Below, one piece after another: positions 1-64,000 of a stretch of 64,000 bases of DNA. A program made the position numbers and the translations under genes. This DNA comes from a virus (lineage: Duplodnaviria; Heunggongvirae; Uroviricota; Caudoviricetes). How positions within the stretch are numbered: position 1 is the first letter of the stretch; every line of letters starts with the position of its first letter. The stretch lies in the IMG/VR virus record IMGVR_UViG_2571042445_000002; one strand, written 5' to 3'. Under the pieces are notes generated by a model that did not search any database, had not been told where the DNA came from, and saw nothing but the letters and a program-made list of their open reading frames with translations.

Positions 1-2
1 AC

Positions 3-1172
3 GGGCGATATATCACTGACGGCCTGTCCTCTAAGGATTTCACACGCGTATTTGAACTCATCAGGAAAGAGCAAAACCGCAAACGCCGCCAGGCGAACAG
101 GACACTCACGCCGGGCAGGCTTAGGAATAAATCAGCCGAAGACATTCTTAAGCTGGGGAAAAAGAAAGGCGGCACGTTCTTTACGCGTGACGATCTGAAA
201 GGCTTCGAAAAGCTGCGAAGCAAAGCTCGCGAAAAATACGACAGCAAGACGGCTGGCATTACATACGCACAACTGGTAGCGTCCAGCCAGGCTATCGATA
301 TTAAGCGAGCAAATAACGCCGTAGACGACGGTTCTGGTATCAAAAGAGCTACGCCCGTATCTCTTCGTCACAATGTGATTAATATCCGCGTGGAAGCGTC
401 CGATATATCCGTTCACCAGCACCACATTGTCCGGGTACGTTTTGAAGAATGGGATCAGATGGTCGATGACATCGCAGAAGACGATAAATCAGCCCTGAAA
501 GTCACAAAATCACTGTGTGCCGGGCGAGTGTCTTTCGATTGTGACTGCGGTCGCCATCAATACTGGTATCGCTACATCGCCACTGCGGGTAACTTTGCCC
601 TGGCCCCGCCAAAAGAATACGCCTATCCAAAAGTTCGCAACCCTAAGCTGCAAGGCGTCGCCTGTAAACATGTGATCCACTCAATGACACGACTACAGTC
701 TGCCAGTTGGCAGATGAGTATTGCTCGTGCGCTACAAAAGGCTGCAACGCAAATTGCATTTGGTGACGATCGCCGCCGTACAACCAAACACTTCTCAAAA
801 GAAGACGAGAAGGAGTTTAATCGCAATCGTAGCAGTAAAACGAACGTTGAAGCCGCCAAACGCGAATGGAGGCTCTATCAGAAGCGCCAGGCAGCTTTAA
901 GTACAAAACTGGCGAAGGACAACGGCAAGATCGACAAGCTACGTGACCAACTGACCAGGGCCAGAAAGTTGTCAGACGCACAGAAAAAACGAGCGGCAGC
1001 AAAAGAAGCGGCCTTGCAACGTGAGAAACAGAAAAACAAGGAGCTTCAGCAACGCCTTGCCGATCAGTTCGCACTGAAGAAGCAGGCGTTCATTGATGCG
1101 CTGGTCATGGCAGGAACGTCACCTGAGCAAGCTGAAAAAATGTTTATGGAGTATGTGAAGAAAGGTTCTTAA
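3..1172 (+). CDS. hypothetical protein, 5' end outside window; SWIM-like CxC...CxH zinc-finger motif and K/E/R-rich coiled-coil C-terminus
   Basis: Frame is open from the window edge to the stop at 1172; motif FDCDCGRHQ...ACKHVIH; followed by hairpin plus T-run at 1181-1206. Confidence 0.5.
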   Translation, partial: GRYITDGLSSKDFTRVFELIRKEQNRKRRQANRTLTPGRLRNKSAEDILKLGKKKGGTFFTRDDLKGFEKLRSKAREKYDSKTAGITYAQLVASSQAIDIKRANNAVDDGSGIKRATPVSLRHNVINIRVEASDISVHQHHIVRVRFEEWDQMVDDIAEDDKSALKVTKSLCAGRVSFDCDCGRHQYWYRYIATAGNFALAPPKEYAYPKVRNPKLQGVACKHVIHSMTRLQSASWQMSIARALQKAATQIAFGDDRRRTTKHFSKEDEKEFNRNRSSKTNVEAAKREWRLYQKRQAALSTKLAKDNGKIDKLRDQLTRARKLSDAQKKRAAAKEAALQREKQKNKELQQRLADQFALKKQAFIDALVMAGTSPEQAEKMFMEYVKKGS

Positions 1173-1180
1173 TTTACAAC

Positions 1181-1206
1181 AAAGGCGGTTATCCCGCCTT
1201 TTATAT
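1181..1206. terminator. hairpin (AAAGGCGG-TTATC-CCGCCTTT) with T-run between convergent genes
   Basis: 8-bp GC-rich stem followed by TTTTATATT on + strand; lies between the stops of 3..1172 (+) and 1206..1955 (-). Confidence 0.55.
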
Positions 1207-1955
1207 TACTTGTCCTTTGATGTCGATTGAGACTCATATATTGTCTCTACGTCATCTATTAGTTTATTAATACCCCACAATCCAGTGTCTTTATAAAAAT
1301 CGCTTTCTTCAATTGCTTTTAATAAATCGGCAAAATCTTCTTGGGTGGAAATTCTTTTCTTTTTTGCTTTATATACATCGACAATTACTTTTATGCCGTG
1401 ATACAGAGCCACTCTGGCACTCTCAGTCTCTCTCTTCTTCTCTTCAATTGCAGACAATAATTTATATTGATCTTCTGTTTGCTTTTCTAGACTTAAAAGC
1501 TTGCTCTCTTTTTGCTTCAAGTTGATCTGCAACTCTTTTATTCTTGCCCTCTCTTCTAAATCAAACTCATAGTCAATGTATCTAATTCTTGCATAGTTCC
1601 TGCCTGTTGCTTTTGATATATACATTGTTATATAAGGCATTACCACTGACGCAGTGGTTCCATATATAAATGGCATAACAAAATGAGCCACAAACGGAGA
1701 TACAATGATGGGGCCAACATAAGGAAAGTGATATTTCTCACCAACCCATACTATAGACAATGTTGTATATATATCGTACTTTGATTTAAATAATATAATA
1801 ATATCCTGCCAATTAACGACAAAAAAAGAAACCACAACATATGCAAACAACTTATTGAATAACTTGTCTCTTATGGCTTCTTCTATTGTGTTCCTGACTG
1901 TGACATTTTCATCTTTATTTTCTAATGATGAATCTTTGCTCATATAAAAATTCAA
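1206..1955 (-). CDS. hypothetical membrane protein with C-terminal coiled-coil; AT-rich cargo gene
   Basis: 249-aa ORF; hydrophobic segments (FAYVVVSFFVV, IVWVGEKYHFPYVGPIIVSPFVAHFVMPFIYG) followed by charged heptad-like region; local AT-richness contrasts with neighbours. Confidence 0.45.
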   Translation of the reverse strand: MNFYMSKDSSLENKDENVTVRNTIEEAIRDKLFNKLFAYVVVSFFVVNWQDIIILFKSKYDIYTTLSIVWVGEKYHFPYVGPIIVSPFVAHFVMPFIYGTTASVVMPYITMYISKATGRNYARIRYIDYEFDLEERARIKELQINLKQKESKLLSLEKQTEDQYKLLSAIEEKKRETESARVALYHGIKVIVDVYKAKKKRISTQEDFADLLKAIEESDFYKDTGLWGINKLIDDVETIYESQSTSKDK

Positions 1956-2004
1956 ACCTTCTTATCTTTATTTTTGGTGAAGGCGGTCTTCCAGACCGCC
2001 AAAC

Positions 2005-2385
2005 TCAAACACCAACCAGGCTTTCAAGAGGAATGCCAAACTGGGAATGTAAACGACGAATCATAGGTAACGTCAAATTTCGCGTGCCATTAAGCACTTC
2101 GTAAACACGGTTTGACTTACCAATTGCCGGTTCCAGATCCTTCACTGTCAGCCCTTGCTGTTCCATACGAAACTTAATGGCTTCAATAGGTGATGGTGGC
2201 TCAATTGGGTAATGCTTTTTCTCGTACTCTTCGATGAGCAGGCACATTACTTCAAAGAAATCGCCTTCCGGTGTGTTCATTTCCGGTTCGTTATCGAACA
2301 TCGGTTCGACCGCACGCAGTGCGGCCTCATAATCTTGTTCTGTACGGATAGGTTTAATGTTCATTAATTCCAAAGGAAAGCCCAC
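2005..2385 (-). CDS. XRE-family HTH protein with HigA-like (N-terminal domain + C-terminal HTH) antitoxin architecture
   Basis: C-terminal Cro/C1-type HTH (GLTVKDLEPAIGKSNRVYEVLNGTRNLTLPMIRRL); 35 bp downstream of the higA-like gene on the same strand. Confidence 0.5.
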   Translation of the reverse strand: MGFPLELMNIKPIRTEQDYEAALRAVEPMFDNEPEMNTPEGDFFEVMCLLIEEYEKKHYPIEPPSPIEAIKFRMEQQGLTVKDLEPAIGKSNRVYEVLNGTRNLTLPMIRRLHSQFGIPLESLVGV

Positions 2386-2420
2386 TTGTTAAGTGGGCTT
2401 TTTGTATGTGTTTAACTATA

Positions 2421-2759
2421 TCAGGCTGCTTTTTTATTCAGGTTCCGCTGAGAAATAAATTTTTCAGCAGTATTGATACGACTTAACTCTTCCTGAACGC
2501 GCATATCATTTTCGACTTCCCACAGGTCTACTGCGGTCTGAAGATTAATCCAAAAATCTACAGAAGTATCGAATGCTTTTGCCAGGCGATATGCCATATC
2601 CATCGTTAGCTTACGATTGTTATTAACAAGAGCACTTACGGTGTTACGATGAACATGAAGTATTTCTGCTAACTCGTTGATCTTAAGCTCTAACGGCTCC
2701 AGGTATTCGTACAGCAGGATATCACCTACAGTCGTCGGTTTTCTGGTTGCCTGTTTCAT
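2421..2759 (-). CDS. higA: HigA-family antitoxin (HTH)
   Basis: 112 aa; HTH segment TVGDILLYEYLEPLELKINELAEILHVHRNTVSALV; directly follows toxin gene (toxin-first order typical of higBA). Confidence 0.6.
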   Translation of the reverse strand: MKQATRKPTTVGDILLYEYLEPLELKINELAEILHVHRNTVSALVNNNRKLTMDMAYRLAKAFDTSVDFWINLQTAVDLWEVENDMRVQEELSRINTAEKFISQRNLNKKAA

Positions 2760-2830
2760 TTTTTGCCCTTACTAGCGTGCGTATTAAGTGGACTCTGGTC
2801 AGTACCCGGCTCATCCGCCGGGTATTTGTT

Positions 2831-3133
2831 TTAGTATTTGTGAGGGTCGAGATACAAGTCCTCGGCCTTTCCGTTAACCCACTTAAAAATTAACCTGTAT
2901 TGCTTATTCACCCTTATTGATGAATAGCCGTTTAGCTTCCCTGACAATTCCTCATACCGATTACCTGGTGGTGATCTCAAGTCCTTCCAAGTAGTTGCAG
3001 CATTGATAATATCCAGCTTCCGCAACAATGTAATCTGAATATCAGAAGGTATCTTTTTGTGTGGTATTGAAAATTCAAAAAAATCATCAAGCCACTCATC
3101 CCTGAAATTCTTTATGTTAATCTTTTTGCTCAT
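2831..3133 (-). CDS. higB: HigB-family toxin (RelE/ParE superfamily mRNA interferase)
   Basis: 100 aa; C-terminal SIRVNKQYRLIFKWVNGKAEDLYLDPHKY resembles HigB/RelE core motifs; ATG at 3133. Confidence 0.6.
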   Translation of the reverse strand: MSKKINIKNFRDEWLDDFFEFSIPHKKIPSDIQITLLRKLDIINAATTWKDLRSPPGNRYEELSGKLNGYSSIRVNKQYRLIFKWVNGKAEDLYLDPHKY

Positions 3134-3296
3134 CGATCATTTTATCCTCCATGATTATTAATGAATGTCATAATGATAGCGCACCGTTGCACCGTGCGCA
3201 AGTGCATATTGTAACAATTCCCCTCCTCCATCCAAAATCACAATCTCCCGAAAATCTTCCTTTCGATACCTGATAAATCGACCTTTGAGGACGCTT

Positions 3297-4088
3297 ATGG
3301 GCCGTTTTGATGAATGGCTTGCTGATGATGCAAGCCTGATGAGAAAGGAAACAGAACATGACAGCACGCAGAGAGAAGAGACAACGACGGTTGAAGCGAA
3401 TGAAGGAAGCACAACGGAAAATGGGAATGTCAGTGCAGGGCCATTCAGTATTCTGGAAGAGCACGCCGCCACCCAATCTAATAGCCATGATAATTGGCCT
3501 GATAATGCTGGTGACTCTGTTACGGAAGTGATTGAACCTGACATCGCTCCCCTACCGGCATCGCTCGCTAACAGAGAACCAAACCAGCAGCTTAAAACCC
3601 GATATAACGGACATAAAGCGTTCAACGACCAGATCCGCGCCGATTGGATGCTCATTATTGAATCAAGCCCTGACGCGTTCGAGGCGCTTTTATACCGCCC
3701 GGCTGATGGCACCTATGGCGTCGTAAACGATGAAACAGGTGAAGAGTCTTTCACGCAACTGGACAACAACCAGCGTGAGCTTACCTATCTGGAACCGGAA
3801 ATCGTATACGTCCTGGATAACCCGGACGGAAGGGATTCGTTTCATGCCATTGATGCCGATGGAGAACAGGATGGTCTTGCTGATGAAGTGCTAATCCTGC
3901 GTATTGCTGCAAACAACGTACCTGTTGGTTCAATCCTGGAATGGAACGAAGAAATGGCGAATGGCCTCGCCCGCCGCTGGTGGTACGTGCATCGAATCTT
4001 CAGCTACGGAACACAACACGTCGGCTCCCTTTATTACTGCATCCCGGCCAGGAACTTTGATACCACTCAAAACGGAGTGATCGAATGA
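3297..4088 (+). CDS. hypothetical phage protein (first gene of a 4-gene overlapping operon)
   Basis: ATG at 3297 preceded by GAGG at 3287-3290; stop overlaps next start (ATGA at 4085). Confidence 0.45.
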   Translation: MGRFDEWLADDASLMRKETEHDSTQREETTTVEANEGSTTENGNVSAGPFSILEEHAATQSNSHDNWPDNAGDSVTEVIEPDIAPLPASLANREPNQQLKTRYNGHKAFNDQIRADWMLIIESSPDAFEALLYRPADGTYGVVNDETGEESFTQLDNNQRELTYLEPEIVYVLDNPDGRDSFHAIDADGEQDGLADEVLILRIAANNVPVGSILEWNEEMANGLARRWWYVHRIFSYGTQHVGSLYYCIPARNFDTTQNGVIE

Positions 4089-4852
4089 CACCCAACAAAA
4101 CTCTCCTGTCCCGCATTGGCGAGTGGCAGACAACGCGTACTGGAAAATTCCAGACAACTGGTCTGGAAAGAGTGGATAACGCTTTTGCTACGCTAATCAG
4201 TGACATTTTTTCTGACGTAACGCTGGTGGAACCAGCAAAAGAAGAAAGGCGCTTTGCATCATTCCTGAGTCGCCCACCAGCGGAGCGTGTTTATGTTGCC
4301 CGTTTTGATAACGCGGTCGAGTTCCTTAAAGCGGTTCGCCGTGCTAATGCCGGGCAAGGGAGAAAGCCAGAGAATCCGAACATTAATCGCGATGCACTCC
4401 CTCTGATTAATATCTCGCGCTCAATGGATATCAGCTATATCAACAATGACCAGCAGATAGACCGCAAAAGCTGTGATCACTTCTGCGAACCTGGCAGCGG
4501 TATGCCTTTAGTAGCCCTGGAATACACCCAGGCAAATCTGACGTATGACGTTACATTAATGGCGACGGATAAGGCGACCATGAGTCTGATGTGTAATTCG
4601 CTAGGAGCACGTCTTCGCTTGATGGCAGGAACGCAGTTTGAAGCAACAACCCCGCTGGTACGAGTACCCGTCCCGCTAATTTGCGCGATTCAGGATGCTA
4701 AAGACATCAGTTTTACTGATGTTTCAGCCCCGATTGGGGAAGAGCGTATTTATGCTGCACAAACGGCAATTAGTGTTATAGCAGACGTGATCACCGCCTG
4801 GGAGCTGGACGCGAAACGAATTATTACTGAAACCTCTCTGAGAATGGGGTAA
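4085..4852 (+). CDS. hypothetical phage protein
   Basis: 255-aa ORF translationally coupled to flanking genes. Confidence 0.45.
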   Translation: MTPNKTLLSRIGEWQTTRTGKFQTTGLERVDNAFATLISDIFSDVTLVEPAKEERRFASFLSRPPAERVYVARFDNAVEFLKAVRRANAGQGRKPENPNINRDALPLINISRSMDISYINNDQQIDRKSCDHFCEPGSGMPLVALEYTQANLTYDVTLMATDKATMSLMCNSLGARLRLMAGTQFEATTPLVRVPVPLICAIQDAKDISFTDVSAPIGEERIYAAQTAISVIADVITAWELDAKRIITETSLRMG

Positions 4853-4855
4853 GCC

Positions 4856-5836
4856 ATGTCCCAGGAGCTACAGCAATACTTTCTACAGTCCGTTACCATC
4901 AACGGAAACAAAGTACCCAGGGAGTGGATATTCACTGCCGTATATGTGGAAAAGGCAAACCTGCGTGCACCATTGCTGAAACTGGAAATTCACGACATTA
5001 CCGGCACCATAATTGATGACTGGAAAACAAAATACGGCGCAGCACTGGTTGCAGAGATGGGAGATCCACAAGGCAATTCAGGCACGTTTAAAACAACTTT
5101 TTTCGTAACATCTGCGGTGCTGGCTGGTGATGTCATCACGGTCATTGCAGTCAGTGAAGACGTTCGGATATTTAAGATCCCCGCCATACGGGCTAACCTG
5201 CATACAAATAAAACGCCTGATACCATTTTCAAGACGTATACCGGTACACTGAAAATCGCCTCCAGCGCATTGAAACGAAGCTGTACGTACCATCTTTCCG
5301 CCGGGGAAAAACCCTCCAAAATGCTATCTGAAATGGCCCGCGATAAAGGCGCTTTATGCTGGGCCTGCCGTGGTCAGTTTAACTTTTATACATTAGCTGA
5401 CCTTATGAAAGCCAAACCATCATTCACCTATGAAGGGAACAACCCCAGGGCGGAATACACGATTTCAAAAATGAGGCTTATACAGCAAGAGTATGCCGTT
5501 ACGGCAAATACTCAGTATCGATTTACCGGCTATTCAATGACTGAAGGCTATGTCGAATATGGCGATAGCTCACTTCCAATACGCTATATATCCGATCCGG
5601 ATATGGAAACTCTGCGCAATATGCAATTGTCGCTCGTACCCAAAATGGATATTGAGGTCGCGGGTAATCCCGACATCACGCCGGGAATGGTTATTGAGAT
5701 CCTCGTGTATCGTTACGACCAGGAAAATAAGCTGGACGAATCGTTGCCTCGTAAGCTGTTGGTGAAAAACGTAGCCCATTTTGAGGACCGGATCGGCTAT
5801 ACAACACGAATGATATTAGGAGTACCCAACCAGTGA
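4856..5836 (+). CDS. hypothetical protein, possibly baseplate hub (gpD/gp27-like)
   Basis: 326-aa ORF immediately upstream of and overlapping the spike-like gene; functional assignment is by position only. Confidence 0.4.
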   Translation: MSQELQQYFLQSVTINGNKVPREWIFTAVYVEKANLRAPLLKLEIHDITGTIIDDWKTKYGAALVAEMGDPQGNSGTFKTTFFVTSAVLAGDVITVIAVSEDVRIFKIPAIRANLHTNKTPDTIFKTYTGTLKIASSALKRSCTYHLSAGEKPSKMLSEMARDKGALCWACRGQFNFYTLADLMKAKPSFTYEGNNPRAEYTISKMRLIQQEYAVTANTQYRFTGYSMTEGYVEYGDSSLPIRYISDPDMETLRNMQLSLVPKMDIEVAGNPDITPGMVIEILVYRYDQENKLDESLPRKLLVKNVAHFEDRIGYTTRMILGVPNQ

Positions 5837-6510
5837 AACGCAGAGCGCAAATCGTAGGGACCAAACACCCTGCCGGACTTATGCGAGCGCAGGTCCGCAT
5901 ACTGCCTGACTGGAACGGTGTACCGGATGAAGACCTCCCATGGGCAGAGTATCAAATGCCTATCGGTAACGCCTTTACACCTACAGTCAGCGGCGATTTA
6001 GTCTGGGTCGAATTTCCTTATCTGGATGCTAAAGGCAGGATAGACACGCGCCGACCTTTAATCGTTGGTGCGGCGCAGGATGCCCCAGGAGGCGTACCAA
6101 ATGTGCCTCCGGAAGCCTCCGGACAAGGAAGTGCATGGTCGCCAGAAGAAGTTGATGGTGCCCCTGCCCGCCCCCAGTTTTCGGCGACTGAAGATTTTGT
6201 TATTCACCGAAACAATATCCTTGAGGTCAGAACGGCTGGCGGTGGCTATGAAATAGCAAACACCGCCGCAGGATCAAGGATAGGGATGAACGAATCCGGC
6301 CAGATTTACATAATCGGCCCGGCGAATATAGTGCTTAATGCTGGAGGTGAGGTTAACGTCAAATCAAGCAGCAAAACCAATGTATCCTCAGATGGAGACG
6401 TTAATGTAAAAGGCAGCAATGTAACCGTCGCAGCTGATGGTGATATAGCCCTGAAAGCTGGTGGCGCGCTAAAAGCAACAGCGAGCAATTTCTCCTTTGT
6501 GAAGGGATAG
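5833..6510 (+). CDS. baseplate central spike protein (gpV/Mu gp45-like)
   Basis: N-terminal OB-fold-like segment (PWAEYQMPIGNAFTPTVSGDLVWVEFPYLD) and C-terminal beta-helix-like G/V/N-rich repeats (NVKSSSKTNVSSDGDVNVKGSNVTVAADGDIALKAGG). Confidence 0.5.
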   Translation: MKRRAQIVGTKHPAGLMRAQVRILPDWNGVPDEDLPWAEYQMPIGNAFTPTVSGDLVWVEFPYLDAKGRIDTRRPLIVGAAQDAPGGVPNVPPEASGQGSAWSPEEVDGAPARPQFSATEDFVIHRNNILEVRTAGGGYEIANTAAGSRIGMNESGQIYIIGPANIVLNAGGEVNVKSSSKTNVSSDGDVNVKGSNVTVAADGDIALKAGGALKATASNFSFVKG

Positions 6511-6516
6511 CAAAAT

Positions 6517-6564
6517 GCAAAACTGTGTTAGATAATTGAGTTTTGTTTTCTAACACAGTTTTGC
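6517..6564. promoter_or_regulatory. perfect 15-bp inverted repeat (GCAAAACTGTGTTAG ... CTAACACAGTTTTGC) containing the dispersed TGTTAGA/TCTAACA operator-like motif
   Basis: Arms at 6517-6531 and 6550-6564, 18-bp spacer; ends 5 bp before the rdgC start. Confidence 0.5.
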
Positions 6565-6569
6565 TAAAC

Positions 6570-7475
6570 ATGAGATTAGTCGCCTTTAAAAACATATACG
6601 TCTATCGCCTTGCCCGCGAAATAAAACTGGACTCAACCACCGTTAGTGATGCCTTAAGCCAATTCACATTCACTCCATGCGCATCACAAGAAATGGCAAA
6701 AGTCGGATGGGTGCCGGTTCTGGCTGACAACCTGATCCATGAATACCACGGTTTTCTACTTCTCCAGCAACAGCGAGAAATTAAGCTCCTGCCCTCTCAT
6801 GTCATTAAGGAGGAAGTGCAGAAAAAAGTGGAAAAGCTCGAAAATGAGCAATCTCGTAAGCTGAAGAAGTCGGAAAAAAACACCCTGAAGGATGAAGTTC
6901 TCCACTCTTTGTTGCCTCGCGCATTCACTCGCAAATCATTGTCGCGAATCCTTATTGATCGCGACAACTATCTGGTCTTCGTAGAAGCTTCCAGCGCCAG
7001 AAAAGCTGAAGAAATGCTGGCGCTCTTACGTAAATCACTTGGCAGCCTGCCAGTGATTCCATTCACGCCGATAGAACCGCTCGAAATGACTATGACCGAA
7101 TGGTTCAAGTCAACATTTCCTCAAGGCTTTAAAGCAGGCGAAGAAGCCATATTGAAATCTCTGTTCGATGACGGCGGCGCAGTTCGTTGCAAGAAAGTAG
7201 ACCTACAGTCAGAGGAAATAATGACTCATATTGAAGCCGGAAAAGTTGCAACAACAGTTGCAATCAACTGGCAGGACCGCGCGACCTTCAGGTTAAACGA
7301 TGACATGAGCATCAAAGCACTGACGTTTTGCGATGATCTCTATGACCAGAACGATGACATCGACCGTGAAGATGTTGCCCAGCGATTTGATGCTGACTTC
7401 ATTCTGTTCACAAGCGAATTATCCGCGATGTTTAGCTCGCTGGTGGAGGCCATTGGCGGTGAAGCAGAGCATTAA
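6570..7475 (+). CDS. rdgC: recombination-associated protein RdgC
   Basis: N-terminus MRLVAFKNIYVYRL, internal LKKSEKNTLKDEVLHSLLPRAF and DIDREDVAQRFDADFIL, C-terminus GGEAEH closely parallel E. coli RdgC as recalled; no obvious SD. Confidence 0.8.
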   Translation: MRLVAFKNIYVYRLAREIKLDSTTVSDALSQFTFTPCASQEMAKVGWVPVLADNLIHEYHGFLLLQQQREIKLLPSHVIKEEVQKKVEKLENEQSRKLKKSEKNTLKDEVLHSLLPRAFTRKSLSRILIDRDNYLVFVEASSARKAEEMLALLRKSLGSLPVIPFTPIEPLEMTMTEWFKSTFPQGFKAGEEAILKSLFDDGGAVRCKKVDLQSEEIMTHIEAGKVATTVAINWQDRATFRLNDDMSIKALTFCDDLYDQNDDIDREDVAQRFDADFILFTSELSAMFSSLVEAIGGEAEH

Positions 7476-7491
7476 TAACCGACCGCTGGCG

Positions 7492-8139
7492 GTGAGTCTT
7501 TGTGATTATACAGGGAATATGGTTTCCCCCTGGCTGGAACACGGCATTGATGCAGTCATTGTCGATCCGCAACACCAGGAGTCCGGCAGCCAATTGATGG
7601 AGTCAGGTGCTGTACTCACACGTATCAGCGCAATTATTGACAGTGATGAGGTCTACAATTTCCTTCGGAAAAATTTGCACAGAGTTGTATTTTTAGCCGG
7701 TTTCCCTCCGTGTACTGACCTGGCTGTATCTGGCGCACGCTGGTTCGCAGATAAAGCGAAAAAAGATCCGGTTTTCCAGTTCAAAGCAATGCAGGTTGTC
7801 TGGCAGTGTTACGACATTGCAAAGATGATTGGTTGCCCGTACATGATTGAAAACCCGGTCAGCCAAATATCGACATTCTGGCGTAAACCTGATCACATAT
7901 TCCATCCTTATCACTTCACTGCATATTGCAAGGAAGACAATTACACCAAAAAAACATGCCTGTGGAGCGGACAAGGATTCATCATGCCAACTCCGCGAAT
8001 CGACGAGTCGTTAGGTGATCCAGACAACCGAATACACAAGGCACCGCCAGGACCTGAAAGAGCGAATTTTCGTAGCGCGACACCTTACGGTTTTGCAAGA
8101 GCTGTATTTGAAGCAAATAAGGAGGGAATCCGTGGCTGA
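7492..8139 (+). CDS. short C5-cytosine DNA methyltransferase-like protein (start uncertain: GTG 7492 or ATG 7519)
   Basis: Motif GFPPCTDLAVSGARW resembles C5-MTase PCQ motif IV; MIENPV resembles ENV motif VI; N-terminal SAM motif degenerate; only ~215 aa. Confidence 0.45.
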   Translation: MSLCDYTGNMVSPWLEHGIDAVIVDPQHQESGSQLMESGAVLTRISAIIDSDEVYNFLRKNLHRVVFLAGFPPCTDLAVSGARWFADKAKKDPVFQFKAMQVVWQCYDIAKMIGCPYMIENPVSQISTFWRKPDHIFHPYHFTAYCKEDNYTKKTCLWSGQGFIMPTPRIDESLGDPDNRIHKAPPGPERANFRSATPYGFARAVFEANKEGIRG

Positions 8140-9049
8140 TATTGGTGCTAAATTTATTTCTTATAGCGACAATCATCGTCCTGCGGCGGAAGCCACTATC
8201 AGCCATATGCGACGTATTCGCTCGGAGGACGAATTTGATCGCCCCGTCTTTAAGTGGGTCGGCGGCAAATTTTCTGCACTGCCCATTATCTTCGAACACC
8301 TGCCCCACGGAAAACGGTTGATAGAACCTTTCGTTGGAGGTGGCGCTGTTTTCACTAATGCCGGATTTAAAAGCAACCTGCTGAACGATATCAATAATGA
8401 CCTGATTAACTTCTATCAGACATTGCAGCGTGAAGGGCATTCTCTTATCACACTGGCATATCGTTTTTTTCAGGATTACAACTCTGCTGATGCATTTTTG
8501 AATGTTCGCAATGCATTCAACAATGGTGCTTATGATTCCCTTCACCATGCAGCGGCGTTCCTGTATCTCAATCGTCATTGTTTTAATGGCGTCACTCGCT
8601 ATAACCGTAAAGGAGAGTTCAACGTCGGATATGGAAAGCAGAAATCCCCCCACTTCCCTCTCGCGGAAATGGAGGCGTTCCTGGCTGACGATATTTCAAA
8701 GTATTCGGAATTTGTGTCCGGCGATTTTGCTGGTGTAATTGAGGCTGCAGGGAATGATGATGTGATTTTCTGCGATCCCCCCTATGAACCATTGCCCGAC
8801 ACTACCGGATTTACAAATTACTCAGGGCATAGCTTTAGGTTTGAAGATCAACAACGGCTGGTGTCACTGCTGGTGGATGCCCACAGACGCGGAGCGAAAA
8901 TTGTGATAACAAACAGTGGTGCGCCTAACATTCGCGAACTTTACGTTGGCAATGGCTTCAAGGTGTATCCTATGCCATCCCGTCGCTCTGTATCCTGTAA
9001 AGCATCAACCCGAATGATAGCTAACGACATTATAGCCACGCTCAATTAA
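8132..9049 (+). CDS. dam: DNA adenine methyltransferase (Dam family, GATC-type)
   Basis: FKWVGGK...EPFVGGGAVF (motif I) and DPPY (motif IV) in Dam order; GTG start at 8132 preceded by AAGGAGGG; alternative ATG at 8207; overlaps previous gene by 8 nt. Confidence 0.8.
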   Translation: MADIGAKFISYSDNHRPAAEATISHMRRIRSEDEFDRPVFKWVGGKFSALPIIFEHLPHGKRLIEPFVGGGAVFTNAGFKSNLLNDINNDLINFYQTLQREGHSLITLAYRFFQDYNSADAFLNVRNAFNNGAYDSLHHAAAFLYLNRHCFNGVTRYNRKGEFNVGYGKQKSPHFPLAEMEAFLADDISKYSEFVSGDFAGVIEAAGNDDVIFCDPPYEPLPDTTGFTNYSGHSFRFEDQQRLVSLLVDAHRRGAKIVITNSGAPNIRELYVGNGFKVYPMPSRRSVSCKASTRMIANDIIATLN

Positions 9050-9051
9050 GA

Positions 9052-9074
9052 AAAGCCCCATATGGGGCTTTATA
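9052..9074. terminator. hairpin AAAGCCCCA-TAT-GGGGCTTT downstream of dam
   Basis: 8-bp GC stem, short U-tract. Confidence 0.45.
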
Positions 9075-9094
9075 ACATCAAATAAACGCCATTA

Positions 9095-9180
9095 CGGTAC
9101 ACTAATAACACCATTCTGGTACTAAAAAGGCATCAAGGTAGTATCAAAATACCACATGGAACCAAAACGGTGTTATTCCG
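9095..9180. repeat. centromere-like repeats downstream of the ParA/ParG-like operon
   Basis: AACACCATTCTGGTACTAAAAAGG and inverted CCAAAACGGTGTT; near-identical copy AACACCGTTTTGGTACTAAAAGAA at 10300-10323 on the other side of the operon. Confidence 0.45.
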
Positions 9181-9183
9181 GCG

Positions 9184-9471
9184 TCATTTTGTATCCTCAG
9201 ACTCTGCAAGCATGAGGATAGCATGGCGGATCATATTCAATTTGCTGCGATTATGCTTTTTGCTTAACGCATCAAGTACCTGGTACTCGTATTCATTGAA
9301 GCCAACACGAATGGATTTAAAATCACGTGGGGCGTCCTTATCGAGCACTTTGTTGTCTTCTGGTTGCTCACCCGGCACCAAATCAGCCTTACTGGCAAAA
9401 TCCTCAATTCGGCGTTCAAGATCGGGGTCTTTTACTTCGGGGGCTTTTACCGATTTACGAGGCTTAATCAC
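9184..9471 (-). CDS. small partition protein, ParG-like (candidate centromere-binding protein)
   Basis: 95-aa ORF overlapping the parA stop by 8 nt; basic N-terminus, C-terminal helical segment; size and position typical of type Ib ParB/ParG. Confidence 0.45.
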   Translation of the reverse strand: MIKPRKSVKAPEVKDPDLERRIEDFASKADLVPGEQPEDNKVLDKDAPRDFKSIRVGFNEYEYQVLDALSKKHNRSKLNMIRHAILMLAESEDTK

Positions 9472-10105
9472 TTAATAACTCCTTAACCAACATCTGGATT
9501 TCACCTTTAGCTTTCCCGTTGTCCATCTCAACAACGCCCTTCCCTTCAGCCATGCAATCGCGGTAAACCTTACGATCACGAATGATGGTTTTCAGCAACT
9601 TCAGTTGCGGATATTCAGCCAGGTACTCTTTGGCCTCATTGGTTTCATTCACAACCGGATTGGATGGGGCCATTGTTAAGACTGCGAACGCCTTAATGCT
9701 AGGATTAGGCATCAGGTCCAAAGCCTCTTCAAACACTTCAACAAAGTGTGCCAGCGTGTCTAAATCTGGTTGAGATGGTCTAAATGGGACCAACACAATA
9801 TCTGCAGCGGTTATGCCTGTACGCATCTCTTTGCTATCGCGCCCGGCTGTATCAACAACTACAAATTCATAACGCTTATCCAGATCGAGAAGTGTTTCTC
9901 GAATATTACCAAACTTCTGGACACAATGAATTACAGGAGAAACCTCTGCCGTGTTACGGTCAGCTGCCCAGCGGGCAGCTGTTCCTTGCTTGTCTGCATC
10001 TAGTAACACTACATCCTTATTTTCGCGGGCAAGCTCCGCACAGATGTTTACGCTTGTGGTTGATTTTCCACAGCCACCTTTTTGGCTGACTACCAATATA
10101 ATCAT
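9464..10105 (-). CDS. parA: ParA-family partition ATPase (small type Ib)
   Basis: Deviant Walker A VVSQKGGCGKSTTS at N-terminus; 213 aa. Confidence 0.8.
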   Translation of the reverse strand: MIILVVSQKGGCGKSTTSVNICAELARENKDVVLLDADKQGTAARWAADRNTAEVSPVIHCVQKFGNIRETLLDLDKRYEFVVVDTAGRDSKEMRTGITAADIVLVPFRPSQPDLDTLAHFVEVFEEALDLMPNPSIKAFAVLTMAPSNPVVNETNEAKEYLAEYPQLKLLKTIIRDRKVYRDCMAEGKGVVEMDNGKAKGEIQMLVKELLSD

Positions 10106-10390
10106 ATCCGTTCCTCGGTGTTATTTTGGTATCAAACTGGTTCCAAACAGAAGCCTTATTGATGCGGTTTTGGCTCTATAGTGGAGTCACTATGCTTTGC
10201 AAAAGTATAACACTAAACACTCTAAATTTACCCTCTGTTGCATCCTGTTTAACACGAAATCAGCCTCAAAGTGGAACCAGACACAAAACAGCACCATAAC
10301 AACACCGTTTTGGTACTAAAAGAACACCAAATTAGAACCATAACAGTATAAAAAAGGCTGCAAATTGCAGCCTTTGAAGATGTAGATTTG
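10106..10390. repeat. repeat-rich region upstream of parA (candidate parS/operator)
   Basis: GGAACCAGA, TGGTTCC, AACACCGTTTTGGTACTAAAAG repeated and inverted relative to 9095-9180. Confidence 0.4.
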
Positions 10391-10756
10391 TTAATCAGGG
10401 AGTGAGTTTGCCAAATTCTGTGCAGAGCGGCTTTTCGAAACGCCAGGTTTTTTAACATCCGCTGAGGCTGAGGGGTTTCCTTCAGGGTTTTCCCGAACTT
10501 CAGGCGAAATTTCAAGAAATGAAACCAGCATTTTTCTGATCACTTCAGGGCTATTATCACCGGATAAAAGCGATGCCAACATGGGAGGTAATCTGCTATC
10601 AACCTCGCCAAGAGCGATACCTGCAAGCATCGCTGTGCGCGCCATATCATTGCGATCTCTTAATGGATGGCCCTCAAGTTTTGCATCAGCATATTGCTCA
10701 CTGGCGTTAAGACCAGGACGAAGATAAAACAATACTTTTCGACGTTCCTGAGACAT
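10391..10756 (-). CDS. parR: ParR/StbB-like partition adaptor
   Basis: 121 aa directly downstream of the ParM-like gene; N-terminal RRKVLFYLRPGLNASEQ resembles R1 ParR ribbon-helix-helix region as recalled. Confidence 0.5.
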   Translation of the reverse strand: MSQERRKVLFYLRPGLNASEQYADAKLEGHPLRDRNDMARTAMLAGIALGEVDSRLPPMLASLLSGDNSPEVIRKMLVSFLEISPEVRENPEGNPSASADVKKPGVSKSRSAQNLANSLPD

Positions 10757-10766
10757 GGCAACCTCA

Positions 10767-11726
10767 TCAACCGATAGATTTTAGACCATAGACAAGAGCA
10801 AGTTGTGGATCATCAGCAACGAAAAACCTATCGTCACGAATGTTTACCTGCTCACGGATAGCATCAGCAACAAGCGGCGCGCCGCCACCAATGACCATAA
10901 CATGCGTGTATCCTTTGAAATCACTGATCACATCCAGTACGCGTGTACGGAGTCGTTCTATGCTTGACGAAATGGCTTTCTTAACATCATCAATAGCAGA
11001 CGGATCGTTAATATTGTCGGTCAAATAATCCTCATCATCACGATTAATGATTAATTGATCGACATTATAATTAGAGGTTTCGGTATTCGCTTTTGCAAGT
11101 GCCTGTCTGACCTCTTTAGTTACCAGCGAAACGCCGAGATTAGAATCGCCAAATACGCGAGAAACGGCGGTCATTTGCCCGGCGACCATCGACACATCCA
11201 GAGTAGTCCCACCAAGATCAACAATAAGCACAGAATGCGCTGGCACAAGGCTGTCGCACAGACCGATCCCTGCGGGTATTGACTCCGGGCGCACAGTCAC
11301 TTTTTTGATAGTAAAAACCTGACCTTTGTTAAGGGTGACTGGGCGCATCAGGCTGGCCTTTTTCCGCTCAATATTTTTCATGTTGTATTGTGCGTCGTCG
11401 TCATAAAACTCTGCCAGTGGCAACGTGACAACTATTTCCACTTCTTGAGGCTCAATGCCACTTGTAAGCAGGGCATGATGAACAGCAAGCACATTAAGCG
11501 GGCTGTATTGCCATTCAACGTTATTCGTCGGCAGCACATCCGGCGAGATCAAGTCATATGAATATTTTTCGTCATCAATGATGTAGTTAAACGGCTTTCC
11601 TGCGCCAAATGTGGCGGACCATCCACGTTTAAAACTGTTCGGACAGATATGGGTTCGAGTTTCCCCGTCCTGTTCCCACAGCATTTTGATATTGGTAGAA
11701 CCATCGTCGATAAAAATGCGCATCAT
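10767..11726 (-). CDS. parM: ParM/StbA actin-like partition ATPase
   Basis: MMRIFIDDGSTNIK... and VIGGGAPLVADAI motifs parallel R1 ParM over full length; start MM at 11726 with GGAG 7 nt upstream. Confidence 0.8.
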   Translation of the reverse strand: MMRIFIDDGSTNIKMLWEQDGETRTHICPNSFKRGWSATFGAGKPFNYIIDDEKYSYDLISPDVLPTNNVEWQYSPLNVLAVHHALLTSGIEPQEVEIVVTLPLAEFYDDDAQYNMKNIERKKASLMRPVTLNKGQVFTIKKVTVRPESIPAGIGLCDSLVPAHSVLIVDLGGTTLDVSMVAGQMTAVSRVFGDSNLGVSLVTKEVRQALAKANTETSNYNVDQLIINRDDEDYLTDNINDPSAIDDVKKAISSSIERLRTRVLDVISDFKGYTHVMVIGGGAPLVADAIREQVNIRDDRFFVADDPQLALVYGLKSIG

Positions 11727-11740
11727 ATTGCTCCACTTCT

Positions 11741-11911
11741 GAGACACATTTGAGAAAGAATTGAATTTTATATGAGAAAACAAAATAAGACCAGAAGTTA
11801 GATAGCGTAGAAAGCATCAAACTAGAGACGTAAGAGAGACACAAAAGAGACTTAGATGATACATGATGTACCCATGATACCCTTTTGAGACAAATCAGAG
11901 ACAAATATGAG
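11741..11911. repeat. parC-like iteron array (GAGACA repeats at ~10-11 bp spacing) upstream of parM
   Basis: GAGACACA at 11741 and 11835, AGAGAC at 11824 and 11846, GAGACAAAT at 11887 and 11898. Confidence 0.5.
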
Positions 11912-11975
11912 AAGTAAGAAATCTGAAGAGTGAAAATCACAAAGTGGAGAAGATTTAAGAAAAAGGAGGTGTTAG

Positions 11976-12260
11976 ATGAGTGCAATAGCGACCAGTGACA
12001 CAGTTTGTTCTGGTCATGGAGGATTCCCTCCGCGACCTGTAGCAGAAACAGTTTCCTGGTTTACCGTAAATGGAAAGCCAGTAGTTGTAGATGGGGGAGC
12101 GTTCCCCAGCCATACAGACGGAAATAGCGCGCACCCCGGATCAGCCGTATCGACGCGCTCATGGTTTGCAATAGGCGGGAAAGGAGTTGTTTGTGTGGGA
12201 GATCCCCTTTCTTGTGGCTCAGTCATCGCCAATGGTGAGGCAATTTTTCAGGTGTCATAA
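11976..12260 (+). CDS. PAAR-like spike-tip protein
   Basis: 94 aa, Gly/Pro/Cys-rich (CSGHGGFP..GGAFPSHTDG..GDPLSCGSV); strong SD AAGGAGG. Confidence 0.5.
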   Translation: MSAIATSDTVCSGHGGFPPRPVAETVSWFTVNGKPVVVDGGAFPSHTDGNSAHPGSAVSTRSWFAIGGKGVVCVGDPLSCGSVIANGEAIFQVS

Positions 12261-13054
12261 TGCTTGATTCAATCGCTGAAGTTAATGCATTCAAAATTCT
12301 AAATGCATCAGGCACAACTACGCCTGCATCTATCACGCTAAGTAAAACAGCGTCATCCAATGCCAGTTCTCTGGAAGAGAATATCCAGGCTCTTATCCTG
12401 AAGGATAAAGCATACCCGGCGTCGGTGGTTTCATGGGTCAATCAGCTTTCTGTCTTTTCAGAACAACTGAAAACTGTCAGTGCAGAAGCAACCAATTTAG
12501 CCGACTCGCTGTCTCCGTATACTTCGCCAACTGAATTACTTCAGATGAAAATTGGCTGGGAATGTTACGTCAAAGGTAATGAGTTATCTCCTGCGCCAGA
12601 ATTTGCTCTCGTAACAGTTATGGGAGATACCCTGCATCCGCAATCGCTTATTGACGCGTTGGCAGCATTTGAACTGGTGCCAATCACTTCAGCCATGACC
12701 GCTATAAATGCAAAAGTTCAGGCGTCAAGCGGGGAGGCTTCAGGCAACGGAAGTTCCACCGGAACAACACAGCAACCAGCACTAACAGAAGAAGAGATCA
12801 AAGCACTAAAAGACGCAGTGGAAGCAGCAACAGAACAAATAAATGCAATAAACAACACGAGCAGTAGTCTCTCAACACTTGTACAGCAAGTTAAGGACTC
12901 TACCGGAAAAGCCAAACAGGGACTGGAGAATGCTGTAGCTATTACGTTAACCGGTTCTCTACTGGGCGATGAAGTAATGAGTCCGGCAATCAGTTTGATC
13001 ATGCCACAAGGTGTGATCGATGCGCTCCAAAGCAACACTAAAAAGGAACCATAA
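12260..13054 (+). CDS. hypothetical protein
   Basis: 264-aa ORF, start overlaps PAAR stop (TAATG). Confidence 0.4.
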   Translation: MLDSIAEVNAFKILNASGTTTPASITLSKTASSNASSLEENIQALILKDKAYPASVVSWVNQLSVFSEQLKTVSAEATNLADSLSPYTSPTELLQMKIGWECYVKGNELSPAPEFALVTVMGDTLHPQSLIDALAAFELVPITSAMTAINAKVQASSGEASGNGSSTGTTQQPALTEEEIKALKDAVEAATEQINAINNTSSSLSTLVQQVKDSTGKAKQGLENAVAITLTGSLLGDEVMSPAISLIMPQGVIDALQSNTKKEP

Positions 13055-13124
13055 CCACACCATTTTAGCCCATAAATGGTTACAAATTGGTACACATATC
13101 ACACCAACAAAAAATCTGAAGAGG

Positions 13125-13583
13125 ATGGTTTTGAAAAAGATAATTTTGATAGTAGTTGCGCTTTTAGCCATTTATGGAATTTACCGTACTACGGCGGCAG
13201 TTATCGATCACATCAGGTATATCCGTTCCCTGGAAGACTCAAAATCACAACTTGAAAGCGAGAACAACACGCTTTCTACCGCATTGCAGTTAAGTGAAAA
13301 ATCGCGATCTGCCATGATGGCTGAAAACGAAAGAATTAAAACACTGGAGAAGGAGTACCAGCGCAAAACAGCAGAACTGAATACCAGCCTGATCAAACAA
13401 CGGGAGGAAAGCCAGAATGAAATTACTCGTCTTGAAACTGCTTTACGCAATGCTGGGGTTAATGATGTGCGTGTGCCTGATGACGTTATCAGGATGCAGC
13501 GGGAACGGGCAAAAGAAATCAATCAGCGTGCCAGTGAAAATTACCGTAGAAGCCACCAGCAAACCGCAGGCAAATCTGATTGA
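13125..13583 (+). CDS. i-spanin (Rz-like), start ATG 13125 or TTG 13131
   Basis: N-terminal signal-anchor KKIILIVVALLAIYGIY followed by long charged coiled-coil periplasmic domain. Confidence 0.5.
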   Translation: MVLKKIILIVVALLAIYGIYRTTAAVIDHIRYIRSLEDSKSQLESENNTLSTALQLSEKSRSAMMAENERIKTLEKEYQRKTAELNTSLIKQREESQNEITRLETALRNAGVNDVRVPDDVIRMQRERAKEINQRASENYRRSHQQTAGKSD

Positions 13584-13749
13584 TTATACCCCTTGCATAG
13601 TGCCAGAGGACACGCCTGTGCTGTTAAACAAGTATCCGGCATACACTGAACAGTTATTCAGCACTATCGATGAATGCAACCAAAGAAACGCACTGAATAA
13701 CCAAAGAAACAGGGAGATTTGGGAAGGGAAGGGGGATCAAGGCTCCTGA
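13417..13749 (+). CDS. o-spanin lipoprotein (Rz1-like), overlapping i-spanin in +1 frame
   Basis: Signal peptide with lipobox LSGC (MKLLVLKLLYAMLGLMMCVCLMTLSGC); Pro-rich mature region; starts inside Rz and extends 166 nt beyond it. Confidence 0.5.
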   Translation: MKLLVLKLLYAMLGLMMCVCLMTLSGCSGNGQKKSISVPVKITVEATSKPQANLIDYTPCIVPEDTPVLLNKYPAYTEQLFSTIDECNQRNALNNQRNREIWEGKGDQGS

Positions 13750-14219
13750 AGCCAGATGTCCTGGCTGTCAGCTTCTTCGAAACCGTGACAGACGTTAAAG
13801 TCACTCAAGCGATACTGGCGCTGACGGCCTCTATTTCGCTCATGCCAATGCATATATCCACCAGCAAATGCCAGCGGACAATCGCTATAGTCGATGTAGC
13901 CAATACCATTACCCAAACGCGCTTCGCGCGCCCCAGCTTTCCAGGACAGCAGAAAAGAGTCACGATCTGCCAGCATGACTACAAAATCATCTGGATCGCC
14001 TATGCAGTGAAGAATGCCTGCCTTGCATAACTGTTTGAGTGCCTTAGACTGACTCAGGATGTCTTCACCGTAATACTGAAAACAATCATCAACAATAGCG
14101 GGATAGCCAGCGGGTGGATTCAGGCTGGTTGGTATAGCTGACGCGATAGCCAGCATTAAACGATATTGTGTTTTCGATGGGTTCGCGTGACTCATGTTTC
14201 CTCTACTCACTGTCTCCAT
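13737..14219 (-). CDS. hypothetical protein
   Basis: 160-aa ORF on minus strand, second gene of a 2-gene leftward operon. Confidence 0.4.
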   Translation of the reverse strand: METVSRGNMSHANPSKTQYRLMLAIASAIPTSLNPPAGYPAIVDDCFQYYGEDILSQSKALKQLCKAGILHCIGDPDDFVVMLADRDSFLLSWKAGAREARLGNGIGYIDYSDCPLAFAGGYMHWHERNRGRQRQYRLSDFNVCHGFEEADSQDIWLQEP

Positions 14220-14599
14220 GCATTTTTCAGCTCCGGAATATCAGCCATTTCCACTAACTTCCGAAGCCCCGCGCTGACCTTCCCATTACCAACCGCAGCA
14301 AGCCAATCCCTTACTGACTTCGGCATATAAAGAGTGGTGGTTACAGGATCTTCCACTCTTACAGGTGTGCCCATTTGAGGCCACTTAACAGATGCCAAAA
14401 CGTCAGAAGGCGGGGTAAGCGCGGGAACATCAAGAATAGCCTTTCCTGAATGCAGAATCACGACTCGTTCAGCCAGGGAAAGAATATCTCTTTCGGTAAG
14501 AATTGATGACAGTTGAGCTTCTACAAGGCATCTGCTGCTTGTATTCAGAGAATGGCTTTTAGCACCATTTTTGTATGAAACGAAGATCTTGTACGCCAT
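14207..14599 (-). CDS. hypothetical protein
   Basis: 130-aa ORF; its upstream region 14600-14758 is AT-rich and carries operator-like motifs. Confidence 0.4.
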   Translation of the reverse strand: MAYKIFVSYKNGAKSHSLNTSSRCLVEAQLSSILTERDILSLAERVVILHSGKAILDVPALTPPSDVLASVKWPQMGTPVRVEDPVTTTLYMPKSVRDWLAAVGNGKVSAGLRKLVEMADIPELKNAWRQ

Positions 14600-14602
14600 T
14601 TG

Positions 14603-14680
14603 TTCTAATGTTATGTGTTAGAAAATTAAGATTAAAACACACCATGACGATTTTGTTAAAGAAAATTATTTTTCTAATGC
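14603..14680. promoter_or_regulatory. divergent control region with three copies of TTCTAAT/TGTTAGAAAATTAA operator-like motif and TTGACT -35-like hexamer
   Basis: GTTCTAAT 14603-14610, TGTGTTAGAAAATTAA 14616-14631, TTTTTCTAATGC 14669-14680, TTGACT 14684-14689. Confidence 0.45.
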
Positions 14681-14758
14681 TATTGACTAAATAACAAAGT
14701 GAGTATTGTCACCTCGTCAAAAGAATCTTCACGCCGCGCCCGAATTTAGGGTTTAACC

Positions 14759-16456
14759 GTGAACAAGAACATTGAGCCAGCTCGTAAGCGCGAGCGCGAG
14801 ATTATGAATCGGGCGGCAAGCGTCATGGCTATGACCGTCGATCCAACCACTGATGCTGCCGGTAACATGATTACCGACAACGAAGTGATGATGGCTAACC
14901 TGGAAAAAGCTATCCAGAAAGAGCCAATGTTTGAAGGCGTTGGACCAGAAGCAGCTCGCCAGATCATTGGTAGCTGGGCCATGTCTATTCATGAATACAA
15001 ACGCCAGCATGGGCATTATCCGGCAAGCGATGTATTAGCCAACGCCCATGTAGCACTTGAGCGCCTGATGATGGAGTCCGCTAAAGAGACGCATGAAGGC
15101 GCTGGCAAAGCCATGTTTGAATCAGTAGCCAAGGACATGCGCACCTCCGATGGTGTAATGAAGGTTGCACAATATGCCGCACTGATCCTGCCTGCTTCTC
15201 TCGGCGCAGCCACCAGCGACGCATGTACGTTTATCCCTTGTGATCGTGATGAAACCAATATTTACGAGCTGACCAACGTTGCTGGTACAAAATTCGGTAC
15301 ATTCGAGCAGGGCGATGAACTGAACATGCAGTCTGCTGGCGTGTATTCGCAGATGAAACGCCTGTACATCCTGACCGAAAAAGGCGATGGCAGCAAAACC
15401 ACCTTCCAGTTTGATATCCAGAACTTCGAAGGCCAGGCCTGCCCGCTGCGCCAGGGCTACAACAAACTGCTGATTAACCGCAAACCGTCCAAAGTAGATG
15501 ATGGTGACGGCAACCTGTATTTCAACGACAAAGACGTCAACGGCAACTCTTTCTCTGCTACAGCAAAAGTTAAATACGATACCGGCGTTATCGATATCAC
15601 CTTTAATGAAGCACCAGCAGAAGGCACAGAAATCGCTGTTCAGGTTGAAATCAACATTGAACGCAATCCGAGCCTGATACCAGTCATTAACCAGTCCATG
15701 CGCAATTACGCCCTGCGCCCGTCGCAGTACGTGATCGCATCCGAACATACGGTTATGACAGCATCTGACCTGAGCCGTGAACACGGACTCGAACTGGCAG
15801 CATTGCAATTCTCCGCAATGCGCAACTGGATTTCCCACGAAATCGATATGATGCGCCTGCGCACTCTGGTATTCCACACAGTTTACGGTCGTGAATTTGA
15901 TGTGGCACTGCCAGAAGCGCAGAACTACGAATCGTGGGTTGGTTTAATTCGCCATGTAGTGAACGCGCTGTCACAGGACATGGCTGACCGCACCCTGACT
16001 ACCGGTATCCGTGGTGGCTTTGCTGGTGGCGATGCTGCTAACTTCCTGCGTTCCTTACCGCCGCAGCACTTCCAGTTGGCACCGGGCTATGTACAGTCGC
16101 CGTACATTCAATACATCGGCACCCTGTTTGGTTCCATTCGTATCTACGAAGTGCCGAAGCCTATCTGCAAACAATTCCAGGAACATGGCTACGACTTTGG
16201 CCTGGACGACATCTACTTCTATGGTCGTGGCGAAGGCATTGGTAAAGCTGGCCTGGTCGCTGGTGATGCTGTGCCTGCTATTCCGTATGTCCACGAAACA
16301 AATCCAGCCCTGGTAAACCGCACCACTCTTTGGGGTACAGCAATCAACGATGTGCATCCGCGCAACGGTGAGAACTATTTCACTCGCCTTCGCCTGACAC
16401 GTTCGAAAGAAGGTGCGATTGACATGTTGAGCGGGCAAATCAACGAAAAAAAGTAG
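14759..16456 (+). CDS. major capsid protein candidate (large, ~62 kDa)
   Basis: 565-aa ORF adjacent to the sheath gene; GTG start at 14759 with AGGG upstream; size matches the P1 major head protein as recalled; assignment by size and position. Confidence 0.45.
   Translation: MNKNIEPARKREREIMNRAASVMAMTVDPTTDAAGNMITDNEVMMANLEKAIQKEPMFEGVGPEAARQIIGSWAMSIHEYKRQHGHYPASDVLANAHVALERLMMESAKETHEGAGKAMFESVAKDMRTSDGVMKVAQYAALILPASLGAATSDACTFIPCDRDETNIYELTNVAGTKFGTFEQGDELNMQSAGVYSQMKRLYILTEKGDGSKTTFQFDIQNFEGQACPLRQGYNKLLINRKPSKVDDGDGNLYFNDKDVNGNSFSATAKVKYDTGVIDITFNEAPAEGTEIAVQVEINIERNPSLIPVINQSMRNYALRPSQYVIASEHTVMTASDLSREHGLELAALQFSAMRNWISHEIDMMRLRTLVFHTVYGREFDVALPEAQNYESWVGLIRHVVNALSQDMADRTLTTGIRGGFAGGDAANFLRSLPPQHFQLAPGYVQSPYIQYIGTLFGSIRIYEVPKPICKQFQEHGYDFGLDDIYFYGRGEGIGKAGLVAGDAVPAIPYVHETNPALVNRTTLWGTAINDVHPRNGENYFTRLRLTRSKEGAIDMLSGQINEKK
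16447..16453 (+). other. candidate -1 frameshift slippery heptamer A AAA AAG at the last two sense codons of the capsid gene
   Basis: A-run 16446-16452 plus G 16453 in X XXY YYZ register relative to capsid frame; -1 frame is open for 33 codons to TAA at 16558-16560. Confidence 0.35.
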
Positions 16457-16597
16457 CAGTGGCGAACGTGTCAGTTTCACCAACGGCAATTGAAGTAAAC
16501 GAAGGTGAAACTATCGCCGCAAGCACTTCAAAGACACGAAAAACACCCAAAAAGAAGTAAGACAAGCCCCTGAATAGGGGGCTATATGGAGGAAAAA

Positions 16598-16876
16598 ATG
16601 GCTGATATTCAGGTAACTATTACCCCACCAAATGCGACAGATAAAACTTTCACTGTCGAATCCGATCATCCGGAAATTGTGAGAGTTGATGGAACCACAT
16701 GCACCGCAGTATCTGCTGGTACTGCGGTACTAACCATCAAAACTACAGATGGAAATAAAACCGCAACGTGCACTGTAACGGTTAATGAAGCCGCAGTAAG
16801 TGTCGACTCTGTCAGCGTTGATCCGTCAACCAAAGAAGTGACGGTAGGTGACAGCTTCACGGTCGGCGAAGCCTGA
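16598..16876 (+). CDS. bacterial Ig-like (Big_2-type) domain protein
   Basis: ITPPNATDKTFTVESDHPEIVRVDGTTCTAVSAGTAVLTIKTTDGNKTATCTVTV is a typical Big_2 pattern; SD GGAGG 5 nt upstream of ATG 16598. Confidence 0.5.
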   Translation: MADIQVTITPPNATDKTFTVESDHPEIVRVDGTTCTAVSAGTAVLTIKTTDGNKTATCTVTVNEAAVSVDSVSVDPSTKEVTVGDSFTVGEA

Positions 16877-16880
16877 TAAA

Positions 16881-16906
16881 AGTCTCCCCATGCAAATGGG
16901 GAGACT
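16881..16906 (+). other. 10-bp perfect hairpin (AGTCTCCCCA-TGCAAA-TGGGGAGACT) between Ig-like gene and sheath gene
   Basis: Perfect stem; no clear U-tract, so terminator function uncertain. Confidence 0.4.
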
Positions 16907-16941
16907 TCTCTCATCCGCTCGATAAAGAGGAAAAGAGCAGC

Positions 16942-18597
16942 ATGAATAAAATTGGTTTTTCTGTTGGTCAGGCGGCGGGCGTTGCGGTAGCGGACGTAAA
17001 TGCCGATGCTACCCTGTCCAACACATCTGGCGGTGCTTCCGTCTTTGCCGGGTTGGTTATTTCCCGCAGAGGGGCACCAGGCAAGGTTTTGCAGGTTACA
17101 GCAGCCAACTATCAGAGCGTGTTAGGTTCACCTCTTCACCCGCGCACCGGGGCCGCATTTGAACCATATCGCCACGTTGAACGCGCAGTAAAAGGCGGCA
17201 CCGGTTATGTGGTTCGCGTATGCGCAAAAGACATGAAAGTACCGGGCATTGCCGTTTCTGTTCAGGCCAGGTCGAAAAGCACCAAGTCAGCAAAAACTCT
17301 GCAAATTGCTCCGACCGAAGCAACGGTAAATATCGGCGATACACTGACCGTTCGTGCCGTTTCTGGAGCCACTTCTCCGGTAACTTTCGCTGCAAGCGAA
17401 ACACCTGAAATTTCCGGCAGTGAACTGGCTATTTTCTACATAAAGGACGGTGATGCTTCGACAAACCGCACGTTATCACTGACCCGTGAGGACGAAGAAA
17501 ATGACCTGTTCACTCTGGAACTGAAAGAGACACAGACCGATGGTTCTGTAGAAACTTTGGAAAGCTACCAGGTTTCTTTCGATCCGGATGCAACGAACGA
17601 TATGGGCCAGCCAGCATGGATTCCTGCGTTGTTAGAAAGTCAGTCCTCCAGGCTTGGAGCTGTACTGGCTGATGGTGCCGAAGACTCCGCTCACTTGCTG
17701 ACTTTCGAAGATGTAGCGTTTGAAGGCGGTACAGATGGCGATCTGTCCTCAATTGACGCTGATGATTATCTGAAAGCGTTAGAGGTTCTCGAAGCGTCAG
17801 AAGTTAATTATACCGCACTGCTTTCTATGGGCTGCTACGACGCATCCGTGCTGGCAAAAATTAATTCGCTGGCAGAAGACGTTCGCGTGGATATGTTCTA
17901 CGACCTGAAATGTGCTCAGACTGGTGATAACGCTATCGCGGAAGCTAAATCACATGGTTTCGGCAAATCCCACCAGGCTGCACGTTATCACTTCCCGTAC
18001 TCATGCCGTGACACTTTCAGCGGTATGAATGTGGTTTACGGAATCAGTTGTGATGCGTTCGTGGCAAAAGCGAAAGGCGTTGCGCTTGTGTCTGATGTAG
18101 GCGGCTGGCATTACGCCCCGGCTGGTCTGTCTCGCGCAATCATTGATCGCCAGAACATCACCAGACTCTCCGGAATTGGCACAATCGATCGTGAAGCGTA
18201 TGTGACCGCTCGTATTAACCCTGTAAGCGTTGCAGCGGATGGTTCTGTCTACATCGACGACTCCCTGACGACATACAGCAAAAATAACTATCTGCGATTC
18301 CAGCACGTTTCATCACTGATGAATGCAATTGCCCGCAATTTCTATGAAGTTGCTCAGGCAATCAAGCATGAACCTGATGGTGTAACGCAGGAAAGTCTGA
18401 CTAACGCACTGACAGATATTCTGGACCGTTTTTATGCGGCTGGTGCGCTGGTTACACCACGCGATGAATCTCAAGGTTCTGACCCTTATGTGGTCAAGGT
18501 AACTCAAAAAGACATCGACTTGTGGGAAGTGGAATGGTCCGTGTGCCCAACAGGCACTGCCCGTCGAATCCTCGGCAAACCAATCCTGATGCGTTGA
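16942..18597 (+). CDS. tail sheath protein (contractile tail) with inserted Ig-like domain
   Basis: 551 aa; internal Big_2-like segment (TLQIAPTEATVNIGDTLTVRAVSGATSPVTFAAS); C-terminal region typical of sheath proteins by general pattern. Confidence 0.5.
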   Translation: MNKIGFSVGQAAGVAVADVNADATLSNTSGGASVFAGLVISRRGAPGKVLQVTAANYQSVLGSPLHPRTGAAFEPYRHVERAVKGGTGYVVRVCAKDMKVPGIAVSVQARSKSTKSAKTLQIAPTEATVNIGDTLTVRAVSGATSPVTFAASETPEISGSELAIFYIKDGDASTNRTLSLTREDEENDLFTLELKETQTDGSVETLESYQVSFDPDATNDMGQPAWIPALLESQSSRLGAVLADGAEDSAHLLTFEDVAFEGGTDGDLSSIDADDYLKALEVLEASEVNYTALLSMGCYDASVLAKINSLAEDVRVDMFYDLKCAQTGDNAIAEAKSHGFGKSHQAARYHFPYSCRDTFSGMNVVYGISCDAFVAKAKGVALVSDVGGWHYAPAGLSRAIIDRQNITRLSGIGTIDREAYVTARINPVSVAADGSVYIDDSLTTYSKNNYLRFQHVSSLMNAIARNFYEVAQAIKHEPDGVTQESLTNALTDILDRFYAAGALVTPRDESQGSDPYVVKVTQKDIDLWEVEWSVCPTGTARRILGKPILMR

Positions 18598-18640
18598 TTT
18601 ATCTTCCCCGCTGAAACGCGGGGATGAATGAGGTTTCCTA

Positions 18641-19387
18641 ATGAAAAACTATTCTGTTGTTGATCCATTCATGCGCGCGCTATTTGCAGGCAAAACAGCC
18701 GATAACGCAGATACAGCCATACTGGAAAGCGCCAAAGATTCTGGTTGTTTTGAAAGTGGCGATAACGCCATCCTGGAAAGTGCCAAGAATGGAACCGATG
18801 GCGCGGATATCGAAGCCGCAATGATGGAAGCGGTGGAATCCCGTGCACAAAGTGACATCCGCAGTCTGGCAGCTTCAATGCTGGCGAGCTGGGTAGAAGA
18901 TGGCGACCCTGAAGCGGATTCATTTGATGCGCTGGCAATCACAATAGCTGGCCTGGCCGACATTGACGAAGACACAGAACTGACCGACGAACAGGTTGAC
19001 GCATATAACGACGCACTCGCGGCGTTGGCTAACGCGGCTGTGGCCCTGGGCGCTGATCAGGACGACGTCACCGAGATGATCGATGACGAAGATGACGCGG
19101 CAGCAGAACGCGTATTTGACGCACTGTCAGAAAGCGATAGCGAAATGATGGAAGAAGCCATTGCGATTTACACCGTTGCTGGTGGCAATGCCGCAATGCT
19201 CGAAGCTGTCAGCAAAAAAGTCGTTCGTGATGGCAAGGTTACTATCATCCGCAAACGCCCGCGCCCGCGTCGCATGACGTCCTTACAAAAGCAGGCGCTG
19301 AAAAAAGCTCGCCTTAAGGCGCATACGTCGATAGCTAACACTCGCCGCCGCAAGTCTATCCGCATTCGCAAAAAACGCGGTCTGTAA
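18641..19387 (+). CDS. hypothetical acidic protein with basic C-terminal tail
   Basis: 248 aa; D/E-rich body, C-terminus RKRPRPRR...RRRKSIRIRKKRGL. Confidence 0.4.
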   Translation: MKNYSVVDPFMRALFAGKTADNADTAILESAKDSGCFESGDNAILESAKNGTDGADIEAAMMEAVESRAQSDIRSLAASMLASWVEDGDPEADSFDALAITIAGLADIDEDTELTDEQVDAYNDALAALANAAVALGADQDDVTEMIDDEDDAAAERVFDALSESDSEMMEEAIAIYTVAGGNAAMLEAVSKKVVRDGKVTIIRKRPRPRRMTSLQKQALKKARLKAHTSIANTRRRKSIRIRKKRGL

Positions 19388-19405
19388 TGATGTAAGCCAC
19401 CTGTA

Positions 19406-20023
19406 ATGGTGGCCTGTTTGGGAGAAATAGCAGTGATTTGCGGCGCTAACGTTGCGGACGGAATCAGTCCGCTAATGAAAGCATACATCATATCAAGCGA
19501 GGATATGGTCATCGGATATATCGGCGAAGGTTCCTCTGCCGAATTAACGTCTCTGTGGCAGTCGCCATTTGAAGATAAAGCGATGGGCAGCATGTTAGGC
19601 GCTATTAGCGAGGCGGCATCATCTCTTGCAGGCATCGTGCAGACATCATCAGGGTACACGAGTAAAAGCCGGTTCAACTCCACCCTCGTGTGGGAAGGGC
19701 AACAACCGCCGGAATTTACCCTTGTACTGGATTTTTTAGCGATGTCCAACGCCAAAACGGAAGTGAATGACGCCATCACGACGTTGCTGAAAATGGCATC
19801 GCCAGAACTAAACGACATTACGCCTTTTGGTCGAGTCCCGGAGGCCGTAACGATAAATATCGGCAGGAACGTGATGTTAACGAACGTTGTGATCAAAAGC
19901 GTCAGCTATCAGCTTGACGCCCCGCGCACATCGGAAGGCTATTTCACCCACAACACGGTCACTCTGCAATGCAGTGGTAACACATCTATTAACCGCAGCA
20001 ATATCTCATCTGTTTTTGTTTAG
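19406..20023 (+). CDS. hypothetical protein (start uncertain, candidates 19406/19432/19474)
   Basis: 205-aa ORF in structural gene block. Confidence 0.4.
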   Translation: MVACLGEIAVICGANVADGISPLMKAYIISSEDMVIGYIGEGSSAELTSLWQSPFEDKAMGSMLGAISEAASSLAGIVQTSSGYTSKSRFNSTLVWEGQQPPEFTLVLDFLAMSNAKTEVNDAITTLLKMASPELNDITPFGRVPEAVTINIGRNVMLTNVVIKSVSYQLDAPRTSEGYFTHNTVTLQCSGNTSINRSNISSVFV

Positions 20024-20031
20024 GAGTAATT

Positions 20032-20523
20032 ATGGCCGGTTTTTCAAACACAAAAGCCGATCTCGCCTTCCTGAAAGCCAGATTCAACAAGAACCTGGCA
20101 GCAGGCGAAAAATTAATTGGCACTGAATATTGGATGACCATTAAGGGATACGAAAATCTGTCAGTGCTGATCCGCACCGCGCAGTTACCGGAAATGACGC
20201 GTGAAGACGTAGAAGATTACGCTCCAGGCGGTATGAAGTTCAACCAACACGGCCCGCTGCGTAACTCAGGTGAATTTCAGGTTACCTGTGCGGAGACGAT
20301 TGAAGGTGTTGTACTCGCTGCCGTCAAAGAGATGGTTTATCAGAAGAAATATCTGGATATCTCTTTCCAGGCTGCCGCTGAATCTAACAGCGGTGACAGC
20401 AAAGGTCTGTCACGTACTTACTCACACTGCAAAGTGTATTCCGATGCCGTTGATTTCTCATCAGAAGATGTAACGGCGGTTGTCAGACCGACCCTGCGTA
20501 TTGTGTACAACTGGGTTGAGTAA
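20032..20523 (+). CDS. hypothetical protein, possibly tail tube
   Basis: 163 aa, size and position downstream of sheath; SD GGAG upstream. Confidence 0.4.
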   Translation: MAGFSNTKADLAFLKARFNKNLAAGEKLIGTEYWMTIKGYENLSVLIRTAQLPEMTREDVEDYAPGGMKFNQHGPLRNSGEFQVTCAETIEGVVLAAVKEMVYQKKYLDISFQAAAESNSGDSKGLSRTYSHCKVYSDAVDFSSEDVTAVVRPTLRIVYNWVE

Positions 20524-20574
20524 TACCGATCCCGCTCAAAAGAGCGGGATTATCCCCCTCCGTCCGGAGTATTT

Positions 20575-21126
20575 ATGACACCTTCTGAACTATTAGAAAG
20601 CGTTAAAGCGCGATTCAATCCTCTTCTTGTACGGGAAGAGGAAACACTGAAAGCATTCCTGCTCAAAGCGTTGACTACTTACCAGGACAGGGCAGGCGTA
20701 GTTAAGGCGTTAAAGCTGGAGAAATCAGACGGCACGGCGATCCCTGTTCCGGATGATTATCTGTCTCTGGTCCACGTCACTGACCACAACGGGCTTCTGG
20801 TTTACGCCGACGAGATTGCCGGTTTTGTCGAACTTGAGCTTACCGGTTCTGAACGCTGGCCTTTCAAGATGCAATACCTTGTAAATCTCCGCGATCGCAA
20901 CCTGGATGAGTGGCAAGTGCCACCTGCGATTATCGGAATGCTTGAGGAATATCTTGAAGCACTTATCAATGTCCGCAACGTTGCCCGCCAGCGAAGGGCG
21001 TCAATTGATGGCAAGTTTGATTACTCCGATCTTCCTGATGAGGCGACGCTCTACGCGCGTGTTCAGGAGATAGAAGAAAAAATGGCAGCCAACCGGGCCA
21101 TTATCCCTGGTGCTACCATTTTTTAA
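20575..21126 (+). CDS. hypothetical protein
   Basis: 183-aa ORF. Confidence 0.4.
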   Translation: MTPSELLESVKARFNPLLVREEETLKAFLLKALTTYQDRAGVVKALKLEKSDGTAIPVPDDYLSLVHVTDHNGLLVYADEIAGFVELELTGSERWPFKMQYLVNLRDRNLDEWQVPPAIIGMLEEYLEALINVRNVARQRRASIDGKFDYSDLPDEATLYARVQEIEEKMAANRAIIPGATIF

Positions 21127-21139
21127 CACGGAGGGCTAC

Positions 21140-21847
21140 GTGAGTATTTTTAGTGCTACAACGCAAACGCTAGCCAGTGCGGTATCGTTTAGCGCGAAAT
21201 CGTTCACCAGCAACCTTATCAGCGACATTCTGGATAGAGCGGTGTCTGGCAGTGGCGTTAGTGGGAGCTACGGCAATGACATCGCTTACGGAAAGAACGT
21301 AGTTGCTACGGCTATGCGTATCCGCTATGCCCAGGGCTGGCAGTGGACGGTAGACGTAGACGGATTAAGCGGCTTTGATATGTTCGTTAAGGACATCACT
21401 TACAGTAGCGGGAATATTGAAACAGAAAGCAAAATCATTGGTAGCGTCGAGTTCAATAAGCCAACGCACGTAACCGCCGGGCCGGTAACAATGACGGTCA
21501 GAGACACAGAAGACGGCAAAATAATGAATTGGTTCAAAGAGCGCCGCGCTCGTGTAACCAATAGCGATGGTACGCTAAACCTGCCGCCAGATTATCTCAT
21601 GAATATCAGGCTATACCGCGTTACACAGGAAGGCGGGAAAGAGCTGGAAGAGGAAATGCGTGTATTTCCGACTCAGATAGGAGAGATCAGCCGCTCACGT
21701 GATCAGGTGTCCGAATTCTTGTCCTATCCGATCACGTTCCAGCGATACACATCTGCCGGTTCCGGCCTGTCCGCATTAGTCAATGGAGCTGCTGGTTTAG
21801 CAACAAGCGCACTTAAAAGCGCCGCCAGCAACGTGATCAAGTTTTGA
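21140..21847 (+). CDS. hypothetical protein
   Basis: GTG start 21140 with GGAGGG 5 nt upstream; 235 aa. Confidence 0.4.
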   Translation: MSIFSATTQTLASAVSFSAKSFTSNLISDILDRAVSGSGVSGSYGNDIAYGKNVVATAMRIRYAQGWQWTVDVDGLSGFDMFVKDITYSSGNIETESKIIGSVEFNKPTHVTAGPVTMTVRDTEDGKIMNWFKERRARVTNSDGTLNLPPDYLMNIRLYRVTQEGGKELEEEMRVFPTQIGEISRSRDQVSEFLSYPITFQRYTSAGSGLSALVNGAAGLATSALKSAASNVIKF

Positions 21848-21890
21848 AATGCAATATTAAAGTGCGAGAAGGAGAGGAAAGGACAAGCTT

Positions 21891-22081
21891 GAGGGCAATT
21901 TTTACACCAGCTATTTACACCAGTGATGGCATTTTTTACACATTCCTTATTAATCAATAAATTACTAATAATGTTAGCCGTTAAAGATCCAACCAACTCA
22001 CTAATGGTGTAAGAATTGCCCTCAATCTCTCATCTTTAAGGGCCAATCCTACACCTACAGAGAGGTGTAGAAATTGCCCTT
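21891..22081. repeat. AGGGCAAT(Y)2-3TACACC repeat family in both orientations, including a 44-bp imperfect palindrome at 22038-22081
   Basis: Copies at 21891-21908 (+), 22006-22025 (-), 22038-22055 (+), 22064-22080 (-); last two separated by 8-bp spacer. Confidence 0.5.
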
Positions 22082-22098
22082 AAGACTGCTGATGGAGA

Positions 22099-22330
22099 AA
22101 TGTTGACTATAGGCGAAATGGCTTACAACTAATGTTGACTGTACTCGATCCCGATCACAAAACATTGACTACACGCGACAAGAAATGAGAAAAGATTGAC
22201 TATAAGCGACAAATACTCAATGAAATAGCTGGTTTATCCATTGATCATGTGAAAAAGCTAATAACTAAATCCGCCAGCGTCAATGTTTGTCGCGTATAGT
22301 CAACGCTTAGAATCGCACACAGTCAATGTT
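22099..22330. repeat. incA-like iteron cluster downstream of repA (iterons in both orientations)
   Basis: TTGACTATAGGCG 22103, TTGACTGTACTCG 22135, TTGACTACACGCG 22166, TTGACTATAAGCG 22196; inverted CGCGTATAGTCAACG 22291, CGCACACAGTCAATG 22315. Confidence 0.55.
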
Positions 22331-23213
22331 ATGGATTTCGTTTATGGATCTGGAAACCTATTTTCCGACCATTCTTTATCTCTGAAAATTTAAGATATTC
22401 AACAGCTTCTAAGTCTTTCATGGCTTTACGAATCACACTGTTCTGAACGCTAACCGAGGACTTGAGGTTCAATCTGGCGCGAAGGCGCTCAATACTCACT
22501 GGCGCAGGGTTTGAAGGTAACGCTTCGAAAAACGTATAAAGCACCTTGGCTGTCTCTTTCCTGCCAAGTTTATCGAGCATTTTGAGCTTCAATATTCGCT
22601 TATAGTCAACGTAGTACAACTCAGACAACTGCTTCTGCGGTTGGATTCTTATAATGTCATTTTCAGTATCAAGTTCACTAAATGCCAATAAATTCATCTG
22701 GATATAACGAACATGTTCTTTGCTGGTGGGCAAGTTGAACTTCAGCAACGTCTGCTGAATACGCGTTAGAGAGTCGCCAATGCTCTTGCGAAAAGCCTTG
22801 GACAGCCGCTTCCTTGGATAACCGCAACGATCCACAAATTCAGAGAATGTTAGGGTGATCACACCATCATTGTCTGGTTTATAGTCAAACAATGCAGATG
22901 TAATGCCTATCCAAACCTTAAAATCAGTATCCATATCCAGGCGTGGCCCATGAATCTCAATACCCTGATACCCTTCCTGCTCTACAATCTTCAGGCTGGA
23001 CAGTTCTTCTGTCGCATCAGTTGAGTTAGTTAAACCGGCGTTCTTGCGACGTAAAGCAACACTGGTAGATTTCAATGTGGGAACAAACACCCCAAGCCGC
23101 AACAAAGCTATCGGCTGAATAGTGCTATTATTGTTAGGCTTTAAGCTGTGGATTTCTCCGGTATTCCCTGATATTTCCTCAACGTTCAGAAAGCCTTTTT
23201 TGTCATCTACCAT
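22329..23213 (-). CDS. repA: plasmid replication initiator RepA (P1 RepA-like)
   Basis: TIQPIALLRLGVFVP, HGPRLDMDTDFKVWIGI and C-terminal RLRARLNLKSSVSVQNSVIRKAMKDLEAVEYL parallel P1 RepA as recalled; flanked by iterons. Confidence 0.8.
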   Translation of the reverse strand: MVDDKKGFLNVEEISGNTGEIHSLKPNNNSTIQPIALLRLGVFVPTLKSTSVALRRKNAGLTNSTDATEELSSLKIVEQEGYQGIEIHGPRLDMDTDFKVWIGITSALFDYKPDNDGVITLTFSEFVDRCGYPRKRLSKAFRKSIGDSLTRIQQTLLKFNLPTSKEHVRYIQMNLLAFSELDTENDIIRIQPQKQLSELYYVDYKRILKLKMLDKLGRKETAKVLYTFFEALPSNPAPVSIERLRARLNLKSSVSVQNSVIRKAMKDLEAVEYLKFSEIKNGRKIGFQIHKRNP

Positions 23214-23261
23214 CCTGTTATTTCCTTGATTGACGGGGCTTTATAGCCAAATGAAAGATAC

Positions 23262-23505
23262 TTATCCACAGCCGTCTGAGGGCTGAGAGAATTATCGCAT
23301 ACAGTCAATGTTTATATCGCATATAGTCAACATTAAATCGCACATAGTCAACATTAAATCGCACATAGTCAACATTAAATCGCACATAGTCAATGTTGAT
23401 CGCCATTTAGGCCAGTGATGGCGCGGCTCGCAGCGATCCGGGATCTTCTTTGGATCTTACTGGTTCTCTTTGGGATCTATTTATTGGATCTACCCTGTGG
23501 ATAAA
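23262..23505. other. oriR-like plasmid origin: DnaA boxes, five 21-bp direct iterons, cluster of six GATC sites
   Basis: TTATCCACA 23262-23270; iterons TCGCAYAYAGTCAAYRTT at 23295, 23317, 23338, 23359, 23380; GATC at 23398, 23435, 23442, 23452, 23473, 23487; TGTGGATAA 23496-23504. Confidence 0.6.
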
Positions 23506-23575
23506 TAGGTTAAAGTCAAAATCACACACTCCCTATCCTCCAGCCAAACGAGTACCGACTTTTCTGGAGGAATCC

Positions 23576-24400
23576 TTGAACATTCCCAAATTCCCATTAC
23601 CTTCACAGCCTGAAATAGAAATTCAGTTTCATGCACCTACTGTGAAAGATGCCCTGAAATATTCAGACATCAATCCGGCAGAAGATGAGGCAACCACAAC
23701 AGAATACCTCAACGCCATGCAAGACGGCGAAATTAACGACAGCTCAAACTGGACAGTTCAGGATCGCAGAACCGCGCTTTGGTGGATCTTTGTCAATTCC
23801 AGACCAGATGCCGTAATGACTTACTCATACGAGTGTGGTCACTGTGGAAACGTTCATCACGCAGATATTAACCTTTCAGACCTTGCCGAAACGGTAGAAA
23901 TCCTGACTGTCCCGCCGTTTATTAAAACTATGGTCCCTATAAACGGAGTACCAACCGAGTGGACGCTTAAACCACTAACAGGGAAAGGAGCTGAATTGCT
24001 TGAGCGTATGCGCGCCACTTTGCCTGATATGAAAACTCCAGAGTACAGTGCTGAGGTTGCTCGTCTCCGCATAGCTGAGTTGGCCTTGTGTACATCTCTG
24101 AACGACGATCCAGAAGACTTCACACAAGCTGCAAACAGACGATTCGATATCATTGAAAACATGGCTCTGGAAACCGAGTTTACCCCTCTGGTAGCTCGCA
24201 TTCAGCTCATGCAGAAAGACCTTCGCCACGGCTTAAAAATGGCTATTGAACGAGGCACAAGCCGCCTGATCCTACCGCCACAACGCTGCAAAAACGCTAA
24301 GGAGGGTGCAGACGTGACTACCACGCTGTACGCCCCATTTCTCAATAGAGAGTTTATCCCATCAATTAGATCTGAATGGATGGCTAACCATTATCAATAA
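23576..24400 (+). CDS. hypothetical protein with CxxC zinc-ribbon-like motif (start uncertain; TTG 23576 has GGAGGA SD)
   Basis: Track ORF 23450 begins inside the origin; first start with SD is TTG 23576; motif YECGHCGN. Confidence 0.35.
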   Translation: MNIPKFPLPSQPEIEIQFHAPTVKDALKYSDINPAEDEATTTEYLNAMQDGEINDSSNWTVQDRRTALWWIFVNSRPDAVMTYSYECGHCGNVHHADINLSDLAETVEILTVPPFIKTMVPINGVPTEWTLKPLTGKGAELLERMRATLPDMKTPEYSAEVARLRIAELALCTSLNDDPEDFTQAANRRFDIIENMALETEFTPLVARIQLMQKDLRHGLKMAIERGTSRLILPPQRCKNAKEGADVTTTLYAPFLNREFIPSIRSEWMANHYQ

Positions 24401-24451
24401 CCTGACGTTATACGGCTACCAGCCAGTTAGTGACGTTGAACAATTACCGCA

Positions 24452-27400
24452 GTGGCGGGCACTCCATATGGAAAAAGCACTGGAAGAGAAATACAAAGCC
24501 CACGCCAAAAAAACAGGGTGATCACCGCCGATGTAAGTGAGGTTATTTTGAACGATAAAAAAGACCGAATAGCGATAATCGACGCAATACAAACGGCAAA
24601 CGCGAAAGAGCTAGCTGCGCTTTCAGAAATAAAAAAAGCACTTGAGTCTTACGGACGCAATCCTGATACCAGCGACGCACCACAAGGACGCGTAAGTCGT
24701 CGCCTGGCCCGAACAGGGAAAGCAGGGGCGCAACGCAACAGTTTCACACAGGGGCCGTATAAAGACCGGCTCCCTACCAGGAAACAGAGATTACGTATAA
24801 ACAACACTAGCGAGATAGATAATCCGCAAAAAGCAGCAGCAGATCACCGCACCGCTCATTCGGAATCAAAAACAGCACCGCTGGCTGAAGGCAAAGCCAC
24901 GAAGTCATCGCCTGAGCGCATTCAGTTGCTCACTCCTGACATTCAGCCTGCAAGGCAAGAACAACCAGTTAGAGAAAGCCAGAGCACCTCTGGTGCACCG
25001 TTACGGGATAGCAACGGACGATTTGCCTCTCAGAAAAAAAACGAGGATCTCGCACGCCAGAATGAGCTACGCGCACAGGCAAAACTACAGGTTGGGTTCC
25101 TGCGAAAACTCGGTTCCATTATGGGGGTTGATGGTTCAGGGAAAGCCGACGATGGAGCTGTAACCGATGCTGCCGGGGTAGGGGCTGGTGGTCCACTATG
25201 GATGGCAGCACGGGGCGTATTTGATATCTGCCGCGAGATTACTGGTAAGGCTAAATCATTGAAAGAATGGATAGATAATGGCAACGACAAGGCGGCTGGC
25301 GCACCGGTGGTCGCAAAAGCCCCCGCCATTACTTACCCGGCACCTGACAATGAAAGGAAGACTCCAGATAACGCGCCCGGTTCAGCAAAGGCATTTACTG
25401 AAGCCGTTAAAGAAAAATCTGTGCGTGCGATCGAAGAACAAACGAAAGTTCTTCAACGCAACGACAGCCAGATAATTGATGAGCTGGAAACTGTATCCGA
25501 AGAGATCCGGAAGCTACGAAAGTCCCAGGAGAGTGGGCTAAAACTGAGCGACCTCCTCGGCGGTGGCAGATTACGTACCAAAATATCCCCTACACGCGGT
25601 CGTAGCAGTGCACGTGGTGGCAACACGGGCCGCACTGGAGACAGTAAAGAAAACAAGGGCAAGAAGGGAAAAAACACCAGCAAACCTACTGAGACGGGCA
25701 GGAGTCAGGAAGGCAAAGAGGGGAAAAAAAATCAGCCAGGCAAAAACAACAGTGCGGGCGAGGAAAAAAATCGGACAAAAAATGCTGGTGGGAACGAGGG
25801 TAGTACCTCACCAAAATCATCGGGTGATAAATCTTCAGTTAAAACCAGAGCAGGTAAGGTCACTGAAGAAAGCGTAGCCAAAACGGCGGCTGGTGGAGCG
25901 GCAGGGAAAGACGCTGGTAAAGCGGCAACTTCCGCTGGGGAAAGCCTTACCAGGAAAGAGGCGGGTAAGGTTGCCGTTGCCACTGGTGAAAACATCGCGA
26001 AAAAAGAAGCTGGAAAAGTGGCTCTCAAAGCTGCCGGAGGTGTTGCCGCAAGGGCCGGATTCAGGGCGATTCCAGTCATCGGCCAGGTGGCTATGGTTGG
26101 TTATGATGCCGTAGACGGCTACAGCGACACAGAAGCGCAGAGGGCGACTTATAACCTGAAGGAAGGGCAGGACGTTACAACACAGCAAAAGAGCGCCTAC
26201 GCCGCTGCTAACGTCCTGGATATGGGCGGTCTGGTGACGGGAGCGGCTAACCTCATTGGCGAGGGGATGTCCGCGCTAGGCTTTGAAGGTGTCGGACAAA
26301 AACTTCAGAGTCTTGATACCAGCAATATTGCTCGCGGCATAAATAGTTCTATCGACGCGTCGAAGAACGCATTCAGCAGCCTAAAAGAATCGTTCTCATC
26401 AAGCAGCGAAGGCACTGCGCAGGTTAAGAAAGCCGTTGAAGATGGCACCAAGCAAACGGTAGCCGCAATTAATGATCTGGCCCGACAGCTACAGGGCGGG
26501 CGCAGAGGTGAGGATGGCGTGGGTGAACACGGCTACAAATCGCCAGACGAATTTAAAGCGCCTGAAAAAAATACAATAACGACTGATCTGAATATAGGCG
26601 GAAGCAACGCCAAGAACAGGAATTACCGGAATAACAACCTGGGGAACCTAGTTTTTGCAAATCAGGAGGGGGCGGTACTGGAAGCGCCGAACGCGAAAGG
26701 CGAACAGCGTTTTGCGCGGTTTAATACGCCCGAAGAAGGGATTCGGGCATTGGCAAACCAGGTATCGAGTTATTACAACGGTACAAGTGCTGCCGCTGGG
26801 TATCAGAAGCTGCAAACAGTATCCAGCATCATTTCAAAATGGGCACCACCAACAGAGAACAACACCAATCAGTACATTGAAAACGTCAGCAAATATCTAG
26901 GGGTATCCCCCAACGATAAAATAGACGTTAGCAACCCTGAAGTTATGACGCACCTTGTTCGCGCTATTGCGACGAAGGAGGGGGGTAACCCGGCGGTTAA
27001 CAACAATTTCATCAAAACAGCTCTTGGTTCATTCAACGCTAAAACTGGGCGTTGGGAAGGGCAATTCAATGATGAAACGCTGGAACACATTAATAAAATC
27101 CAGAAGGAAAAGGGCGGTCCTCTAATCGCTCGCAACTCCCAATATAGTGTCGGTAGCAAAGTCAAATACGCCAACGGCTCATCTTCTGCTATTCCTGCGT
27201 CAAGCGTAGCCCAGGCTGTAATGCCTAGCCCTACTGACGTGGTTCAACACGCACAGGCAGCTAAAAAACCGAAGGCAGCTCAACAGGAAAATGCCCAAGC
27301 GATCAGCCACGCGAAAGCTAGTGGCAATTCTTCCGCCGCAGCCGGATTGACGGAGCGGTTAATGAGTGCAGACGGTGTTGGGGGCGTCATCGCCGGGATA

Positions 27401-28315
27401 GTTGGGGGAGATCCCAATATGGGGCTAAATCTCGGCCCTGTCAGTTCTCCGGAAGAGATGTCCTCGTTAGCAGCAAAAGCCAAGCAATTGGATAAGTTTC
27501 TTGTTGAAAAAATATCCAGAGCAACGGGCAAAAACTTTAGTTTCCAGAAGGCGGAACAGATCGCCGATATCACTACGGCTATACAGCAAAAGCGCAACGT
27601 TAACCGCGATACAGAAACCATTGGCCTGCTTCCGGAGAGTCCGGCAACCATCAGCGAGAAGCGTGCCACATCGACACCGGCGGGTGTGCAGATGTACGAC
27701 AACGGCTACAAGGTGGTTGAAGGTGAGGACAGGGGCTTCTTTGGCTCGCTATTTGATTCAACTGTGTCAGGGCTTAACCAGGTAGGCTCCGCCGTCCTCC
27801 CCGCCGTTGGAGATAACCTCTCGCGACTTGTGGGCGGTATTGATAGCACCGGAATGTTAAATGACTTTGTATTGCAGTCCTCTGGACAGAATACCGATGT
27901 TGCTCGCGCTATTAGTCCGTTAACAAGGAGTGTTGGCGGTTGGCTGAATGGTGGCATACAGAAAACGGCGGATACGATCAGGGACACAACTGGCGCAATC
28001 AATCAAAGCCTGTTTGCTTCGGGCGTGGCTGCTAAAGAACCGTTCCTTGCAATGCCTCCGCAGCTACCAATCGTCACGGACCTCGCACGAAGCGGAATAA
28101 GGCAGATGCTAACAACAGATACCGCAAATAACGATCCGGCTATGTTGAAAGCACTGGAGAACGTTTATTCCGTTCTTAAAGAGATTCTTGGCGTAAGCAA
28201 AGACAACCGCAAAGGCGATCAGGACAAAGTTGTGAACACATCACAACCACAACCTCGTCAGCGTGCCAGCACGACTATCAATGACCCATCTCTTGACAAA
28301 TTACTGGAGGATTAA
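24452..28315 (+). CDS. tape measure / injection protein candidate (Sit-like) with low-complexity K/G/A-rich region
   Basis: 1287-aa ORF; long basic low-complexity stretch (residues ~350-520), coiled-coil segments; start uncertain (GTG 24452 or 24521). Confidence 0.5.
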   Translation: MAGTPYGKSTGREIQSPRQKNRVITADVSEVILNDKKDRIAIIDAIQTANAKELAALSEIKKALESYGRNPDTSDAPQGRVSRRLARTGKAGAQRNSFTQGPYKDRLPTRKQRLRINNTSEIDNPQKAAADHRTAHSESKTAPLAEGKATKSSPERIQLLTPDIQPARQEQPVRESQSTSGAPLRDSNGRFASQKKNEDLARQNELRAQAKLQVGFLRKLGSIMGVDGSGKADDGAVTDAAGVGAGGPLWMAARGVFDICREITGKAKSLKEWIDNGNDKAAGAPVVAKAPAITYPAPDNERKTPDNAPGSAKAFTEAVKEKSVRAIEEQTKVLQRNDSQIIDELETVSEEIRKLRKSQESGLKLSDLLGGGRLRTKISPTRGRSSARGGNTGRTGDSKENKGKKGKNTSKPTETGRSQEGKEGKKNQPGKNNSAGEEKNRTKNAGGNEGSTSPKSSGDKSSVKTRAGKVTEESVAKTAAGGAAGKDAGKAATSAGESLTRKEAGKVAVATGENIAKKEAGKVALKAAGGVAARAGFRAIPVIGQVAMVGYDAVDGYSDTEAQRATYNLKEGQDVTTQQKSAYAAANVLDMGGLVTGAANLIGEGMSALGFEGVGQKLQSLDTSNIARGINSSIDASKNAFSSLKESFSSSSEGTAQVKKAVEDGTKQTVAAINDLARQLQGGRRGEDGVGEHGYKSPDEFKAPEKNTITTDLNIGGSNAKNRNYRNNNLGNLVFANQEGAVLEAPNAKGEQRFARFNTPEEGIRALANQVSSYYNGTSAAAGYQKLQTVSSIISKWAPPTENNTNQYIENVSKYLGVSPNDKIDVSNPEVMTHLVRAIATKEGGNPAVNNNFIKTALGSFNAKTGRWEGQFNDETLEHINKIQKEKGGPLIARNSQYSVGSKVKYANGSSSAIPASSVAQAVMPSPTDVVQHAQAAKKPKAAQQENAQAISHAKASGNSSAAAGLTERLMSADGVGGVIAGIVGGDPNMGLNLGPVSSPEEMSSLAAKAKQLDKFLVEKISRATGKNFSFQKAEQIADITTAIQQKRNVNRDTETIGLLPESPATISEKRATSTPAGVQMYDNGYKVVEGEDRGFFGSLFDSTVSGLNQVGSAVLPAVGDNLSRLVGGIDSTGMLNDFVLQSSGQNTDVARAISPLTRSVGGWLNGGIQKTADTIRDTTGAINQSLFASGVAAKEPFLAMPPQLPIVTDLARSGIRQMLTTDTANNDPAMLKALENVYSVLKEILGVSKDNRKGDQDKVVNTSQPQPRQRASTTINDPSLDKLLED

Positions 28316-28320
28316 GACCG

Positions 28321-28695
28321 ATGCTTTATGAGATTGATGCCCGCCTTCAGACAAACGAGAGCGGGGTGGTGATCGCTGAAGGCGACACAAACGCCTGGAT
28401 AGCCCGACTCGATGAATGGCTACGGACACCAAATGGCAGCGTTTACGGATTGCCGTCATGGGGGAATCCGATGGAGGAGTTCAAACACGAACCCTTCGGT
28501 TCTGATACGTCACACATTGTTGAAGTGGCGATTGAAGCGCGAATGATGACGAAGCTACAGCAGGACTTACCAGGGCTTGGACTCCAGGCGATCCGCTGCG
28601 CGACTGTCTCTGAAGACCAGTTACTAATTAGCTTCCAGGCAAAAGGAGGCACCGTGAATGTTGTTATGCAGAAAGATAGCGGAGATACAGCGTGA
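28321..28695 (+). CDS. baseplate protein, gpW/gp25-like candidate
   Basis: 124 aa, immediately upstream of and overlapping the J-like gene. Confidence 0.4.
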   Translation: MLYEIDARLQTNESGVVIAEGDTNAWIARLDEWLRTPNGSVYGLPSWGNPMEEFKHEPFGSDTSHIVEVAIEARMMTKLQQDLPGLGLQAIRCATVSEDQLLISFQAKGGTVNVVMQKDSGDTA

Positions 28696-30122
28696 GTATT
28701 ACCGAATTACTGGACAAGTTTAATGCCAAGCTGAACGAAAACCCCTGGTGGGCGCGATTTGTAAACAGCCAGTTTATTCAAATGCAGTCCGTTTTGGGCG
28801 CGCAGATTGTTTATATTGCGCGTACATTTGCAAGCCGTGCACTTACAGAAGGATTCATTTCCACCGCGACGCGTAGAGCAAGTATTCTCGCGGCAGCGGA
28901 AGACCGTGGCTATGTCGGTCGTTTGGTCGATGCGTCATACGGCACTGTTTCCATCACCAACAAAACCGACAGGGATATTACTCTACCCGGAGGGGCTGAA
29001 TTACTGACAAGTGACCAGACACCAATTGCAACCAGCAGTAGTGTTGTTATCCCTGCTGGTGAAACAGTACCCGGCATAGAAGTAAAACAGCATGAAGCAG
29101 TCAGCGTAACGTTCGACGTGGTGCAAGAAACACCATTCTTGACGCTGTTACTTTCCCGTGAGTTAACAGCAGAAGTCGCCAGCCTGGAAGTTGTCGTGAT
29201 AACTAATGGTGTCGAGGAAAAATGGACACATAACCCCCTGTTCCGCATGTCCAGGGATAACAGTAAACATTATGTGTTGGTTTATAAGCCGACAGAACAG
29301 ATCGGCGTGCGCTTCGGTGATGGATCAATGGGGATGATGCCAGCGGCAGGGAGTCAGGTACGCATTGATATTATGGCAAGCCTCGGTGATTACACGCTGG
29401 CTGAAGGCCAGAAACTTGAACCAGCAGGGAACATCTCCGGGTATGTCGAATCACTGGAAGTAAAAACCGATTCGATCATTTCTGGCGGTGGTGGCATGGA
29501 AACTACCGAGGAAACCCGAAACAGGGCGCAGTATTATGTGGCCTACGATGAGCAGGTTGTTTGGGGCGGTGATTACCGCCAGTTCATTCAGAACGTGGTC
29601 AGTGGCACGTCATGGCTTAACGTGTGGGGGGAGGCGCTACAGGAGAAAATCACGGGCTTTGATGTGCGTAATATCAACAAAATTTTCTTTTGTGGGCACA
29701 AGCCCGGCGTAACACAGGAAGCTCTGAAAACAGAGATATTATCAGCCCTTGAGAGTATCCCTAATGAGCTGAATAAGAAGTTCGAATACGTCGCCACCAA
29801 TGAACAGCCGTTCAACATCAAATTTACCGGTATCGTAAAAAAGAGTGTGCTGGTGGATGACGCGCTAACTGCAATTAAAGCGGCACTGGAGGAGAACTTC
29901 GGTAAAGACTCCATGTCATTTAGCCAGCTATTGCAGAGTGATGACGATTCACAGCAATGTTATGCACAGGTCAAAGTAAAAGATATCTGGCGAGTAATCG
30001 AATCGCTGGATATGTTCCTGTCTTATGACGTGGCTACGCAGAACATGAAAGAAGCTGTGTACTTTAATGATTTTGTTTATCTGGACGTGGAATCATCAAC
30101 GTTCAGCATAACCTATCCGTAA
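28692..30122 (+). CDS. baseplate wedge protein (gpJ/gp6-like)
   Basis: 476 aa; position between W-like and I-like genes; N-terminal region resembles Baseplate_J family by general pattern. Confidence 0.45.
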   Translation: MSITELLDKFNAKLNENPWWARFVNSQFIQMQSVLGAQIVYIARTFASRALTEGFISTATRRASILAAAEDRGYVGRLVDASYGTVSITNKTDRDITLPGGAELLTSDQTPIATSSSVVIPAGETVPGIEVKQHEAVSVTFDVVQETPFLTLLLSRELTAEVASLEVVVITNGVEEKWTHNPLFRMSRDNSKHYVLVYKPTEQIGVRFGDGSMGMMPAAGSQVRIDIMASLGDYTLAEGQKLEPAGNISGYVESLEVKTDSIISGGGGMETTEETRNRAQYYVAYDEQVVWGGDYRQFIQNVVSGTSWLNVWGEALQEKITGFDVRNINKIFFCGHKPGVTQEALKTEILSALESIPNELNKKFEYVATNEQPFNIKFTGIVKKSVLVDDALTAIKAALEENFGKDSMSFSQLLQSDDDSQQCYAQVKVKDIWRVIESLDMFLSYDVATQNMKEAVYFNDFVYLDVESSTFSITYP

Positions 30123-30131
30123 GAGGTCACA

Positions 30132-30974
30132 ATGCAGAATAACTGGCTAAAAGAGCGTCTGACGCAATTTAAACAGGATTCTAAATTGTGGGCCGCCTTT
30201 GTTGATACGATTCAGGACGTGTGGAATGAATCGGTTGAACCTATTCTCACGCGAATAAGCAACCGTAAATCGTTTTTCACAATGGCAAGGGAGGATATGG
30301 ACACTCGCATTGCTGAATATGGTCGTTTCTTTGTTATCACAGAAACGGACAAAACACGCAGGCCAATGCTATTAGCTCAACGACTGGATGAGGTGCACTT
30401 CAAAGGAACAGTAAGGCCGATAGAGCAAACGTTCTGGCGTGAATTTGGCACAATCCCCGTCTCATGGGAACCTTTGTATGCGCCTGTCGATACAGAAAAA
30501 CATCCCTATGGTTCATTCTTCGCGACTGCAAATGAAATACCGACTGCTCAGGCACAATATGGTGAGTTTTTCCTGACATCCAGAGGGCTGGTTGTCGTCA
30601 ACCAAAATAAGCTGTATCGAGCTTATGATAGCGATGACAGAGACGTTGCTGTACAGAAGCTACTTGCTGATTTTGATACGGTTATAGCGCCGCTATTGCC
30701 ATTGCATATCGTGTTTGATGGTGTTTCTTTCCAGTTGAGCGCAACATTGCCGGAAATGGCGGAGATCCTGAATTGCTTATCTGCGGAAGTGTCCTTTATT
30801 GAGGGGGTGTACACGACGCAAGAGATGGTCGATGAACTATCTATTAGCGATACGATCATTCAATTAGACGGCATCCAGTTCGCAGGAAGGCCAGACCGGA
30901 CGACGGAAAGAGTGCTTCATCTCGATGAACTCCCGCTCGACGCCTGGGCGCTGGATTATAATTTTGCACCTTAG
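30132..30974 (+). CDS. tail protein, gpI-like candidate
   Basis: 280 aa following J-like gene. Confidence 0.35.
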   Translation: MQNNWLKERLTQFKQDSKLWAAFVDTIQDVWNESVEPILTRISNRKSFFTMAREDMDTRIAEYGRFFVITETDKTRRPMLLAQRLDEVHFKGTVRPIEQTFWREFGTIPVSWEPLYAPVDTEKHPYGSFFATANEIPTAQAQYGEFFLTSRGLVVVNQNKLYRAYDSDDRDVAVQKLLADFDTVIAPLLPLHIVFDGVSFQLSATLPEMAEILNCLSAEVSFIEGVYTTQEMVDELSISDTIIQLDGIQFAGRPDRTTERVLHLDELPLDAWALDYNFAP

Positions 30975-31090
30975 CAAACCAGGCCCCACCAACCTGGGTG
31001 GGGCCATTTCTCAAAACAAAAGACCACTGGAAATCACAAACTGAACATACTGCCCTTCGATTTATTGCTTGTTAAAGGGGCTATGTTCGT

Positions 31091-31537
31091 ATGGCTGAAA
31101 CTTTAAAATCCCAAAGCGATTCAAGTATTTACAAGGCGCAACTCCTTTCTTACTACTACTCTCGCCGTGCAGAGTCTGCAATCGGCAGGGGTGAGCGTTT
31201 TGTTATGACAAAGGCTTATTGGTGCAAGTCCGATCTTGTGACGGTAAATAGTGCTGGTGGCTGGACTATTTCTGATATTCCGCTCGACTTCAAGTTAAGT
31301 GATGCACAGCATTTTGCTGAATCCAATCTCATTCTTTCCAGCCTCGATGGTGTCATTACGATTAATGCCGCTTTTCCACAAGAAACGATGCCGGACGATA
31401 CACCTTACGATTTCAATACGCTGGTTCTCGTAGATGCAGAGGATCAGGCTTTTGGGGTTGTTTGTACTCAACAGGACACCTTATTCAAAGGTAAGCGATA
31501 CAGCTTGCTCATGACCATTGAACAGGTCGAGGGATAA
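31091..31537 (+). CDS. hypothetical protein
   Basis: 148-aa ORF immediately upstream of tail fiber gene. Confidence 0.4.
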   Translation: MAETLKSQSDSSIYKAQLLSYYYSRRAESAIGRGERFVMTKAYWCKSDLVTVNSAGGWTISDIPLDFKLSDAQHFAESNLILSSLDGVITINAAFPQETMPDDTPYDFNTLVLVDAEDQAFGVVCTQQDTLFKGKRYSLLMTIEQVEG

Positions 31538-31539
31538 TT

Positions 31540-34500
31540 ATGTGCGCAGATAAAGTAAAGAATATTGTCACCTTATCTTCGGACATTTCCGCTCCACTAA
31601 TTGCAGACATGCAATACTTTGAGCTGTATAGCACCGAAGCTCTAAACAGGAAGATGAAAAATATCGTTCTGCCCGGAGTGTACTGTGGGTTTGAACCGGT
31701 GCCAGGGGATGGTCTGTTTGTGCGTATTACATCCGAGAAAACAGAGGGAAGAGGGGCGGCTTCAATTGACGTGGGTAAATGTCAGATATCCGTGCAGCAA
31801 GTCAGTGATGTTCTTGTTCCTGTAGAAGCTGGTGTAACGACAATCATCGTTCTTGAAGCTAATTACGAACATGGAGTGAAAACCAGCCAGGTAGATAGCT
31901 CATCGGATATTAGCGCAGCGAGAATTATTGCTCTCGTTGATGAGGAAATAGCATCTAACCAGATTGAGCTATGCCGCGTGATCGTGCCTGACAATGCTCA
32001 AGCCGTTACCGCAGATATGATTAGCACTGAATATCGTGCTAATCGTGCTGTTGGTGTTGAGTTTTCCAGTGCTTTGGATAGTGACGAAGAATATAAAGCC
32101 GCAACACCTCTTGCTATCAGCACGTTAAACAAACTAAAAGCTCCGGTTGATAGCCCGGAGTTTATTGGTATACCTAAATCTCCAACTCCGGAACAAGGTA
32201 CAAACAGTACACAAATCGCAAACACTGCCTTTGTTCAGGCCGCAATAACCGCCCTTATTGATGGTTCTCCTTCGGCGTTGGATACGCTGAAAAAAATTGC
32301 AGATGCAATTAACAATGATCCTCAGTTTAGCCAGACGATTAATGCTGCTTTAGCTCTTAAAGCACCGTTATTAAGCCCGGCATTTACAGGGGTGCCAACA
32401 GCGCCTACAGCGTCACAAGGTACGAACAACACTCAGATTGCAACAACCGCTTATGTTCGTGCCGCTATTTCTGCATTGGTCGGCTCATCACCAGAAGCTC
32501 TTGATACTCTTAATGAGCTTGCTGCGGCGCTGGGCAATGACCCGAACTTTGCGGCTACAATGACAAATGCCCTGGCAGGTAAGCAGCCTCTCGACGCAAC
32601 CTTAACCGCGCTCGCTGACCTGGCGACGGGGGCAAATAAATTACCGTACTTTACCGGAACAGACACTGTAGCCCAGACTGATTTAACGTCAGTCGGTCGC
32701 GATATTCTTGCTAAAACAAGCACACTGGCTGTTATCCAATACCTTGGTTTAAGAGAACTCGGAACCAGCGGAGAAAAGCTCCCCCTGTTGAGCACAGCTA
32801 ATACCTGGAGTGCACGCCAGACTTTCAGCGCGGGGATCACTGGTACGCTGACCGGGAACGCCGATACTGCGACGAAATTAAAAACAGCCAGAAAGATTAA
32901 CGGTGTGGCATTTGATGGGTCGGCAGATATTACTCTGACCCCTGAAGATCTTGGCTTAACGGATATTGCTTCTCAAGCTGGTAACGCAGTTCAGCGTTCT
33001 GGCGACACAATGGGGGGGCAGCTAAAAATTGGCACAATAAATGCCCTTCGAATATTTAACCAGGACTTTGGCCTTATCTTCAGGAGATCCGAGGAATATC
33101 TTCATCTTATCCCGACAAATGAAGGGGAGGGTGAAAATGGTGACATCGGGCCATTAAGACCATTTTCTATAAACTTAAGAACTGGGTTGGTGTCCATCGG
33201 TAACGGCGTAAAAGTTGGCGGTGGTATTACTGGTAATTTGACGGGAAACGCAGATACTGCCACAAAGCTCAAGATAGCTCGAACGATCGGCGGAGTGTCA
33301 TTTGATGGCAGCGCCAATATCGACCTGCCTGGCGTGAATAAAACAGGTAATCAGAGCACTACCGGCAATGCTGCAACCGCAACGAAACTTCAGACGGCAC
33401 GCACAATCGGCGGAGTGTCATTTGATGGCAGCGCCAATATCGACCTGCCTGGCGTGAATAAAACAGGTAATCAGAGCACTACCGGCAATGCTGCAACCGC
33501 AACGAAACTTCAGACGGCACGCACAATCGGCGGAGTGTCATTTGATGGCAGCGCCAATATCGACCTGCCTGGCGTGAATAAAACGGGTAATCAGAGCACT
33601 ACCGGCAATGCTGCAACCGCAACGAAACTTCAGACGGCAAGAACAATCGGCGGGGTGGCATTTGATGGCACTGCCAATATCAACCTGCCGGGTGTGAACA
33701 TTGCTGGTAACCAGAACACAACAGGTAATGCTGCAACCGCTACAAAACTGCAAACAGCCCGCACAATCAACGGTGTTAAGTTTGATGGTTCTGCGAACAT
33801 TTCGATACCAACAATTACGTCCAGAGGGCGTGTTACTGCGCTCACCAGTACAACGCAAGGTGCTACTACTGGATTGCAGATGTATGAGGCGTACAACAAC
33901 GGCTATCCTTCTGCTTACGGGAATGTGCTTCATCTTAAGGGCGCAACTGCCGCTGGTGAAGGCGAGTTGTTCATAGGTTGGAGCGGCACAAGTGGTGCTC
34001 ATGCGCCTGTACATGTACGTTCGCGACGAGATACTGATACAGCCAGTTGGTCTGAGTGGGCGCAGGTCTACACATCGAAGGATTCCATCCCTGGTGTAAA
34101 TACAACAGGCAACCAGAACACAACCGGAAACGCGGCGTCTGCAACGAAATTACAAACGGCAAGAACTATTGGTGGTGTTTCATTTAATGGCACCGCAAAC
34201 ATCGACCTGCCGGGCGTGAATAAAACAGGTAATCAGAGCACTACCGGCAATGCTGCAACTGCAACGAAACTACAAACAGCGCGCACAATAGGCGGGGTTT
34301 CGTTTGATGGTACAGCAAACATCAATCTTCCGGGCGTTAATATTGCCGGAAATCAAAATACAAGTGGTAATGCAGCTACAGCGACAAAGTTAAAAACTGC
34401 CAGAAAAATAAGTGGAGTGGCTTTTGATGGTTCTGCAGACATCACATTAACGGCAAGTCATGTTGGTGCGTTACCAACAACAGGTGGTACTGTTACCGGT

Positions 34501-35049
34501 GAAATTATATCCAGCAGCCAAAATGCTATACGCCTAACTTATAATAATAACTATGGATTCCTAATAACTAATACTGGATATAGTTTCCAGATATCAACCA
34601 CTGGGCAAAATGTTAATGGTGATGTCGTTTACACTCCATTAAAGATAGATGGCGGTGATGGTCGCGTAGAATTAGGACGTGCTGATGGTCATGTAAGGGT
34701 TATGGGGAATTTATCTGCCGCTGGTCAGATTACCCCTGGTAACTATAGTAATTTCAACACGAAATATCAGGCTAAAAACACAGCATATGCCAACATTCAT
34801 GGATGGCATAAGGATACATCAACTAAGGTGATGATGCAGTGGGGGTTTATAACAAATTTAACTCCAGGAAGCGTGGTTAAATTTCCGACTACTTTTCCTG
34901 AGGCGTGTGCGGTAGTTGTGATTTCGCCTCACAGCGGGAATGCTGTCAATTCAATTCTTTATACATACAACCACTCAGTCACTGGTTTTACAGTGAAAAG
35001 TAGCTCCACTGATAAAATATATGCACAGTATGTTGCTTATGGTTATTAA
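31540..35049 (+). CDS. tail fiber protein with internal tandem repeats
   Basis: 1169 aa; conserved fiber motifs (PEFIGIPKSPTPEQGTNSTQIANTAFV, SPAFTGVPTAPTASQGTNNTQIATTAYV); repeated 40-aa units GNAATATKLQTARTIGGVSFDGSANIDLPGVNKTGNQSTT; SD GAGGG. Confidence 0.75.
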   Translation: MCADKVKNIVTLSSDISAPLIADMQYFELYSTEALNRKMKNIVLPGVYCGFEPVPGDGLFVRITSEKTEGRGAASIDVGKCQISVQQVSDVLVPVEAGVTTIIVLEANYEHGVKTSQVDSSSDISAARIIALVDEEIASNQIELCRVIVPDNAQAVTADMISTEYRANRAVGVEFSSALDSDEEYKAATPLAISTLNKLKAPVDSPEFIGIPKSPTPEQGTNSTQIANTAFVQAAITALIDGSPSALDTLKKIADAINNDPQFSQTINAALALKAPLLSPAFTGVPTAPTASQGTNNTQIATTAYVRAAISALVGSSPEALDTLNELAAALGNDPNFAATMTNALAGKQPLDATLTALADLATGANKLPYFTGTDTVAQTDLTSVGRDILAKTSTLAVIQYLGLRELGTSGEKLPLLSTANTWSARQTFSAGITGTLTGNADTATKLKTARKINGVAFDGSADITLTPEDLGLTDIASQAGNAVQRSGDTMGGQLKIGTINALRIFNQDFGLIFRRSEEYLHLIPTNEGEGENGDIGPLRPFSINLRTGLVSIGNGVKVGGGITGNLTGNADTATKLKIARTIGGVSFDGSANIDLPGVNKTGNQSTTGNAATATKLQTARTIGGVSFDGSANIDLPGVNKTGNQSTTGNAATATKLQTARTIGGVSFDGSANIDLPGVNKTGNQSTTGNAATATKLQTARTIGGVAFDGTANINLPGVNIAGNQNTTGNAATATKLQTARTINGVKFDGSANISIPTITSRGRVTALTSTTQGATTGLQMYEAYNNGYPSAYGNVLHLKGATAAGEGELFIGWSGTSGAHAPVHVRSRRDTDTASWSEWAQVYTSKDSIPGVNTTGNQNTTGNAASATKLQTARTIGGVSFNGTANIDLPGVNKTGNQSTTGNAATATKLQTARTIGGVSFDGTANINLPGVNIAGNQNTSGNAATATKLKTARKISGVAFDGSADITLTASHVGALPTTGGTVTGEIISSSQNAIRLTYNNNYGFLITNTGYSFQISTTGQNVNGDVVYTPLKIDGGDGRVELGRADGHVRVMGNLSAAGQITPGNYSNFNTKYQAKNTAYANIHGWHKDTSTKVMMQWGFITNLTPGSVVKFPTTFPEACAVVVISPHSGNAVNSILYTYNHSVTGFTVKSSSTDKIYAQYVAYGY
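33285..33660. repeat. three tandem 120-bp repeats inside the tail fiber gene (first two identical)
   Basis: 33301-33420 and 33421-33540 are identical; 33541-33660 differs at a few positions; diverged copies continue to ~33780 and recur at ~34150-34440. Confidence 0.8.
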
Positions 35050-35080
35050 AAATATAGTTAATTAGAATGAAGGTGCTTAA

Positions 35081-35503
35081 ATGGCAAAGTATTACAGCAA
35101 AGAGACTGGTGGTTTCTACGACGACAGACTAAAAGAAGATTACGATAAAAACGGTTCATGGCCGTCCGATACTGTACATATACCTGATGACTTATATGAT
35201 GAATTGTTATCAGGGTATGGCAATGGGAAAATAATAATTGCAAATGGCGATGGTTATCCAATGTTATCTGACCCACAACCTATGAGCTTAGAGGATAGAG
35301 TCAGCATTGCTGAAAACACCAAAAGTAGTCTTATGAATGATGTGAGCATAAAAATATCAACGCTTCAGGATGCTGTTGATATGGATATTGCCACTGATGA
35401 GGAAATAGAAATGTTGACAAAGTTAAAGAGGTATAGAGTTCTTCTTAATAGAGTTGACACTTCTGTTGATGCAGATATCTCATGGCCTGAGATGCCTGTA
35501 TAA
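35081..35503 (+). CDS. tail fiber assembly chaperone (Tfa-like)
   Basis: 140 aa; C-terminal EEIEMLTKLKRYRVLLNRVDTSVDADISWPEMP typical of Tfa proteins; directly downstream of fiber gene. Confidence 0.6.
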   Translation: MAKYYSKETGGFYDDRLKEDYDKNGSWPSDTVHIPDDLYDELLSGYGNGKIIIANGDGYPMLSDPQPMSLEDRVSIAENTKSSLMNDVSIKISTLQDAVDMDIATDEEIEMLTKLKRYRVLLNRVDTSVDADISWPEMPV

Positions 35504-35546
35504 ACAATCATAACAATCCAATCAGCACTGCTTTTTTGATATTTCA

Positions 35547-35575
35547 AGCCCTCTTTTGTTGAGGGCTTTATTAGT
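35547..35575 (+). terminator. rho-independent terminator after tail fiber assembly gene
   Basis: AGCCCTC-TTTTGTT-GAGGGCT followed by TTATTAGT. Confidence 0.55.
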
Positions 35576-35963
35576 GAGTGCTTTTGTGACCTTTTTTAGT
35601 AATACAATCCTTTGGTACAAAAAAGCCGCCGTCCAGTCAATGACGGCGGGCAAAATGAACACTCAGTTAGTGGTATCTGAGAGGGGGGCATTATATTCAC
35701 TGAATGACGCTTGTGAAGACTCACATGTCATCATTTTGTCCTCAAGAATCAGCTCACATCTTGCGCATTCAAGCGTATTTCTCTTTAAAGCCGTGTTTGG
35801 ACCATTTTGTTGATACGCGAATTTGGCATCCTCCACGCTCTGAGTGACGAGGTTTACGGACCACCGGGCCATCATATGCATCCATTTTGTGTGAATGGCA
35901 TTTAGTCGGGAAATAACAAACTGGATAAGTTGAAGCCGCGTTAAACGTCATTTCTGGAGGGGT

Positions 35964-36290
35964 ATGTTTGCAGATTATGAAAATCTGGCTGTAGCAGTCA
36001 TAACATCCCTGCTGAGTGGAACCGGCGTATTCCTTCTCGGAGTTAGAGACGGGCGCATTTCTGCGTCACTGCTCAACCTCGCGAGTGAATTGTTTACTGC
36101 GGTAACTGCCGGGCTTGCGGGGTTTTGGGTGGCTGATAGCTATGAATGGCCGGAAGGCATCATTTACTGCGTTGTTCTGATTGCCAGTAACAACGGAAGT
36201 GAAATTTTACAGGGCTTGAAGTCCAGAGCTAGTAACGTCTTGAATCTCTTAAGCGTAATAGCGAGTGGGGGAAAAGGTGGAGAGAAGTAA
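35964..36290 (+). CDS. holin-like small membrane protein (LydA-like candidate)
   Basis: 108 aa with ~3 hydrophobic segments and charged C-terminus; SD GGAGGGG; first gene of operon that includes the DarA-like gene. Confidence 0.4.
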   Translation: MFADYENLAVAVITSLLSGTGVFLLGVRDGRISASLLNLASELFTAVTAGLAGFWVADSYEWPEGIIYCVVLIASNNGSEILQGLKSRASNVLNLLSVIASGGKGGEK

Positions 36291-36736
36291 TGGGTGACTT
36301 TGGAAATTATTTCATTTTTATCATGGCATTTGTTGCCGTTATTGACCGTTTCTTATTTCGTCGCAAGAGTGTTGATATTTTGAGCATTGGCGAAGCTGTA
36401 GTGAAAGAGTCTGCTATAGCGTTTCCCGTGTCGCTTCGCGTTAAGCGAAGCTGGGTAAGCAATGCACAAATCGAATATTGGTTGCAGGACTTGAAAAATC
36501 CATCTGTGGTTATTTCGGGGAAAACAAGACCAGTTGACGCATCAAAACGCGGTGAGAGAGAAGAATATTTGCTCATCGACACGAAATATCTTGAGCCAGC
36601 GAAGTGGGATCTAAAGGTCACATTGACTAACGGTAATTGCCGCCTGAATCCGCTTTATCGCATTTTCCCTATCAATGACTGCATAGAACGCCAGTTTATG
36701 ATTGAAAAGTGTGAAGGAGACTGGAATGTCAAATAA
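36290..36736 (+). CDS. hypothetical membrane-anchored protein
   Basis: N-terminal hydrophobic segment FGNYFIFIMAFVAVI; overlaps flanking genes. Confidence 0.35.
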   Translation: MGDFGNYFIFIMAFVAVIDRFLFRRKSVDILSIGEAVVKESAIAFPVSLRVKRSWVSNAQIEYWLQDLKNPSVVISGKTRPVDASKRGEREEYLLIDTKYLEPAKWDLKVTLTNGNCRLNPLYRIFPINDCIERQFMIEKCEGDWNVK

Positions 36737-37343
36737 GTCTAATTATGTTCTTCTTAATTATGATGAGTTAAACGAAAAGGGGCTGGCAAAACTCGTCAAA
36801 GAAATCGGTAAAGGAGGCTACAAGATAGCGAGGGTGATCCCCGCCAGTAATGGCAGGAAGAAAGACGGGATCATGACGCGCACGTTTACCCTTATCGGAA
36901 TCGATGAGCAGACGATGGACGTTCAGGTTAATGATACTGGTGATATTTCTGGTGTAAAACTGAACGGAAAAATTGTTCCTTTCAAGCCAGTTAAAACGCT
37001 GATGGCTTTAGGGCAATCACTGGCTGCTTTATTTAATAAAGGCGCATCATCATTTCAGAAATCATTGGCGCGTAAGTTAGCTCGTGCGGCGAAAGATATT
37101 GATGATGGGAATAAGAAAATAAAAGGCGTTAAGTCCAATGCGCAGAAACTAGCAGAGGCAAAGGAATCTCGCGATGCGATCCGCGAGGATATTGAAAGGG
37201 CCAAAGAAAAATTAAATCAGGTGCAAGGTAATTCAGACCGCGCAACAAGAGAAACTGAAATCATTAGAACCGAGATGGCGCAGGAACTGGCGAAAACTCG
37301 CGTATTGAAAGAAGAAATAGCGCGCCTGGAGGAAGATGCATGA
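36726..37343 (+). CDS. hypothetical protein with C-terminal coiled-coil
   Basis: ATG 36726 with AAGGAG SD; 205 aa. Confidence 0.4.
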   Translation: MSNKSNYVLLNYDELNEKGLAKLVKEIGKGGYKIARVIPASNGRKKDGIMTRTFTLIGIDEQTMDVQVNDTGDISGVKLNGKIVPFKPVKTLMALGQSLAALFNKGASSFQKSLARKLARAAKDIDDGNKKIKGVKSNAQKLAEAKESRDAIREDIERAKEKLNQVQGNSDRATRETEIIRTEMAQELAKTRVLKEEIARLEEDA

Positions 37344-39292
37344 TAAAGAAACCTATTCGAATAAATATCCAGTCCACTTTTGCAGATACGCTCACTGGAT
37401 ATACGCCTAATCGTTGGGTGGCGGAGGATATCACCGAGGATGATTTACTTATCGAGCCTGCGACGCTGGAAGATATCGAGCTGGCCTATATGGGCAACGA
37501 AATTTTGGTAACTACCAATGAGGCAATGTTCGAAGCTATAACCACAACAAAATTGCGGTTAGCGCAAACAATGCGAGCATTTGTCCGGGCGCTTAATCGC
37601 GGCCTGAATGGCACTGACATTGCTGCGGGTACGGATGAGGCAGGTGAATATGAAGACGGACGTAATAGTATCGGTGGGGCAATCATTGGGCGCGTGCGCC
37701 GGGTTGCTAATATCCCTGTTGTAACAGCACAAATACCTCTAACCGATGGACAAACGACAAGCATAATTTTCCATTCTCCAACCGCAGACGGCACAAGAAT
37801 TAAAGGGGATGACGAGCTGGTTGCGTTTCAGTTTCTTCTTAACAAAAGAAACGTTACGCATGTTGTTGCGCCAATCGGTGGGCGTGATGTATCTCTGAGC
37901 CAGGTGTGTCAGGCGCTTTCTAACCTCATTGAGCGTAACAGTGCAAAATTCAAAAAAGCAAAGGAGCGCCAGGACAAAATGAAGGCTGATATTGAGGGGT
38001 ATCTCAATGAAGCCGACAAGCTGGCAGAAGAACGTTCTGTGCTGATTGAGCAGGTTGAAGACGCACAGCGGGGGCTGGCAGAGAAACGCTCAACACTCAA
38101 TGATATGCAGAATAAATTAGACGCACAAAAAGCCCTTAACGCGGAATTGCAGGCTAAGCGCGATAATTTATTGTCAGCTAAGAGCCAAGGAACTAAAGAG
38201 CGAGCCTTCAATGATCAACTGCGACACATAAAACATAATCTTGCTACAGAAGGCCAAACAACGCTGGATAATGGTGCTGTAGTTAAGTATGTCACGTCAG
38301 GCAGTGATAGCTTTGTCACGATTGAGGCACCAGAAGGCAATTTCAGTATTGATGTCAGTGCTGTTAAAGGTGGGAGTTCAGCGGACGCTGCAACCAAATT
38401 ACTTAAAGCCTATCGTGAACATAATGCTGATCAATACAAAGTGGATGTGTTGCCGGGCCAGCCTGAGCCAACTGATCAGCCGCAGCCTGAACAGGAGCCA
38501 CAACCAGCATCACATCCTGATCCCCTGGAGGTTGGTAAATATCGCTATGCGCTCCAATCTCGCCCGGCGGGTGTTGGTGCGGTTCCTGAAGGAAATAAAG
38601 CTGTACTTGACCGTCCTGATCAGGCTGATCCGTATTACGAATATGCTCGTCACGGAATCATTACGTATGACCGCAAACTGACAGATGAAGAAGTCAGTCA
38701 GTACGAGTTGCTATATCTCCCTGGTGACGATGAATTGAAAGAGATTGCAGGCGAATTGGTTGCGTCCAGTATGTCGAACCATATTGATGGCTACGTTGAT
38801 CTGTTTGGAAGCGACTTGAAAACCTTTAAGGCGCAGATAAAAATCCTCTTCCGCAAAGCATTTCCTAACGTCGCTTATCCACTTGGAGATGGGGAGAACC
38901 TTTTTATAATGGATATCTATAACGCGCTTCAGAATCAATCAGAAGTAGTCGAAGCTGAACAGACATTAGATCAGGCGCCGGAAGCAGTACAAGAACCAGA
39001 ACCTGAGTCTGAACCTGAATCCCCCCAAGAGTCTGATACAGGTTCAGATGGGCCAGTAGTTAGTGAGGCTGATCAGGAGGCGGACAGTGCGCTGGAATAT
39101 CTGAAATCCGTGCCGTTGCAGTTTACGTCCCGTGATTTGACGGTGATTAGAGCGGAGTTTGATCGCATTCAGGAGGCAGCTAATGTTCTTATCAACGCAG
39201 GTCGATATGATGAGAACGAGTCACTTGTTGGTGCGGCAGCCGATCACCTGATCAACATTCTGGCAGAGATACAACAAGGGGGCGTGTGGTGA
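37340..39292 (+). CDS. large hypothetical protein, possible DarA-like virion internal protein
   Basis: 650 aa; size and operon context (after holin-like genes, as in the P1 lydA-lydB-darA arrangement recalled); central coiled-coil, acidic Pro-rich linkers. Confidence 0.4.
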   Translation: MIKKPIRINIQSTFADTLTGYTPNRWVAEDITEDDLLIEPATLEDIELAYMGNEILVTTNEAMFEAITTTKLRLAQTMRAFVRALNRGLNGTDIAAGTDEAGEYEDGRNSIGGAIIGRVRRVANIPVVTAQIPLTDGQTTSIIFHSPTADGTRIKGDDELVAFQFLLNKRNVTHVVAPIGGRDVSLSQVCQALSNLIERNSAKFKKAKERQDKMKADIEGYLNEADKLAEERSVLIEQVEDAQRGLAEKRSTLNDMQNKLDAQKALNAELQAKRDNLLSAKSQGTKERAFNDQLRHIKHNLATEGQTTLDNGAVVKYVTSGSDSFVTIEAPEGNFSIDVSAVKGGSSADAATKLLKAYREHNADQYKVDVLPGQPEPTDQPQPEQEPQPASHPDPLEVGKYRYALQSRPAGVGAVPEGNKAVLDRPDQADPYYEYARHGIITYDRKLTDEEVSQYELLYLPGDDELKEIAGELVASSMSNHIDGYVDLFGSDLKTFKAQIKILFRKAFPNVAYPLGDGENLFIMDIYNALQNQSEVVEAEQTLDQAPEAVQEPEPESEPESPQESDTGSDGPVVSEADQEADSALEYLKSVPLQFTSRDLTVIRAEFDRIQEAANVLINAGRYDENESLVGAAADHLINILAEIQQGGVW

Positions 39293-39657
39293 AAATATCA
39301 GTAACGGAGCGCCTTAGCTTAGGCAAAGAACTGTCTGAGCTGATGTCTGCGCAAAAAAGCGCGACTGCGGTACAACGTGTCACTATTGGCGTGCGGATAG
39401 TTGAAGTGATGATGAAGCTGGGGCTTGGTTCATCGAATAATCCAGCACAACAGCAAGAAGAGGAAGTGCAACCGGCGGCACAAGAAACGCCTAAAATTGT
39501 TGCTGACTTCCTTAGTGGTGCATTTACTAAATCATCACAAATGGAGTTCATCGATGCTTTGAGAGGCATATCTCAATATGTTGGTGAATTTTTGACACTC
39601 GACCAGGCCAAAGAACAGACCGTAAACTGGGTTTCAGCTAACGGGTATGCAGCGTAA
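39286..39657 (+). CDS. hypothetical protein
   Basis: 123-aa ORF overlapping previous stop. Confidence 0.4.
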   Translation: MVKISVTERLSLGKELSELMSAQKSATAVQRVTIGVRIVEVMMKLGLGSSNNPAQQQEEEVQPAAQETPKIVADFLSGAFTKSSQMEFIDALRGISQYVGEFLTLDQAKEQTVNWVSANGYAA

Positions 39658-39748
39658 AAGAGAGGGGCAGAATGCCCCTTTCTTCTTAAAATAGTCACCG
39701 AAATAACACACTTTTTACACTGCCTTTTTTACAGAAAGGTGGTTAATT

Positions 39749-41134
39749 GTGACTCAAAACGTAACATCAGCACTTCTGGCCGCAGCGAACATTGAGGGGG
39801 TTATCGCTGTGGTGTCATCTCTTGAAAAGCAAGAGACGAAGTTGGGGCGTAGCAGCTATGTCGTCACCAGCAAAGGCGACGAAGTTAAAACAGCGTTCAA
39901 GGTTATTGATGCCAAAAAGCTCATCATTTCTAACAACCTGGACGGAAGTATAAATCCGTCATTTCCGGAGGAACTCCAGCCTCGCGATCGCACCCGACTG
40001 TCAAGTAAGCTCCAGGTTAACCGTATCGCCGCCAATTTACGCCCGGCACAACTCACTGATTCGGGTATGAGTAGTCATGGTTCCCCGATTGTTGGTCCGG
40101 ATAATGTCGTTGAGTCTGGTAATGGTCGAAGCATGGGAATCTGGCGTGCTTATGAACAAGGGCAGGCTGAAGATTACCGACAATATCTTATCGATCACGC
40201 TAAAGAGTTTGGCCTTAATCCCGAAGACGTCAGGGCAATGGTGATGCCTGTACTGGTTCGCGAGCGCCTCACTGACGTTGATCGTGCTCAATTTGCACGC
40301 GACTCAAACATCAGCGATCTGCAAGAGATGGCTGCAAGTGAGAAAGCGTATGCGGATGCGCAATTTCTCACTGAGAGCGTCATGGCGCTATTTAATCCTT
40401 CAGATGATGGAAATCTACTGGCGCGGTCCAATGATGCGTTTATTCGTGCGTTTTTGCACGAAATAGGTGATACCGCGACGGCAGGTTTGCTTACAGCCGA
40501 TGGACGTCCAACGAAACAGCTTATCGATCGCATTCAGAATGCGATTTTTGCCAAAGCCTATAAGGATGAGCGACTTGTTCGGCTTGTGGCGGAAGAACCG
40601 GATCCGGAAATGCGCAATATCCTGACCGCGCTTAATACAGCGGCCAGTGACTTTGCGCAAATGCAGTCGATTTCTGGCGATGCACATCATGATGCTGTAA
40701 CTGGTCTGGTTGATGGTATAGAGCAGGTGAACGGTCTGGATAAACAGGCTATAGCAGCACTCCAGGACGCGATTAACCTTGTTCGTGAAGCCAAAGACAA
40801 CGGTCAGGCAGTGGAAGAGGTGATAGCCCAGCGCGGACTCTTCGGTGATAGCACGCCGGAAGCTGAGGCGTTGGCGCTATTCATCGTGGCAAATAATCGA
40901 AGCGCGAAGCGCATGGGGGCTGCATTCAAAAAAATGGCACAAAAAATCAACGACGAACTGATTCATAAACAGCAGGCGTTGGGCGATATGTTCGGCGGTG
41001 GAGATGTCGATCTACGTAGTATTTTGACCGCTGTTTCTAATGAGATTGAACTGGAACATGGAGAGGGGAAAGGGCTTAACTTCACGATGTTCGAAGCCAA
41101 AACAGAACAAAGCGATTTTGGGCTGGAAACCTGA
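39749..41134 (+). CDS. hypothetical protein with ParB/Srx-like N-terminal region
   Basis: Segment IDAKKLIISNN...LQPRDR...SPIVGPDNVVESGNGRSMG resembles ParB N-terminal box pattern; GTG start with AAGGTGG SD. Confidence 0.4.
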   Translation: MTQNVTSALLAAANIEGVIAVVSSLEKQETKLGRSSYVVTSKGDEVKTAFKVIDAKKLIISNNLDGSINPSFPEELQPRDRTRLSSKLQVNRIAANLRPAQLTDSGMSSHGSPIVGPDNVVESGNGRSMGIWRAYEQGQAEDYRQYLIDHAKEFGLNPEDVRAMVMPVLVRERLTDVDRAQFARDSNISDLQEMAASEKAYADAQFLTESVMALFNPSDDGNLLARSNDAFIRAFLHEIGDTATAGLLTADGRPTKQLIDRIQNAIFAKAYKDERLVRLVAEEPDPEMRNILTALNTAASDFAQMQSISGDAHHDAVTGLVDGIEQVNGLDKQAIAALQDAINLVREAKDNGQAVEEVIAQRGLFGDSTPEAEALALFIVANNRSAKRMGAAFKKMAQKINDELIHKQQALGDMFGGGDVDLRSILTAVSNEIELEHGEGKGLNFTMFEAKTEQSDFGLET

Positions 41135-41149
41135 CCTGGCGACCGGACA

Positions 41150-41185
41150 CCCCGGATAACCTCCGGGGGATTCGGTATTTCTTCT
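41150..41185 (+). terminator. hairpin CCCCGG-ATAACCT-CCGGGG with U-rich tail
   Basis: Located 16 nt after the stop at 41134. Confidence 0.45.
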
Positions 41186-41245
41186 TTGAATAGAGCGTTT
41201 TTAACAAATACCCCGTAAATCCTCGCCCAGCAGGGCGGGGAGCAG

Positions 41246-41677
41246 TCACCGCATTGGTGTGACAGATACGACGATATTTTTATTCAGTTGATGCAGTGCC
41301 AGCTCGACAGTTTCAACTTTCGATGAATGTTCGACGTCGAGAAGCCGATCAATCTGAGTTCCATTTTTTCCGAGTTTGCGCGCCAACTCTGCTTTGCGTG
41401 TGCCGGTTTCTATCATCGCGTTGTGGAGTGCAGCCTTCATTGCTGGTAGCACTGGCAAAGAGACAACGTACTCACCTTCTTTTGGCTCGCTACCAGTGGG
41501 AACAGGTCGGCGTTCTTCAATCTCAATCGCAACCGCTGCGACCAATCCATAACCAGCCTCAAGCAACGCTTCTTCAACTGAGTCACCCACGGAATTAAAC
41601 AATGGTAGGTCGCGGCATGATACGACATACGCGCCGGTTTTGTCGTCGCGCTCCAGTTTTACCGGATAGTTAAACAT
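41246..41677 (-). CDS. hicB: HicB-family antitoxin
   Basis: MFNYPVKLERDDKTGAYVVSCRDLP N-terminal fold segment and C-terminal HTH (RKAELARKLGKNGTQIDRLL) parallel E. coli HicB as recalled. Confidence 0.7.
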   Translation of the reverse strand: MFNYPVKLERDDKTGAYVVSCRDLPLFNSVGDSVEEALLEAGYGLVAAVAIEIEERRPVPTGSEPKEGEYVVSLPVLPAMKAALHNAMIETGTRKAELARKLGKNGTQIDRLLDVEHSSKVETVELALHQLNKNIVVSVTPMR

Positions 41678-41707
41678 AGAGAAGCTCCTAGTGAAAAAGG
41701 CTGGGGC

Positions 41708-41890
41708 TTAAAGCCCCAGGTCCTTCATTATTTTCTTGCGTAGCGGTTCAGGCATTTCCTTTGAACCGTGGTCCGGGAAAACCGACCGCTTTCCGTTCAG
41801 GTTCACTTTCTGATGACTGCCGCCACCAGGCGCTTTCCTGAACTCTGCCCCTTGCTGGATTAACCAGCGTTTGAACTCTGAATACTTCAC
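41708..41890 (-). CDS. hicA: HicA-family toxin
   Basis: 60 aa; KYSEFKRWLIQQGA...GGSHQKVNLNGKRSVFPDHGSKEMPEPLRKKIMKDLGL parallels HicA; GTG start with AAGGAAA SD. Confidence 0.7.
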   Translation of the reverse strand: MKYSEFKRWLIQQGAEFRKAPGGGSHQKVNLNGKRSVFPDHGSKEMPEPLRKKIMKDLGL

Positions 41891-41962
41891 AAGTTTCCTT
41901 ATGCAATTTATCCATCATGGGCGATAAGAATAGTAACACAAAAGATATAAAACACAACAAAA

Positions 41963-41976
41963 ATGTTTATAAACAT
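41963..41976. promoter_or_regulatory. perfect 14-bp palindrome ATGTTTATAAACAT upstream of the 42123 operon
   Basis: Self-complementary; followed by direct repeats GCATATGG(A/T)GAAAAACA at 42019 and 42037. Confidence 0.35.
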
Positions 41977-42122
41977 AACTTCCTTGTTTGGTGGTTGCGT
42001 TTTTGGAAAAGCATTTCCGCATATGGAAAAACATCAGCATATGGTGAAAACAACGAAAAATTACTGATGAAATCACACACTGGATAAGCTGCCACGAAAT
42101 CGGAAACCTTTTGCGGTGAATC

Positions 42123-43808
42123 ATGGCAACGAAAGACAAAAACAAGGGCTTTCTGTCGGCATTGAAGAAAGCCTTCAGCGGTGGTGATGTTACGCCTGCC
42201 GATCCGGTCGTATTTGCGAGCGGGCATAGCGTCGTTGCTCGTTCTGGCCTGTCCGCCTTGCGTCCTGGCATCCTGGGGAGCAATAGCGATGGCATGACAA
42301 GCGCGGCGGATACTGTATCTATATCGGCAGAATTACCGAGTGACCGCCTGCAAAAATACAACATACTGGAGACGATGGCGAAAAGTCCGACTATCTCCAC
42401 AGCATTAAACATTCACATTGCGCATTCTCTGGCTCCATCAAAAAAAACAGGCCTCGCATTTATTCTCTCTCCGAAAAATGGGGCGGATAAGGAGGCTGTA
42501 AGTCGATGTGAGGAATTGACCGCTGATTTAAGCTCAATGATTAATGATGGCCTGCCATCGTGGGCCATGATCATGGCTATTTTCGGTGTGTCGTATATCC
42601 GTCCATATGCAGAGCAAGGGAAGGGGATAACTGGAATTGAGTCGAGCTATTACACGCTCCCTCATTTCGTTCAGGAGTTTTATCGCGGTAGCCAACTTGT
42701 CGGATTCAGCGGTGATTATATTCTGGATACGCATACTTTGCGCAGAGTTATAACCGAACCGTGGAATCTGGTTTCCATGAAAAACCCGTACTGGACGCCT
42801 CAGCATAAAGTAATGCCAGTAACTTACGGCACTAAAGGCTATTCCTTGCTTAGTGAACAGCAGGACAAGCCGTTAATGGAGACGCAGAACTACGGTACGT
42901 CGTTTCTTGAATACAGTTATGAACCCTACCTGAATTTATGTGCCGCGCTTGCTGCGCTGAAAGCAACGCGAAACAACGCTGCAAAAATTGATCGCCTGAT
43001 TGCACTCACAACGAACACGATAGATCCGGTAAACGCGGCGAATTATACGCGCGGGATCAGCCAGGCACTGAAGCGTCATAGCGACCTCGTAGCGCAACGG
43101 TCGATTAATTCTAATGCTCTCCCATCTGTACTTAACCATCTGATACCCGTCATGGGGGATGGGAAGAACGGGATCACCATTGATACGCAATCTATACCCG
43201 CAGATATCAGTGGTATCGAAGACGTTATGTTTCATCTCCGACAGCTCGCGGCAAGCCTCGGTATTGACGCAACAATGCTTGGCTGGGCTGATCAGATGAG
43301 TGGTGGACTTGGAGAAGGCGGTTGGCAGCAAACAGCTATCCAGGCCGCCTTACGCGCGAACTGGATCAGGCAGGCCGCCCAGCGGACTATTTATCGGCTT
43401 CATGACATTCACCTCGCTTATAAATACGGGAAGGTTTACACCGAAAAAAACCGTCCTTATGACGTGCAATTCAACTCAATGAACACAGCTATCCAGGAAG
43501 AGGAAAACCGAGAGCTGGATGCGCGCGCCAACTTCGTAGCTGTCATCTCGCAAATAATGGACCAGATCCAGAACAACCCGAAACTGGCGGGTAGCGACGC
43601 GTTTATGCGTTATCTGTTCACCGAACAGCTTCGTATCGACGATGACACTCTCAACGTAATGATCCAAGAGTTTAAGGCGAATGAATCAGAGCAAAACAAC
43701 GAGCATGGTATGTACGAATCCGCGCCGTTGTCGTCCGGTGACGATCCGGAAAACTGGACGCAAGAACAATTAATCAACTTTGCAAAATTTGTGATGAGCA
43801 ATAATTAA
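42123..43808 (+). CDS. hypothetical virion protein, possible portal
   Basis: 561 aa, precedes a gene with a coiled-coil C-terminus; assignment by size and context only. Confidence 0.4.
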   Translation: MATKDKNKGFLSALKKAFSGGDVTPADPVVFASGHSVVARSGLSALRPGILGSNSDGMTSAADTVSISAELPSDRLQKYNILETMAKSPTISTALNIHIAHSLAPSKKTGLAFILSPKNGADKEAVSRCEELTADLSSMINDGLPSWAMIMAIFGVSYIRPYAEQGKGITGIESSYYTLPHFVQEFYRGSQLVGFSGDYILDTHTLRRVITEPWNLVSMKNPYWTPQHKVMPVTYGTKGYSLLSEQQDKPLMETQNYGTSFLEYSYEPYLNLCAALAALKATRNNAAKIDRLIALTTNTIDPVNAANYTRGISQALKRHSDLVAQRSINSNALPSVLNHLIPVMGDGKNGITIDTQSIPADISGIEDVMFHLRQLAASLGIDATMLGWADQMSGGLGEGGWQQTAIQAALRANWIRQAAQRTIYRLHDIHLAYKYGKVYTEKNRPYDVQFNSMNTAIQEEENRELDARANFVAVISQIMDQIQNNPKLAGSDAFMRYLFTEQLRIDDDTLNVMIQEFKANESEQNNEHGMYESAPLSSGDDPENWTQEQLINFAKFVMSNN

Positions 43809-43821
43809 CCGGAGGGAAATA

Positions 43822-44820
43822 ATGCAATCACTGAATACCGTTACGGATCGCTTCTCCCTGGTAGAGAAAATCCGCAAACACACACCTCAGAACAATCGCA
43901 ATTACGTTATCCAGTCGGTACGAGACACATTCAACTCGCCAGAAACAAAAGAGCGTATCGCACTGGGTGAGATGTATGGTTATTACGGTCATGGTCGCCG
44001 GGCGATGCACTATAACAAAACGAAAAGCCTGGACTTGCCGGAAGTCTCTGTTGTGATGGTAGATGGGAAGCCTGTTGTATTGGAGAACGTGCCGTCAAAC
44101 AGGACTATCGACATTTCAATTGACGACAACGGCATTGTTACCCATACACAGGAAATACTGGATACGGACACCGGACGTATTGTTCAGGGTATGATTAATT
44201 CTGGCGCAGGTGGTTGGTCATGGGCTACATCTGGTCCAGATTACTCTGTATCCCTGGTAAAGTCTTTTCACGGTTTTGATTACGTAACTGTGCCTAACTA
44301 TATCAGCCTCGACAAGAAAAGCCTGATGCTTGAATCAGCAGAAGAACGCGACGCGGCGATTCATGCGGCACTTATCGAACAAGGTTTTACCGATAATGCT
44401 GCTACGGATCTGGTTCACCACTTTTCAGCAATGAAGAGTCAGCAAGCCATATTCGAATCAGCACAACGTGAAGTTCTGGAGTCGGAACTGATACATCTTG
44501 AAGTGGAAAATATGCAGCTTCGCGACAAACTACGCGACCAGGCCGCGATGATGGAAAGCCAGGGGGAGAACGCGAAGAAATGCCGCCGTATTTTGCGTGA
44601 TGCTATCCAGGAAATGCCTGTTTTTATCAGCGCAGAACAGCGCCGGGCGCTCTGCCGTATGCAGTCAGAGGATGATGCACGCATTGTCGCAGCGATGCTT
44701 GAATCCCTGGGGGCTAATGCCACTTATGGTCTGCCAATATCAGCCAATAAACAACAAGAAATACCGGTGAAAGAGAACAAGACGGTGACTCCGCTGATCT
44801 TTGTGTCTAAGAGGATGTGA
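43822..44820 (+). CDS. hypothetical protein, possible prohead protease/scaffold
   Basis: 332 aa; C-terminal coiled-coil segment; context only. Confidence 0.35.
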   Translation: MQSLNTVTDRFSLVEKIRKHTPQNNRNYVIQSVRDTFNSPETKERIALGEMYGYYGHGRRAMHYNKTKSLDLPEVSVVMVDGKPVVLENVPSNRTIDISIDDNGIVTHTQEILDTDTGRIVQGMINSGAGGWSWATSGPDYSVSLVKSFHGFDYVTVPNYISLDKKSLMLESAEERDAAIHAALIEQGFTDNAATDLVHHFSAMKSQQAIFESAQREVLESELIHLEVENMQLRDKLRDQAAMMESQGENAKKCRRILRDAIQEMPVFISAEQRRALCRMQSEDDARIVAAMLESLGANATYGLPISANKQQEIPVKENKTVTPLIFVSKRM

Positions 44821-44945
44821 GCTAAAAGCTAGCTTAATTTTCTAACACAGTGTGTTTTTATACACTGTTGATCCGACGGCACGTGATCGAGTAGGATCGC
44901 GGTCACTGCTCCGGTAGCGACTGCCAAAAAAAGCAAAAGCCGCTG

Positions 44946-44970
44946 AGTAGCGGCTTTTGGGTGTATAAAT
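44946..44970 (+). terminator. rho-independent terminator AAAGCCGCT-GAGT-AGCGGCTTT
   Basis: 9-bp stem followed by TTGGGTG. Confidence 0.5.
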
Positions 44971-45019
44971 CCACTGGCATAGATTTATACGGTAGATAGA
45001 TTTTTCACGGAACTATCTG

Positions 45020-45652
45020 GTGAGTATTTTAAATTCAGTTTCAGTTACTTTCAACACTTCTGAGTATAAAAACAACACTGAATACCACAAAAAAATCAAA
45101 GGTCATCAGTTGAGTTTTTTTGCTCGTCATAGCGGTTTTCTTTCCCCTTCACATAGCGCCATTATTGCCGAGTTCGCCAACCTGGCAGGAGCTACCGATG
45201 AATACATGATCCGTCGCTCATATGCGGATATGTCCGAGATTACAGGACGCAGTATTTCTACTGTGCGCCGGGCATTTGCCGAAGCGACGAAGTGCGGAAT
45301 GCTTGTTAAGCAGCATCAGGTAGCGAATAACAATGCTCAGGTGTGTAACGTGTACCGGTTTACAACACAATTTCTCCACTTCATTCATGTAGCAATGGAG
45401 ATAGGGAGTAAGCAGGGCATCAAATTTGCCAACGCCACAAAACTGGTTAAGCAGTTGATTTCAAAGGTTCGTTATTTTTTTGAAACTGGGAACCCCCTGT
45501 TCAAATTGAACAAGTCCCCCCATGTTCAAAATGAACAGCCAATAGAAAATAAGAGTCACTCTATAGCCAAAAGAAGAGAAAGATCATGCGCGGTTCAGCC
45601 AAAGGCTTCACCAGCAGATAGTTCTCAAGCGGATAATGGGGGGGCTGGATAA
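45020..45652 (+). CDS. hypothetical protein with winged-helix-like DNA-binding segment (start uncertain)
   Basis: Segment ITGRSISTVRRAFAEATKCGMLVK; 210-aa ORF. Confidence 0.35.
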   Translation: MSILNSVSVTFNTSEYKNNTEYHKKIKGHQLSFFARHSGFLSPSHSAIIAEFANLAGATDEYMIRRSYADMSEITGRSISTVRRAFAEATKCGMLVKQHQVANNNAQVCNVYRFTTQFLHFIHVAMEIGSKQGIKFANATKLVKQLISKVRYFFETGNPLFKLNKSPHVQNEQPIENKSHSIAKRRERSCAVQPKASPADSSQADNGGAG

Positions 45653-46036
45653 AAAACCAGTAATCAGGGAAGAACATACCAACCACTGCCTGGCGGCGGC
45701 AAAAGCGAGAGCTGCAAAGCGTCGTTCAGATGAGGGGCACGCAAAACGGCAGGCTCTGTATCGTACCGCTGAAAAGCTGGCAAAAAAATTTGCATGGATA
45801 CGTAGTGCCGCTACAGCAGTGAATAAGCCTAAACAATCCAGTGCCCTGGATTTCTCAATGGATTATTCTGGCTCCCAGGGGTGTGCAACCATTGGTGAAG
45901 CCTTTGACCTGATGAAACAGCGTGGCTATCGGTCTGAATTTGACCGGGAAGACTGGTCAATTCCGGAGGGCTTTCGGGGATGATGTTGCGATTGACTGTA
46001 CAATAACCGTGCGGCGGGAATTTCATCGCTCGAAAA

Positions 46037-46081
46037 TGTATGTTAGAAAATTAAATTGATGTTTCTAATCAAGAATGTATG
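46037..46081. promoter_or_regulatory. operator-like inverted motif TGTTAGAAAATTAAATTGATGTTTCTAAT
   Basis: Half-sites TGTTAGAAA and TTTCTAAT in inverted orientation; additional TTTCTAATG at 46131. Confidence 0.5.
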
Positions 46082-46399
46082 ATTTATATCGTCACTAAAA
46101 AACAGCATCTGATAAAAATTCTGTTGATCTTTCTAATGTTCAGGCTTATATTCATGCCGTCGTAGCAAATTCTGCGACCGGGTTTAGCAGCCTGAATGTT
46201 AGTGCGGACAACCGCAGATATCCGATATTGCGGTATTTTTGTGTCCGTAAAACCGCGTTACGCCCAAATTATGGTGGGGCGTGATGGGGAGGCTTCGGCC
46301 TGCTGGTTTCACTAACGCCAGTCTGCTAACCCCGTCACGTCCTGCCACCTGTTTAGCAGCGGGTAGCAGGTTGTTAAACCTGTTAGTGAGGCCGTAACT

Positions 46400-46624
46400 A
46401 TGGTTAATGCCAATCCTTGCTCACGTCCAGAATTCATCTGGCGTTTTCACTCCCTGCAAAAACACTGCGATCACTTCGCAATTGCCGCAACTGAAAAAGA
46501 AGCCCGTTCTCTGATCCCTGATCAGTATGGCGTTCTCACTGGTCGTTTCTCTACTTCCCCACAACCAAACACCAATCCCTGGTATCGCAATATTACCAAT
46601 CCCGGCATTGCGGAGGCTCACTGA
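46400..46624 (+). CDS. small protein translationally coupled to antirepressor (icd-like position)
   Basis: 74 aa; ATG 46400 with GTGAGG SD; stop overlaps ant start (ATGA). Confidence 0.4.
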   Translation: MVNANPCSRPEFIWRFHSLQKHCDHFAIAATEKEARSLIPDQYGVLTGRFSTSPQPNTNPWYRNITNPGIAEAH

Positions 46625-47331
46625 TGGATATCTGCATTCTCGAAAAGCCATCAATGACCAGCATTGAGATCGCGGAGCTGGTGGGAAAACGTCATGACAA
46701 TGTGAAACGCACTATTGAGACATTAGACAAAGGTGGCGTTATTGTTCGTCCTCAAATTGAGGTTTTCGAAAAAATCAATAACTTAGGACTACGACGTAGT
46801 GTTGAGGCTTACGTCTTCGAAGGCGAGCAAGGCAAGCGCGATAGCATTATCGTCGTCGCGCAGCTCTCTCCCGAATTCACCGCCCGGCTGGTGGACCGCT
46901 GGCGCGAACTGGAAGAACAAGTACGCCAGCCGTTGACCGAAATAGAGATGATCGCTGCAATGGCTGCAAATGCAGTTCAGCAGCAAAAGCGGCTTCATGT
47001 TGTTGAGTCAAAGGTTAGCCAGGTTGCTGAAACCGTCGAGCAGATCAAGAAGGGCAACATGCCAGAAGGTTACATTGGCTATCGTCAGTTAGCGGCGAAA
47101 TGTGGCCTGACTGAAGCCAAATGCCGTAACCTGGTCAACGCTAACCGGATTCCCACAGATACGCATGAGTTTTTGACGCCAGAGGGGGTATTGTCGCGTC
47201 GTACTATTGTGGCCTTATCTCCCTTCATGAATGCCTTTACCCTGATGATGTCGGAGGCTGAACACCGAGGAAAACGCTGGTATCACCCAAGGATGGGACA
47301 ATTCCAGGTGATCGGTTGGGGAGGCGAGTGA
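46624..47331 (+). CDS. phage antirepressor (Rha/Ant-like N-terminal domain)
   Basis: N-terminus ILEKPSMTSIEIAELVGKRHDNVKRTIETL matches Rha-family pattern; SD GGAGG 9 nt upstream. Confidence 0.6.
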   Translation: MDICILEKPSMTSIEIAELVGKRHDNVKRTIETLDKGGVIVRPQIEVFEKINNLGLRRSVEAYVFEGEQGKRDSIIVVAQLSPEFTARLVDRWRELEEQVRQPLTEIEMIAAMAANAVQQQKRLHVVESKVSQVAETVEQIKKGNMPEGYIGYRQLAAKCGLTEAKCRNLVNANRIPTDTHEFLTPEGVLSRRTIVALSPFMNAFTLMMSEAEHRGKRWYHPRMGQFQVIGWGGE

Positions 47332-47559
47332 TGGACATCATGCAGGCGGTAAAAAAAATCAGGGAAGGACAGGCTGAAGTGTGCCGCCGTAAAGCATGGA
47401 GTGTTGGTATATGGATCTGGCCTGATAATTGCTCTACTACCGGATGGTTTTGTATTAATGGATGCCAGATCCGGGAAGTCGATTTATCGACGGCGGATGC
47501 AGTCGGTAATGATTGGATCGTAACTTGAAGTGTGATGCCCCGGCCTGGCCGGGGCTTTT

Positions 47560-48051
47560 TCATGCCTCATTAGTTGAGGTTGCTGCGTCGCCGACAGGTA
47601 ACAGAACTGTATTGCGTGGTTCGCCAGCAGGCCAGCGATAGCCAGACACTCTTGATGTTGGGAATGCGCGAATATTAACAGCATCCCCCTGGTTCCCACC
47701 CAAGACAAGCAGATCGCCATTGGCGCGGCGTCCGACAACAAAGCCTACATGCCCACCGCCTGCGCGAGTAAATACAACGATACATCCGTATGCCGGTGTA
47801 TCTAATTTCTCGCCCCAATCCAGATAGGATTTTGCCGACTCAAATCTTGTTGAGCGGATGCCTACACGTTCCAGCATTGCACCGACAAATGCTGCGCACC
47901 ACGGCGTTTCATCGTCTTTAATTCCACCGCGCTTAATATCCCGCCAGAACTGGACGATCTCAGGATTGTGTTTCGCTCCTTTTATTTCGGTGACTCCAAT
48001 ATTTTTACGGGCTTCAATAAGCCAGCGAGGTTCATTATTGATCATAATCAT
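47560..48051 (-). CDS. peptidoglycan hydrolase candidate (papain-like Cys/His cell-wall peptidase)
   Basis: 163 aa; ETPWCAAFVGAMLER (Cys) and GGGHVGFVVG (His) arrangement typical of CHAP/NlpC-P60-like small phage hydrolases. Confidence 0.45.
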   Translation of the reverse strand: MIMINNEPRWLIEARKNIGVTEIKGAKHNPEIVQFWRDIKRGGIKDDETPWCAAFVGAMLERVGIRSTRFESAKSYLDWGEKLDTPAYGCIVVFTRAGGGHVGFVVGRRANGDLLVLGGNQGDAVNIRAFPTSRVSGYRWPAGEPRNTVLLPVGDAATSTNEA

Positions 48052-48238
48052 GCTCCGAATGAAAAAAGAGCAATAACTATGTTGAGAATGTGATTTCTAT
48101 TACACCAAACATTATTAAACGGCATTCATCTTTAACTTTATTCAATGTATTATCTAACAGAAAAGTTAAGTTGCGCTAAGTTAATGATAACACTGGTTAT
48201 TATTGGTTTGCGTTATTTATTTGAGAAAAGAGAAAGTT

Positions 48239-48736
48239 ATGAAAAAAGCAATATTAGCGACTATTGTTTGTGCATTTGCATTATCAGGATGCGCTCCGGT
48301 TCAGACATACAACAAGCCTCAGCAAGTAAAACAGTTTGTTAAACGCCCAGCATTCCCTGTAGAGGAATATCAGGCATTGCCGAAAAAAGGCACAGGTAAG
48401 GTTAAGGGGGAATTATTTGGAGTAACTCGCGGAGGGGATGTGAAGATTGGTGCTGGCTCCAATATCATACTGCGTCCGTATACTTCATATATCAAAAATA
48501 CCCCCAAAATTGATTACGACACTCAGACCTTAGAAATAATCGACGGCAGGGTTGCGGAATATGACAGAACTGTCCTGACTGATGCTCAAGGCAAATTTGA
48601 GTTCGAAAACGTACCACCAGGCCAGTATGAAGTGATTGGTTCGTTCAGTTGGTATGCTGGAAATTTCCCGCAAATCGTTCTTCTGAACAAAATCATTACC
48701 GTTAAGAACGGTGATGTTATCCAGGTTCAACCATGA
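48239..48736 (+). CDS. lipoprotein (possible carboxypeptidase-regulatory-like beta-sandwich domain)
   Basis: Signal peptide MKKAILATIVCAFALSGC with lipobox LSGC; C-terminal GKFEFENVPPGQYEV motif; AT-rich. Confidence 0.55.
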   Translation: MKKAILATIVCAFALSGCAPVQTYNKPQQVKQFVKRPAFPVEEYQALPKKGTGKVKGELFGVTRGGDVKIGAGSNIILRPYTSYIKNTPKIDYDTQTLEIIDGRVAEYDRTVLTDAQGKFEFENVPPGQYEVIGSFSWYAGNFPQIVLLNKIITVKNGDVIQVQP

Positions 48737-48848
48737 TCCCCTTTTGAGTAAGAACCTTCGGGGTGTGATTCTGCGAAATTAACACACTCCATACCCTCTC
48801 AAACCGTACCGCTTAAGGCGGATTTAACGGTTTTGAGGGGGGCTTCCT

Positions 48849-51800
48849 TTGGACAAAATAATTGATTCAATTAGCCAGGCCACCAGCATTGGGGCGCTGA
48901 TTGAAATTGTTAGTCGGTTGCATAAACCGCGAGCTGTAGTGACCTTTGGCGTTAAGAAAGTCGATGGCGTCAGTATTCAGAAAACACGCCGGGCAGCAAA
49001 CAACGCCGCAGTAAATCTTCTTAATTCCCTTCCGCCTGGCTTCGATGGGGCGAAATTAACTGACGAACAGCGCCAGATTCTTGCCGGGTATACCGGTGAA
49101 GGCGGCCTGACAGATGGTGAGGGCAGCCAATACGAATACTATACGCCACAGTTTATGGCAGAAGGTATATGGGATCTCTTCGGCGACTACGGTATTGATA
49201 GCGGTCACGTACTGGAACCGTCAGCAGGCACAGGTATTTTCCAGGAGACAAAACGGCAGGGCATGATAATGACCAGTGCCGAACTGTCTCCGATCTCCGG
49301 TCGAATAAACCAGCTTTTGCACCCGGAAGATGATGTGAATATCGGGGCGTTTGAGGCGCTGGCGGCGAAAGATGCAATGTATGACCACGCAGTTGGTAAC
49401 GTACCGTTTGGCGAAGGGCGTTCCGGCGTCGCCGGGCTTGATCCGGCATATGCAAACGAGAAGAACGTTGGCAATTATTTTGTGCTGCGCACGATCGACA
49501 AGGTTAAGCCTGGTGGACTAATTGTATTGGTGGTGCCGAATGGCATGACCGATGGTACGAAATACAAAAAATTGCGCGATAAAGTCAGCCGTAAAGCGGA
49601 ATTTTTGGGCGCGCATCGTATGCCTTCTGGTACGTTCAGCGAATCCGGTACAGATACCGTGGTGGACGTATGGGTATTGCGTAAACACCCGGAAACCTTC
49701 CTGGAGATGATCCCCGACACGGATGATGCAACGCTCAAATCGGCAAACGTCCTTTGGGATACCTTCCTCAAAGGGAAATGGTTTACAACCGAAGGGAAGC
49801 GATTTGTTTACGGCGACATGGAACGCACCAGCTTCCGCAATACCCTGGTGGTGAAAAAGGACGGTCGTGTATCCAATGAGTCGATGAAAACCGCGTTATC
49901 ATGCCGCTTTGAAAGCCGTATTAATTGGGATTTGCTCGGAGTAACTACCCAGGCATGGCAGGGCGCAAAAGTAGGGGATAAGCGTCTTGTAGGCGGTATC
50001 TGGCATGAGTTTGATGGCCTGAAATGGGTTAAGGACACGACAACCAAATCCTCCGCGCTTGATGTAAGTCGATATGGTGTTTCGACGTTTGGCGATCTGC
50101 AGATCGCGTTCCAGTCAACAAACGGGATTCTGGCTTTGTCATGGGACCAGATATCGGCGATCGCGTCCGACTATCCATCGGTTGTCAGTGATGAAGTGGC
50201 AGCAATGATTCGCTTTGCTGGCAAACAGCGAGAAAAAGACAGGGAGCGCGTTATGCGCGGTGCGTTGATAGGGCAGTTGATCAACAAGGCACTTGATTTG
50301 CGTAACCTGGGGGTGAACGTTGATGACAAACTGGCAGATGCATCCCGCCTGGCGGCAGCAGAAGTTGCGAAGTATGGACCACCGCACGCGATTAAGCTGA
50401 ATGGGCTTGCTGAAGCTGGCGCTAAAAACTGGATGACGTTCACTGGCAATGTGAAACAGGATGGTTCCACTTCTGACCTTCTGGCAGGGCGACTTGATGT
50501 AACGGATGGTGCTGCCGGTATTGACTTTACACGTCCGGAACAAGTGATAGCACATCTTTTCAGTGATGTAGCCCTTAATCCTATAACGCTGGGCGACTTT
50601 CGTGAGGCGTTTGCTGGTGAACTGCCAGAGGACGACGACGCGGCCCTTGAATACCTGGCGAAATTTGATGATATCGCTATTGATGGGTATGGCTGCCTGC
50701 TGCCGATGGACCGCGCCACCAGCGGCGATATTGTAACCAAAACAGCATTGCTGGTGGGCTGGCGTGATGCATCAACAGGTGAGCAGAAAGCGAACTTTGA
50801 GCGTCAGTTGGCGAAAATCGAAGAGAAACGCATTTTCACGCCACTAAATAAAGTCACCGTTAATCTGAACGCCCGCTGGCTGGATCGCCGCTTGATAAAA
50901 GAGTTCCTGGCAGAGCAGGGCTATGACGAGTTTAAGTACACTGAACCTGATCTGAAGGTCGTCGATGGCATTCTGGTATCTCCGGACGATTACGAAGGTA
51001 AGGACGGGGTATTTACCGGCTATCAGCTACGAACCGTAAACGGCAAAAACGGGAATGAGTTCAAGAAGGCCAACAATAAAGACGGCTTCCTGAACCAGTT
51101 AGAAAACTACCTGAACGGTGTTAAACCGCGTGGGCAGAACGCTAACGAGTACCTGGATAAAATTGCTCAACTGGAAGTTAGCTTTAACGACTGGTTACGC
51201 ACCCACCCGCAGGCGGATCAGATAGCCCGTGACTATAACGACGCATTCAATGGCTTCATTCCGTTCACGCACTCTAACGCACCGCTTGGCCTGGAAGGGA
51301 TTAGTGGAAAGCGCATTCCTCTGACTTATCAGAATGAAGAAGTTCGTCGCTTGTCAGAAGATGGGCGCGGCATCATGGGATTTGGTACCGGGCTGGGTAA
51401 AACCACGACCGCGCTTGCGCTTGAGGCGTATAACTTCGAAACAGGTCGTACTAAACGCACGTGTATTGTTGTTCCGAAGGCGGTTTATCAGAACTGGTAT
51501 CACGAGGCACAGAGCTTCTACAGTGCTGATGCCTTCGCCAATATGATGTTTATCGGTCTGGATGAAGTTCGTGATGACAGCGGAAATATTCTGACCGCTC
51601 CGGTGCTTGATGAAAATGGCGAACCCCGCCTCGACAGTAACGGGCAGCCTCTTACCAGAAATGTTGTGAAAGAGTCCGCCAGCGCCGTTATCGTTCAGCG
51701 CATGAACATGATCCCGTCGTCAAATTGGCGAACGGTCATCATGACAAAAGAACAATTCGCGTCTATCCCGCTACGAGAAAAAACCATCGAGGAGAACTCA

Positions 51801-54800
51801 CAGCAAGCTGTCTTTAATGCTGTGGAAATGGGGCGTCTTGACCTGGCGTCTGGTAAACACCGTGATGCGCAGAAGAAGAACAAGATTAAGGATCAGGCCG
51901 CGAATACCGGTACAACGAAGAAGCAGAATATCCCGTACTTTGAGGATATGAACTTCGATAGCGTGATAGCCGACGAGGGGCATAACTACCGCAACTCCTT
52001 TAATGCCGGGCGTGAAGCGGGACAACTGGCATATTTGCCTAACCCGGCAGTATCCAAGATGGCCCGCGACATGGCTGTAAAAGCTGCGTACATGATGAAA
52101 CGCAACAACGGGCGTGGTGTAGTCATGCTGACGGCAACACCGCTGGTGAACAGTCCGATTGATGCCTTCAACATGCTGTCTACTGTCATTCCGCAGGAAG
52201 AGTGGATGCGCATGGGCATCATTACGCCTGATGATTTCGTTCGTGTGTTTGGTAAAACAGCCACAGTTCAGGTCCAGAAAATTTCCGGGGAAGTGGAAGA
52301 GAAGCAGGGGCTGGTTGGCTTCCAGAACCTTGATGGCCTGCGTGGTATTTTCCATCGCTGGACTACTCTGAAGACTGCTGCGGACGTCGGGGCGACGGTT
52401 AAAATCCCTGATATTGTCGAGAATACCTTGCAGATCCCGATGACAGGGGAGCAGGAGGCTGCTTATGAAGAGCTTCGTAAGCGTGCACAGGAGTTAAGTA
52501 GTAAAGATGCGCTGACGGTTGATGAAAACGGGCATATCACAAACGAAAAACCGGATGATTTCATCTTCTCCATCATCCGCGACATGGATAAGGTTGCTAT
52601 AGATCCGGATCTGTATGCCAGTGCGATTACATTCCAGTTCCCCGTTGAGCTTGCAGACAAGGTAAAAGCTATTGCTGATGCCCTGCCAAAAGTAGCTGGC
52701 GGTAAAGTGGCAGATGATGCAGACGAGGCCGAAGAAGACGGCGCTGGTGGGCTGGTTAGTACGCGCACCAGTAAGGTAGTGAAGACCACCTTTAGTGAAC
52801 ATCCGGCGCATGTTGAAATACGTGCCAGCATTGAACTGGAAGCTGAAATACTGAAGGCCATTGCTGCCGCCGGGATTGATATGCAGCAGGTATCACACCC
52901 AATCCCGCCGAAGTATGCCGCGCTGATCGAAAACCTTCGTGAAGGTCTGAAGAACGGTAAACAAATTGTCTTCATTGATGAAAAAGCCCAGCACCAGAAG
53001 CTGCGCCGTATTATCGCCAGTGCACTGCAAATGCCGGAGCAGGAGATAGGCATTATCAATGCGACGACCGTTAGCCAGGCTGGCGGCATCAAGCTGAAGA
53101 AGGTGAATAAGCCGACTGAACCTACTCCGAATAAAAATGGTGAATACAAAGAAGGGGCATGGGAAACCTACTACAGCAAACTTGCCCAATATGAGGATTA
53201 TCTCTCAGCTAAAAATGATGCTGGCCTTGAGGGTATGGAAGGCATTGCCGCCGACTATAACGAAGGGCGCACGCGCATAATTATCTGTAACAAGAAGGCT
53301 GAAGTAGGTATTAACCTGCATATCGGGACAACCGATATCCACCACCTGACACTACCCTGGACACCAGCCAGTATCGACCAACGAAATGGGCGCGGTGCGC
53401 GCGTAGGTTCACCGCAAGAGAAGGTCAATGTTCACTACTATTGTGGCAAAGGCACATTCGACGACTTCCGTCTGGATACGCTGAAACGTAAGAAAGACTG
53501 GATCAAGATGGTGATGACCTCCGACATGTCAGAGATCGCCAATGGTGATGCGGATGATGCTGATGAACGCGCCATTATGCTGGCGGCAAACCCGGAAGAA
53601 CGCCGCGCAATCATGGCTCGCCAGGCGCAAGAGCGTGAAGAACGTCTGAAACTGAAAGCACAGCGCGAGGCCAACAATGCTCTCGATATCTACCTGAAAG
53701 CGGCAAACGCCGCTGGAAAAGATATCGGCATGATGGAGACAGAACTGAAAAGCGCGATGGAACAGATAGAGTATTACCAGCGAAATCTTGACGACCTGAT
53801 AAAAGCGGGTACGAACAGGAATGGGCAAAAATTCGCGCTTGAGCAGTTGAGTAGCTACAGAAAACGTGCGCGGGTGCTGCGGTTTGCGATCACCAGGGCA
53901 AAAGACGCGGATACCATAATGAAACGCTCTCGTGGTGATGTGGAGCGCGCTATTAAGTCTGGTGTGCTGGATATCAGTATCGATGTTATTCAGAACCCAC
54001 AGGAATATATGCGCACTGACAAGAATATCCTGTTGCATAAAGGTAGTTATTACCGTGCAGTCATTGATGATCGCGAAACAACAGCGATTGTCCGGGTGGA
54101 AAAAATTGACGGTGAAAAAGCACAATACCTCTGCCGTATCGCCTGGCTGGATAGAGCAAGTCGTTACGCTCGAGCACCGGGGTCAATCGTTACATTGCCG
54201 TTTGACTCTGTGATTGAAGCGGTAACTTTTGAAGAGGGGGTAGCTGAATCGCGCGCAACGGCTGCGCGTGGTGTTCAGTGCCACCAGCTATCAACAATAC
54301 TTACTCGCGATCAGTTCTATGATGCTATTCGCAATGGGGTAATGAATGTTATTGCTGGTAAACCTGGTAATGCATGGGGCGGTGGGTCAGCTATTAAATA
54401 CTGGGCATATCGCACAGATGATGGTCAGATCGCGCTGTCATCGGCCTATGATGGCGTGATAGGCCAAAAAATCGGGCGAGCATCGGATATAGCACCTGAA
54501 CGATGGATATATCCAGATGGCAACGATGAGGCGCTGAAGCGTGAAGTGGCAAAAATACAAGCCAGTGATAACCCGCTGAATATCGTGGACGGCGAGGGAT
54601 TCCTCCAGGCATTGTATGGGTATGATTACATCCAGGGAATGCAGGCATGGGGCGCACAGGCAACGATGGATGATGTTGTCCAGGAGTTCGAAAACTGGAT
54701 GGCTGGGCGTGGTCTGTCAGGTCGTTCGCTTAATAAAGTCACTTCTGAAGATATTCTTAGCTTGTTCCGCAAACCGTCCGGAGAAGGTCTGGAATCATTC

Positions 54801-55685
54801 TGGAGGACCGTGCTGGCATACCGTTTATTCAAGGGCAGAATGAAAGCCTTTAGCAATATCGATGATATTGAACGGATGTTTAATCAGGTCAAGATCGCCA
54901 AAATTAAGACGAAGATCGAAAAAACACGTTCTGCGCTGGTGGCCTGGCGCGATGCATTGTTTGAGCAATATAAATCACTCAGTGATGCAGATGGATGGGC
55001 GGCATTGGAACAGTTGGCGAATAATGGGGTAGATGGAGCGAAACTCGCCATAGTCCAGGCTGATAACCCCCTGGAATCACCGGCAGCACAGTGGATTAAG
55101 GTGGGGGCTGTCATCAATGCATTTGATGAAAAACACATTAGTAAGGACGATTTTGCTGATGCTGTTTCTGTTAATCGCCTGGTAGAAATGGCTACCCGCC
55201 GCGCCCGTGAGTTGAAAGACGGTGACTATGTGAATGAGTTGCCGGATGCGCTCAAATCAGCAACGTGGCAAGACTATGTATCGCTGAAAAACGGCGGGGC
55301 CACCGAATCAGAGATCGCGGAAAGGCTTGAACAGGCTGAAAGCAAAAGAGAAGAGCAGGCGGCAGTGGCTGAAGCCAGAGCTGATGAAGCGGCGAATGAT
55401 GACTATATCATTGTGGTTAATGATAAGCCGATTCGCGCTAAGGCGCGTGTTCGCGGGCGCTGGTGGAGTGTCAGCGAGGACGTCGGTGCGGTTTATCTCA
55501 TTGCCGACCAACCAGGTTCCTCGACAATACGGAACGCCAAAGACGCGATTAAGAAGATTGGCGGGCGTTTCTGGAATTTTGAAGCAAACCCGGTTGCTGA
55601 TGTGAACTTTGACCGTCCTGCATGGATGGTATCTACGCGTTACTCGGTAGATGAACTGCGTAAAATAATCGCCGATGCGGCCTAA
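48849..55685 (+). CDS. darB: DarB-like giant N6-adenine methyltransferase / SF2 helicase fusion (anti-restriction candidate)
   Basis: 2278 aa; MTase motif I VLEPSAGTGIF and motif IV-like GNVPFG near N-terminus; helicase motifs GFGTGLGKTT (Walker A), VIADEGHNYRN (DExH), LTATPLVNS, RNGRGARVG; size matches P1 DarB as recalled; TTG start. Confidence 0.7.
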   Translation: MDKIIDSISQATSIGALIEIVSRLHKPRAVVTFGVKKVDGVSIQKTRRAANNAAVNLLNSLPPGFDGAKLTDEQRQILAGYTGEGGLTDGEGSQYEYYTPQFMAEGIWDLFGDYGIDSGHVLEPSAGTGIFQETKRQGMIMTSAELSPISGRINQLLHPEDDVNIGAFEALAAKDAMYDHAVGNVPFGEGRSGVAGLDPAYANEKNVGNYFVLRTIDKVKPGGLIVLVVPNGMTDGTKYKKLRDKVSRKAEFLGAHRMPSGTFSESGTDTVVDVWVLRKHPETFLEMIPDTDDATLKSANVLWDTFLKGKWFTTEGKRFVYGDMERTSFRNTLVVKKDGRVSNESMKTALSCRFESRINWDLLGVTTQAWQGAKVGDKRLVGGIWHEFDGLKWVKDTTTKSSALDVSRYGVSTFGDLQIAFQSTNGILALSWDQISAIASDYPSVVSDEVAAMIRFAGKQREKDRERVMRGALIGQLINKALDLRNLGVNVDDKLADASRLAAAEVAKYGPPHAIKLNGLAEAGAKNWMTFTGNVKQDGSTSDLLAGRLDVTDGAAGIDFTRPEQVIAHLFSDVALNPITLGDFREAFAGELPEDDDAALEYLAKFDDIAIDGYGCLLPMDRATSGDIVTKTALLVGWRDASTGEQKANFERQLAKIEEKRIFTPLNKVTVNLNARWLDRRLIKEFLAEQGYDEFKYTEPDLKVVDGILVSPDDYEGKDGVFTGYQLRTVNGKNGNEFKKANNKDGFLNQLENYLNGVKPRGQNANEYLDKIAQLEVSFNDWLRTHPQADQIARDYNDAFNGFIPFTHSNAPLGLEGISGKRIPLTYQNEEVRRLSEDGRGIMGFGTGLGKTTTALALEAYNFETGRTKRTCIVVPKAVYQNWYHEAQSFYSADAFANMMFIGLDEVRDDSGNILTAPVLDENGEPRLDSNGQPLTRNVVKESASAVIVQRMNMIPSSNWRTVIMTKEQFASIPLREKTIEENSQQAVFNAVEMGRLDLASGKHRDAQKKNKIKDQAANTGTTKKQNIPYFEDMNFDSVIADEGHNYRNSFNAGREAGQLAYLPNPAVSKMARDMAVKAAYMMKRNNGRGVVMLTATPLVNSPIDAFNMLSTVIPQEEWMRMGIITPDDFVRVFGKTATVQVQKISGEVEEKQGLVGFQNLDGLRGIFHRWTTLKTAADVGATVKIPDIVENTLQIPMTGEQEAAYEELRKRAQELSSKDALTVDENGHITNEKPDDFIFSIIRDMDKVAIDPDLYASAITFQFPVELADKVKAIADALPKVAGGKVADDADEAEEDGAGGLVSTRTSKVVKTTFSEHPAHVEIRASIELEAEILKAIAAAGIDMQQVSHPIPPKYAALIENLREGLKNGKQIVFIDEKAQHQKLRRIIASALQMPEQEIGIINATTVSQAGGIKLKKVNKPTEPTPNKNGEYKEGAWETYYSKLAQYEDYLSAKNDAGLEGMEGIAADYNEGRTRIIICNKKAEVGINLHIGTTDIHHLTLPWTPASIDQRNGRGARVGSPQEKVNVHYYCGKGTFDDFRLDTLKRKKDWIKMVMTSDMSEIANGDADDADERAIMLAANPEERRAIMARQAQEREERLKLKAQREANNALDIYLKAANAAGKDIGMMETELKSAMEQIEYYQRNLDDLIKAGTNRNGQKFALEQLSSYRKRARVLRFAITRAKDADTIMKRSRGDVERAIKSGVLDISIDVIQNPQEYMRTDKNILLHKGSYYRAVIDDRETTAIVRVEKIDGEKAQYLCRIAWLDRASRYARAPGSIVTLPFDSVIEAVTFEEGVAESRATAARGVQCHQLSTILTRDQFYDAIRNGVMNVIAGKPGNAWGGGSAIKYWAYRTDDGQIALSSAYDGVIGQKIGRASDIAPERWIYPDGNDEALKREVAKIQASDNPLNIVDGEGFLQALYGYDYIQGMQAWGAQATMDDVVQEFENWMAGRGLSGRSLNKVTSEDILSLFRKPSGEGLESFWRTVLAYRLFKGRMKAFSNIDDIERMFNQVKIAKIKTKIEKTRSALVAWRDALFEQYKSLSDADGWAALEQLANNGVDGAKLAIVQADNPLESPAAQWIKVGAVINAFDEKHISKDDFADAVSVNRLVEMATRRARELKDGDYVNELPDALKSATWQDYVSLKNGGATESEIAERLEQAESKREEQAAVAEARADEAANDDYIIVVNDKPIRAKARVRGRWWSVSEDVGAVYLIADQPGSSTIRNAKDAIKKIGGRFWNFEANPVADVNFDRPAWMVSTRYSVDELRKIIADAA

Positions 55686-55721
55686 CAGATAAGGAGCGGC
55701 CCCAACCGGGGCCGAATTTGA

Positions 55722-56156
55722 ATGACGACATTAATTGACACTGTAAAACCGACGGAATCCTACCTTGAGGACATTTTGCCGCAGGCGCTCAATGGCAGGA
55801 GTGAAGAGGCGTTTCTGGATGCATATCTGGATGGCATGGCGGAAAGGCTGAAAAGAGATCCACAGCTTTATCATCTTTATGGGCCGTGGTGGCCTGCGCT
55901 TAAAACGTTATTGCTGGAGCGTGGCGACATATCATTTGGACAAGTTGTAGATAGTGATGTGGCAGAAATCTACAAAATGAGTCGCCCGGCGCTTACGGTT
56001 TTAGCCGGGCATCTGTATTCGAGCGATCGCCTGGAAAATGACGCGGTATACAATCCCGTTCATGCTCTGGAAGTCGCGCCTTATGCTGATGATACAGAGC
56101 CATACGTATACACAAGTTACGACGAGTCTATAGAGAAATATCGAATCGTGGGGTAG
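55722..56156 (+). CDS. hypothetical protein
   Basis: 144-aa ORF after GC hairpin 55697-55714. Confidence 0.4.
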   Translation: MTTLIDTVKPTESYLEDILPQALNGRSEEAFLDAYLDGMAERLKRDPQLYHLYGPWWPALKTLLLERGDISFGQVVDSDVAEIYKMSRPALTVLAGHLYSSDRLENDAVYNPVHALEVAPYADDTEPYVYTSYDESIEKYRIVG

Positions 56157-56158
56157 CC

Positions 56159-56419
56159 ATGCGGAAGAATCGTAGGTTTACGATCGACGACTTAAAAGCG
56201 TACTCACAAGGGAAGGGATACGCCCTTGAATACCACCGTTATAAGCGGGTATTTACCCTGCGGCATATAGAAAACCCTTCGAAATGGGGATGGATTTATT
56301 TTCCGCACACTGACGATAAGCTGGTGGGACTTGTTGATGATTTATCCTATGAAGGATGGATGATTGCTATCGACAAGGCGGTTACGGAAATTAACGAACC
56401 TGATAAAATAAACCATTAA
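56159..56419 (+). CDS. hypothetical protein
   Basis: 86-aa ORF, 2-nt gap from previous gene. Confidence 0.4.
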   Translation: MRKNRRFTIDDLKAYSQGKGYALEYHRYKRVFTLRHIENPSKWGWIYFPHTDDKLVGLVDDLSYEGWMIAIDKAVTEINEPDKINH

Positions 56420-56593
56420 AAATAACAAGTTGGGTAAATGACATACAATTTACCCGGCTTGTTGACCCGCATCACCATTTACTCTAAAAACAAGTCCGAC
56501 CTGTTGCATCCGCCTATCTCTTCAGTAGTATTCCCCTCGGTTTTGATAAAACTAACGCTCTTGTTATTATCGTGTTCATGATTTCAGGAAGTT

Positions 56594-56609
56594 TGTGTTA
56601 GAAATTTGA
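56594..56609. promoter_or_regulatory. operator-like motif TGTGTTAGAAATTTGA abutting the VRR-NUC start codon
   Basis: Motif ends at the ATG 56609; no SD present. Confidence 0.45.
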
Positions 56610-57052
56610 TGCGAAGACGCAGGCATCATAGTGCGTATTCTGAAATATCCCCGCACGCTGCTGCACTGAGAGAGTTAGAAAGAAATCCTGACTTATTAAA
56701 ACGGAATTACGAACATTACGAACAGGTTCGCGTTCTGGATTGGCTGTATCGCAACATGCGATACGTGTATGAGCACACACACTCAACACCGAACGGCGGC
56801 CTGAGAGGCAAAAGGACAGCCATTAAGATGGTGGCAGAAGGTCAGAAGAAGGGCTATCCGGACCTTTCTATTGACCTTGCTCGTGGTGGGTATCACGGAA
56901 TGCGCATTGAGATGAAGCACGGGAGAAACCGTCTGACTCCCGAACAGCTCGTCTGGATGACTCGCCTCACGGAAGCAGGCTATTACTGCTTTGAGGCGCG
57001 CAGTGCCGATGAAGCCATAAAAGCTATCACTGAATATGTAAATCTTGATTAA
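56609..57052 (+). CDS. VRR-NUC domain nuclease
   Basis: YEHYEQVRVLDWL ... GYPDLSIDLARGGYHGMRIEMKHGRNRLTPEQ matches VRR-NUC (PD-(D/E)xK) pattern. Confidence 0.55.
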   Translation: MRRRRHHSAYSEISPHAAALRELERNPDLLKRNYEHYEQVRVLDWLYRNMRYVYEHTHSTPNGGLRGKRTAIKMVAEGQKKGYPDLSIDLARGGYHGMRIEMKHGRNRLTPEQLVWMTRLTEAGYYCFEARSADEAIKAITEYVNLD

Positions 57053-57066
57053 ACGGAGAAATCGTT

Positions 57067-57267
57067 TTGCGTTTACTTAACGTGGCTGAACTTATCCCTG
57101 CCAGTGCTAACGTTGTTGCTCGTCGCTGCTCATGGCCTCATTCTTTCTGTATAGAGCTTAAAAAGATGGATGATGGGGCATTAGAAGCCCGAAACATAGT
57201 TACCGGCGACAAGGTATGCATTACCCCGGAAAGCGCGAAAGCCAATGATTGGGAGTTTGTTCATTGA
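57067..57267 (+). CDS. hypothetical small protein
   Basis: 66-aa ORF. Confidence 0.3.
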   Translation: MRLLNVAELIPASANVVARRCSWPHSFCIELKKMDDGALEARNIVTGDKVCITPESAKANDWEFVH

Positions 57268-57575
57268 GCAGAAAACACCACGTAAATCTGACGTTTGCTG
57301 ATGACGCCGGAAGAACCAGAAGCATAACCATGAAAGTTGCTTCCAGGAAAGTAACCGCGCCACTTATACGAGAGGCCGTAAGTGAACTTGATATGAGTGA
57401 GAATGCAGCTCTGTTATCGGTAAGCTGGCTGGGGAAAATGACGGATCAGGAATACTCGGATGGTATACCCCACGGTGAGCGGCAGATAGTAAAGCGCGCG
57501 TTTAGAATTTCAGAGGTAGTTGTCGTACTGATAGCTTTGATTTATATGGCATACATGCTACTCCAACACGTCTAA
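57249..57575 (+). CDS. hypothetical protein with C-terminal transmembrane helix
   Basis: C-terminus VVVVLIALIYMAYMLL. Confidence 0.3.
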   Translation: MGVCSLSRKHHVNLTFADDAGRTRSITMKVASRKVTAPLIREAVSELDMSENAALLSVSWLGKMTDQEYSDGIPHGERQIVKRAFRISEVVVVLIALIYMAYMLLQHV

Positions 57576-57646
57576 ACGGTCATAAACCCGCCAGTTGGCG
57601 GGTTTTTTGTTGCCTGAGTCTTTTTATTGAAATTGCATACTAATAA

Positions 57647-57670
57647 AATATGTTAGAAAACTAATTTCAA
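57647..57670. promoter_or_regulatory. operator-like motif AATATGTTAGAAAACTAATTTCAAG upstream of 57685 gene
   Basis: Core TGTTAGAAAA 57651-57660. Confidence 0.45.
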
Positions 57671-57684
57671 GAAAGGGAACAAAC

Positions 57685-58893
57685 ATGAGTCAGCAAGTAG
57701 AATCATCAAGCCTGGAGATCATCTCAACCGCAATTGAAACGCTGCGGACACAAATCGCGCTTATACAGAAACGAAATCCGGGCGATGACCTGTCAAAGCG
57801 ACTGCATGAGAGCGTCATTGCCACTACAGATAACCTGGTGGCGGAAATCAACCAGCTCCTTGATGATGGGGCAGTTGATTACAATAAGCTGGTGGATCAG
57901 TTTGAGGAATATCAGCAAGCCGTTAATGATGGCTTGATCCGTTTTTCTCAAGTCACTGGTGTATCAGCGACAGTTGAAAGCCTGGGGGATGCAGTTAATC
58001 AATTTGCCGCGAATATGCGTAATGAGATCGGCAATCTGGAGGCGCGTCTTGAGCAGGCAAATACACTGCGCAAATCTGCTGAAGTCGATTTGAGTCGTTA
58101 CAAAAAAGACTATCCGCCAAGCCTGACAAAACGACTGGATGTTGCGGAGAAAGATAACCGCACGCTGAAAAGAGAGCGTCGGGAACTAAAAGAGCGTTTA
58201 ACCAAGCTAAATCAGCAATGCGTTGAGTATCAAGGCGAACTCGTCACACTGCGTAAAAAGTTAGCAGCGGCGCAGAGCATTATTGAAACATTGAAACGAG
58301 AGTGCTCAGAGCTTGGTCATGATCTGAATCGCGCCTGTGGCATGGGGCAAAGGCCAGAGACATTCCCGCTAATGTATGACGGAAGAGAAGCTATTGCCTA
58401 TATCCATGAGTTTCCGCATGGTCTGGTCGCGGAGACTGGGCAACGTGGCGAAGCGTTGCTGACGGCAAATTACCATCAGCAAATCAGAACCAGCCGCCTG
58501 CTGACGATGGATGTGATCCCGTCAGTATGGGGAACGCCGCTTTACTACCGAATTCCTGGCTTCGAAACTGACTGGAATACCGACATAGACGAATGTCTGG
58601 CAGATAAAATTATGGCGTACCTTGAAACGGATTTTCCACGCTTGCATCGCCGGATTATGGACTCTAAGGATGCACCGATCGACGAATTGAAAATGCGTCC
58701 AGAGACGTTGGAGGCAATCAAGCAGACTGAGTTTGATACAGTGTTCAGTGTGGCCTGCATTCCAAGCAGCTTTCATGAAAGCATTCCGTTCATGCAGGGC
58801 GATCGCCGTCAGGAAATAATTGATGCTTGCCGGGTATGGGCGAACGAGTGGGATAAGAAGAACGGTGGAGTTGAAAATCTTTACGGGAAATAA
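57685..58893 (+). CDS. hypothetical protein with N-terminal coiled-coil
   Basis: 402 aa; SD AAAGGGAAC. Confidence 0.45.
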   Translation: MSQQVESSSLEIISTAIETLRTQIALIQKRNPGDDLSKRLHESVIATTDNLVAEINQLLDDGAVDYNKLVDQFEEYQQAVNDGLIRFSQVTGVSATVESLGDAVNQFAANMRNEIGNLEARLEQANTLRKSAEVDLSRYKKDYPPSLTKRLDVAEKDNRTLKRERRELKERLTKLNQQCVEYQGELVTLRKKLAAAQSIIETLKRECSELGHDLNRACGMGQRPETFPLMYDGREAIAYIHEFPHGLVAETGQRGEALLTANYHQQIRTSRLLTMDVIPSVWGTPLYYRIPGFETDWNTDIDECLADKIMAYLETDFPRLHRRIMDSKDAPIDELKMRPETLEAIKQTEFDTVFSVACIPSSFHESIPFMQGDRRQEIIDACRVWANEWDKKNGGVENLYGK

Positions 58894-58930
58894 TGTATTA
58901 GAAAATTAAAATTGTTTTTCTAACATATTG
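58893..58930. promoter_or_regulatory. operator-like palindrome ATGTATTAGAAAATTAAAATTGTTTTTCTAACATATTG
   Basis: Half-sites ATTAGAAAA and TTTTCTAAC inverted around AATTAAAATTG; second copy AGTGTTAGAAAGTAAATTTT at 59044-59063. Confidence 0.5.
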
Positions 58931-58981
58931 ATTATGTAGTTAACTTAACATAGAATTTTTCGTGCTGGTGGGGAGCTTCCC

Positions 58982-59044
58982 ATGTCGCTTGCGGGTTTGA
59001 TAGTCACTTCATTGTCTTTCCCCACCAGCATCAAACAATTTTAA
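58982..59044 (+). CDS. 20-codon hydrophobic small ORF (MSLAGLIVTSLSFPTSIKQF) enclosed by an 11-bp hairpin; candidate type I toxin-like peptide
   Basis: Stem 58964-58974 / 59019-29 sequesters the GGGGAG SD-like element; not in ORF track (below 60 aa). Confidence 0.25.
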   Translation: MSLAGLIVTSLSFPTSIKQF

Positions 59045-59553
59045 GTGTTAGAAAGTAAATTTTAAGGTAAGGGAAAGCTCCGGCACCGTGCAAATACATG
59101 CCCGGCAGGTTTAGTGCGTAAAGTGGTTTCAGCGAGAGCATTTTACGGAGTAAACGACAGTGACTTGAGCCACGGAAGGTCTTTTTATGGTGTTCATTGA
59201 TGATGATCTGGCAGTGAGTATGTTAAGTGGGCCAGGCTGCATCGGGTCATCATCAGTGCACATCCTCAACGTTAAGGAGGCGCAGAGTTGGGTTTTCCTC
59301 TTATTTTGCTGACTCTGAGTCTCCTTAACGTTGCGGTAATGCACCTATGCGGATGTGGCCTTGCATTGTGTCTTGAAAGAATGGGGTAAGGCCGGGGATA
59401 TCCTCAGGGGGAGGCACCCCCGCTGCAACGAACAGCCACAGACGGCAGTCGAGTGATGGAAACGTGCAAAGACTTTAAACCTCGTTACGGCTGGCGTGGC
59501 AAACGCGACAACCGAGACAGAGCGGTGACGGGCGGAGAGAGAGCCGCTTCAAG

Positions 59554-59628
59554 ATAAAAGCCGACTATGGATTCCTTTCTGCGGGCCTTTGAAAGTGAAT
59601 CTTGCTCAGGCAGTCGGCTTTTATGTTG
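59554..59628 (+). terminator. hairpin ATAAAAGCCGACT ... AGTCGGCTTTTAT (13-bp stem, large loop) with U-tract
   Basis: Perfect 13-bp complementarity 59554-59566 / 59612-59624. Confidence 0.4.
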
Positions 59629-59753
59629 ATACGTAGCGATAACCGCGACAGGCGCGGCGGTAAGTATGGCGGGGTTATTCCTTCCCCGTTGAGGACACCG
59701 AGTTGCCAGGTTGACCATACGCCTAAGTGGCAATACCGCGAGTGGGATATTTG

Positions 59754-59776
59754 CCCACCTTCGGGTGGGTGTTTTT
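59754..59776 (+). terminator. rho-independent terminator CCCACC-TTCG-GGTGGG + TGTTTTTT
   Basis: UUCG tetraloop hairpin followed by T6 run; implies a + strand transcript across the ORF-poor region. Confidence 0.65.
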
Positions 59777-60238
59777 TCAGTGTTTTCGTCATGGTTAGCG
59801 ACTTTGCGGCGGTTTAGAACCCGACCATTAAAGTAAATGCAAACGATGATCTGATGATGGTAGCGGCCTAAGAAGCCTGACGCCACGGGGTATGAGTCGT
59901 CCCCCGTCAAAAAATCGACCGCAGAGTGTCCCCGTCTGTGTATTAGGGAACGGGGAGGCATAACAGGCAAGGGCGCTGGTGTGATTAACCAGATGAATGA
60001 GAAGGGTCAGGTCTTTCTGGTCAGCGCCCTTACCTGTTACGTCCCTCCCGCGTAACAGCCATTGGTTAATGGCTTTCTGGGATAATGTCTTGTAACGGGT
60101 ATATCCCGTCATGCTGAAGGCGCTAATCACGCTGGAAGCCAGGGTTATGCATCCCCTGTTACCGAATTGCAGCCAGGGCGCGGTGCGCCGAAAAGCATAC
60201 GGAGGTGGAAGCCCTCGCCGGAGACGTACCCGGCAAGT

Positions 60239-60313
60239 GATGGTGTAGCTCAGTGGTAGAGCAGTTGGCTGTTAACCAACTGGTCGGTGGTTCGAATCCA
60301 CTCACCATCGCCA
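60239..60313 (+). tRNA. tRNA-Asn (anticodon GTT)
   Basis: Cloverleaf parsed manually: acceptor GATGGTG/CACCATC, D-arm GCTC-AGTGGTA-GAGC, anticodon loop CTGTTAA, T-loop TTCGAAT, 3' CCA encoded. Confidence 0.8.
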
Positions 60314-60315
60314 AT

Positions 60316-60391
60316 GCCGGTTTAGCTCAGTTGGTAGAGCGCCTGCCTTGTAAGCAGGATGTCAGCGGTTCGAGTCCGTTAACCGGCACCA
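60316..60391 (+). tRNA. tRNA-Thr (anticodon TGT)
   Basis: Acceptor GCCGGTT/AACCGGC, anticodon stem CCTGC/GCAGG with loop CTTGTAA, T-loop TTCGAGT, CCA encoded; 2 nt after tRNA-Asn. Confidence 0.8.
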
Positions 60392-60392
60392 A

Positions 60393-60479
60393 CACAACAG
60401 GTAAGGGTATTTTGCGACGTCGGAGATCGCCGAGCTTGGCAGAGGGTTCGAATCCCTACGAAGTACCCTTACCGTTGTG
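60393..60479 (+). other. tRNA-like element: canonical T-loop (GGTTCGAATCC) and D-arm-like hairpin enclosed by a 16-17 bp inverted repeat; lacks anticodon arm (pseudo-tRNA or structured RNA)
   Basis: IR CACAACAGGTAAGGGTA 60393-60409 / TACCCTTACCGTTGTG 60464-60479; cannot be folded into a full cloverleaf. Confidence 0.3.
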
Positions 60480-60579
60480 ATGAATGCACAGGCTGATGTG
60501 CCGCAACTACAGTAGTGCGCGCTTTGCGGGGCTTGCTACAACCCTGTGTCGGAGTTCAGCACCGACCATCACAATCACT

Positions 60580-60666
60580 GGAGAGTAGGGAGCATGGTGC
60601 TCAAGCGGTCTTGAAAACCGTCCCATTGCGCAAGCGATGATGGTTCGATTCCATTACTCTCCGCCA
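60580..60666 (+). tRNA. atypical tRNA-like gene, possibly tRNA-Ser(TGA) with long variable arm and unusual D-arm
   Basis: Acceptor GGAGAGT/ACTCTCC + G + CCA; anticodon arm GCGGT-CTTGAAA-ACCGT; T-arm GATGG-TTCGATT-CCATT; D-arm atypical (5-bp stem, 3-nt loop). Confidence 0.35.
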
Positions 60667-60922
60667 GCGCAACGTTAAGAGTATTTGGCTAATTAAGCGA
60701 ATGCCGGAAGCAGAACCGGATCACCAAATGCTCTTACCATTGCGGTGAATGCGGCTAAGCGCACGCGGAACAGTTAAAACAGTAAAGGTGGTCTTTTTAC
60801 TGGCGTAACGAGAATCCATAAGTGATCCGGCGTTAATTGTTAACTGGTTAACGTCACCGGGAGGCACCCGGCACCGCAACCTAACAGCAATGGCGTTTTG
60901 TCTTAAAAGGTGGCTGCAAGTG

Positions 60923-61051
60923 ATGGATTTTTGGGCGTTTGCCGATAAAAACCCGGAGTGGACATTATTGTTTCTGCTGGTGGTTGCATACGGGGTAGAG
61001 CAAGCGGCAAAAGCCTTACGCGGTTCTGGCAAAAAGCGTAAGCGTAATTAA
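60923..61051 (+). CDS. 42-aa small membrane protein candidate (MDFWAFADKNPEWTLLFLLVVAYGVEQAAKALRGSGKKRKRN)
   Basis: Single hydrophobic helix plus basic C-terminus; SD AAGGTGG; located between tRNA-like genes; below ORF-track size cutoff. Confidence 0.3.
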   Translation: MDFWAFADKNPEWTLLFLLVVAYGVEQAAKALRGSGKKRKRN

Positions 61052-61060
61052 CAGTAATCT

Positions 61061-61136
61061 GGCCCTTTAGCTCAGTGGTTAGAGCGGGCGACTCATAATC
61101 GCACGGTCACCGGTTCAAGTCCGGTAGGGGCCACCA
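61061..61136 (+). tRNA. tRNA with CAT anticodon, ileX-like (tRNA-Ile2/lysidine type or elongator Met)
   Basis: GGCCCTTTAGCTCAGTGGTTAGAGCGGGCGACTCATAATCGC...GGTTCAAGTCCGGTAGGGGCCACCA closely resembles E. coli ileX as recalled. Confidence 0.8.
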
Positions 61137-61588
61137 CATTTGGTTGTAACACGGCGTATGGCACATGCGTCGTTAGCGGTCTGGTGTAGCTGTTAGGTAC
61201 CTTTTACTAACACTGCATGGGCACACCAGGTAGCCGGAATGTGCAAGCCCCGTTCATAGCGTCGGACTGCGGATTCACCATCCTGGCGATTCGGTGTGAC
61301 AGCCGGAAGAGCACGGCGTACAACAGGAAAAGGCGTTTAATTAGCGTGAGCGCCGTTTCCGTTGTGGTAATTGCGGCTATGCGCTCGTGACGAAGCCATT
61401 TTCATTCACTACGTTCTGATAAGTGTCGTCGCCGGGCGTGGCTAACCTGGCAGGTGGAGGCACCACCGCCACAACTCCTTTCAATTCATCATATAGCCGC
61501 TCAGGCTGTAACCCTTAATTAATACGAAGTTACGACGTCACTACCGGTTCAGCCGGGGGATAGTCGCGCGTGTAAAAAAGGAGACGTT

Positions 61589-62164
61589 ATGTTAACGGCG
61601 AACGATAACGCGTATTCAGAAGATGATCTCGTTTTGAGTGACTTTATAGGGCGACGAGAATGCTGGACGCAAAAGCGCGAGGAGCTTTATGCAGCGTTAG
61701 TTCGTAAAGGCGTCAACATCGAAACCGCACAGAACGGTGATATGACAGTGGTAAGTGTTGGACTGCACGGCGTAAGTGTGTCAGCAATCAATCATGAGCC
61801 GTACATTGCGTTATCCGAGTCGATGGTAAGGTTAGTTAAGTTCCTGAAGTACACAGAAGCGAATAACGTGATCATCGCCAAAAAGAACATCCCGTTCTCA
61901 TCGGCCTTTTACTGGATGATGAAGGGGCTTGATGCCCGGCGAACATCATGGCCTAAAGGGAGCTATATATCGATGCTCCGTGGCAGTGTTGGTAGCAAAG
62001 AAAAGCTCGTCGAATTCCTGCCGGAAGAGGCATTCGATATTGTTGAAGGTTGTGATGTGATGGTTATGCCTCGCCTGGTAATGATGAATGGGGATTTACA
62101 GGCGCAGACAGACTGGTTTGCAACTGGAGTTGATATTATCGCTACTGACTGGGAGGTTTTTTGA
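61589..62164 (+). CDS. protein with C-terminal DUF2829/Tad2-like domain (candidate anti-defence signal sponge)
   Basis: C-terminal half SAFYWMMKGLDARRTSWPKGSYI ... NGDLQAQTDWFATGVDIIATDWEVF fits the recalled DUF2829 pattern (ARRxxW ... DWEV); start may be internal. Confidence 0.4.
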   Translation: MLTANDNAYSEDDLVLSDFIGRRECWTQKREELYAALVRKGVNIETAQNGDMTVVSVGLHGVSVSAINHEPYIALSESMVRLVKFLKYTEANNVIIAKKNIPFSSAFYWMMKGLDARRTSWPKGSYISMLRGSVGSKEKLVEFLPEEAFDIVEGCDVMVMPRLVMMNGDLQAQTDWFATGVDIIATDWEVF

Positions 62165-62544
62165 TGTACGAGGCTACTAAATTACGCACTGAGGATGCGA
62201 TGCACATTGGTTGGGACATCATCACCTGCAAGATAACATCATGCAAGGCTACACGCACAGACGCCGGACACAAGAGCACAATATCAGGTTATGTCGTGAT
62301 GTCAGTCAGGAGTGTGCGCATACGCTTCAGATGGAAAGCCTGCCAGGTTACATCATCAATGCCGCTTACCGTCGAGCAGGATTATTTATGCTTACCCGAA
62401 ATAGACGGAGCGTTGCTGGTGGGCAATAGTGGTCGAAAAGCCGATTTTGAAGCCAGTCTGAAGATGGCGCAGGCGGTGATCAACAAACATAAAGGGAAGT
62501 GGGAGGCAAAAGTTAAGCATGTTGTTCGTTTATCCCGCTGGTAG
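62161..62544 (+). CDS. hypothetical protein
   Basis: 127-aa ORF overlapping previous stop. Confidence 0.35.
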   Translation: MMYEATKLRTEDAMHIGWDIITCKITSCKATRTDAGHKSTISGYVVMSVRSVRIRFRWKACQVTSSMPLTVEQDYLCLPEIDGALLVGNSGRKADFEASLKMAQAVINKHKGKWEAKVKHVVRLSRW

Positions 62545-62577
62545 TGTTAGCAAATTGATATTAATTTTCTAATACAT
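62543..62577. promoter_or_regulatory. operator-like motif AGTGTTAGCAAATTGATATTAATTTTCTAATACAT
   Basis: Inverted half-sites GTTAGCAAA / TTTTCTAAT; TTTTCTAATACAT resembles the P1 C1 operator core (CTCTAATAAAT) as recalled. Confidence 0.5.
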
Positions 62578-62651
62578 CATGTTTTTGACAGTCTTCTCAG
62601 TATTAACAAGCTGATTATCATCCCCTCGGTCTTTTTCTATCCGGGGGATAA

Positions 62652-63044
62652 ATGGAGCAAATCAGTAGCGCCGAAATAGCGGATATCATGATCAGGGCTA
62701 ACTGCTATCTGACGGTCACCGAAATCACCAGCCGTGCAAAAGCACAATATCCTCACCTTCATGTGTCGCGCGTAAACGTAAATAACATCATACGTTTTTT
62801 TGTTCGTTCCAGTCGTGCCATTTGCGAAATAGACGACCGCGTATACCCCCGGAAATATTGGTTACATGGCCTGAATGGATACCAGTTCAAGGTGCGCGGG
62901 CGCACTCCTGAATTCGGTCGGCTGTTGGTGAAAAACACCAACCGAAAGATAGAAGCTCAATTACGAAAGGAGCAGCGTCAGTTGGTGGCGATGACTAACC
63001 AGCTATGGAACGCCGCTGTGAAAAAACGTGAGGCTTCCCTATGA
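62652..63044 (+). CDS. hypothetical protein, possible late-promoter activator (Lpa-like position upstream of pacA)
   Basis: 130 aa; directly upstream of and overlapping the PacA-like gene, as lpa is in P1 (recalled); functional call by synteny only. Confidence 0.35.
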   Translation: MEQISSAEIADIMIRANCYLTVTEITSRAKAQYPHLHVSRVNVNNIIRFFVRSSRAICEIDDRVYPRKYWLHGLNGYQFKVRGRTPEFGRLLVKNTNRKIEAQLRKEQRQLVAMTNQLWNAAVKKREASL

Positions 63045-64000
63045 CGTTAATTAACTGGGAAGCGCATCGAGCTAAGTTCCTGGAGTTAAGAGAAGAAACC
63101 GGGATCACCATAAAAGAATATTGCGAGCAGCATGACCTCAGCTTTAACACCGCCAGAAAGCATCTCAATATGAAAAAAAATGAGGTTAAGGCGAAAGCTA
63201 AGGCTACCGGGAAAAGTACAAAACAGCGCGCAAAAAGCAGTGCCACCGGCTCAAAAAAAGAGCAAAAAAAGGCTAATAAAAGCACAGAATTTACAAAAAC
63301 TGACAAATCGTTGGCTGGTGGACGGTTCCGCGCCATGCCGCAAAAACAAAATGCGGATCACAAAGAAAAGCCAAGTAATAACAACAAGATACACAAGGAT
63401 GTGAAGGGATCATTTTGTGATGAAATGGGAGAAATGATCCCTAAAAGCAGCGATAAAGCCCAACGAAACAAGGGATCATTGCAAATGATCCCTGATTCAT
63501 CAGCTCAAAGCACCACTTTGCCTGCCACCAACGTCGCCCGTGAGATGATGAAGAACGGCGCGACTGAACATTTACGACTTGCGATACAGATGGCGCAGGA
63601 ACGAGCAATTCAGTATCAGGCTATCGTTGACCAGGAAGCGGAGCGACTACAGGAAGAGATTGACGCTCTCGGTGATACACAGCCAGAGGGGATGCACCCA
63701 GGGCAGCGTCTTCTCGGACTGATCAGCGATGCGGCCTACTACATGAATGACTTTATCACCAGGCTGGCAGCCATCTATCAGAACGAGCAGAAGCTACGCC
63801 AGGGGGATGAAAAACTTGCGCAGGGCGCGCGTCAGCAGGCATTCAGGGAGGCTGAGGCCAGAGAAAAACTGGCGATTGCCCGCCTACAAGCCGAGCAGCG
63901 TGGCAAGGAGATTGAGTATCGCATTGGCGCTGACGCACGCGCCGCCAGGGTTATCGCCGCCGCTATACGTATGCGTGAGCGCGAGGAGCTGGATGATATA
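63041..64000 (+). CDS. pacA: PacA-like terminase small subunit / pac-recognition protein, 3' end outside window
   Basis: Open frame from ATG 63041 to window end (not in ORF track because unterminated); N-terminus MTLINWEAHRAKFLELREETGITIKEYCEQHDLSFNTARKHL parallels P1 PacA N-terminus as recalled. Confidence 0.5.
   Translation, partial: MTLINWEAHRAKFLELREETGITIKEYCEQHDLSFNTARKHLNMKKNEVKAKAKATGKSTKQRAKSSATGSKKEQKKANKSTEFTKTDKSLAGGRFRAMPQKQNADHKEKPSNNNKIHKDVKGSFCDEMGEMIPKSSDKAQRNKGSLQMIPDSSAQSTTLPATNVAREMMKNGATEHLRLAIQMAQERAIQYQAIVDQEAERLQEEIDALGDTQPEGMHPGQRLLGLISDAAYYMNDFITRLAAIYQNEQKLRQGDEKLAQGARQQAFREAEAREKLAIARLQAEQRGKEIEYRIGADARAARVIAAAIRMREREELDDI
63406..63491. other. pac-like site: four TGATCCC/GGGATCA elements (GATC-containing) in alternating orientation inside the pacA 5' region
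   Basis: GGGATCA 63406-63412, TGATCCC 63434-63440, GGGATCA 63472-63478, TGATCCC 63485-63491. Confidence 0.45.

Follow-up and report, generated by a model that had tools for sequence, protein, structure and literature searches.

The window analysed here, a stretch of 64,000 nucleotides, derives from a D6-like E. coli phage-plasmid. Elements of this type are common in E. coli, Salmonella and Shigella, with 121 plasmid records and 101 out of 5,426 complete E. coli genomes giving matches. The major capsid gene and the features that follow it are listed in Table 1. The capsid protein is homologous to P1 gp23: its D6 homologue is annotated as 'major capsid protein, similar to P1 gene 23', and it matches phrog_1014 (E 1.6e-215) as well as the solved P1 Gp23 chain 9ukm_A (E 2.7e-166). 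The gene ends in AAC GAA AAA AAG TAG, and the sequence agrees with the initial annotation in placing an in-phase A_AAA_AAG heptamer at its last two sense codons, directly before the stop. The same annotation had described the -1 frame as open for 33 codons; the frame is open, but from the slip site it runs for 35, the length also of the peptide given in that annotation, and the figure of 33 belongs to a GTG-started ORF at 16459..16560. The -1 frame translation is VAVANVSVSPTAIEVNEGETIAASTSKTRKTPKKK, of which residues 1-24 resemble the initial Big_2 strands, while the rest forms a variable Lys-rich tail. The predicted transframe product has 600 aa and is 3.6 kDa larger than the 565-aa product, with the predicted junction peptide KKVAVANVSVSPTAIE in the window type and KKVMVANVSVSPTSLD in the D6 type. 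All annotations place the end of the capsid gene at the 0-frame stop; for the approximately 140 nt beyond it, PGAP gives no annotation and D6 has a separate hypothetical gene. The terminator-like hairpin beyond the extension has no T-tract on the + strand, and an equivalent hairpin is found in every class of relatives, located after the capsid coding end or its extension and never after the 0-frame stop alone. Downstream of it lies a gene for a 92-aa Ig-like protein (ORF92), which matches phrog_215 ('structural protein with Ig domain') and which had been correctly noted as a separate Big_2 gene; its ATG is preceded by a Shine-Dalgarno sequence.

Table 1. Positions of features at the capsid gene terminus and in the adjoining genes (window coordinates).
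Feature	Position	Strand	Basis
Major capsid protein gene, 0-frame product 565 aa, homologue of P1 gp23	14759..16456	+	ORF list; D6 annotation; phrog_1014; 9ukm_A
Slippery heptamer A_AAA_AAG, X_XXY_YYZ phase	16447..16453	+	Last base of GAA and final two sense codons
0-frame stop TAG, abutting the heptamer	16454..16456	+	Sequence
-1 frame extension, 35 codons (16453-16557) and TAA (16558-16560)	16453..16560	+	Translation, dN/dS, hhalign
Candidate stimulatory stem-loop, 5-nt spacer after heptamer	16459..16520	+	MFE -24.1 kcal/mol, z about -2.7 to -2.8
Stem-loop, outer helix	16459-16465/16514-16520	+	Predicted fold
Stem-loop, inner helix	16473-16481/16504-16512	+	Predicted fold
GC-rich hairpin AGCCCCTGAATAGGGGGCT, terminator-like, closing the capsid cistron including the extension	16565..16583	+	Fold and scan
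Shine-Dalgarno GGAGG (16588-16592) and 92-aa Ig-like gene (ORF92), ATG 16598, stop 16874-16876	16588..16876	+	Pfam, hhalign, phrog_215
ORF92 C-terminal tail NEAAVSVDSVSVDPSTKEVTVGDSFTVGEA, second copy of the strand-A module	16784..16873	+	hhalign
Second hairpin AAGTCTCCCCA-TGCAAA-TGGGGAGACTT, closing the Ig-gene cassette	16880..16907	+	Sequence; position conserved in D6
Tail sheath insertion TKSAKTLQIAPTEATVNIGDTLTVRAVSGATSPVTFAASE (sheath aa 114-153), third copy of the module	17281..17400	+	hhalign; sheath gene 16942..18597

Few sequences in E. coli are as prone to shifting as A_AAA_AAG, which is missing from the most highly expressed genes of this species (PMC5009743). As a plain string, AAAAAAG is common in the window (30 matches versus 18.8 +/- 4.8 expected). 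In phase, it occurs only 3 times in the 17,610 codon positions of window ORFs of at least 150 aa, and the capsid gene is the only one of these three sites where the heptamer forms a gene's last two codons. That this arrangement is more than chance is indicated by comparison with 79 fetched relatives sharing at least 75% identity in the C-terminal part of the capsid: the in-phase heptamer is present in 74, while the remaining five lack it and have the same peptide as an in-frame capsid fusion. Wider relatives were found by profile-based scans, single-protein scans of genome and viral collections having returned close relatives only.

All 74 fetched relatives with an out-of-frame peptide carry the heptamer in phase, from 100% down to 69% capsid identity. 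The initial annotation had proposed that lack of conservation in related phages would speak against frameshifting. The opposite was found, the heptamer being invariant in at least nine lineages while its surroundings vary. The codon before AAA AAG may be GAA, GCA or GGA, always with a final A, the linker upstream is hypervariable, and the 0-frame stop is TAG, TGA or TAA, or else two sense codons precede a TAA. The -1 frame is open in all lineages, with 0 premature stops in 74 loci. Sequencing error in the A-run was considered and rejected since the same frame layout is seen in complete plasmids, in phage D6 and in metagenomes from many sources.

RNA elements that could stimulate frameshifting were also analysed. 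The candidate stem-loop downstream of the heptamer is significant against shuffled sequences in the window and in D6. Its outer stem shows no variation within the D6-like clade and is thus uninformative on covariation; part of the inner stem is retained, with a single A-U to G-C exchange, and neither helix is preserved in L033, L034 or L130. As the outer helix never varies within the clade and the structure is lost in these three lineages, we do not claim a stimulatory structure for the A_AAA_AAG clade. No consistent upstream Shine-Dalgarno-like stimulator was detected in the 24 nt before the heptamer, and an Rfam scan of 16200-17000 returned no family, only two sub-threshold chance matches. 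No stimulator is thus shared by all A_AAA_AAG lineages, and shifting may reach no more than the few per cent usual for a heptamer that lacks one.

Within the same capsid family, a distinct clade (L194, L080, L145) has its own capsid-terminal cassette, which lies beyond what the initial annotation covered. Here, the capsid gene ends in G_GGA_AAG and a stop, and a 10-11 bp hairpin follows 4-6 nt downstream (z -3.5 to -4.9) whose sequences differ while the structure stays the same, so that this clade clearly possesses a downstream structure of the stimulatory type, from which a higher efficiency would be predicted. The -1 ORF of 71-77 codons contains no start codons and encodes an Ala/Asp/Lys-rich repeat tail. 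This second cassette suggests that capsid-terminal frameshifting recurs in the P1 gp23-like capsid family. The G/GT tail-assembly chaperone frameshift of phage lambda uses the same heptamer, G_GGA_AAG; unlike in lambda, the heptamer of this clade is found with its hairpin at the capsid gene terminus and not in a tail chaperone gene. Both heptamers bear on whether RNA polymerase, rather than the ribosome, slips at the A-run and drops one A from some mRNAs. Although the window and D6 do contain a seven-A run, bacterial transcription slips efficiently only on runs of about nine or more A or T. L033, L034 and L196 have six A only, yet retain the exact in-phase heptamer, and the G_GGA_AAG of the second clade is no homopolymer. 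Transcriptional slippage is therefore a most improbable source of the extended product.

Substitutions indicate that the -1 frame evolves as coding sequence. Variable sites are distributed 10/4/17 over its codon positions, and dN/dS is 0.41 in the -1 frame versus 1.63 and 1.81 in the other two frames, a moderate value calculated from only 11 distinct 105-nt sequences. One antisense frame is open with a dN/dS of 0.53, so that dN/dS alone is insufficient against antisense coding, which we reject on the grounds that the sense peptide shows homology to Big_2 and that relatives carry it as an in-frame fusion. The -1 ORF could instead be a separate small gene, translated by termination-reinitiation at the capsid stop to give a free peptide of 33-34 residues. 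The D6 record annotates such a gene (orf50, 34 aa), and in D6-type sequences an ATG overlaps the capsid stop (TGATG or TAATG), while in the window a GTG lies 2 nt past TAG; some coupled re-initiation is thus possible in these sequences. However, the -1 ORFs of L130, L197 and L198 lack any ATG, GTG or TTG, the first start codon in L034 does not come before codon 17, and no Shine-Dalgarno sequence for the -1 ORF is seen in the window. In P0012 (72% identity) and P0014 (69%), the same peptide is in frame and a covalent part of the capsid, and both are nested among frameshifting lineages in the neighbor-joining (NJ) capsid tree. A separate gene would also leave the invariant in-phase heptamer and the conserved A at the preceding wobble position unexplained. 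Together, the start-less -1 ORFs and the in-frame fusions favour frameshifting, and we regard a separate small gene as very improbable.

The extension and the next gene are collinear halves of one Big_2 domain, a relationship that goes beyond the initial annotation, which had noted a resemblance of the extension's beginning to the first Big_2 strand. Against Pfam Big_2 (PF02368), ORF92 scores 28.6 bits (cut-off 22.8) but aligns to profile positions 22-79 of 79 only, and by itself it does not cover the full profile. The 35-residue extension alone has no Pfam match, whereas an artificial fusion of extension and ORF92 covers Big_2 positions 1-79 with 34.9 bits. In profile comparison with hhalign, based on a 101-column alignment of complete Big_2 domains, the extension aligns to columns 16-39 (E 1.3e-5) and ORF92 residues 4-65 to columns 38-100 (98.8% probability), which bears out the noted resemblance. 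Judged by these alignments, the extension provides strands A, A' and half of B, with which a Big_2 domain opens, and is not a complete Ig-like domain of the kind that frameshifting is known to add, and ORF92 is a Big_2 domain minus its first strands, supplying exactly the remainder. The top 150 phmmer matches of ORF92 are all giant tandem Big_2 arrays, with no other small strand-A-less Big_2 proteins among them. At the sequence level, ORF92 thus corresponds to a one-repeat segment of a tandem Big_2 array, shifted in register. An AlphaFold2 model of ORF92, calculated with 10 close homologues, has a mean pLDDT of 62, with low confidence in the C-terminal hairpin and linker, so that cis and trans strand pairing cannot be told apart from it.

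A split of this kind could also be a relic, in which an ancestral capsid-Ig fusion was broken by an inserted terminator, ribosome binding site and start codon, the heptamer and -1 ORF being leftovers and any shifting neutral noise. The extension is only a domain fragment, the register of ORF92 is offset from that of tandem Big_2 arrays, which a cut array would explain, the Lys-rich tail is poorly constrained (e.g. the variant in L046), and there is no conserved stimulator. Nevertheless, reading frame, motif and heptamer are kept in at least nine lineages, whose capsid proteins diverge by about 30%, free of premature stops and with a coding-type substitution pattern. Moreover, the in-frame relatives (class B) retain the peptide on every capsid subunit, and a useless shift-prone heptamer should be selected against in the most highly expressed virion gene (PMC5009743). 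We consider decay of an older fusion highly unlikely.

Comparison with homologous capsids thus supports the programmed -1 frameshift that had been put forward as a possibility, and we think it likely that the frameshift product is made and functional. The two Lys-tRNAs, with AAA in the P site and AAG in the A site, would slip back by one base on A_AAA_AAG, and a minority of ribosomes would bypass TAG and read 35 more codons, giving the 600-aa isoform beside the main 565-aa product. Slip site, coding -1 frame, in-frame fusions and collinear split come from sequence comparison; frameshifting and its efficiency are what we infer. In E. coli dnaX, which encodes gamma and tau, frameshifting is stimulated by an upstream Shine-Dalgarno-like element and a strong downstream hairpin. 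Neither is conserved at the capsid locus, and the dnaX shift shortens its product while the capsid shift would lengthen it. The dnaX heptamer is the identical A_AAA_AAG, read by the single tRNA-Lys of E. coli (PMC5009743).

Frameshifting by -1 near the end of the major capsid gene is known from gene 10 (10A/10B) of T3/T7, from Lactobacillus phage A2 and from Listeria phages A118/A500 (PMC5009743). The capsid extensions of T3 and A2 are Ig-like, and in-frame and frameshifted versions interchange among relatives (PMC5009743). As the initial annotation had stated, C-terminal Ig-like domains added to phage structural proteins by frameshifting are documented (Fraser et al. 2006, summarised in PMC5009743). 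Similar to these cases, the present locus has its extension at the C-terminus of a major structural protein and in-frame equivalents among relatives, namely a strand-A peptide in P0012 and P0014 and a full Big_2 domain in P0046 and others. As in T3/T7, A2 and A118/A500, the predicted result is a minority capsid isoform with a C-terminal extension. Unlike in those phages, the extension comprises the first ~24 residues of an Ig-like domain and a basic tail, with the remainder of the domain encoded by a separate gene, the capsid is of the P1 gp23 type and belongs to a phage-plasmid myovirus, and the slip site consists of the last two sense codons. Serratia-type P1 gp23-like capsids (P0046, P0047, P0056, P0058, P0069), which are members of the same family with 47-51% identity, carry a complete C-terminal Big_2 domain. 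The attachment point is again the capsid C-terminus; however, every subunit carries the whole domain in frame, a separate Ig gene is absent, and these capsids form a separate branch of the NJ tree.

Since the next gene encodes exactly the rest of the fold, the extension may act as a docking strand that completes the 92-aa Ig protein by β-strand complementation and tethers it on the head. The efficiency of frameshifting would then set the number of docking sites per capsid, and the candidate docking peptide for ORF92 is VAVANVSVSPTAIEVNEGETIAAS. We put this docking step forward tentatively, from sequence logic and co-occurrence within a single clade. The arrangement resembles, at the level of sequence, donor-strand complementation in chaperone-usher pili, where the Ig-like fold of a pilin lacks the C-terminal G strand and is completed by the N-terminal extension of another subunit. 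In the present system, the acceptor would be ORF92 (columns 38-100) and the donors would be the capsid extension (columns 16-39), the ORF92 tail (13-39) and the tail sheath insert (15-41). Unlike in pilins, the fold lacks its N-terminal portion (A, A' and half of B), and the strand would be supplied by a C-terminal tail or an internal loop.

Two further copies of the strand-A module, likewise not part of the initial annotation, are found in the ORF92 tail and in the tail sheath. The ORF92 tail aligns to the capsid extension (hhalign 96.7%, E 3.9e-10) and to columns 13-39 of complete Big_2 (91.8%, E 7.3e-7); on the solved chain 7quz_AAA, it corresponds to residues 22-46 and the ORF92 core to residues 47-114. 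The sheath insert aligns to the capsid extension (94.7%, E 5.6e-8), to the ORF92 tail (95.7%, E 8.4e-9) and to Big_2 columns 15-41, and it is present only in lineages with both the capsid strand-A peptide and the Ig gene, being absent from all other classes. It is conceivable, though doubtful, that the split Ig-like domain of D6-like phage-plasmids provides non-covalent docking throughout the virion. It would have three strand donors, namely the capsid (its frameshifted fraction only), the tail sheath (by its internal insertion) and the C-terminal tail of ORF92, with the ORF92 Big_2 core as acceptor, and recoding would set the density of Ig domains on the head. As ORF92 carries its own donor-like tail, head-to-tail chains would be possible. 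In one relative, L195, the encoded acceptor has 68 aa and no tail, and such a protein could cap a chain.

If frameshifting takes place as proposed, it would add a new recoding site to a widespread element and, in the same capsid family, an independent second one (G_GGA_AAG and hairpin). The family would then contain in-frame, frameshifted and domain-split states side by side, and these coexisting states would form a compact natural series on the gain and regulation of Ig-like decorations. Docking, if true, would be a new way to attach decoration proteins to phage heads and tails and could possibly provide a minimal pair of peptide tag and binder for phage display.

The window belongs to a D6-like Escherichia coli plasmid prophage. 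The stretch from 14.7 to 17.0 kb shares 99.8% identity with a plasmid contig from E. coli and 78% with phage D6; it is matched in 121 PLSDB plasmids and, among 5,426 complete E. coli genomes, in 101, being plasmid-borne every time. A D6-like capsid with 88% identity to that of the window is also encoded by locus L008 (CALWLV010000256.1), binned as 'uncultured Roseburia sp.', which is probably a binning error placing an enterobacterial phage-plasmid inside a Firmicutes MAG. The major capsid protein was identified based on the D6 annotation, phrog_1014 and the solved P1 Gp23 chain 9ukm_A (E 2.7e-166). Because its gene ends in AAC GAA AAA AAG TAG, the slippery heptamer A_AAA_AAG is in phase and touches the stop codon. 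The heptamer and the open -1 frame behind it, both reported in the initial annotation, are confirmed; the 33 codons stated there correspond to a GTG-started ORF, while 35 codons follow the slip site, matching the 35 residues of the peptide printed there. The predicted transframe product would comprise 600 residues, adding 3.6 kDa to the 565-residue capsid protein.

Features at the capsid 3' end and at related loci (window coordinates unless a locus is named)
Feature	Position	Remarks
Major capsid protein gene	14759..16456	565 aa; P1 gp23 homologue
Slippery heptamer A_AAA_AAG	16447-16453	X_XXY_YYZ phase, abutting stop
Stop (TAA) of -1 frame	16558-16560	after 35 codons, VAVANVSVSPTAIEVNEGETIAASTSKTRKTPKKK
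GC hairpin	16565-16583	after extension
GGAGG	16588-16592	ribosome-binding site of Ig gene
Ig-like gene (ORF92)	16598-16876	92 aa
Second hairpin	16880-16907	after Ig gene
Tail sheath gene	16942-18597	
Third module copy, TKSAKTLQIAPTEATVNIGDTLTVRAVSGATSPVTF...	17281-17400	sheath insertion, aa 114-153
Second in-phase A_AAA_AAG	29837-29843	ORF 28692..30122 (+, 476 aa), 92 codons upstream of its stop
Sister-clade -1 cassettes	L194:1063-1300, L080:4194-4420, L145:2491-2715	G_GGA_AAG
Two Big_2 genes lacking strand A	L195:3330-3868	downstream of capsid extension; L195 69% identical
IS605 OrfB/TnpB (Cas12f-like) gene	L196:1-546	one relative, ~1 kb upstream of capsid gene

Regardless of phase, AAAAAAG turns up often in the window (30 matches vs 18.8 +/- 4.8 expected), and just 3 in-phase A_AAA_AAG occur among the 17,610 codon positions of its long ORFs. 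At the second site listed in the table, the -1 ORF is only 5 codons long, so a slip there would merely truncate the protein; this heptamer looks unselected and is usable as a negative example. The weight of the case against chance is carried by the comparison of homologous genes, for which about 195 loci encoding capsid relatives were collected from phages, plasmids, IMG/VR and metagenomes and each capsid 3' end was classified. Restricting the set to capsids with 75% or more identity to the window's in the C-terminal part leaves 79 loci: 74 keep the in-phase heptamer inside the last four codons and the remaining 5 carry the same peptide fused in frame. The heptamer is constant while the stop varies (TAG, TGA, TAA) and is in some relatives displaced two sense codons downstream (TCC CAG TAA, TCG GAG TAA, TCC GAG TAA). 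The codon before the heptamer is GAA, GCA or GGA, with A as last base in all, and the capsid tail in front of it differs widely, from INE to acidic, hypervariable linkers (GDDTDGDTGNDTG and SASTTSAAAAATTEEEE among them), the KK end being kept throughout.

Four lines of evidence argue for frameshifting, namely missing start codons, in-frame relatives, coding evolution and hairpin position. The D6 record reads the -1 ORF as a separate gene, orf50, with an ATG overlapping the capsid stop as its start codon; PGAP annotation has no feature there. Against a separate gene, the -1 ORFs of the relatives L130, L197 and L198 contain no ATG, GTG or TTG, and no Shine-Dalgarno sequence was found ahead of the window's GTG; in L034 the first start codon is codon 17. 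Further, the homologous peptide is the in-frame capsid C-terminus in P0012 (72% capsid identity) and P0014 (69%), ending in ...GVTLSPASITVSAGDEITAGNTKKDS and ...GVSLAPQKISVSVGDEITTSNTKKDS; in both loci (L031 and L032) the hairpin, ribosome-binding site and Ig gene follow as in the window. A neighbour-joining tree of the capsids, computed without bootstrap, places such in-frame forms amid the frameshift lineages, L195 outside and the others inside, so both states have interconverted. Variable sites of the -1 frame are distributed 10/4/17 over the codon positions, and pooled dN/dS is 0.41 compared with 1.63 and 1.81 for the two remaining sense frames; with a small sample (11 distinct 105-nt sequences) and a value of 0.53 for the antisense frame sharing third positions, this is supporting, though short of decisive, for evolution as coding sequence. 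All branches of the family have a GC hairpin behind the capsid cistron, which in several of them includes a T-tract and is a true terminator; it is located 3' of the extension end, not of the 0-frame stop. Transcriptional slippage is an unlikely source of the shift: the A-run is only six long in three lineages, and the slip site of a sister clade, G_GGA_AAG, is non-homopolymeric. Overall, a functional -1 frameshift product is very probably made.

The sister clade (L194, L080 and L145; Rosenbergiella type, 57-59% capsid identity) has capsid genes ending in G_GGA_AAG followed by TAA, TGA or TAG, with the preceding codon being ACG or GCG (last base G in all). A 10-11 bp hairpin begins 4-6 nt downstream (-17 to -21 kcal/mol, z -3.5 to -4.9), its stem sequence in L194 being unlike that in L080 and L145. 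Here 71-77 codons of Ala/Asp/Lys/Gln repeats are open in the -1 frame, which lacks a start codon in L194 and L145 and ends immediately ahead of a terminator hairpin and the sheath gene. By its layout, this is a textbook -1 cassette independent of the A_AAA_AAG one, showing that recoding at this capsid's C-terminus arose more than once. Serratia-type capsids (P0046 and others) carry a whole Big_2 domain in frame and have no separate Ig gene. In P1 and the majority of the other branches, the capsid gene closes with an ordinary stop, with nothing between it and the sheath gene. P1 has been reported to lack decoration proteins (PMC9024508).

Based on alignments, the extension is the beginning of an Ig domain, not an Ig domain. 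Alone it has no Pfam match, and ORF92, the stand-alone Big_2 gene product noted initially, covers only positions 22-79 of the 79 in the Pfam Big_2 profile; joined, they cover 1-79 and score 34.9 vs 28.6 bits for ORF92 alone. With the complete Big_2 domains of Serratia-type capsids aligned as reference, the extension peptides fall on columns 16-39 (E 1.3e-5), bearing out the proposed resemblance to a Big_2 start, and the ORF92 family on columns 38-100 (98.8% probability, E 1e-16). The two are collinear halves with a two-column overlap, cut within strand B. Within the extension, only the strand motif V.V.GVSV.P....V..GD.I is conserved across lineages. Its Lys-rich tail is variable and absent from L130-type sequences, and in L046 and one identical IMG/VR locus a single differing base in the A-rich stretch alters the last residues and lengthens the extension to 41 codons (...KAQKKQSRSKAKTRP); unlike the strand motif, this tail seems only slightly constrained.

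This opening module occurs a second time in ORF92, as its last 30 residues (NEAAVSVDSVSVDPSTKEVTVGDSFTVGEA), which match the extension (E 3.9e-10) and Big_2 columns 13-39 (E 7.3e-7). In the solved chain 7quz_AAA, residues 22-46 match the ORF92 tail and the adjoining residues 47-114 its core; by these matches ORF92 is one register-shifted repeat of a tandem Big_2 array, and an exhaustive search suggests likewise. A third copy forms a 25-50-residue insertion in the tail sheath protein, present exactly in lineages with both capsid module and Ig gene and absent from all others. It aligns in register with the extension (94.7%, E 5.6e-8) and the ORF92 tail (95.7%, E 8.4e-9), and weakly, in the same register, with complete Big_2 (E 0.004). 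The two Big_2 genes of L195 encode 68 residues without a donor-like C-terminal tail and 91 residues with one. Both hairpins flanking the window's Ig gene are GC-rich and lack a T-tract on the + strand, compared with a single hairpin, frequently with a T-tract, 3' of the capsid gene in relatives without the Ig gene; the latter therefore looks like a cassette inserted downstream of a weakened capsid terminator and ahead of the sheath gene.

Capsid-terminal -1 frameshifts adding a C-terminal extension are known from T3/T7 gene 10, Lactobacillus phage A2 and Listeria phages A118/A500, and Ig-like extensions switch between in-frame and frameshifted states (PMC5009743), in line with the precedent cited in the initial annotation, whose interpretation is supported. 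The present case, deduced from sequence, resembles these systems and differs from the class of frameshift-added Ig domains in one defining feature, because its extension is incomplete as a domain. The kind of recoding event is thus already known, and this particular frameshift lacks annotation in D6 and RefSeq plasmids. A_AAA_AAG is among the most shift-prone heptamers in E. coli, whose most strongly expressed genes do not contain it (PMC5009743); the one tRNA-Lys of E. coli would re-pair on it in the -1 frame. No conserved stimulator was found for the A_AAA_AAG lineages, so an efficiency of a few per cent would be expected. With the 775 subunits of T=13 P1-type capsids (PMC12810830), this would amount to tens of extended subunits per head, an estimate rather than a measurement.

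Across the compared loci, the alignments establish that the slip site and the -1 coding frame are both conserved and that one domain is divided over two cistrons. We hypothesize that the 24-residue module is unable to fold by itself and, since the strand motif is its sole conserved part, propose that it supplies the strands that the ORF92 domain lacks (β-strand complementation), thereby tethering ORF92 to the head. The sheath insertion would provide equivalent docking on the tail, and the ORF92 tail may mediate self-association. A docking strand would be found on every capsid subunit in relatives with the in-frame peptide and on a set fraction only in frameshifting classes. This docking mechanism is tentative and rather doubtful at present; the AlphaFold model of ORF92 is of low confidence, and co-occurrence of module and Ig gene is confined to one clade of the capsid tree. 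No description was found of a domain divided among a recoded capsid tail and a gene of its own, nor of such a module recurring on sheath and Ig protein, the D6 genome paper lying outside this comparison. If true, the virion would carry a split-Ig docking system.

What the first reader, a model, noticed from the sequence alone, without database searches (positions are those of the whole stretch)
16598..16906. Stand-alone Big_2 domain gene ending inside a second, truncated Ig-like repeat, followed by a 10-bp perfect hairpin
The 92-aa ORF holds one complete Big_2 domain, then the opening of a second (AVSVDSVSVDPSTKEVTVGDSFTVGEA) cut by the stop. The sheath gene downstream carries its own inserted Big_2 domain. 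This looks like remnants of domain shuffling; the hairpin at 16881-16906 could be a stability or attenuation element.
Basis: seen in the sequence. Interest (0 to 1): 0.4.

Follow-up and report, generated by a model that had tools for sequence, protein, structure and literature searches.

The report
Split Ig domain: frameshifted capsid tag plus catcher
The small gene encodes an Ig-like domain that lacks its first two strands; those strands are encoded after the capsid gene's stop, reachable only by a programmed -1 ribosomal frameshift, so the phage appears to hang this protein on a subset of capsid subunits by completing a split domain.

Summary
The ORF (16598-16876, 92 aa) and the following hairpin are real, but the ORF does not hold a complete Big_2 domain. 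It matches Big_2 profile positions 22-79 only, so strands A/A' are missing. Its C-terminal tail is the A/A' opening of a next repeat, making it one repeat period in a shifted register.

The missing strands lie upstream. The capsid gene ends ...GAA AAA AAG TAG. That places the heptamer A_AAA_AAG (16447-16453) in the correct phase, followed by a 35-codon -1-frame extension, VAVANVSVSPTAIEVNEGETIAAS + a Lys-rich end.

Every intact D6-like copy examined keeps this heptamer, as do three more distant lineages. Two other lineages carry the same tag in frame on the capsid protein, and another group fuses a whole Big_2 domain there. Among the loci inspected, tag and 92-aa gene always occur together. 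The tail is under purifying selection (pN/pS 0.21), so it is not debris.

Best reading: the frameshift-tagged capsid protein anchors the 92-aa protein by beta-strand complementation, and the tail may recruit further copies. The frameshift and the split architecture are well supported. The docking itself is inferred; no structure prediction succeeded.

The hairpin is a conserved stem-loop with compensatory changes and no U-tract. Verdict: a new variant of frameshift-added Ig-like capsid extensions.

The parts
14759..16456 (+). Major capsid protein gene (565 aa), stop TAG 16454-16456
   Evidence: 88% aa identity to phage D6 major capsid protein and 45% to P1 gp23.
16447..16453 (+). Slippery heptamer A_AAA_AAG in X_XXY_YYZ phase (codons GAA AAA AAG), directly before the stop
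   Evidence: Present in all 30 D6-like sequences that passed the site search, while the stop codon varies TAG/TGA/TAA. Two error-prone assemblies have one A fewer. Also kept in L108, L109 and L110. It is the only in-phase AAAAAAG in the window that lies at an ORF end with a long -1 ORF.
16453..16560 (+). -1-frame extension, 35 codons plus TAA: VAVANVSVSPTAIEVNEGETIAASTSKTRKTPKKK. Carries the Big_2 A/A' strands ('tag') and a Lys-rich end
   Evidence: Open in 29 of 30 D6-like sequences. pN/pS is 0.47 in this frame against 1.4-1.7 in the others. It hits repeat-profile positions 66-88 (9.6-10.3 bits; 0-3/500 shuffles). Grafted onto the ORF core it raises the Pfam Big_2 score from 28.9 to 37.3 bits with profile coverage 1-79; a shuffled tag gives 28.1.
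16459..16520 (+). Candidate frameshift-stimulating stem-loop, 5 nt after the heptamer (stems 16459-16465/16514-16520 and 16473-16481/16504-16512)
   Evidence: MFE -26.3 kcal/mol for the 91-nt segment 16440-16530, z = -3.3. It also folds in D6 and L005 (z = -4.0, -2.6). The consensus is kept in 8 sequences, one pair going A-U/G-U/G-C. Synonymous divergence here is 0.17 against 0.40 in the flanks. It is not conserved in L108.
16565..16583 (+). Hairpin 1 (AGCCCCU-GAAUA-GGGGGCU) after the tag ORF
   Evidence: MFE -13.2 kcal/mol for the 46-nt segment 16555-16600, z = -2.9. The basal pair is A-U in the window and C-G in D6-type sequences. A GC-rich hairpin after the capsid gene is seen across the family.
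16588..16592 (+). Shine-Dalgarno GGAGG for the 92-aa ORF
   Evidence: Read directly from the sequence. The equivalent AGGAG is present in D6.
16598..16876 (+). 92-aa Ig-like 'catcher' gene. Residues 1-64 are Big_2 strands B-G. Residues ~67-92 (nt 16796-16873) are the A/A'/half-B strands of a next repeat
   Evidence: Pfam Big_2 29.1 bits, profile positions 22-79. Residues 3-89 align collinearly with single periods of giant tandem Big_2 arrays. In the solved Big_2 domain 7quz, residues 25-46 align to ORF residues 67-88 and residues 47-114 to ORF residues 4-70. pN/pS is 0.15 for the core and 0.21 for the tail.
16880..16907 (+). Hairpin 2: 12-bp perfect stem, loop GCAA, followed by UUCUCUC (no U-tract)
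   Evidence: 5 of 15 pairs with compensatory changes. Not called as an intrinsic terminator. No Rfam family matches it.
17254..17421 (+). Insert in the sheath gene (16942-18597), residues ~105-160, with a weak A/A'-like motif KTLQIAPTEATVNIGDTLTV. Tentative part of the system
   Evidence: Extra relative to P1 sheath. Conserved among D6-likes. Profile score 7.7 bits in the same register (2/300-7/500 shuffles); relatives score weaker and the controls are negative. Sheaths are 537-563 aa where the 92-aa gene exists and 525-529 aa where it does not.

Best explanation
The window is a D6-like (P1-related) phage-plasmid. One Big_2 Ig-like domain is split across two genes.

Step 1, shown by comparative sequence evidence. 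Most ribosomes stop at the capsid gene's TAG. A fraction slips -1 on A_AAA_AAG, probably helped by the stem-loop 5 nt downstream. These ribosomes add 35 residues that carry Big_2 strands A/A' and a Lys-rich end.

Step 2, shown. The next gene is translated from its own SD. It makes a 92-aa protein with strands B-G and then, at its C-terminus, a second copy of strands A/A'/half-B.

Step 3, inferred. The tagged capsid subunits supply the missing strands, so the 92-aa protein docks on the head by beta-strand complementation. This would be a non-covalent version of the capsid-Big_2 fusion seen in relatives. Frameshift efficiency would set the copy number.

Step 4, inferred and less certain. The protein's own tail can complete the domain of another copy, giving chains, or it can compete with the capsid tag. 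The sheath insert may be a further docking site.

Hairpin 2 is a conserved RNA stem-loop without a U-tract. It most likely acts as a 3'-end stabiliser or leaky attenuator between the head genes and the sheath gene.
For: - Frameshift site: the heptamer is in phase and directly precedes the stop in the D6-likes. It is present in all 30 D6-like sequences that passed the site search.
- More distant lineages: the same heptamer, two codons before the stop in L108 and L109 and directly before it in L110, leads in the -1 frame to the same kind of tag. In L109 that frame has no start codon at all, and in L108 the first one lies past the A strand, so only frameshifting can express the tag.
- In-frame tags: L105 and L106 carry the tag in frame on 599- and 604-aa capsid proteins, each followed by a 95-96-aa gene of the same permuted type.
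- Whole-domain fusions: five capsid homologues carry a complete in-frame Big_2 domain. The one whose locus was inspected (L107) has no separate Ig gene.
- Co-occurrence: lineages without a tag have no Ig gene.
- Tag identity: all 8 tags hit the same profile register (positions 66-89) at 7.6-10.9 bits.
- Chimera test: tag + core completes the Pfam profile to positions 1-79.
- Solved structure: the alignment to 7quz shows tail plus head equals one domain.
- Selection.
- Independent case: Rosenbergiella phage L016 has G_GGA_AAG + TGA + an 11-bp hairpin at the same capsid position.
- Literature: A_AAA_AAG is the most shift-prone heptamer in E. coli, and frameshift-derived Ig-like coat extensions are known (PMC5009743).
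Against: - There is no direct evidence for the frameshift product or for docking.
- The D6 records annotate orf50 and orf49 only as a hypothetical protein or a 'structural protein with Ig domain'.
- AlphaFold2 of the ORF with a 12-sequence alignment was weak (pLDDT 64). The tag-ORF fusion folded without an alignment failed (pLDDT 33), so there is no structural support.
- Selection on the tag is only moderate (pN/pS 0.47).
- The downstream stem-loop is mostly invariant sequence, so covariation is thin, and it is absent in L108.
- The sheath motif is weak.
- AAAAAAG itself is common in the window: 30 copies against 18.8 expected.
Confidence: 0.55

Rival explanations
1. Autonomous decoration or adhesin protein. 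The 92-aa protein is a circularly permuted Big_2 domain that closes on itself, its tail folding back in cis. It binds the virion, or acts in solution, by some other surface. The capsid tag then has an independent role, for example as a spacer with a basic end.
For: Tail + core completes the Big_2 profile (34.0 bits, positions 2-79). The AF2 model puts residues 78-82 and 86-91 into strands. Many phage Ig-like proteins are accessory decorations (PMC5009743).
Against: - Only ~7 residues link strand G to the tail's A strand. In Ig-like folds these two ends lie at opposite poles of the domain (general structural knowledge, not measured here).
- Residues 65-76 have pLDDT below 50.
- It does not explain why a capsid tag of exactly the missing strands co-occurs with the gene in every lineage inspected.
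Confidence: 0.2
2. Evolutionary debris. An ancestral capsid-Big_2 extension was broken by indels and rearrangement, and the tag and tail are non-functional leftovers.
For: Relatives with intact capsid-Big_2 fusions exist. The ORF corresponds to one repeat period cut at an odd register.
Against: - Tail pN/pS is 0.21 and tag pN/pS is 0.47, against above 1 in the other frames.
- The same architecture is kept at 69-83% capsid identity, with both frameshifted and in-frame tags.
- The heptamer is present in every intact copy, while neighbouring synonymous sites vary (pS 0.40).
Confidence: 0.1
3. The mini-ORF is made as a free ~34-aa peptide by termination-reinitiation (UGAUG in D6; GUG at 16459 in the window), not as a capsid extension.
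For: The D6 annotation starts orf50 at an ATG that overlaps the capsid stop.
Against: - There is no SD.
- L109 has no start codon in that frame, and in L108 the first one lies past the A strand.
- L105 and L106 carry the tag covalently in frame.
- The in-phase heptamer would then have no reason to be conserved.
Confidence: 0.05

Closest known systems
Frameshift-derived Ig-like C-terminal extensions of phage major capsid and tail proteins (T3 coat protein, Lactobacillus phage A2, Listeria A118/A500/PSA; reviewed in PMC5009743; Fraser et al. 2006 from my own knowledge)
   Same: A -1 shift at the very end of the major capsid gene gives a minority product bearing Ig-like (Big_2) sequence on the head.
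   Different: Here the extension carries only ~20 residues (strands A/A'). The rest of the domain is a separately initiated 92-aa protein in a permuted register. I found no description of such a split.
E. coli dnaX -1 frameshift cassette (A_AAA_AAG plus a 3' stem-loop)
   Same: Identical heptamer, in an enterobacterial host with a single tRNA-Lys, and a stem-loop ~5 nt downstream.
   Different: No clear upstream SD-like stimulator. Here the stop codon abuts the heptamer, and efficiency is unknown.
Phage T7 gene 10A/10B
   Same: A minor capsid protein made by a -1 shift near the end of the coat gene, with the extension displayed on the capsid.
   Different: The T7 extension is not Ig-like and has no partner protein.
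Donor-strand complementation/exchange (chaperone-usher pili, type V pili) and the engineered SpyTag/SpyCatcher split of an Ig-like domain (from my own knowledge)
   Same: An Ig-like fold lacking an edge strand is completed by a strand from another polypeptide. A subunit that both lacks a strand and carries a donor strand can polymerise head to tail.
   Different: No chaperone, usher, protease or isopeptide chemistry is evident. The missing element is N-terminal A/A'. Complementation here is inferred, not shown.
Ig-like capsid decoration proteins (T4 Hoc, T5 pb10; from my own knowledge)
   Same: A small, probably non-essential Ig-like protein on the virion surface.
   Different: Those proteins bind through dedicated capsid-binding domains, not by completing a split domain.

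Membership tests
Pfam Big_2 (PF02368) | Score above the gathering threshold | tested here: met
   29.1 bits against a cutoff of 22.8.
Pfam Big_2 (PF02368) | A complete domain (profile covered end to end) within one polypeptide | tested here: not met
   Only profile positions 22-79 of 79 align. Coverage becomes 1-79 only when the capsid tag, or the protein's own tail, is grafted in front.
Programmed -1 ribosomal frameshift cassette | X_XXY_YYZ heptamer in the zero-frame phase | tested here: met
   A_AAA_AAG at 16447-16453; (16447-14759) mod 3 = 2.
Programmed -1 ribosomal frameshift cassette | Heptamer and -1 ORF conserved across diverged relatives, with the -1 ORF under coding selection | tested here: met
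   All 30 D6-like sequences that passed the site search, plus L108, L109 and L110. pN/pS is 0.47 in the -1 frame against 1.4-1.7 in the other frames.
Programmed -1 ribosomal frameshift cassette | 3' stimulatory structure 5-9 nt downstream | tested here: inconclusive
   A stable stem-loop lies 5 nt downstream in D6-likes. Covariation is thin, and L108 has no equivalent.
Programmed -1 ribosomal frameshift cassette | Transframe protein detected | not testable with these tools
   Needs virion mass spectrometry or a reporter assay.
Donor-strand complementation systems | Acceptor fold lacks an edge strand, and a matching donor strand sits on a partner polypeptide | tested here: met
   Met at sequence level only: the acceptor lacks A/A', and the donors match the same profile register.
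Donor-strand complementation systems | Donor strand physically inserted in the acceptor | tested here: inconclusive
   AF2 of the ORF gave pLDDT 64. AF2 of the tag-ORF fusion as a single sequence gave pLDDT 33. No multimer tool was available.
Rho-independent terminator (for hairpin 16880-16907) | GC-rich stem followed by a U-tract | tested here: not met
   The stem is present, but the tail is UUCUCUC, and the scan calls no + strand terminator here.

The most novel reading that the evidence does not exclude
The 92-aa protein is a self-polymerising, strand-exchanging Ig module. A frameshift-made tag on some capsid subunits, and possibly the sheath insert, nucleates head-to-tail chains. In each chain the domain is built from strands B-G of one subunit and A/A' of the previous one. 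The result would be non-covalent Ig fibres of variable length from a single tiny gene, in effect a natural Tag/Catcher system whose valency is tuned by frameshift efficiency.
Probability: 0.25. Interest if true: 0.8.

Novelty: new variant of a known kind. Interest (0 to 1): 0.62.

Why it matters
- Annotation. D6-like phage-plasmids sit in about 2% of complete E. coli genomes (101 of 5,426, always on plasmids). Their capsid frameshift is not annotated, either in the phage D6 records or in the RefSeq plasmid records inspected.
- Mechanism. If the split domain reassembles, it would be a natural example of attaching a decoration protein by completing an Ig fold, with copy number set by recoding.
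- Evolution. Related phages show the whole series: a full fusion, an in-frame tag plus catcher, and a frameshifted tag plus catcher. That makes it a tractable case of domain fission.
- Application. It is a possible scaffold for phage display and for split-domain protein engineering.

Tried and rejected
- A second recoding event or bypass joining the tag to the ORF was rejected. The tag frame ends at TAA 16558. The ORF's frame has TGA in the hairpin-1 loop (16572-16574), also in D6, and the ORF has its own SD.
- Transcriptional slippage on the A7 run was judged less likely than ribosomal slippage. The run is short and the heptamer phase is conserved. This was not tested.
- The exhaustive HMMER search with the ORF returned only giant tandem Big_2 proteins. 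It was useful for the register argument but gave no context.
- The word-indexed search gave only close D6-like homologues.
- Foldseek of the weak model gave only marginal Big_2 and lambda gpV Ig hits.
- AF2 of the tag-ORF fusion without an alignment failed.
- Rfam gave nothing above threshold.
- The D6 genome paper (PMC5800970) is not held.
- L046 and the other IMG/VR hits below 60% identity are unrelated multi-Big_2 proteins.
- L012 is a frameshift-ridden assembly and was ignored.

Full report
**Context.** Region 14.7-18.7 kb of the window is 76% identical in DNA to Escherichia phage D6, a P1-related phage-plasmid, and has the same gene order. That order is major capsid protein (14759-16456), a 34/35-codon mini-ORF, a 92-aa 'Ig domain' ORF, then tail sheath (16942-18597). 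P1 and Cronobacter phage JK004 (45% capsid identity) go straight from capsid to sheath. The module occurs in 121 PLSDB plasmids and in 101 of 5,426 complete E. coli genomes, always on plasmids.

**Checking the observation.** The ORF, its truncated second repeat and the hairpin are all present. The 'complete Big_2 domain' is not.
- Pfam Big_2 aligns only profile positions 22-79 of 79.
- An exhaustive HMMER search shows residues ~3-89 aligning collinearly with single periods of giant tandem Big_2 arrays.
- Against the solved Big_2 domain 7quz, chain residues 25-46 align with ORF residues 67-88, and residues 47-114 align with ORF residues 4-70.

So the ORF is one repeat period in a shifted register: strands B-G followed by A/A'/half-B.

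The sheath has a ~32-aa excess over P1 sheath. It gives no Pfam Big_2 hit and contains only a weak A/A'-like motif.

**The missing strands.** The capsid gene ends GAA AAA AAG TAG. This places A_AAA_AAG (16447-16453) in X_XXY_YYZ phase directly before the stop. The -1 frame then reads VAVANVSVSPTAIEVNEGETIAASTSKTRKTPKKK* (16453-16560).
- Residues 1-23 hit positions 66-88 of a profile built from 2,124 tandem Big_2 repeats. The score is 10.3 bits, with 0/500 shuffles as high.
- Grafting the tag onto the ORF core raises the Pfam Big_2 score from 28.9 to 37.3 bits, with coverage 1-79. A shuffled tag gives 28.1 bits.

**Conservation in D6-likes.** I examined 8 fetched plasmid or phage copies and 22 IMG/VR contigs.
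- All 30 copies that passed the site search keep the heptamer, while the stop codon varies (TAG/TGA/TAA).
- The -1 ORF is open for 35 codons in 29 of 30.
- Two error-prone assemblies (L009, L011) have one A fewer. In L009 this led PGAP to annotate a 599-aa fused capsid protein.

Selection measures, pN/pS over 22 unique sequences:

| Region | pN/pS |
|---|---|
| Capsid C-terminus | 0.09 |
| Tag, -1 frame | 0.47 |
| Tag, other two frames | 1.4-1.7 |
| ORF core | 0.15 |
| ORF tail | 0.21 |
| ORF tail, other two frames | ~3 |

Synonymous divergence in the tag region is only 0.17, against 0.40 in the flanks. That fits an overlapping RNA constraint.

**RNA structure near the shift site.** A stable stem-loop begins 5 nt after the heptamer (16459-16520). 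The enclosing 91-nt segment has z = -3.3. The structure also folds in D6 and L005, and one pair varies A-U/G-U/G-C.

**Wider relatives settle function against debris.**
- Capsid homologues at 76-83% identity (L108 Raoultella, L109 Enterobacter hormaechei, L110) have different zero-frame tails. All keep an in-phase A_AAA_AAG, zero to two codons before the stop.
- In each, the -1 frame encodes the same kind of tag (V.VTGVSV...VG[DE]...). Each is followed by a 92-aa gene of the same permuted type; in L110 the contig ends after 59 codons of it.
- In L109 that frame has no start codon, and in L108 the first one lies past the A strand.
- Two lineages at 69-72% identity (L105, L106) carry the tag in frame on 599- and 604-aa capsid proteins. 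Each is again followed by a 95-96-aa permuted Ig gene.
- Five homologues at 47-51% identity fuse a complete Big_2 domain in frame. The one whose locus was inspected (L107) has no separate Ig gene.
- Lineages with only low-complexity tails have no Ig gene.
- All eight tags hit the same profile register at 7.6-10.9 bits, and control tails do not.
- Independently, a Rosenbergiella relative has G_GGA_AAG + TGA + an 11-bp hairpin at the same capsid position. It leads into a 70-aa Ala/Lys-rich -1 extension.

**Mechanism.** Shown by comparative sequence evidence:
- a conserved -1 frameshift cassette at the end of the capsid gene;
- a tag that equals the strands the downstream protein lacks;
- purifying selection on all the pieces;
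- strict co-occurrence of tag and Ig gene in the loci inspected.

Inferred: tagged capsid subunits anchor the 92-aa protein by strand complementation. This is functionally equivalent to the fused capsid-Big_2 of relatives, but non-covalent and, in D6-likes, sub-stoichiometric.

Inferred and less certain: the tail of one subunit completes the next subunit, giving chains. The ~7-residue linker looks too short for closure in cis. That judgement rests on general knowledge of Ig fold geometry, not on a measurement here. The sheath insert may be another donor. Sheaths are 537-563 aa where the Ig gene exists and 525-529 aa where it does not, but the motif is statistically weak.

Structure prediction gave no help (pLDDT 64 and 33).

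**The hairpin at 16880-16907.** It has a 12-bp stem with 5 of 15 pairs compensated across clades. It has no U-tract and no terminator call. Similar GC-rich hairpins follow the capsid gene across the family. It most likely acts as a transcript 3'-end stabiliser or a leaky attenuator separating abundant head messages from the sheath gene. This is inferred.

**Comparison with known systems.** Frameshift-added Ig-like extensions on coat proteins are known in T3, A2 and A118, and A_AAA_AAG is the most shift-prone heptamer in E. coli (PMC5009743). What is new here is that the domain is split. The capsid carries only a ~20-residue strand tag, and the remainder is a separately translated, register-shifted protein that carries its own donor tail. 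Both D6 records lack any frameshift annotation.

**Verdict.** This is a new variant of a known kind.

| Claim | Confidence |
|---|---|
| Frameshift and split architecture are real and selected | ~0.8 |
| Docking by strand complementation | ~0.5 |
| Polymerisation into chains | ~0.25 |

Noticed in passing
L016:4690-4960 (Rosenbergiella metrosideri contig NZ_JALBCV010000011.1): The capsid gene ends GCG GGA AAG TGA. That is G_GGA_AAG in phase, followed after ~4 nt by an 11-bp perfect hairpin. The -1 frame is open for ~70 codons of Ala/Lys/Asp-rich sequence. It looks like an independent, textbook -1 frameshift cassette at the same capsid position, with no Ig gene.
   Followed up: partly
L009 (NZ_CP031917.1) and L011 (CP042632.1): The A-run at the shift site is one base shorter, which puts the tag in frame. 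PGAP annotates a 599-aa 'capsid protein' in L009. L011 also has another shortened homopolymer, so these are probably sequencing errors rather than natural variants.
   Followed up: partly
window 36269-36275: G_GGA_AAA lies in phase 5 codons before the end of a ~118-codon stop-to-stop ORF (35934-36290), with 153 open codons in the -1 frame. It may be a tail-chaperone-type frameshift.
   Followed up: no
window, whole: AAAAAAG occurs 30 times against 18.8 expected (1 of 100 shuffles reaches 30). Only three copies are in X_XXY_YYZ phase inside ORFs of at least 100 codons, and only the capsid one lies at an ORF end.
   Followed up: partly
window 16874-16879: The 92-aa ORF ends with tandem in-frame stops, TGA TAA. 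D6 has a single stop.
   Followed up: no
window 16586-16588: An upstream in-frame ATG overlaps the SD and would give a 96-aa product. It is absent in D6-type sequences, so 16598 is the likely start.
   Followed up: yes
capsid homologues P0162-P0260: The capsid C-terminus in this phage-plasmid family is a hot spot. Tails range from 3 to ~110 residues: low-complexity PT/E-rich, Ala-rich, a strand tag, or a whole Big_2 domain. Many end in a short Lys-rich motif.
   Followed up: partly
window 16565-16583 and relatives (L013, L015, L023, L107): A GC-rich hairpin without a U-tract follows the capsid gene in every relative inspected. D6-likes have two, one after the tag ORF and one after the Ig gene.
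   Followed up: partly

Follow-up and report, generated by a model that had tools for sequence, protein, structure and literature searches.

Probable RepE-type iterons stranded beside a P1-family replicon in a phage D6-like phage-plasmid

The repeats at 21891-22081 of the window (the whole 64,000-nucleotide stretch of DNA analysed here) are very probably iterons of an initiator related to RepE of mini-F, orphaned when a P1-family replicon replaced the one to which they belonged, rather than a recombinase site. They are a known kind of element, RepE-family iterons, in an unusual state, having lost their replicon through a swap in a phage-plasmid. A literature search with the phrase 'orphan iterons' found no paper. 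The first-pass annotation of this DNA had described a second repeat family next to the replicon, presumably bound by a protein other than RepA, and had likened part of it to tyrosine-recombinase or dimer-resolution sites. The second family and its separate binding protein stand; the recombinase mechanism does not, and is replaced by RepE-like iterons.

The window is part of a phage D6-like phage-plasmid. The repeat locus is 100% identical to NZ_CP085065.1, a 94-kb non-mobilizable E. coli plasmid, and the whole window matches this sister plasmid at ~98-99% identity, with the exception of one variable stretch. The annotation of NZ_CP085065.1 is that of a P1-like phage-plasmid, with genes for head and tail proteins, pacase, Ref, Icd, Phd/Doc, a lytic replication protein and ParM/ParR, as well as one plasmid initiator and a tyrosine recombinase. 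Statements about the element beyond the window are inferred from this 99%-identical plasmid and not from the window's own genome. The repeats are located in a convergent intergenic region, between the end of a tail gene on the + strand (21847), which is tub in phage D6, and the end of the initiator gene on the - strand (Table 1).

Several other features of the window were identified in this comparison. The sole large stretch that diverges from NZ_CP085065.1 (39681-42068) consists of an 83%-identical piece and a displaced piece, and is a variable or rearranged accessory region adjoining TnpB-family and HicA genes of the sister plasmid. Offset, overlapping BLAST pieces of 77-91% identity at 33286-33768 and 34090-34442 indicate internal repeats of ~120 nt in a large tail-fibre gene. 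A segment of 104 nt (46814-46917) has a second match in the sister plasmid (record 10397-10499, 97%), near a second Icd-like gene, and is a short dispersed duplication. Upstream of parM (11741-11912) is a series of GAGACA repeats with an 11-bp period, probably parC, the centromere of ParMR partition.

The second repeat family has the motif AGGGCAAT-N3-TACACC and occurs in five copies, one of them degenerate, within 191 bp. Direct reading of the sequence confirmed the four copies in alternating orientation (+ - + -) first described, and also the inverted arms around an 8-bp spacer, which form a 44-bp palindrome (22038-22081) with iterons 5 and 6 facing each other across TACAGAGA. The degenerate fifth copy and a non-conserved half-site, TTTACACC (21914-21921), had been overlooked. 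Identical families and arms were recovered by a repeat finder. A search of the 64-kb window with the pattern AGGGCAATNNNTACACC identified three copies perfect over all 14 specified bases and one with two mismatches; any other match in the window has three mismatches at best, and neither the window nor the complete sister plasmid has a copy of the motif outside the cluster. In 100 dinucleotide-preserving shuffles the observed count of matches was never reached, and by our own arithmetic ~5e-4 exact matches are expected by chance in 128 kb of two-strand sequence. Thus, the cluster is not a chance occurrence. The resident iterons (consensus ATGTTGACTATAGGCGA) are unrelated to it in sequence, as the first-pass annotation had stated.

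Table 1. Features of the repeat locus and the adjoining resident replicon (positions in the window; iteron numbers follow the six downstream sites of D6-type relatives).
Feature	Position	Strand	Remarks
Orphan D6-type (RepE-like) iteron 1, GAGGGCAATTTTTACACC	21891..21908	+	Exact motif match; identical to site 1 of the L002 downstream cluster
Orphan iteron 2/3, GATGGCATTTTTTACACA, degenerate	21925..21942	+	Fusion of ancestral sites 2 and 3
AT-rich spacer, 63 bp, 73% A+T	21943..22005	.	Separates direct from inverted sites
Orphan iteron 4, GGTGTAAGAATTGCCCTC as read; GAGGGCAATTCTTACACC on - strand	22006..22023	-	
Orphan iteron 5, AAGGGCCAATCCTACACC	22038..22055	+	Left arm of 44-bp palindrome
Palindrome spacer, 8 bp, TACAGAGA	22056..22063	.	
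Orphan iteron 6, GGTGTAGAAATTGCCCTT as read; AAGGGCAATTTCTACACC on - strand	22064..22081	-	Right palindrome arm
RepE-like gene remnant, TTAAGACTGCTGAT	22080..22093	-	Reverse complement of last four codons + stop (..YQQS*)
Downstream incA-like iterons of resident replicon	22100..22330	+	Direct: 22100, 22132, 22162, 22193; inverted: 22290-22306, 22313-22330
Resident repA, 294 aa, P1 RepA family, rep_cluster_2164	22329..23213	-	
Resident origin	23262..23504	-	Five tandem iterons 23295-23396; six GATC motifs 23398-23490; perfect DnaA boxes 23262 and 23496

In seven other plasmids the match to the locus covers the tail-gene side, with the second repeat family, and excludes the resident iterons and rep gene; in one further plasmid it covers the latter and excludes the left side. 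At the position corresponding to that of the resident initiator, three of the related loci (L002, L003 and L005) encode a different initiator of 251 aa. Directly upstream of the gene for this protein, in L002, L003, L005, L009 and L010, we identified five tandem copies of TGAGGGCAA(A/T)T..TACACC, followed by an AT-rich, DnaA-box-like stretch and one inverted copy. The five copies are at 4261-4377 in L002 and the inverted copy at 4500, and reading of the sequence identified the DnaA-box-like TGTGGATAT in the AT-rich stretch of this locus. The five-copy array is the putative D6-type origin, on the grounds of its anatomy and of analogy with F. Downstream of the gene, from its stop codon, the same five loci have six copies in the arrangement + + + (AT-rich) - + -, and the last pair is the palindrome of the window. 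This six-site cluster is also present in phage D6 (L012), whose whole replicon is 99.3% identical to L009. In D6-type plasmids iteron 6 abuts and overlaps the stop codon of the RepE-like gene. Given that the motif forms both the origin array and the downstream cluster of this gene in the relatives, we infer that the window repeats are iterons of its product. The proposal of the first-pass annotation that a protein other than the resident RepA binds them is upheld in this form, as a prediction from the relatives. The D6-type rep gene also carries a copy of its own iteron, GAGGGCAAATTATACATC, within the coding sequence (3994-4011 in L002; 5/5 loci scanned: L002, L003, L005, L009 and L010).

When six D6-type sequences were aligned, invariant columns made up 84% of the alignment within the six downstream sites versus 40% between the sites (Fisher p = 4e-14), and it follows that the sites are under constraint where they are native. 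The palindrome spacer has a constant length in the relatives and a varying sequence (TTGAGAGG, TACAGCGT and TTGAGAAG). Conserved sites with a spacer of fixed length and variable sequence are the pattern expected of protein-binding sites. The AT-rich spacer is present at the same position in all relatives, with a poorly conserved sequence. In iteron 5 the window has C at a position where its closest D6-type sisters (L002, L003 and L005) have A.

The 251-aa protein matches the mini-F RepE structures in the PDB (1REP, 7UXY) at E = 5e-74 and 50% identity, and contains the Pfam domains Rep3_N (3.8e-29) and Rep3_C (2.7e-15). The RepE-like cassette is found in 110 PLSDB records, nearly all of them non-mobilizable plasmids of E. 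coli or Salmonella of ~90 kb. The phage D6 replicon matches it at 99.3% identity; there the gene, orf42 (annotated as 'putative plasmid replication initiation'), lies between tub and pmgB. A megablast search of the phage collection with the window locus gave no matches; the link to phage D6 surfaced only with the D6-type cassette of a sister plasmid as the query. Also among the PLSDB matches to the cassette is pYU39_89 (CP011430), a D6-like plasmid prophage with a repB that is associated with iterons (PMC6799933). The D6 replicon and pYU39_89 resemble the window in genome position, in the flanking tail genes and in the downstream cluster, including the palindrome. Unlike the D6 replicon, the window lacks the D6-type rep gene, the origin array and one site, and has a P1-family cassette instead.

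The organization of the D6-type replicon is similar to that of the F plasmid (ori2/incC; RepE, IncFIA). In the F sequence, read directly, four ori2 iterons (TGTGACAAATTGCCCTCAG) are located upstream of repE, and the repE stop codon is followed at once by five incC iterons that point the other way. The incC locus is a negative regulator of copy number and a determinant of incompatibility, and acts via titration of RepE and looping to the origin (PMC13028717). Thus F and D6-type replicons, in addition to initiators that are 50% identical, share a layout in which tandem iterons are placed upstream of rep and a further cluster begins at the stop codon. When both are written on one strand, the half-site TGAGGGCAATTT is common to the F consensus, CTGAGGGCAATTTGTCACAG, and to the motif of the window, TTGAGGGCAATTTTTACACC, and the two are of similar length (19-bp repeats versus an 18-bp motif), whereas the other half-site differs (GTCACAG in F, TTACACC in the window). 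The five incC repeats are uniformly inverted, whereas the D6-type cluster has mixed orientation, a central AT-rich stretch and a head-to-head pair, so its native role could be unlike that of incC, for example that of a second origin. In addition, the TACACC ends of the window palindrome point inward, whereas the arms of the F repE operator point the opposite way. Finally, F differs from the window in that the gene and origin cognate to the repeats are absent from the window.

The resident initiator is 85% identical at the amino acid level to RepA of the P1-like phages RCS47, SJ46 and phi456, 45% to RepA of SSU5 and 41% to RepA of P1/P7. Its Rep_3 signature is weak, no relative with a solved structure was found, and BLASTP of the resident RepA against the RepE-like protein detected no similarity. 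The layout of the resident replicon is the oriR-repA-incA of the P1 family, and the RCS47-type replicon is laid out alike. As it has its own iterons, origin and DnaA boxes, the resident replicon is complete without the second-family repeats. The incA locus of the P1 plasmid replicon consists of initiator-binding repeats downstream of repA that function in copy-number control, and the resident cassette of the window is arranged exactly so. These incA-type repeats belong to the resident RepA, whereas the second-family repeats would belong to a different initiator family. A copy of the resident iteron with 2 mismatches to the consensus is present inside the repA coding sequence (22596-22612, - strand).

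The P1-family cassette of the window (~22095-23520, ~1.42 kb) is found in place of ~1.06 kb containing the RepE-like gene and its origin, and brings a P1-family repA, its own origin and its own downstream iterons. The left junction is directly after TTAAGACTGCTGAT: the window is identical to L002 up to and including the final 14 nt of the RepE-like ORF, and unrelated beyond. The right junction (~23518) is just before the shared TCACACACTCCCTATCCTC upstream of pmgB, from where the window and L002 are collinear again. Such junctions indicate that the RepE-like gene and origin were replaced by the P1-family cassette and that the old downstream cluster was left behind. The tandem origin array of D6-type replicons is absent from the window, having been replaced. 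Searches of the window and NZ_CP085065.1 by tblastn with the D6-type initiator and F RepE gave a best E value of 0.3 or worse; with no cognate initiator on either, we refer to the repeats as orphan. At >95% identity the P1-family cassette occurs in only 2 PLSDB plasmids, both D6-like, versus 110 with the RepE-like cassette, and in D6-type loci, of which 4.5-6.5 kb around the replicon were examined, no P1-family iterons were identified. These record counts, the stranded gene end and the lack of P1-family iterons in D6-type loci give the direction of the swap, from RepE-type to P1-family.

In both of its carriers the orphan cluster differs from that of the D6-type relatives. In all aligned D6-type relatives 100 nt lie between sites 2 and 3; the window lacks this stretch. 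The deletion end points are inside both sites, and the alignment indicates that a deletion between two direct copies fused ancestral sites 2 and 3. CP042620 (L004) carries the same resident cassette, at 96.7% identity, on the other backbone subtype, to which D6 and L009 belong. It has kept sites 1 to 4 of that subtype, lost site 5 and has a single hybrid palindrome arm; ~58 nt were apparently lost via recombination between the like-oriented sites 4 and 6. The P1-family cassette is thus accompanied in CP042620.1 by the D6 subtype's own version of the orphan sites (2694-3060). The distribution suggests transfer of the cassette from one backbone to another by homologous recombination, in which the left crossover fell within the cluster of iterons. 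Of 5,426 complete E. coli genomes, 6 contain the window junction at 100% identity; these 6 are of human, wild-bird and monkey origin, and the hybrid is therefore a circulating lineage.

We propose that the native D6-type replicon, located between the tail-tube gene and pmgB, is mini-F-like, with the origin array upstream of rep and an incC-like cluster downstream. In the lineage of the window, recombination swapped the RepE-like gene and origin array for the 1.4-kb P1-family cassette, and the old downstream cluster stayed behind without its protein. If the D6-type initiator were supplied in trans, a monomer should still bind to each copy, and the palindrome would represent two initiator-binding sites placed head to head. 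In its native setting the cluster may lower copy number by titration or origin pairing, by analogy with incC in F. As the cognate protein is not produced, the cluster would play no part in how the resident plasmid replicates, and the orphan iterons are probably inert for that plasmid. The only likely remaining activity would be interference with a co-resident D6-type plasmid; by analogy with F, the repeats may exert incompatibility against D6-type relatives.

Other readings of the repeats were weighed against this assignment. A role for the 44-bp palindrome in the resolution of plasmid dimers by a tyrosine recombinase, as a site of the lox/rox or Xer type, is extremely improbable, although the palindrome has inverted arms and an 8-bp spacer and the sister plasmid encodes a Cre/Dre-like recombinase. 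The window itself contains no recombinase gene, as had been noted, and the search elsewhere on the element that the first-pass annotation proposed located this one at record 29898-30926 of the sister plasmid, ~3.4 kb past the right end of the window; it matches Cre at E = 4e-72. A 32-bp palindrome, TAACTTTAAATAATGCCAATTATTTAAAGTTA, is present ~150 bp from the gene (record 31079-31110), and we take it to be the rox site of the D6 recombinase Dre. The recombinase and TAACTTTAAATAATGCCAATTATTTAAAGTTA are likely the dimer-resolution system of the element. The repeat locus corresponds to record 78854-79044, ~48 kb from the recombinase, and has no sequence likeness to TAACTTTAAATAATGCCAATTATTTAAAGTTA; as the recombinase has its own rox-like site that far away, the lox reading of the repeats fails. 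The loxP/Cre and rox/Dre systems share with the repeats a palindrome with a short spacer, but arm sequence, arm length and genomic position are unrelated. Compared with the 13-14-bp inverted arms and 4-8-bp crossover spacer of lox/rox-type sites, the geometry here is ambiguous: the 8-bp spacer fits, but the arms are 18 bp, with central positions that are not symmetric. The arms are full copies of a motif that is also found singly and in five-fold tandem at the replication origin, and the palindrome is not kept in CP042620, where one arm is gone despite the same resident replicon. For an Xer-type site, no match to the XerD arm (TTATGTTAAAT) within 2 mismatches was found in 21891-22081. Use of the sites by the resident plasmid, as host DnaA boxes, an auxiliary origin or extra control sites for the resident RepA, is very unlikely. 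By our own reading the half TTTTTACAC(A/C) resembles a relaxed DnaA box, and the copy at 21934 fits the strict consensus TTWTNCACA, but this consensus fits 1/5 copies and leaves the conserved AGGGCAAT half unexplained. Direct sites, a 73% A+T stretch and inverted sites do make up an origin-like layout; however, two perfect DnaA boxes and a separate set of iterons are already present at the resident origin, the two families of iterons share nothing and no similarity between the initiators was detected. We give similarly little credence to an RNA hairpin that ends or stabilises the convergent tail-tube and rep transcripts. The convergent intergenic location would suit such a hairpin, and the palindrome folds at -26 to -29 kcal/mol on either strand (z about -5), but any palindrome would fold so. 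There is no T-tract, a terminator scan made no call, the central arm positions are not complementary, and conservation tracks the iteron motif and not base pairing. An Rfam search returned sub-threshold miRNA hairpin noise only. Two further candidates were rejected: operators of a phage repressor scattered over the genome, as are the C1 operators of P1 (the motif is nowhere else in the window or sister plasmid), and the ParR centromere parC (the region upstream of parM has its own unrelated repeats, 10 kb away).

A last alternative accepts the RepE-like identity of the repeats and differs from our explanation only on their present function. The cluster persists in two subtypes of the backbone and in six complete E. 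coli plasmids that are identical, which could mean that it is still useful and not a relic. Selection may have kept it for one-way incompatibility or exclusion, through titration of an incoming D6-type initiator or pairing with its origin, although we consider this unlikely. Clusters of the incC type act in trans for incompatibility in F (PMC13028717), near-intact sites survive in both subtypes and in the six complete E. coli genomes, and with no iteron sequence in common with the resident replicon there would be no self-interference. However, the 100-nt deletion that fused two window sites represents erosion, and CP042620 has lost ~58 nt between iterons 4 and 6, including one palindrome arm. 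Site 5 of the window is substituted at an otherwise conserved position, and the decoy dose would be low at one to two copies per cell. The deletions in the window and CP042620 point towards decay. The swaps look recent, so retention needs no selection; they look too recent for decay to be informative.

The locus provides a base-pair-resolved example of the replacement of a RepE-type by a P1 RepA-type initiator at one locus of a D6-like phage-plasmid. It serves as a warning for annotation, in that iteron-like repeats beside a rep gene may belong to another initiator, and typing of phage-plasmid replicons by the rep gene alone hides such hybrids. The fragment 21880-22095 could serve as a specific tool for curing of, or interference with, D6-type elements, which in Salmonella in some cases travel alongside resistance plasmids. 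As a simple source of asymmetric incompatibility between related plasmids, stranded iterons could shape which phage-plasmids share a host. Tentatively, and with considerable doubt, the stranded iterons may act as a decoy against D6-type phage-plasmids, so that the swapped lineage would be unilaterally incompatible with its relatives and itself immune, because it replicates with a P1-family RepA. If this were true, decoy iterons would be a replication-level weapon in competition and exclusion between sibling phage-plasmids.

Follow-up and report, generated by a model that had tools for sequence, protein, structure and literature searches.

The window analysed in this work is a stretch of 64,000 nucleotides of phage DNA, in which the initial annotation had proposed a complete iteron replicon at positions 22099-23505. 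The central gene of this block is repA (22329-23213, minus strand), which is an intact open reading frame of 294 aa running from 23213 to 22329. The encoded protein is 41% identical to P1 RepA over the full length and 85% identical at the amino acid level to the RepA of the P1-like phage RCS47, which has the same length. More distant relatives, some of which are named RepFIB RepA in their source records, show 44-54% identity with E-values of about 1e-70 to 1e-89. By homology, the protein is thus an initiator of the P1/RepFIB family.

In Pfam searches, the Rep3_C domain of RepA passed the cutoff (26.5 bits vs 21.1), and Rep3_N fell slightly short of its threshold (20.4 bits vs 22.4); close homologues of the protein carry PF01051 and PF21205. 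A search of NCBIfam with RepA gave no match, and sequence comparison with PDB chains gave no match to solved structures. The AF2 model of RepA has a mean pLDDT of 68, with the N-terminal 60 residues disordered, and matches RctB, RepE, pi, the WH1 domain of pPS10 RepA, and TrfA with Foldseek probabilities of 0.8-1.0. These matches indicate two winged-helix domains of the RepE/pi/RepA(pPS10) type and assign RepA to the Rep_3 (WH1-WH2) superfamily of iteron initiators.

Iterons were searched for in the whole 64-kb window with the pattern TCGCRYAYAGTCAAYRTT, allowing up to 2 mismatches. The pattern was found 12 times, against 0.03 matches expected, and shuffles ruled out chance or low-complexity repeats. 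Five direct copies with the 18-bp core TCGCAYAYAGTCAAYRTT are located immediately upstream of repA (23295-23397, minus strand). These origin iterons, the equivalent of incC and the predicted RepA sites, start at 23295, 23317, 23338, 23359, and 23380 as matches on the plus strand. Their spacing of 22/21/21/21 bp places them in phase at two helical turns.

The region beyond the iterons contains six GATC sites within 93 bp (23398, 23435, 23442, 23453, 23474, and 23487). Nowhere else in the window are GATC sites packed as densely; when the 242 GATC sites of the window were placed at random, six or more were reached in 37 of 5000 placements. Five of the sites belong to AGATCC-type heptamer repeats (23435-23490, minus strand) spaced by 13-21-11-7 bp, among which one degenerate heptamer reads GTTC at 23463-23466. 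This block, which aligns with the five Dam sites annotated in P1 oriR, is predicted to be the origin core at which the DNA opens and which responds to Dam and SeqA. The sixth site (23398-23401) abuts the distal iteron and is followed by a spacer with the GGCGCGGC motif, the two together covering 23398-23434 on the minus strand. The spacer is GC-rich (0.57-0.58, vs 0.30-0.33 in the iterons), and its GCCGCGCC block does not vary among the window, CP042620, RCS47, and P1. RCS47 and further relatives likewise have the GATC at the iteron edge.

The iteron and GATC block is bracketed by the only two perfect DnaA 9-mers in the 64 kb. The outer box (23496-23504, minus strand) is located at the distal end of the origin and reads TGTGGATAA on the plus strand and TTATCCACA on the repA-sense strand; no other perfect TGTGGATAA occurs in the window. 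In the alignment with P1 oriR, it falls on the tandem DnaA boxes annotated there, and homology with RCS47 and P1 stops at this point. The inner box (23262-23270, plus strand), the only perfect TTATCCACA in the window, lies between the iterons and the repA start. Both boxes had been listed in the initial annotation along with five direct iterons at 21-22 bp spacing and six GATC sites within 93 bp, and every coordinate given there proved to be exact.

A second cluster of iterons is located downstream of repA, where the same core had been noted in both orientations at 22099-22330. The distal group (22099-22209, minus strand), equivalent to incA, consists of four inverted copies starting at 22099, 22131, 22161, and 22192, with spacings of 32/30/31 bp. 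The proximal group (22270-22330, plus strand) has the orientation of the origin iterons and contains two good copies, at 22290-22307 and, overlapping the stop codon of repA, at 22313-22330, as well as one degenerate copy at 22270-22287 with 13/18 matches. The proximal group is conserved in RCS47. The control function of all these repeats is read solely from their position and from the analogy with P1 incA, and they might instead form a partition site or a second origin with no copy-control locus present. Such a role is very unlikely, as the repeats share the 18-bp core of the origin iterons, so that RepA rather than a partition protein is expected to bind them, and their orientation and 30-32 bp spacing are those of P1 incA. 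Moreover, they have neither a GATC cluster nor a pair of DnaA boxes, and a separate ParM-type partition operon is located about 10 kb from the cassette. An incA-type control locus is the preferred reading.

One further iteron-like site was detected within repA itself (22596-22613, plus strand), with 16/18 matches to the search pattern, over the codons for VDYKR. It sits in a run of 17 nt identical between the repA genes of the window and RCS47, and is absent at that position from more distant repA relatives. Conservation across the family was rejected, since the site is confined to the clade of the window and RCS47; special conservation was also rejected, since the identical run is no longer than other such runs in repA.

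The features of P1 used for comparison were taken from the AF234172 annotation and from reference titles, together with general background. The initial annotation had recognized the oriR/incC-repA-incA layout of P1-type replicons, and this layout is accepted because homology of RepA (41%) and of the origin core DNA goes beyond mere resemblance; the arrangement of the iterons agrees with it. Window positions 23408-23504, the GATC heptamer core adjoining the iterons, are 76.5% identical over 97 nt to the annotated P1 oriR core with its Dam sites and DnaA boxes, and within this alignment the AGATCC heptamers, the GCCGCGCC spacer, and a DnaA box are invariant. The order of parts is also the same in both: DnaA box or boxes, five heptamer Dam sites, GC-rich spacer, five iterons phased at 21 bp, repA, and control iterons. 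P1 incC likewise has five iterons with matching spacing, orientation, and helical phasing. In P1 incA, copies 1-6 are inverted at 30-31 bp, as the distal group of the window is at about 31 bp, and copies 7-9 correspond to the proximal group, with copy 9 abutting the repA stop.

Several details, however, differ between the two replicons. P1 has two outer DnaA boxes whereas the window has one, and the inner box of the window is opposite in orientation to the TGTGGATAG found at the equivalent place in P1. P1 has 6+3 control iterons (9 in all), compared with 4+2(+1), or 6-7, in the window; its degenerate GATC heptamer occupies another position; its RepA has 286 aa rather than 294; and the adjacent parAB-parS of P1 is missing beside the window replicon. 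The iterons of P1, GATGTGTGCTGGAGGGAAA, are unrelated to the TCGCAYAYAGTCAAYRTT of the window, and no match to the P1-type iteron was found anywhere in the window at up to 3 mismatches. Because of this unrelated iteron sequence, the replicon can be excluded from IncY.

The nearest described relatives are the replicons of the RCS47/SJ46 group of P1-like phage-plasmids (FO818745, KU760857), annotated as 'RepFIB replication protein A' or RepA. Over the stretch that begins with the proximal control iterons and ends with the outer DnaA box, DNA identity with this group is about 77%. The consensus of the iterons (TCGCRYRYAGTCAAYRTT) is identical, five origin iterons are present, the GATC pattern is the same, including the degenerate heptamer and the iteron-edge site, and the intragenic iteron-like site is shared. 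In RCS47, however, the replicon adjoins parAB and upfA as in P1, whereas in the window it is flanked by tub and pmgB, in a D6-like genome whose ParM-type partition lies elsewhere. RCS47 has five distal control iterons rather than four, and its inner DnaA box (TTATCAACA) contains one mismatch whereas that of the window is perfect. MOB-suite places the two in separate replicon clusters.

A wider set of RepFIB-type replicons from Klebsiella, Salmonella, Pantoea, and others, comprising proteins with the source name RepFIB replication protein A as well as RepB-family plasmid relatives, encodes RepA proteins 44-49% identical to that of the window over nearly the full length. These replicons also have a GATC cluster upstream and iterons flanking repA on both sides. 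Most of their proteins differ in being about 335-340 aa long, with a C-terminal extension, their iteron sequences vary from replicon to replicon, and their hosts are conventional plasmids rather than a phage genome. These sequence comparisons place the replicon within the P1/RepFIB family, outside the P1/P7 IncY specificity, and as a sister of the RCS47-type replicon. The module is a complete and ordinary replication module of the P1/RepFIB type, the origin of which is textbook-like and the behavior of which is predictable from P1.

The one unusual aspect of the module is that it is a swapped-in replicon within a D6-like phage. The window belongs to a D6-like phage-plasmid, which exists in E. 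coli in plasmid form. D6 itself (MF356679) carries its native replicon, with the orf42 Rep, at the same tub-pmgB locus and antisense to the tail genes. That replicon is similarly organized: rep is preceded by five iterons and followed by others in both orientations, and the far end carries a DnaA-like box. It differs in its Rep of 251 aa, which has no detectable sequence similarity to the RepA of the window, in the sequence of its iterons, and in its origin, where no GATC heptamer cluster was seen when the sequence was read by eye. In D6, 12 iterons of the type TGAGGGCAATTTTTACAC flank the rep gene. The downstream ones persist in the window as orphan iterons (21886-22084): copies are present at 21890 and 21924 on the plus strand and at 22007 and 22065 on the minus strand, and a further, degenerate one spans 22036-22056.

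At the left junction of the cassette, a remnant of the displaced rep gene, its stop and last four codons, was found at 22080-22094 on the minus strand, and window positions 22008-22104 align with the terminal part of D6 orf42 and the iterons downstream of it. CP042620 has the same junction. With tblastn, a D6-type Rep was found neither in the window nor in the searched part of a near-identical plasmid. The window therefore falls outside the D6-type replicons, in which an orf42-type Rep gene is flanked on both sides by TGAGGGCAATTTTTACAC iterons; of these parts, it retains only the downstream iterons and the final codons of the gene. As judged from these alignments, a cassette of 1.4 kb (about 22099-23505) has taken the place of the D6-type origin and rep gene, at a site with the tail genes tub and pmgB on either side. 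The locus thus offers a clean replicon replacement, resolved to the base at a fixed site in the tail cluster, with the iterons of the earlier replicon left behind. This replacement is a point absent from the initial annotation. In the same region, Rfam gave only sub-threshold miRNA matches, on the hairpin of the inverted D6-type iterons, and a structured RNA was rejected.

With a probability of roughly 0.9, 22099-23505 is the plasmid-maintenance replicon of the D6-like phage-plasmid, a member of the P1/RepFIB iteron family with a P1-like mechanism, carried on a cassette that replaced the D6-type rep and origin. RepA binding, dependence on DnaA and Dam, autoregulation, and handcuffing would all follow by analogy with P1. 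RepA monomers would fill the five origin iterons phased at 21 bp, and host DnaA would occupy the flanking DnaA boxes. Together, RepA and DnaA would open the adjacent block of GATC heptamers phased at 11 bp, where full Dam methylation would be required for firing and SeqA would sequester the hemimethylated block. The copy number would be kept low in two ways: RepA may repress its own promoter in or beside the origin iterons, and the six or seven downstream iterons may titrate RepA and pair ('handcuff') with the origin iterons. A scan for consensus sigma-70 promoters upstream of repA found none. A possible promoter, TGGATA-17-TATAAA, was read by hand on the minus strand, overlapping the inner DnaA box; because this hand-picked candidate is not conserved in RCS47, the repA promoter is kept as an inferred feature only.

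Methylation-sensitive control of the origin, which the initial annotation had also proposed, can reasonably be inferred from the conservation of the GATC heptamers. Of 77 RepA relatives belonging to other species, 74 contain five or more GATC sites in 70 bp, with spacings of 13-11-11-11/10-7, and this retention at fixed spacing argues for selection on the cluster. The P1 oriR is reportedly dependent on Dam methylation, and the same is said, by title, of the pColV-K30 REPI replicon of Gammie and Crosa (1991). It might be supposed that the replicon works while the GATC cluster serves as a phased unwinding or factor-binding element, its adenine methylation having no regulatory role. A role for methylation here is predicted from sequence comparison, and individual sites appear dispensable, since one heptamer of the window has lost its GATC and P1 has lost another. 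This alternative is nevertheless unlikely, given that the GATC tetranucleotide itself, beyond its phasing, is kept in so many relatives and that the two replicons above are reported to depend on Dam. Regulation through methylation is therefore preferred.

The window also contains the Dam gene named in the initial annotation, an N6-adenine DNA methyltransferase gene of the Dam family (D12 class) at 8015-9049 on the plus strand, outside the replicon and adjoining an RdgC homologue. Its product matches Pfam PF02086 (E=2e-53) and E. coli Dam (2g1p, E=2e-51). Since GATC is methylated by the Dam of the host, the methylation argument does not depend on this gene. Its P1 homologue, dmt, lies behind a C1-controlled operator (AF234172 annotation), and by analogy the gene of the window would be silent in the plasmid state. 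The P1 C1 operator had no match near this gene, and the immunity specificity of D6-like phages presumably differs from that of P1. For the P1-type reading of the replicon as a whole, Abeles et al. are also cited.

Six complete E. coli genomes contain the cassette at ≥99% identity, the records concerned being plasmids of about 93-96 kb. Two plasmids in PLSDB carry it; both are circular, and the sole replicon typed on them by MOB-suite is that of the window (rep_cluster_2164). The element therefore occurs as circular plasmids of about 94 kb. Along with the absence of a D6-type Rep, these natural occurrences speak indirectly for a functional, autonomously replicating cassette. A second 'place' for the query in near-identical plasmids was not reproduced as a distinct locus by blastn and probably reflects the iteron array aligning out of register.

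It is extremely unlikely that the cassette survives only as an inactive remnant and that some other replicon, such as a repL lytic replicon or an unrecognised origin, keeps the 94-kb element. A RepL-type 'lytic replication protein' is indeed annotated on a near-identical plasmid, and the reference plasmid has an annotation table that is by design incomplete. However, repA (294 aa) and all arrays are intact, and one plasmid, 94.7% identical over the wider query region (window 22000-23600), has intact iterons and a repA that is 97.6% identical at the nucleotide level. The cassette replicon is the only one typed by MOB-suite on the two PLSDB plasmids carrying it and, with the native D6-type Rep deleted, loss of the cassette would leave no plasmid-type initiator. 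An active maintenance replicon is the reading retained.

The D6-type replicon is the common form, with about 99 plasmids in PLSDB compared with 2 carrying the cassette of the window. Phage-plasmids have been proposed to exchange replication genes and thereby avoid incompatibility (Pfeifer & Rocha 2024, PMC10879196), and the replacement at this locus fits that proposal. It is conceivable, if rather doubtful, that the swap was adaptive: the P1-family cassette might allow escape from incompatibility with resident D6-type phage-plasmids, the orphan iterons at 21886-22084 might act as decoys that titrate and displace the rival Rep, and the intragenic iteron at 22596-22613 might be an extra RepA site for autoregulation or handcuffing. 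If true, one-way incompatibility would be used here as a weapon.

Since the iterons of the window are the same as those of the RCS47 type, incompatibility is predicted between two otherwise different families of phage-plasmids, some members of which carry resistance genes. RCS47-type P1-like plasmids are common: among the 5426 complete E. coli genomes covered, about 408 carry them.

The replication gene repA (ORF 23213..22329, minus strand, 294 aa) lies among copies of the iteron TCGCRYAYAGTCAAYRTT. A pattern search tolerating 2 mismatches or fewer returned 12 matches in the 64-kb window (0.03 expected), all confined to 22099-23397. Five direct copies at 23295-23397, spaced by 22/21/21/21 bp (TRF period 21), form the origin array. 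Downstream of the gene are four distal control iterons of the opposite orientation (22099-22209; spacing 32/30/31 bp), a degenerate copy (13/18; 22270-22287), and two proximal control iterons in origin orientation (22290-22330), the second of which overlaps the repA stop codon. A further iteron-like site (16/18) is located inside repA, over the codons VDYKR (22596-22613). It is also present in the repA of RCS47, a P1-like phage-plasmid, within a 17-nt run identical in both, and was not found in more distant repA relatives; identical runs of this type are not rare between the two repA genes.

Two perfect DnaA boxes, TTATCCACA (23262) and TGTGGATAA (23496), each unique in the window, flank the block of iterons and GATC sites. 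The six GATC sites (23398, 23435, 23442, 23453, 23474, and 23487) form the densest cluster of the window; random placement of its 242 GATC sites put at least 6 within 93 bp in 37 of 5000 trials. The iterons, GATC sites, DnaA boxes, repA, and downstream iterons listed in the initial annotation were all recovered by reading of 21800-23800 and by repeat and pattern searches. A repA promoter was not confidently located by consensus scan and reading of the upstream sequence.

Over its full length, RepA is 85% identical to RCS47 RepA and 41% identical to P1 RepA. Among the remoter homologues recovered by database search (44-54% identity), some are called RepFIB replication protein A in their source records, and many contain Pfam Rep_3 domains. 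In the window protein, Rep3_C scored above the Pfam threshold and Rep3_N just under it. The top PDB matches of an AlphaFold model (18 homologues as input; mean pLDDT 68; first ~60 residues disordered) were exclusively iteron initiators: RctB, RepE, pi, pPS10 RepA WH1, and TrfA.

At the DNA level, 22267-23504 is 76.6% identical to RCS47, and 23408-23504 is 76.5% identical to oriR, the origin core of P1. In GenBank record AF234172, from which the P1 features were taken, the latter stretch is annotated as five Dam sites and the oriR DnaA binding site; beside it lie five incC (origin) iterons, repA, and nine incA (downstream control) iterons. In a four-way alignment, P1 and the window share the outer DnaA box, the AGATCC heptamers, and the GCCGCGCC spacer with little or no change; their iteron sequences are unrelated. 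P1 incA consists of six inverted iterons at 30-31 bp and then three in origin orientation, of which the final one abuts the repA stop. The downstream array of the window follows the same incA design, with four inverted iterons at 30-32 bp and then two or three direct ones that end in a copy overlapping the stop. The window replicon differs from that of P1 in having one outer DnaA box rather than two, an inner box of opposite orientation, fewer control iterons, and no adjacent parAB; the P1 replicon is located between gene 23/parAB and upfA.

Every sequence-level character of the P1/RepFIB family is present in the window replicon, and the earlier proposal of a P1-type replicon is supported by the homology of RepA and oriR and by the incA-like array. 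The replicon is a new example of a very familiar type. Because no P1-type iteron was detected in the window by pattern search, it is not of the IncY specificity of P1. Its iteron consensus is common to RCS47-type plasmids; cross-incompatibility with that common group is therefore predicted.

The GATC cluster is a hallmark of the P1/RepFIB-type replicon family. Relatives of RepA (45-85% identity) were sampled at 80 loci, with one genome taken for each species. Upstream sequence was long enough at 77 of them, and 74 of these contain at least 5 GATC in a 70-bp stretch preceding repA. Spacing among the relatives is stereotyped (13-11-11-11/10-7), and that of the window, 13-21-11-7, is in the same register, one of its heptamers being degenerate (GTTC, 23463-23466); the degenerate heptamer of P1 is a different one (AGGTCC). 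That relatives this diverged keep the GATC tetranucleotide itself points to selection on methylation sites, not phasing alone.

Methylation-sensitive control had also been linked to a Dam gene in the window. A Dam-family methyltransferase gene does exist at 8015-9049 (E=2e-51 against E. coli Dam), but it adds little to the origin argument because E. coli Dam already methylates GATC. The gene adjoins an RdgC homologue, and the pair mirrors the hrdC-dmt arrangement of P1. P1 dmt sits behind a C1-controlled operator in the AF234172 annotation, so by analogy the window gene would be silent in the plasmid state; a search here for a P1-type C1 operator gave no match. Its ORF overlaps, in another frame, a 268-aa upstream ORF (7333-8139). 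Since the P1 counterpart, Dmt, is presumably a single two-domain protein, the Dam-like gene may be split, frameshifted, or mis-started.

By extension from P1 biology, RepA monomers would bind the five origin iterons and DnaA the flanking boxes, and the two would jointly open the heptamer region. The origin would require full Dam methylation and be sequestered when hemimethylated. RepA would repress its own promoter, and the downstream iterons would titrate RepA and handcuff the origin, limiting copy number. The P1-type mechanism was reportedly treated by Abeles & Austin 1987; Abeles et al. 1990, 1993; Brendler et al. 1991; Mukhopadhyay et al. 1993; and Park & Chattoraj 2001, and the REPI replicon of pColV-K30 by Gammie & Crosa 1991. 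A review describes DnaA alone as able to start origin opening in P1, with RepA greatly assisting (PMC5043065). The cassette, a 1.4-kb module of origin and repA, is the sole typed replicon of circular plasmids of ~94 kb, and this natural occurrence is the strongest available evidence that it functions. The hosts include humans, a pig, a wild bird, and a monkey.

The replicon region is 99.9% identical to NZ_CP085065.1, a circular plasmid of E. coli (94,191 bp) with phage tail, head, portal, pacase, Cre-like recombinase, phd/doc, and RepL-type genes. In the structural genes, a 24-kb query matches phage D6 (MF356679) over 57% of its length at ~84% identity. These matches, together with the near-identical plasmid carrying phage genes, therefore identify the window as a D6-like phage-plasmid, a family distantly related to P1. 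Two kinds of partition-type genes lie near each other within 9464-11783, both on the minus strand: a ParA/MinD-like ATPase gene (213 aa; 9464-10105) and an actin-like segregation gene of the ParM type (10767-11783), accompanied by a small stability protein. They are unlike the ParAB system of P1. A 2278-aa protein (48849-55685) contains SNF2/helicase domains and a weak N6-adenine methylase domain, and presumably resembles the P1 antirestriction protein DarB. Its gene lies ~2.6 kb earlier than the map of the near-identical plasmid predicts; extra genes (TnpB, HicA toxin) are annotated upstream of it in that plasmid.

In D6, the tub-pmgB intergenic locus is occupied by another replicon, likewise antisense to the tail genes, with orf42 (251-aa Rep_3 protein) and five upstream and six downstream iterons, TGAGGGCAATTTTTACAC. 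No similarity was found between the orf42 Rep and window RepA. Window 21001-21810 (tub) and 23519 onward (pmgB) align with D6, as does 21884-22104 with the D6 downstream iterons and the extreme end of orf42, whereas the sequence between 22104 and 23519 aligns with RCS47 and P1, not D6. These breakpoints agree with the limits of 22099-23505 first assigned to the replicon. Four good and one degenerate D6-type iterons (21886-22084) are retained, and the last four codons and stop codon of the D6 rep gene remain at 22080-22094. Neither the window nor the searched part of the near-identical plasmid encodes a D6-type Rep; the orphan iterons may be neutral leftovers, or decoys still binding the Rep of D6-type plasmids.

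A more diverged carrier, CP042620.1 (94.7% identical to window 22000-23600), has the same left junction, suggesting one ancestral replacement. In PLSDB, ~99 plasmids have the D6-type replicon and 2 the window cassette; among 5426 complete E. coli genomes, the cassette occurs at 99% identity or more in 6, and its 77% relative (RCS47 type) in 408. The D6-type replicon is therefore ancestral at the locus and the P1-family cassette is the newcomer. MOB-suite places the window, RCS47-type, and D6-type replicons in three different clusters. The actual donor was not found in the collections searched. Replicase exchange among phage-plasmids is a general phenomenon already described (PMC10879196); what is mildly novel here is limited to the clean replacement of the replicon in a D6-like phage-plasmid, the orphan iterons left behind, and the iteron-like site within repA.

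Right after the tub stop of D6 (6925-6966) is a sequence similar to the iterons of P1 incA/incC, ATGTGTGCTGGAGGGTTG (15/18), with a weaker inverted one (~14/18) seen by eye only; this may be a trace of a still earlier replicon exchange, or of cross-talk with P1. A pattern search for the P1-like iteron gave none in the window and none in CP042620, where a similar inverted pair was seen by eye only. As in D6, the replicon lies inside the tail-gene cluster (window 21110-24400) and antisense to it; therefore, late transcription must cross or restart around the origin.
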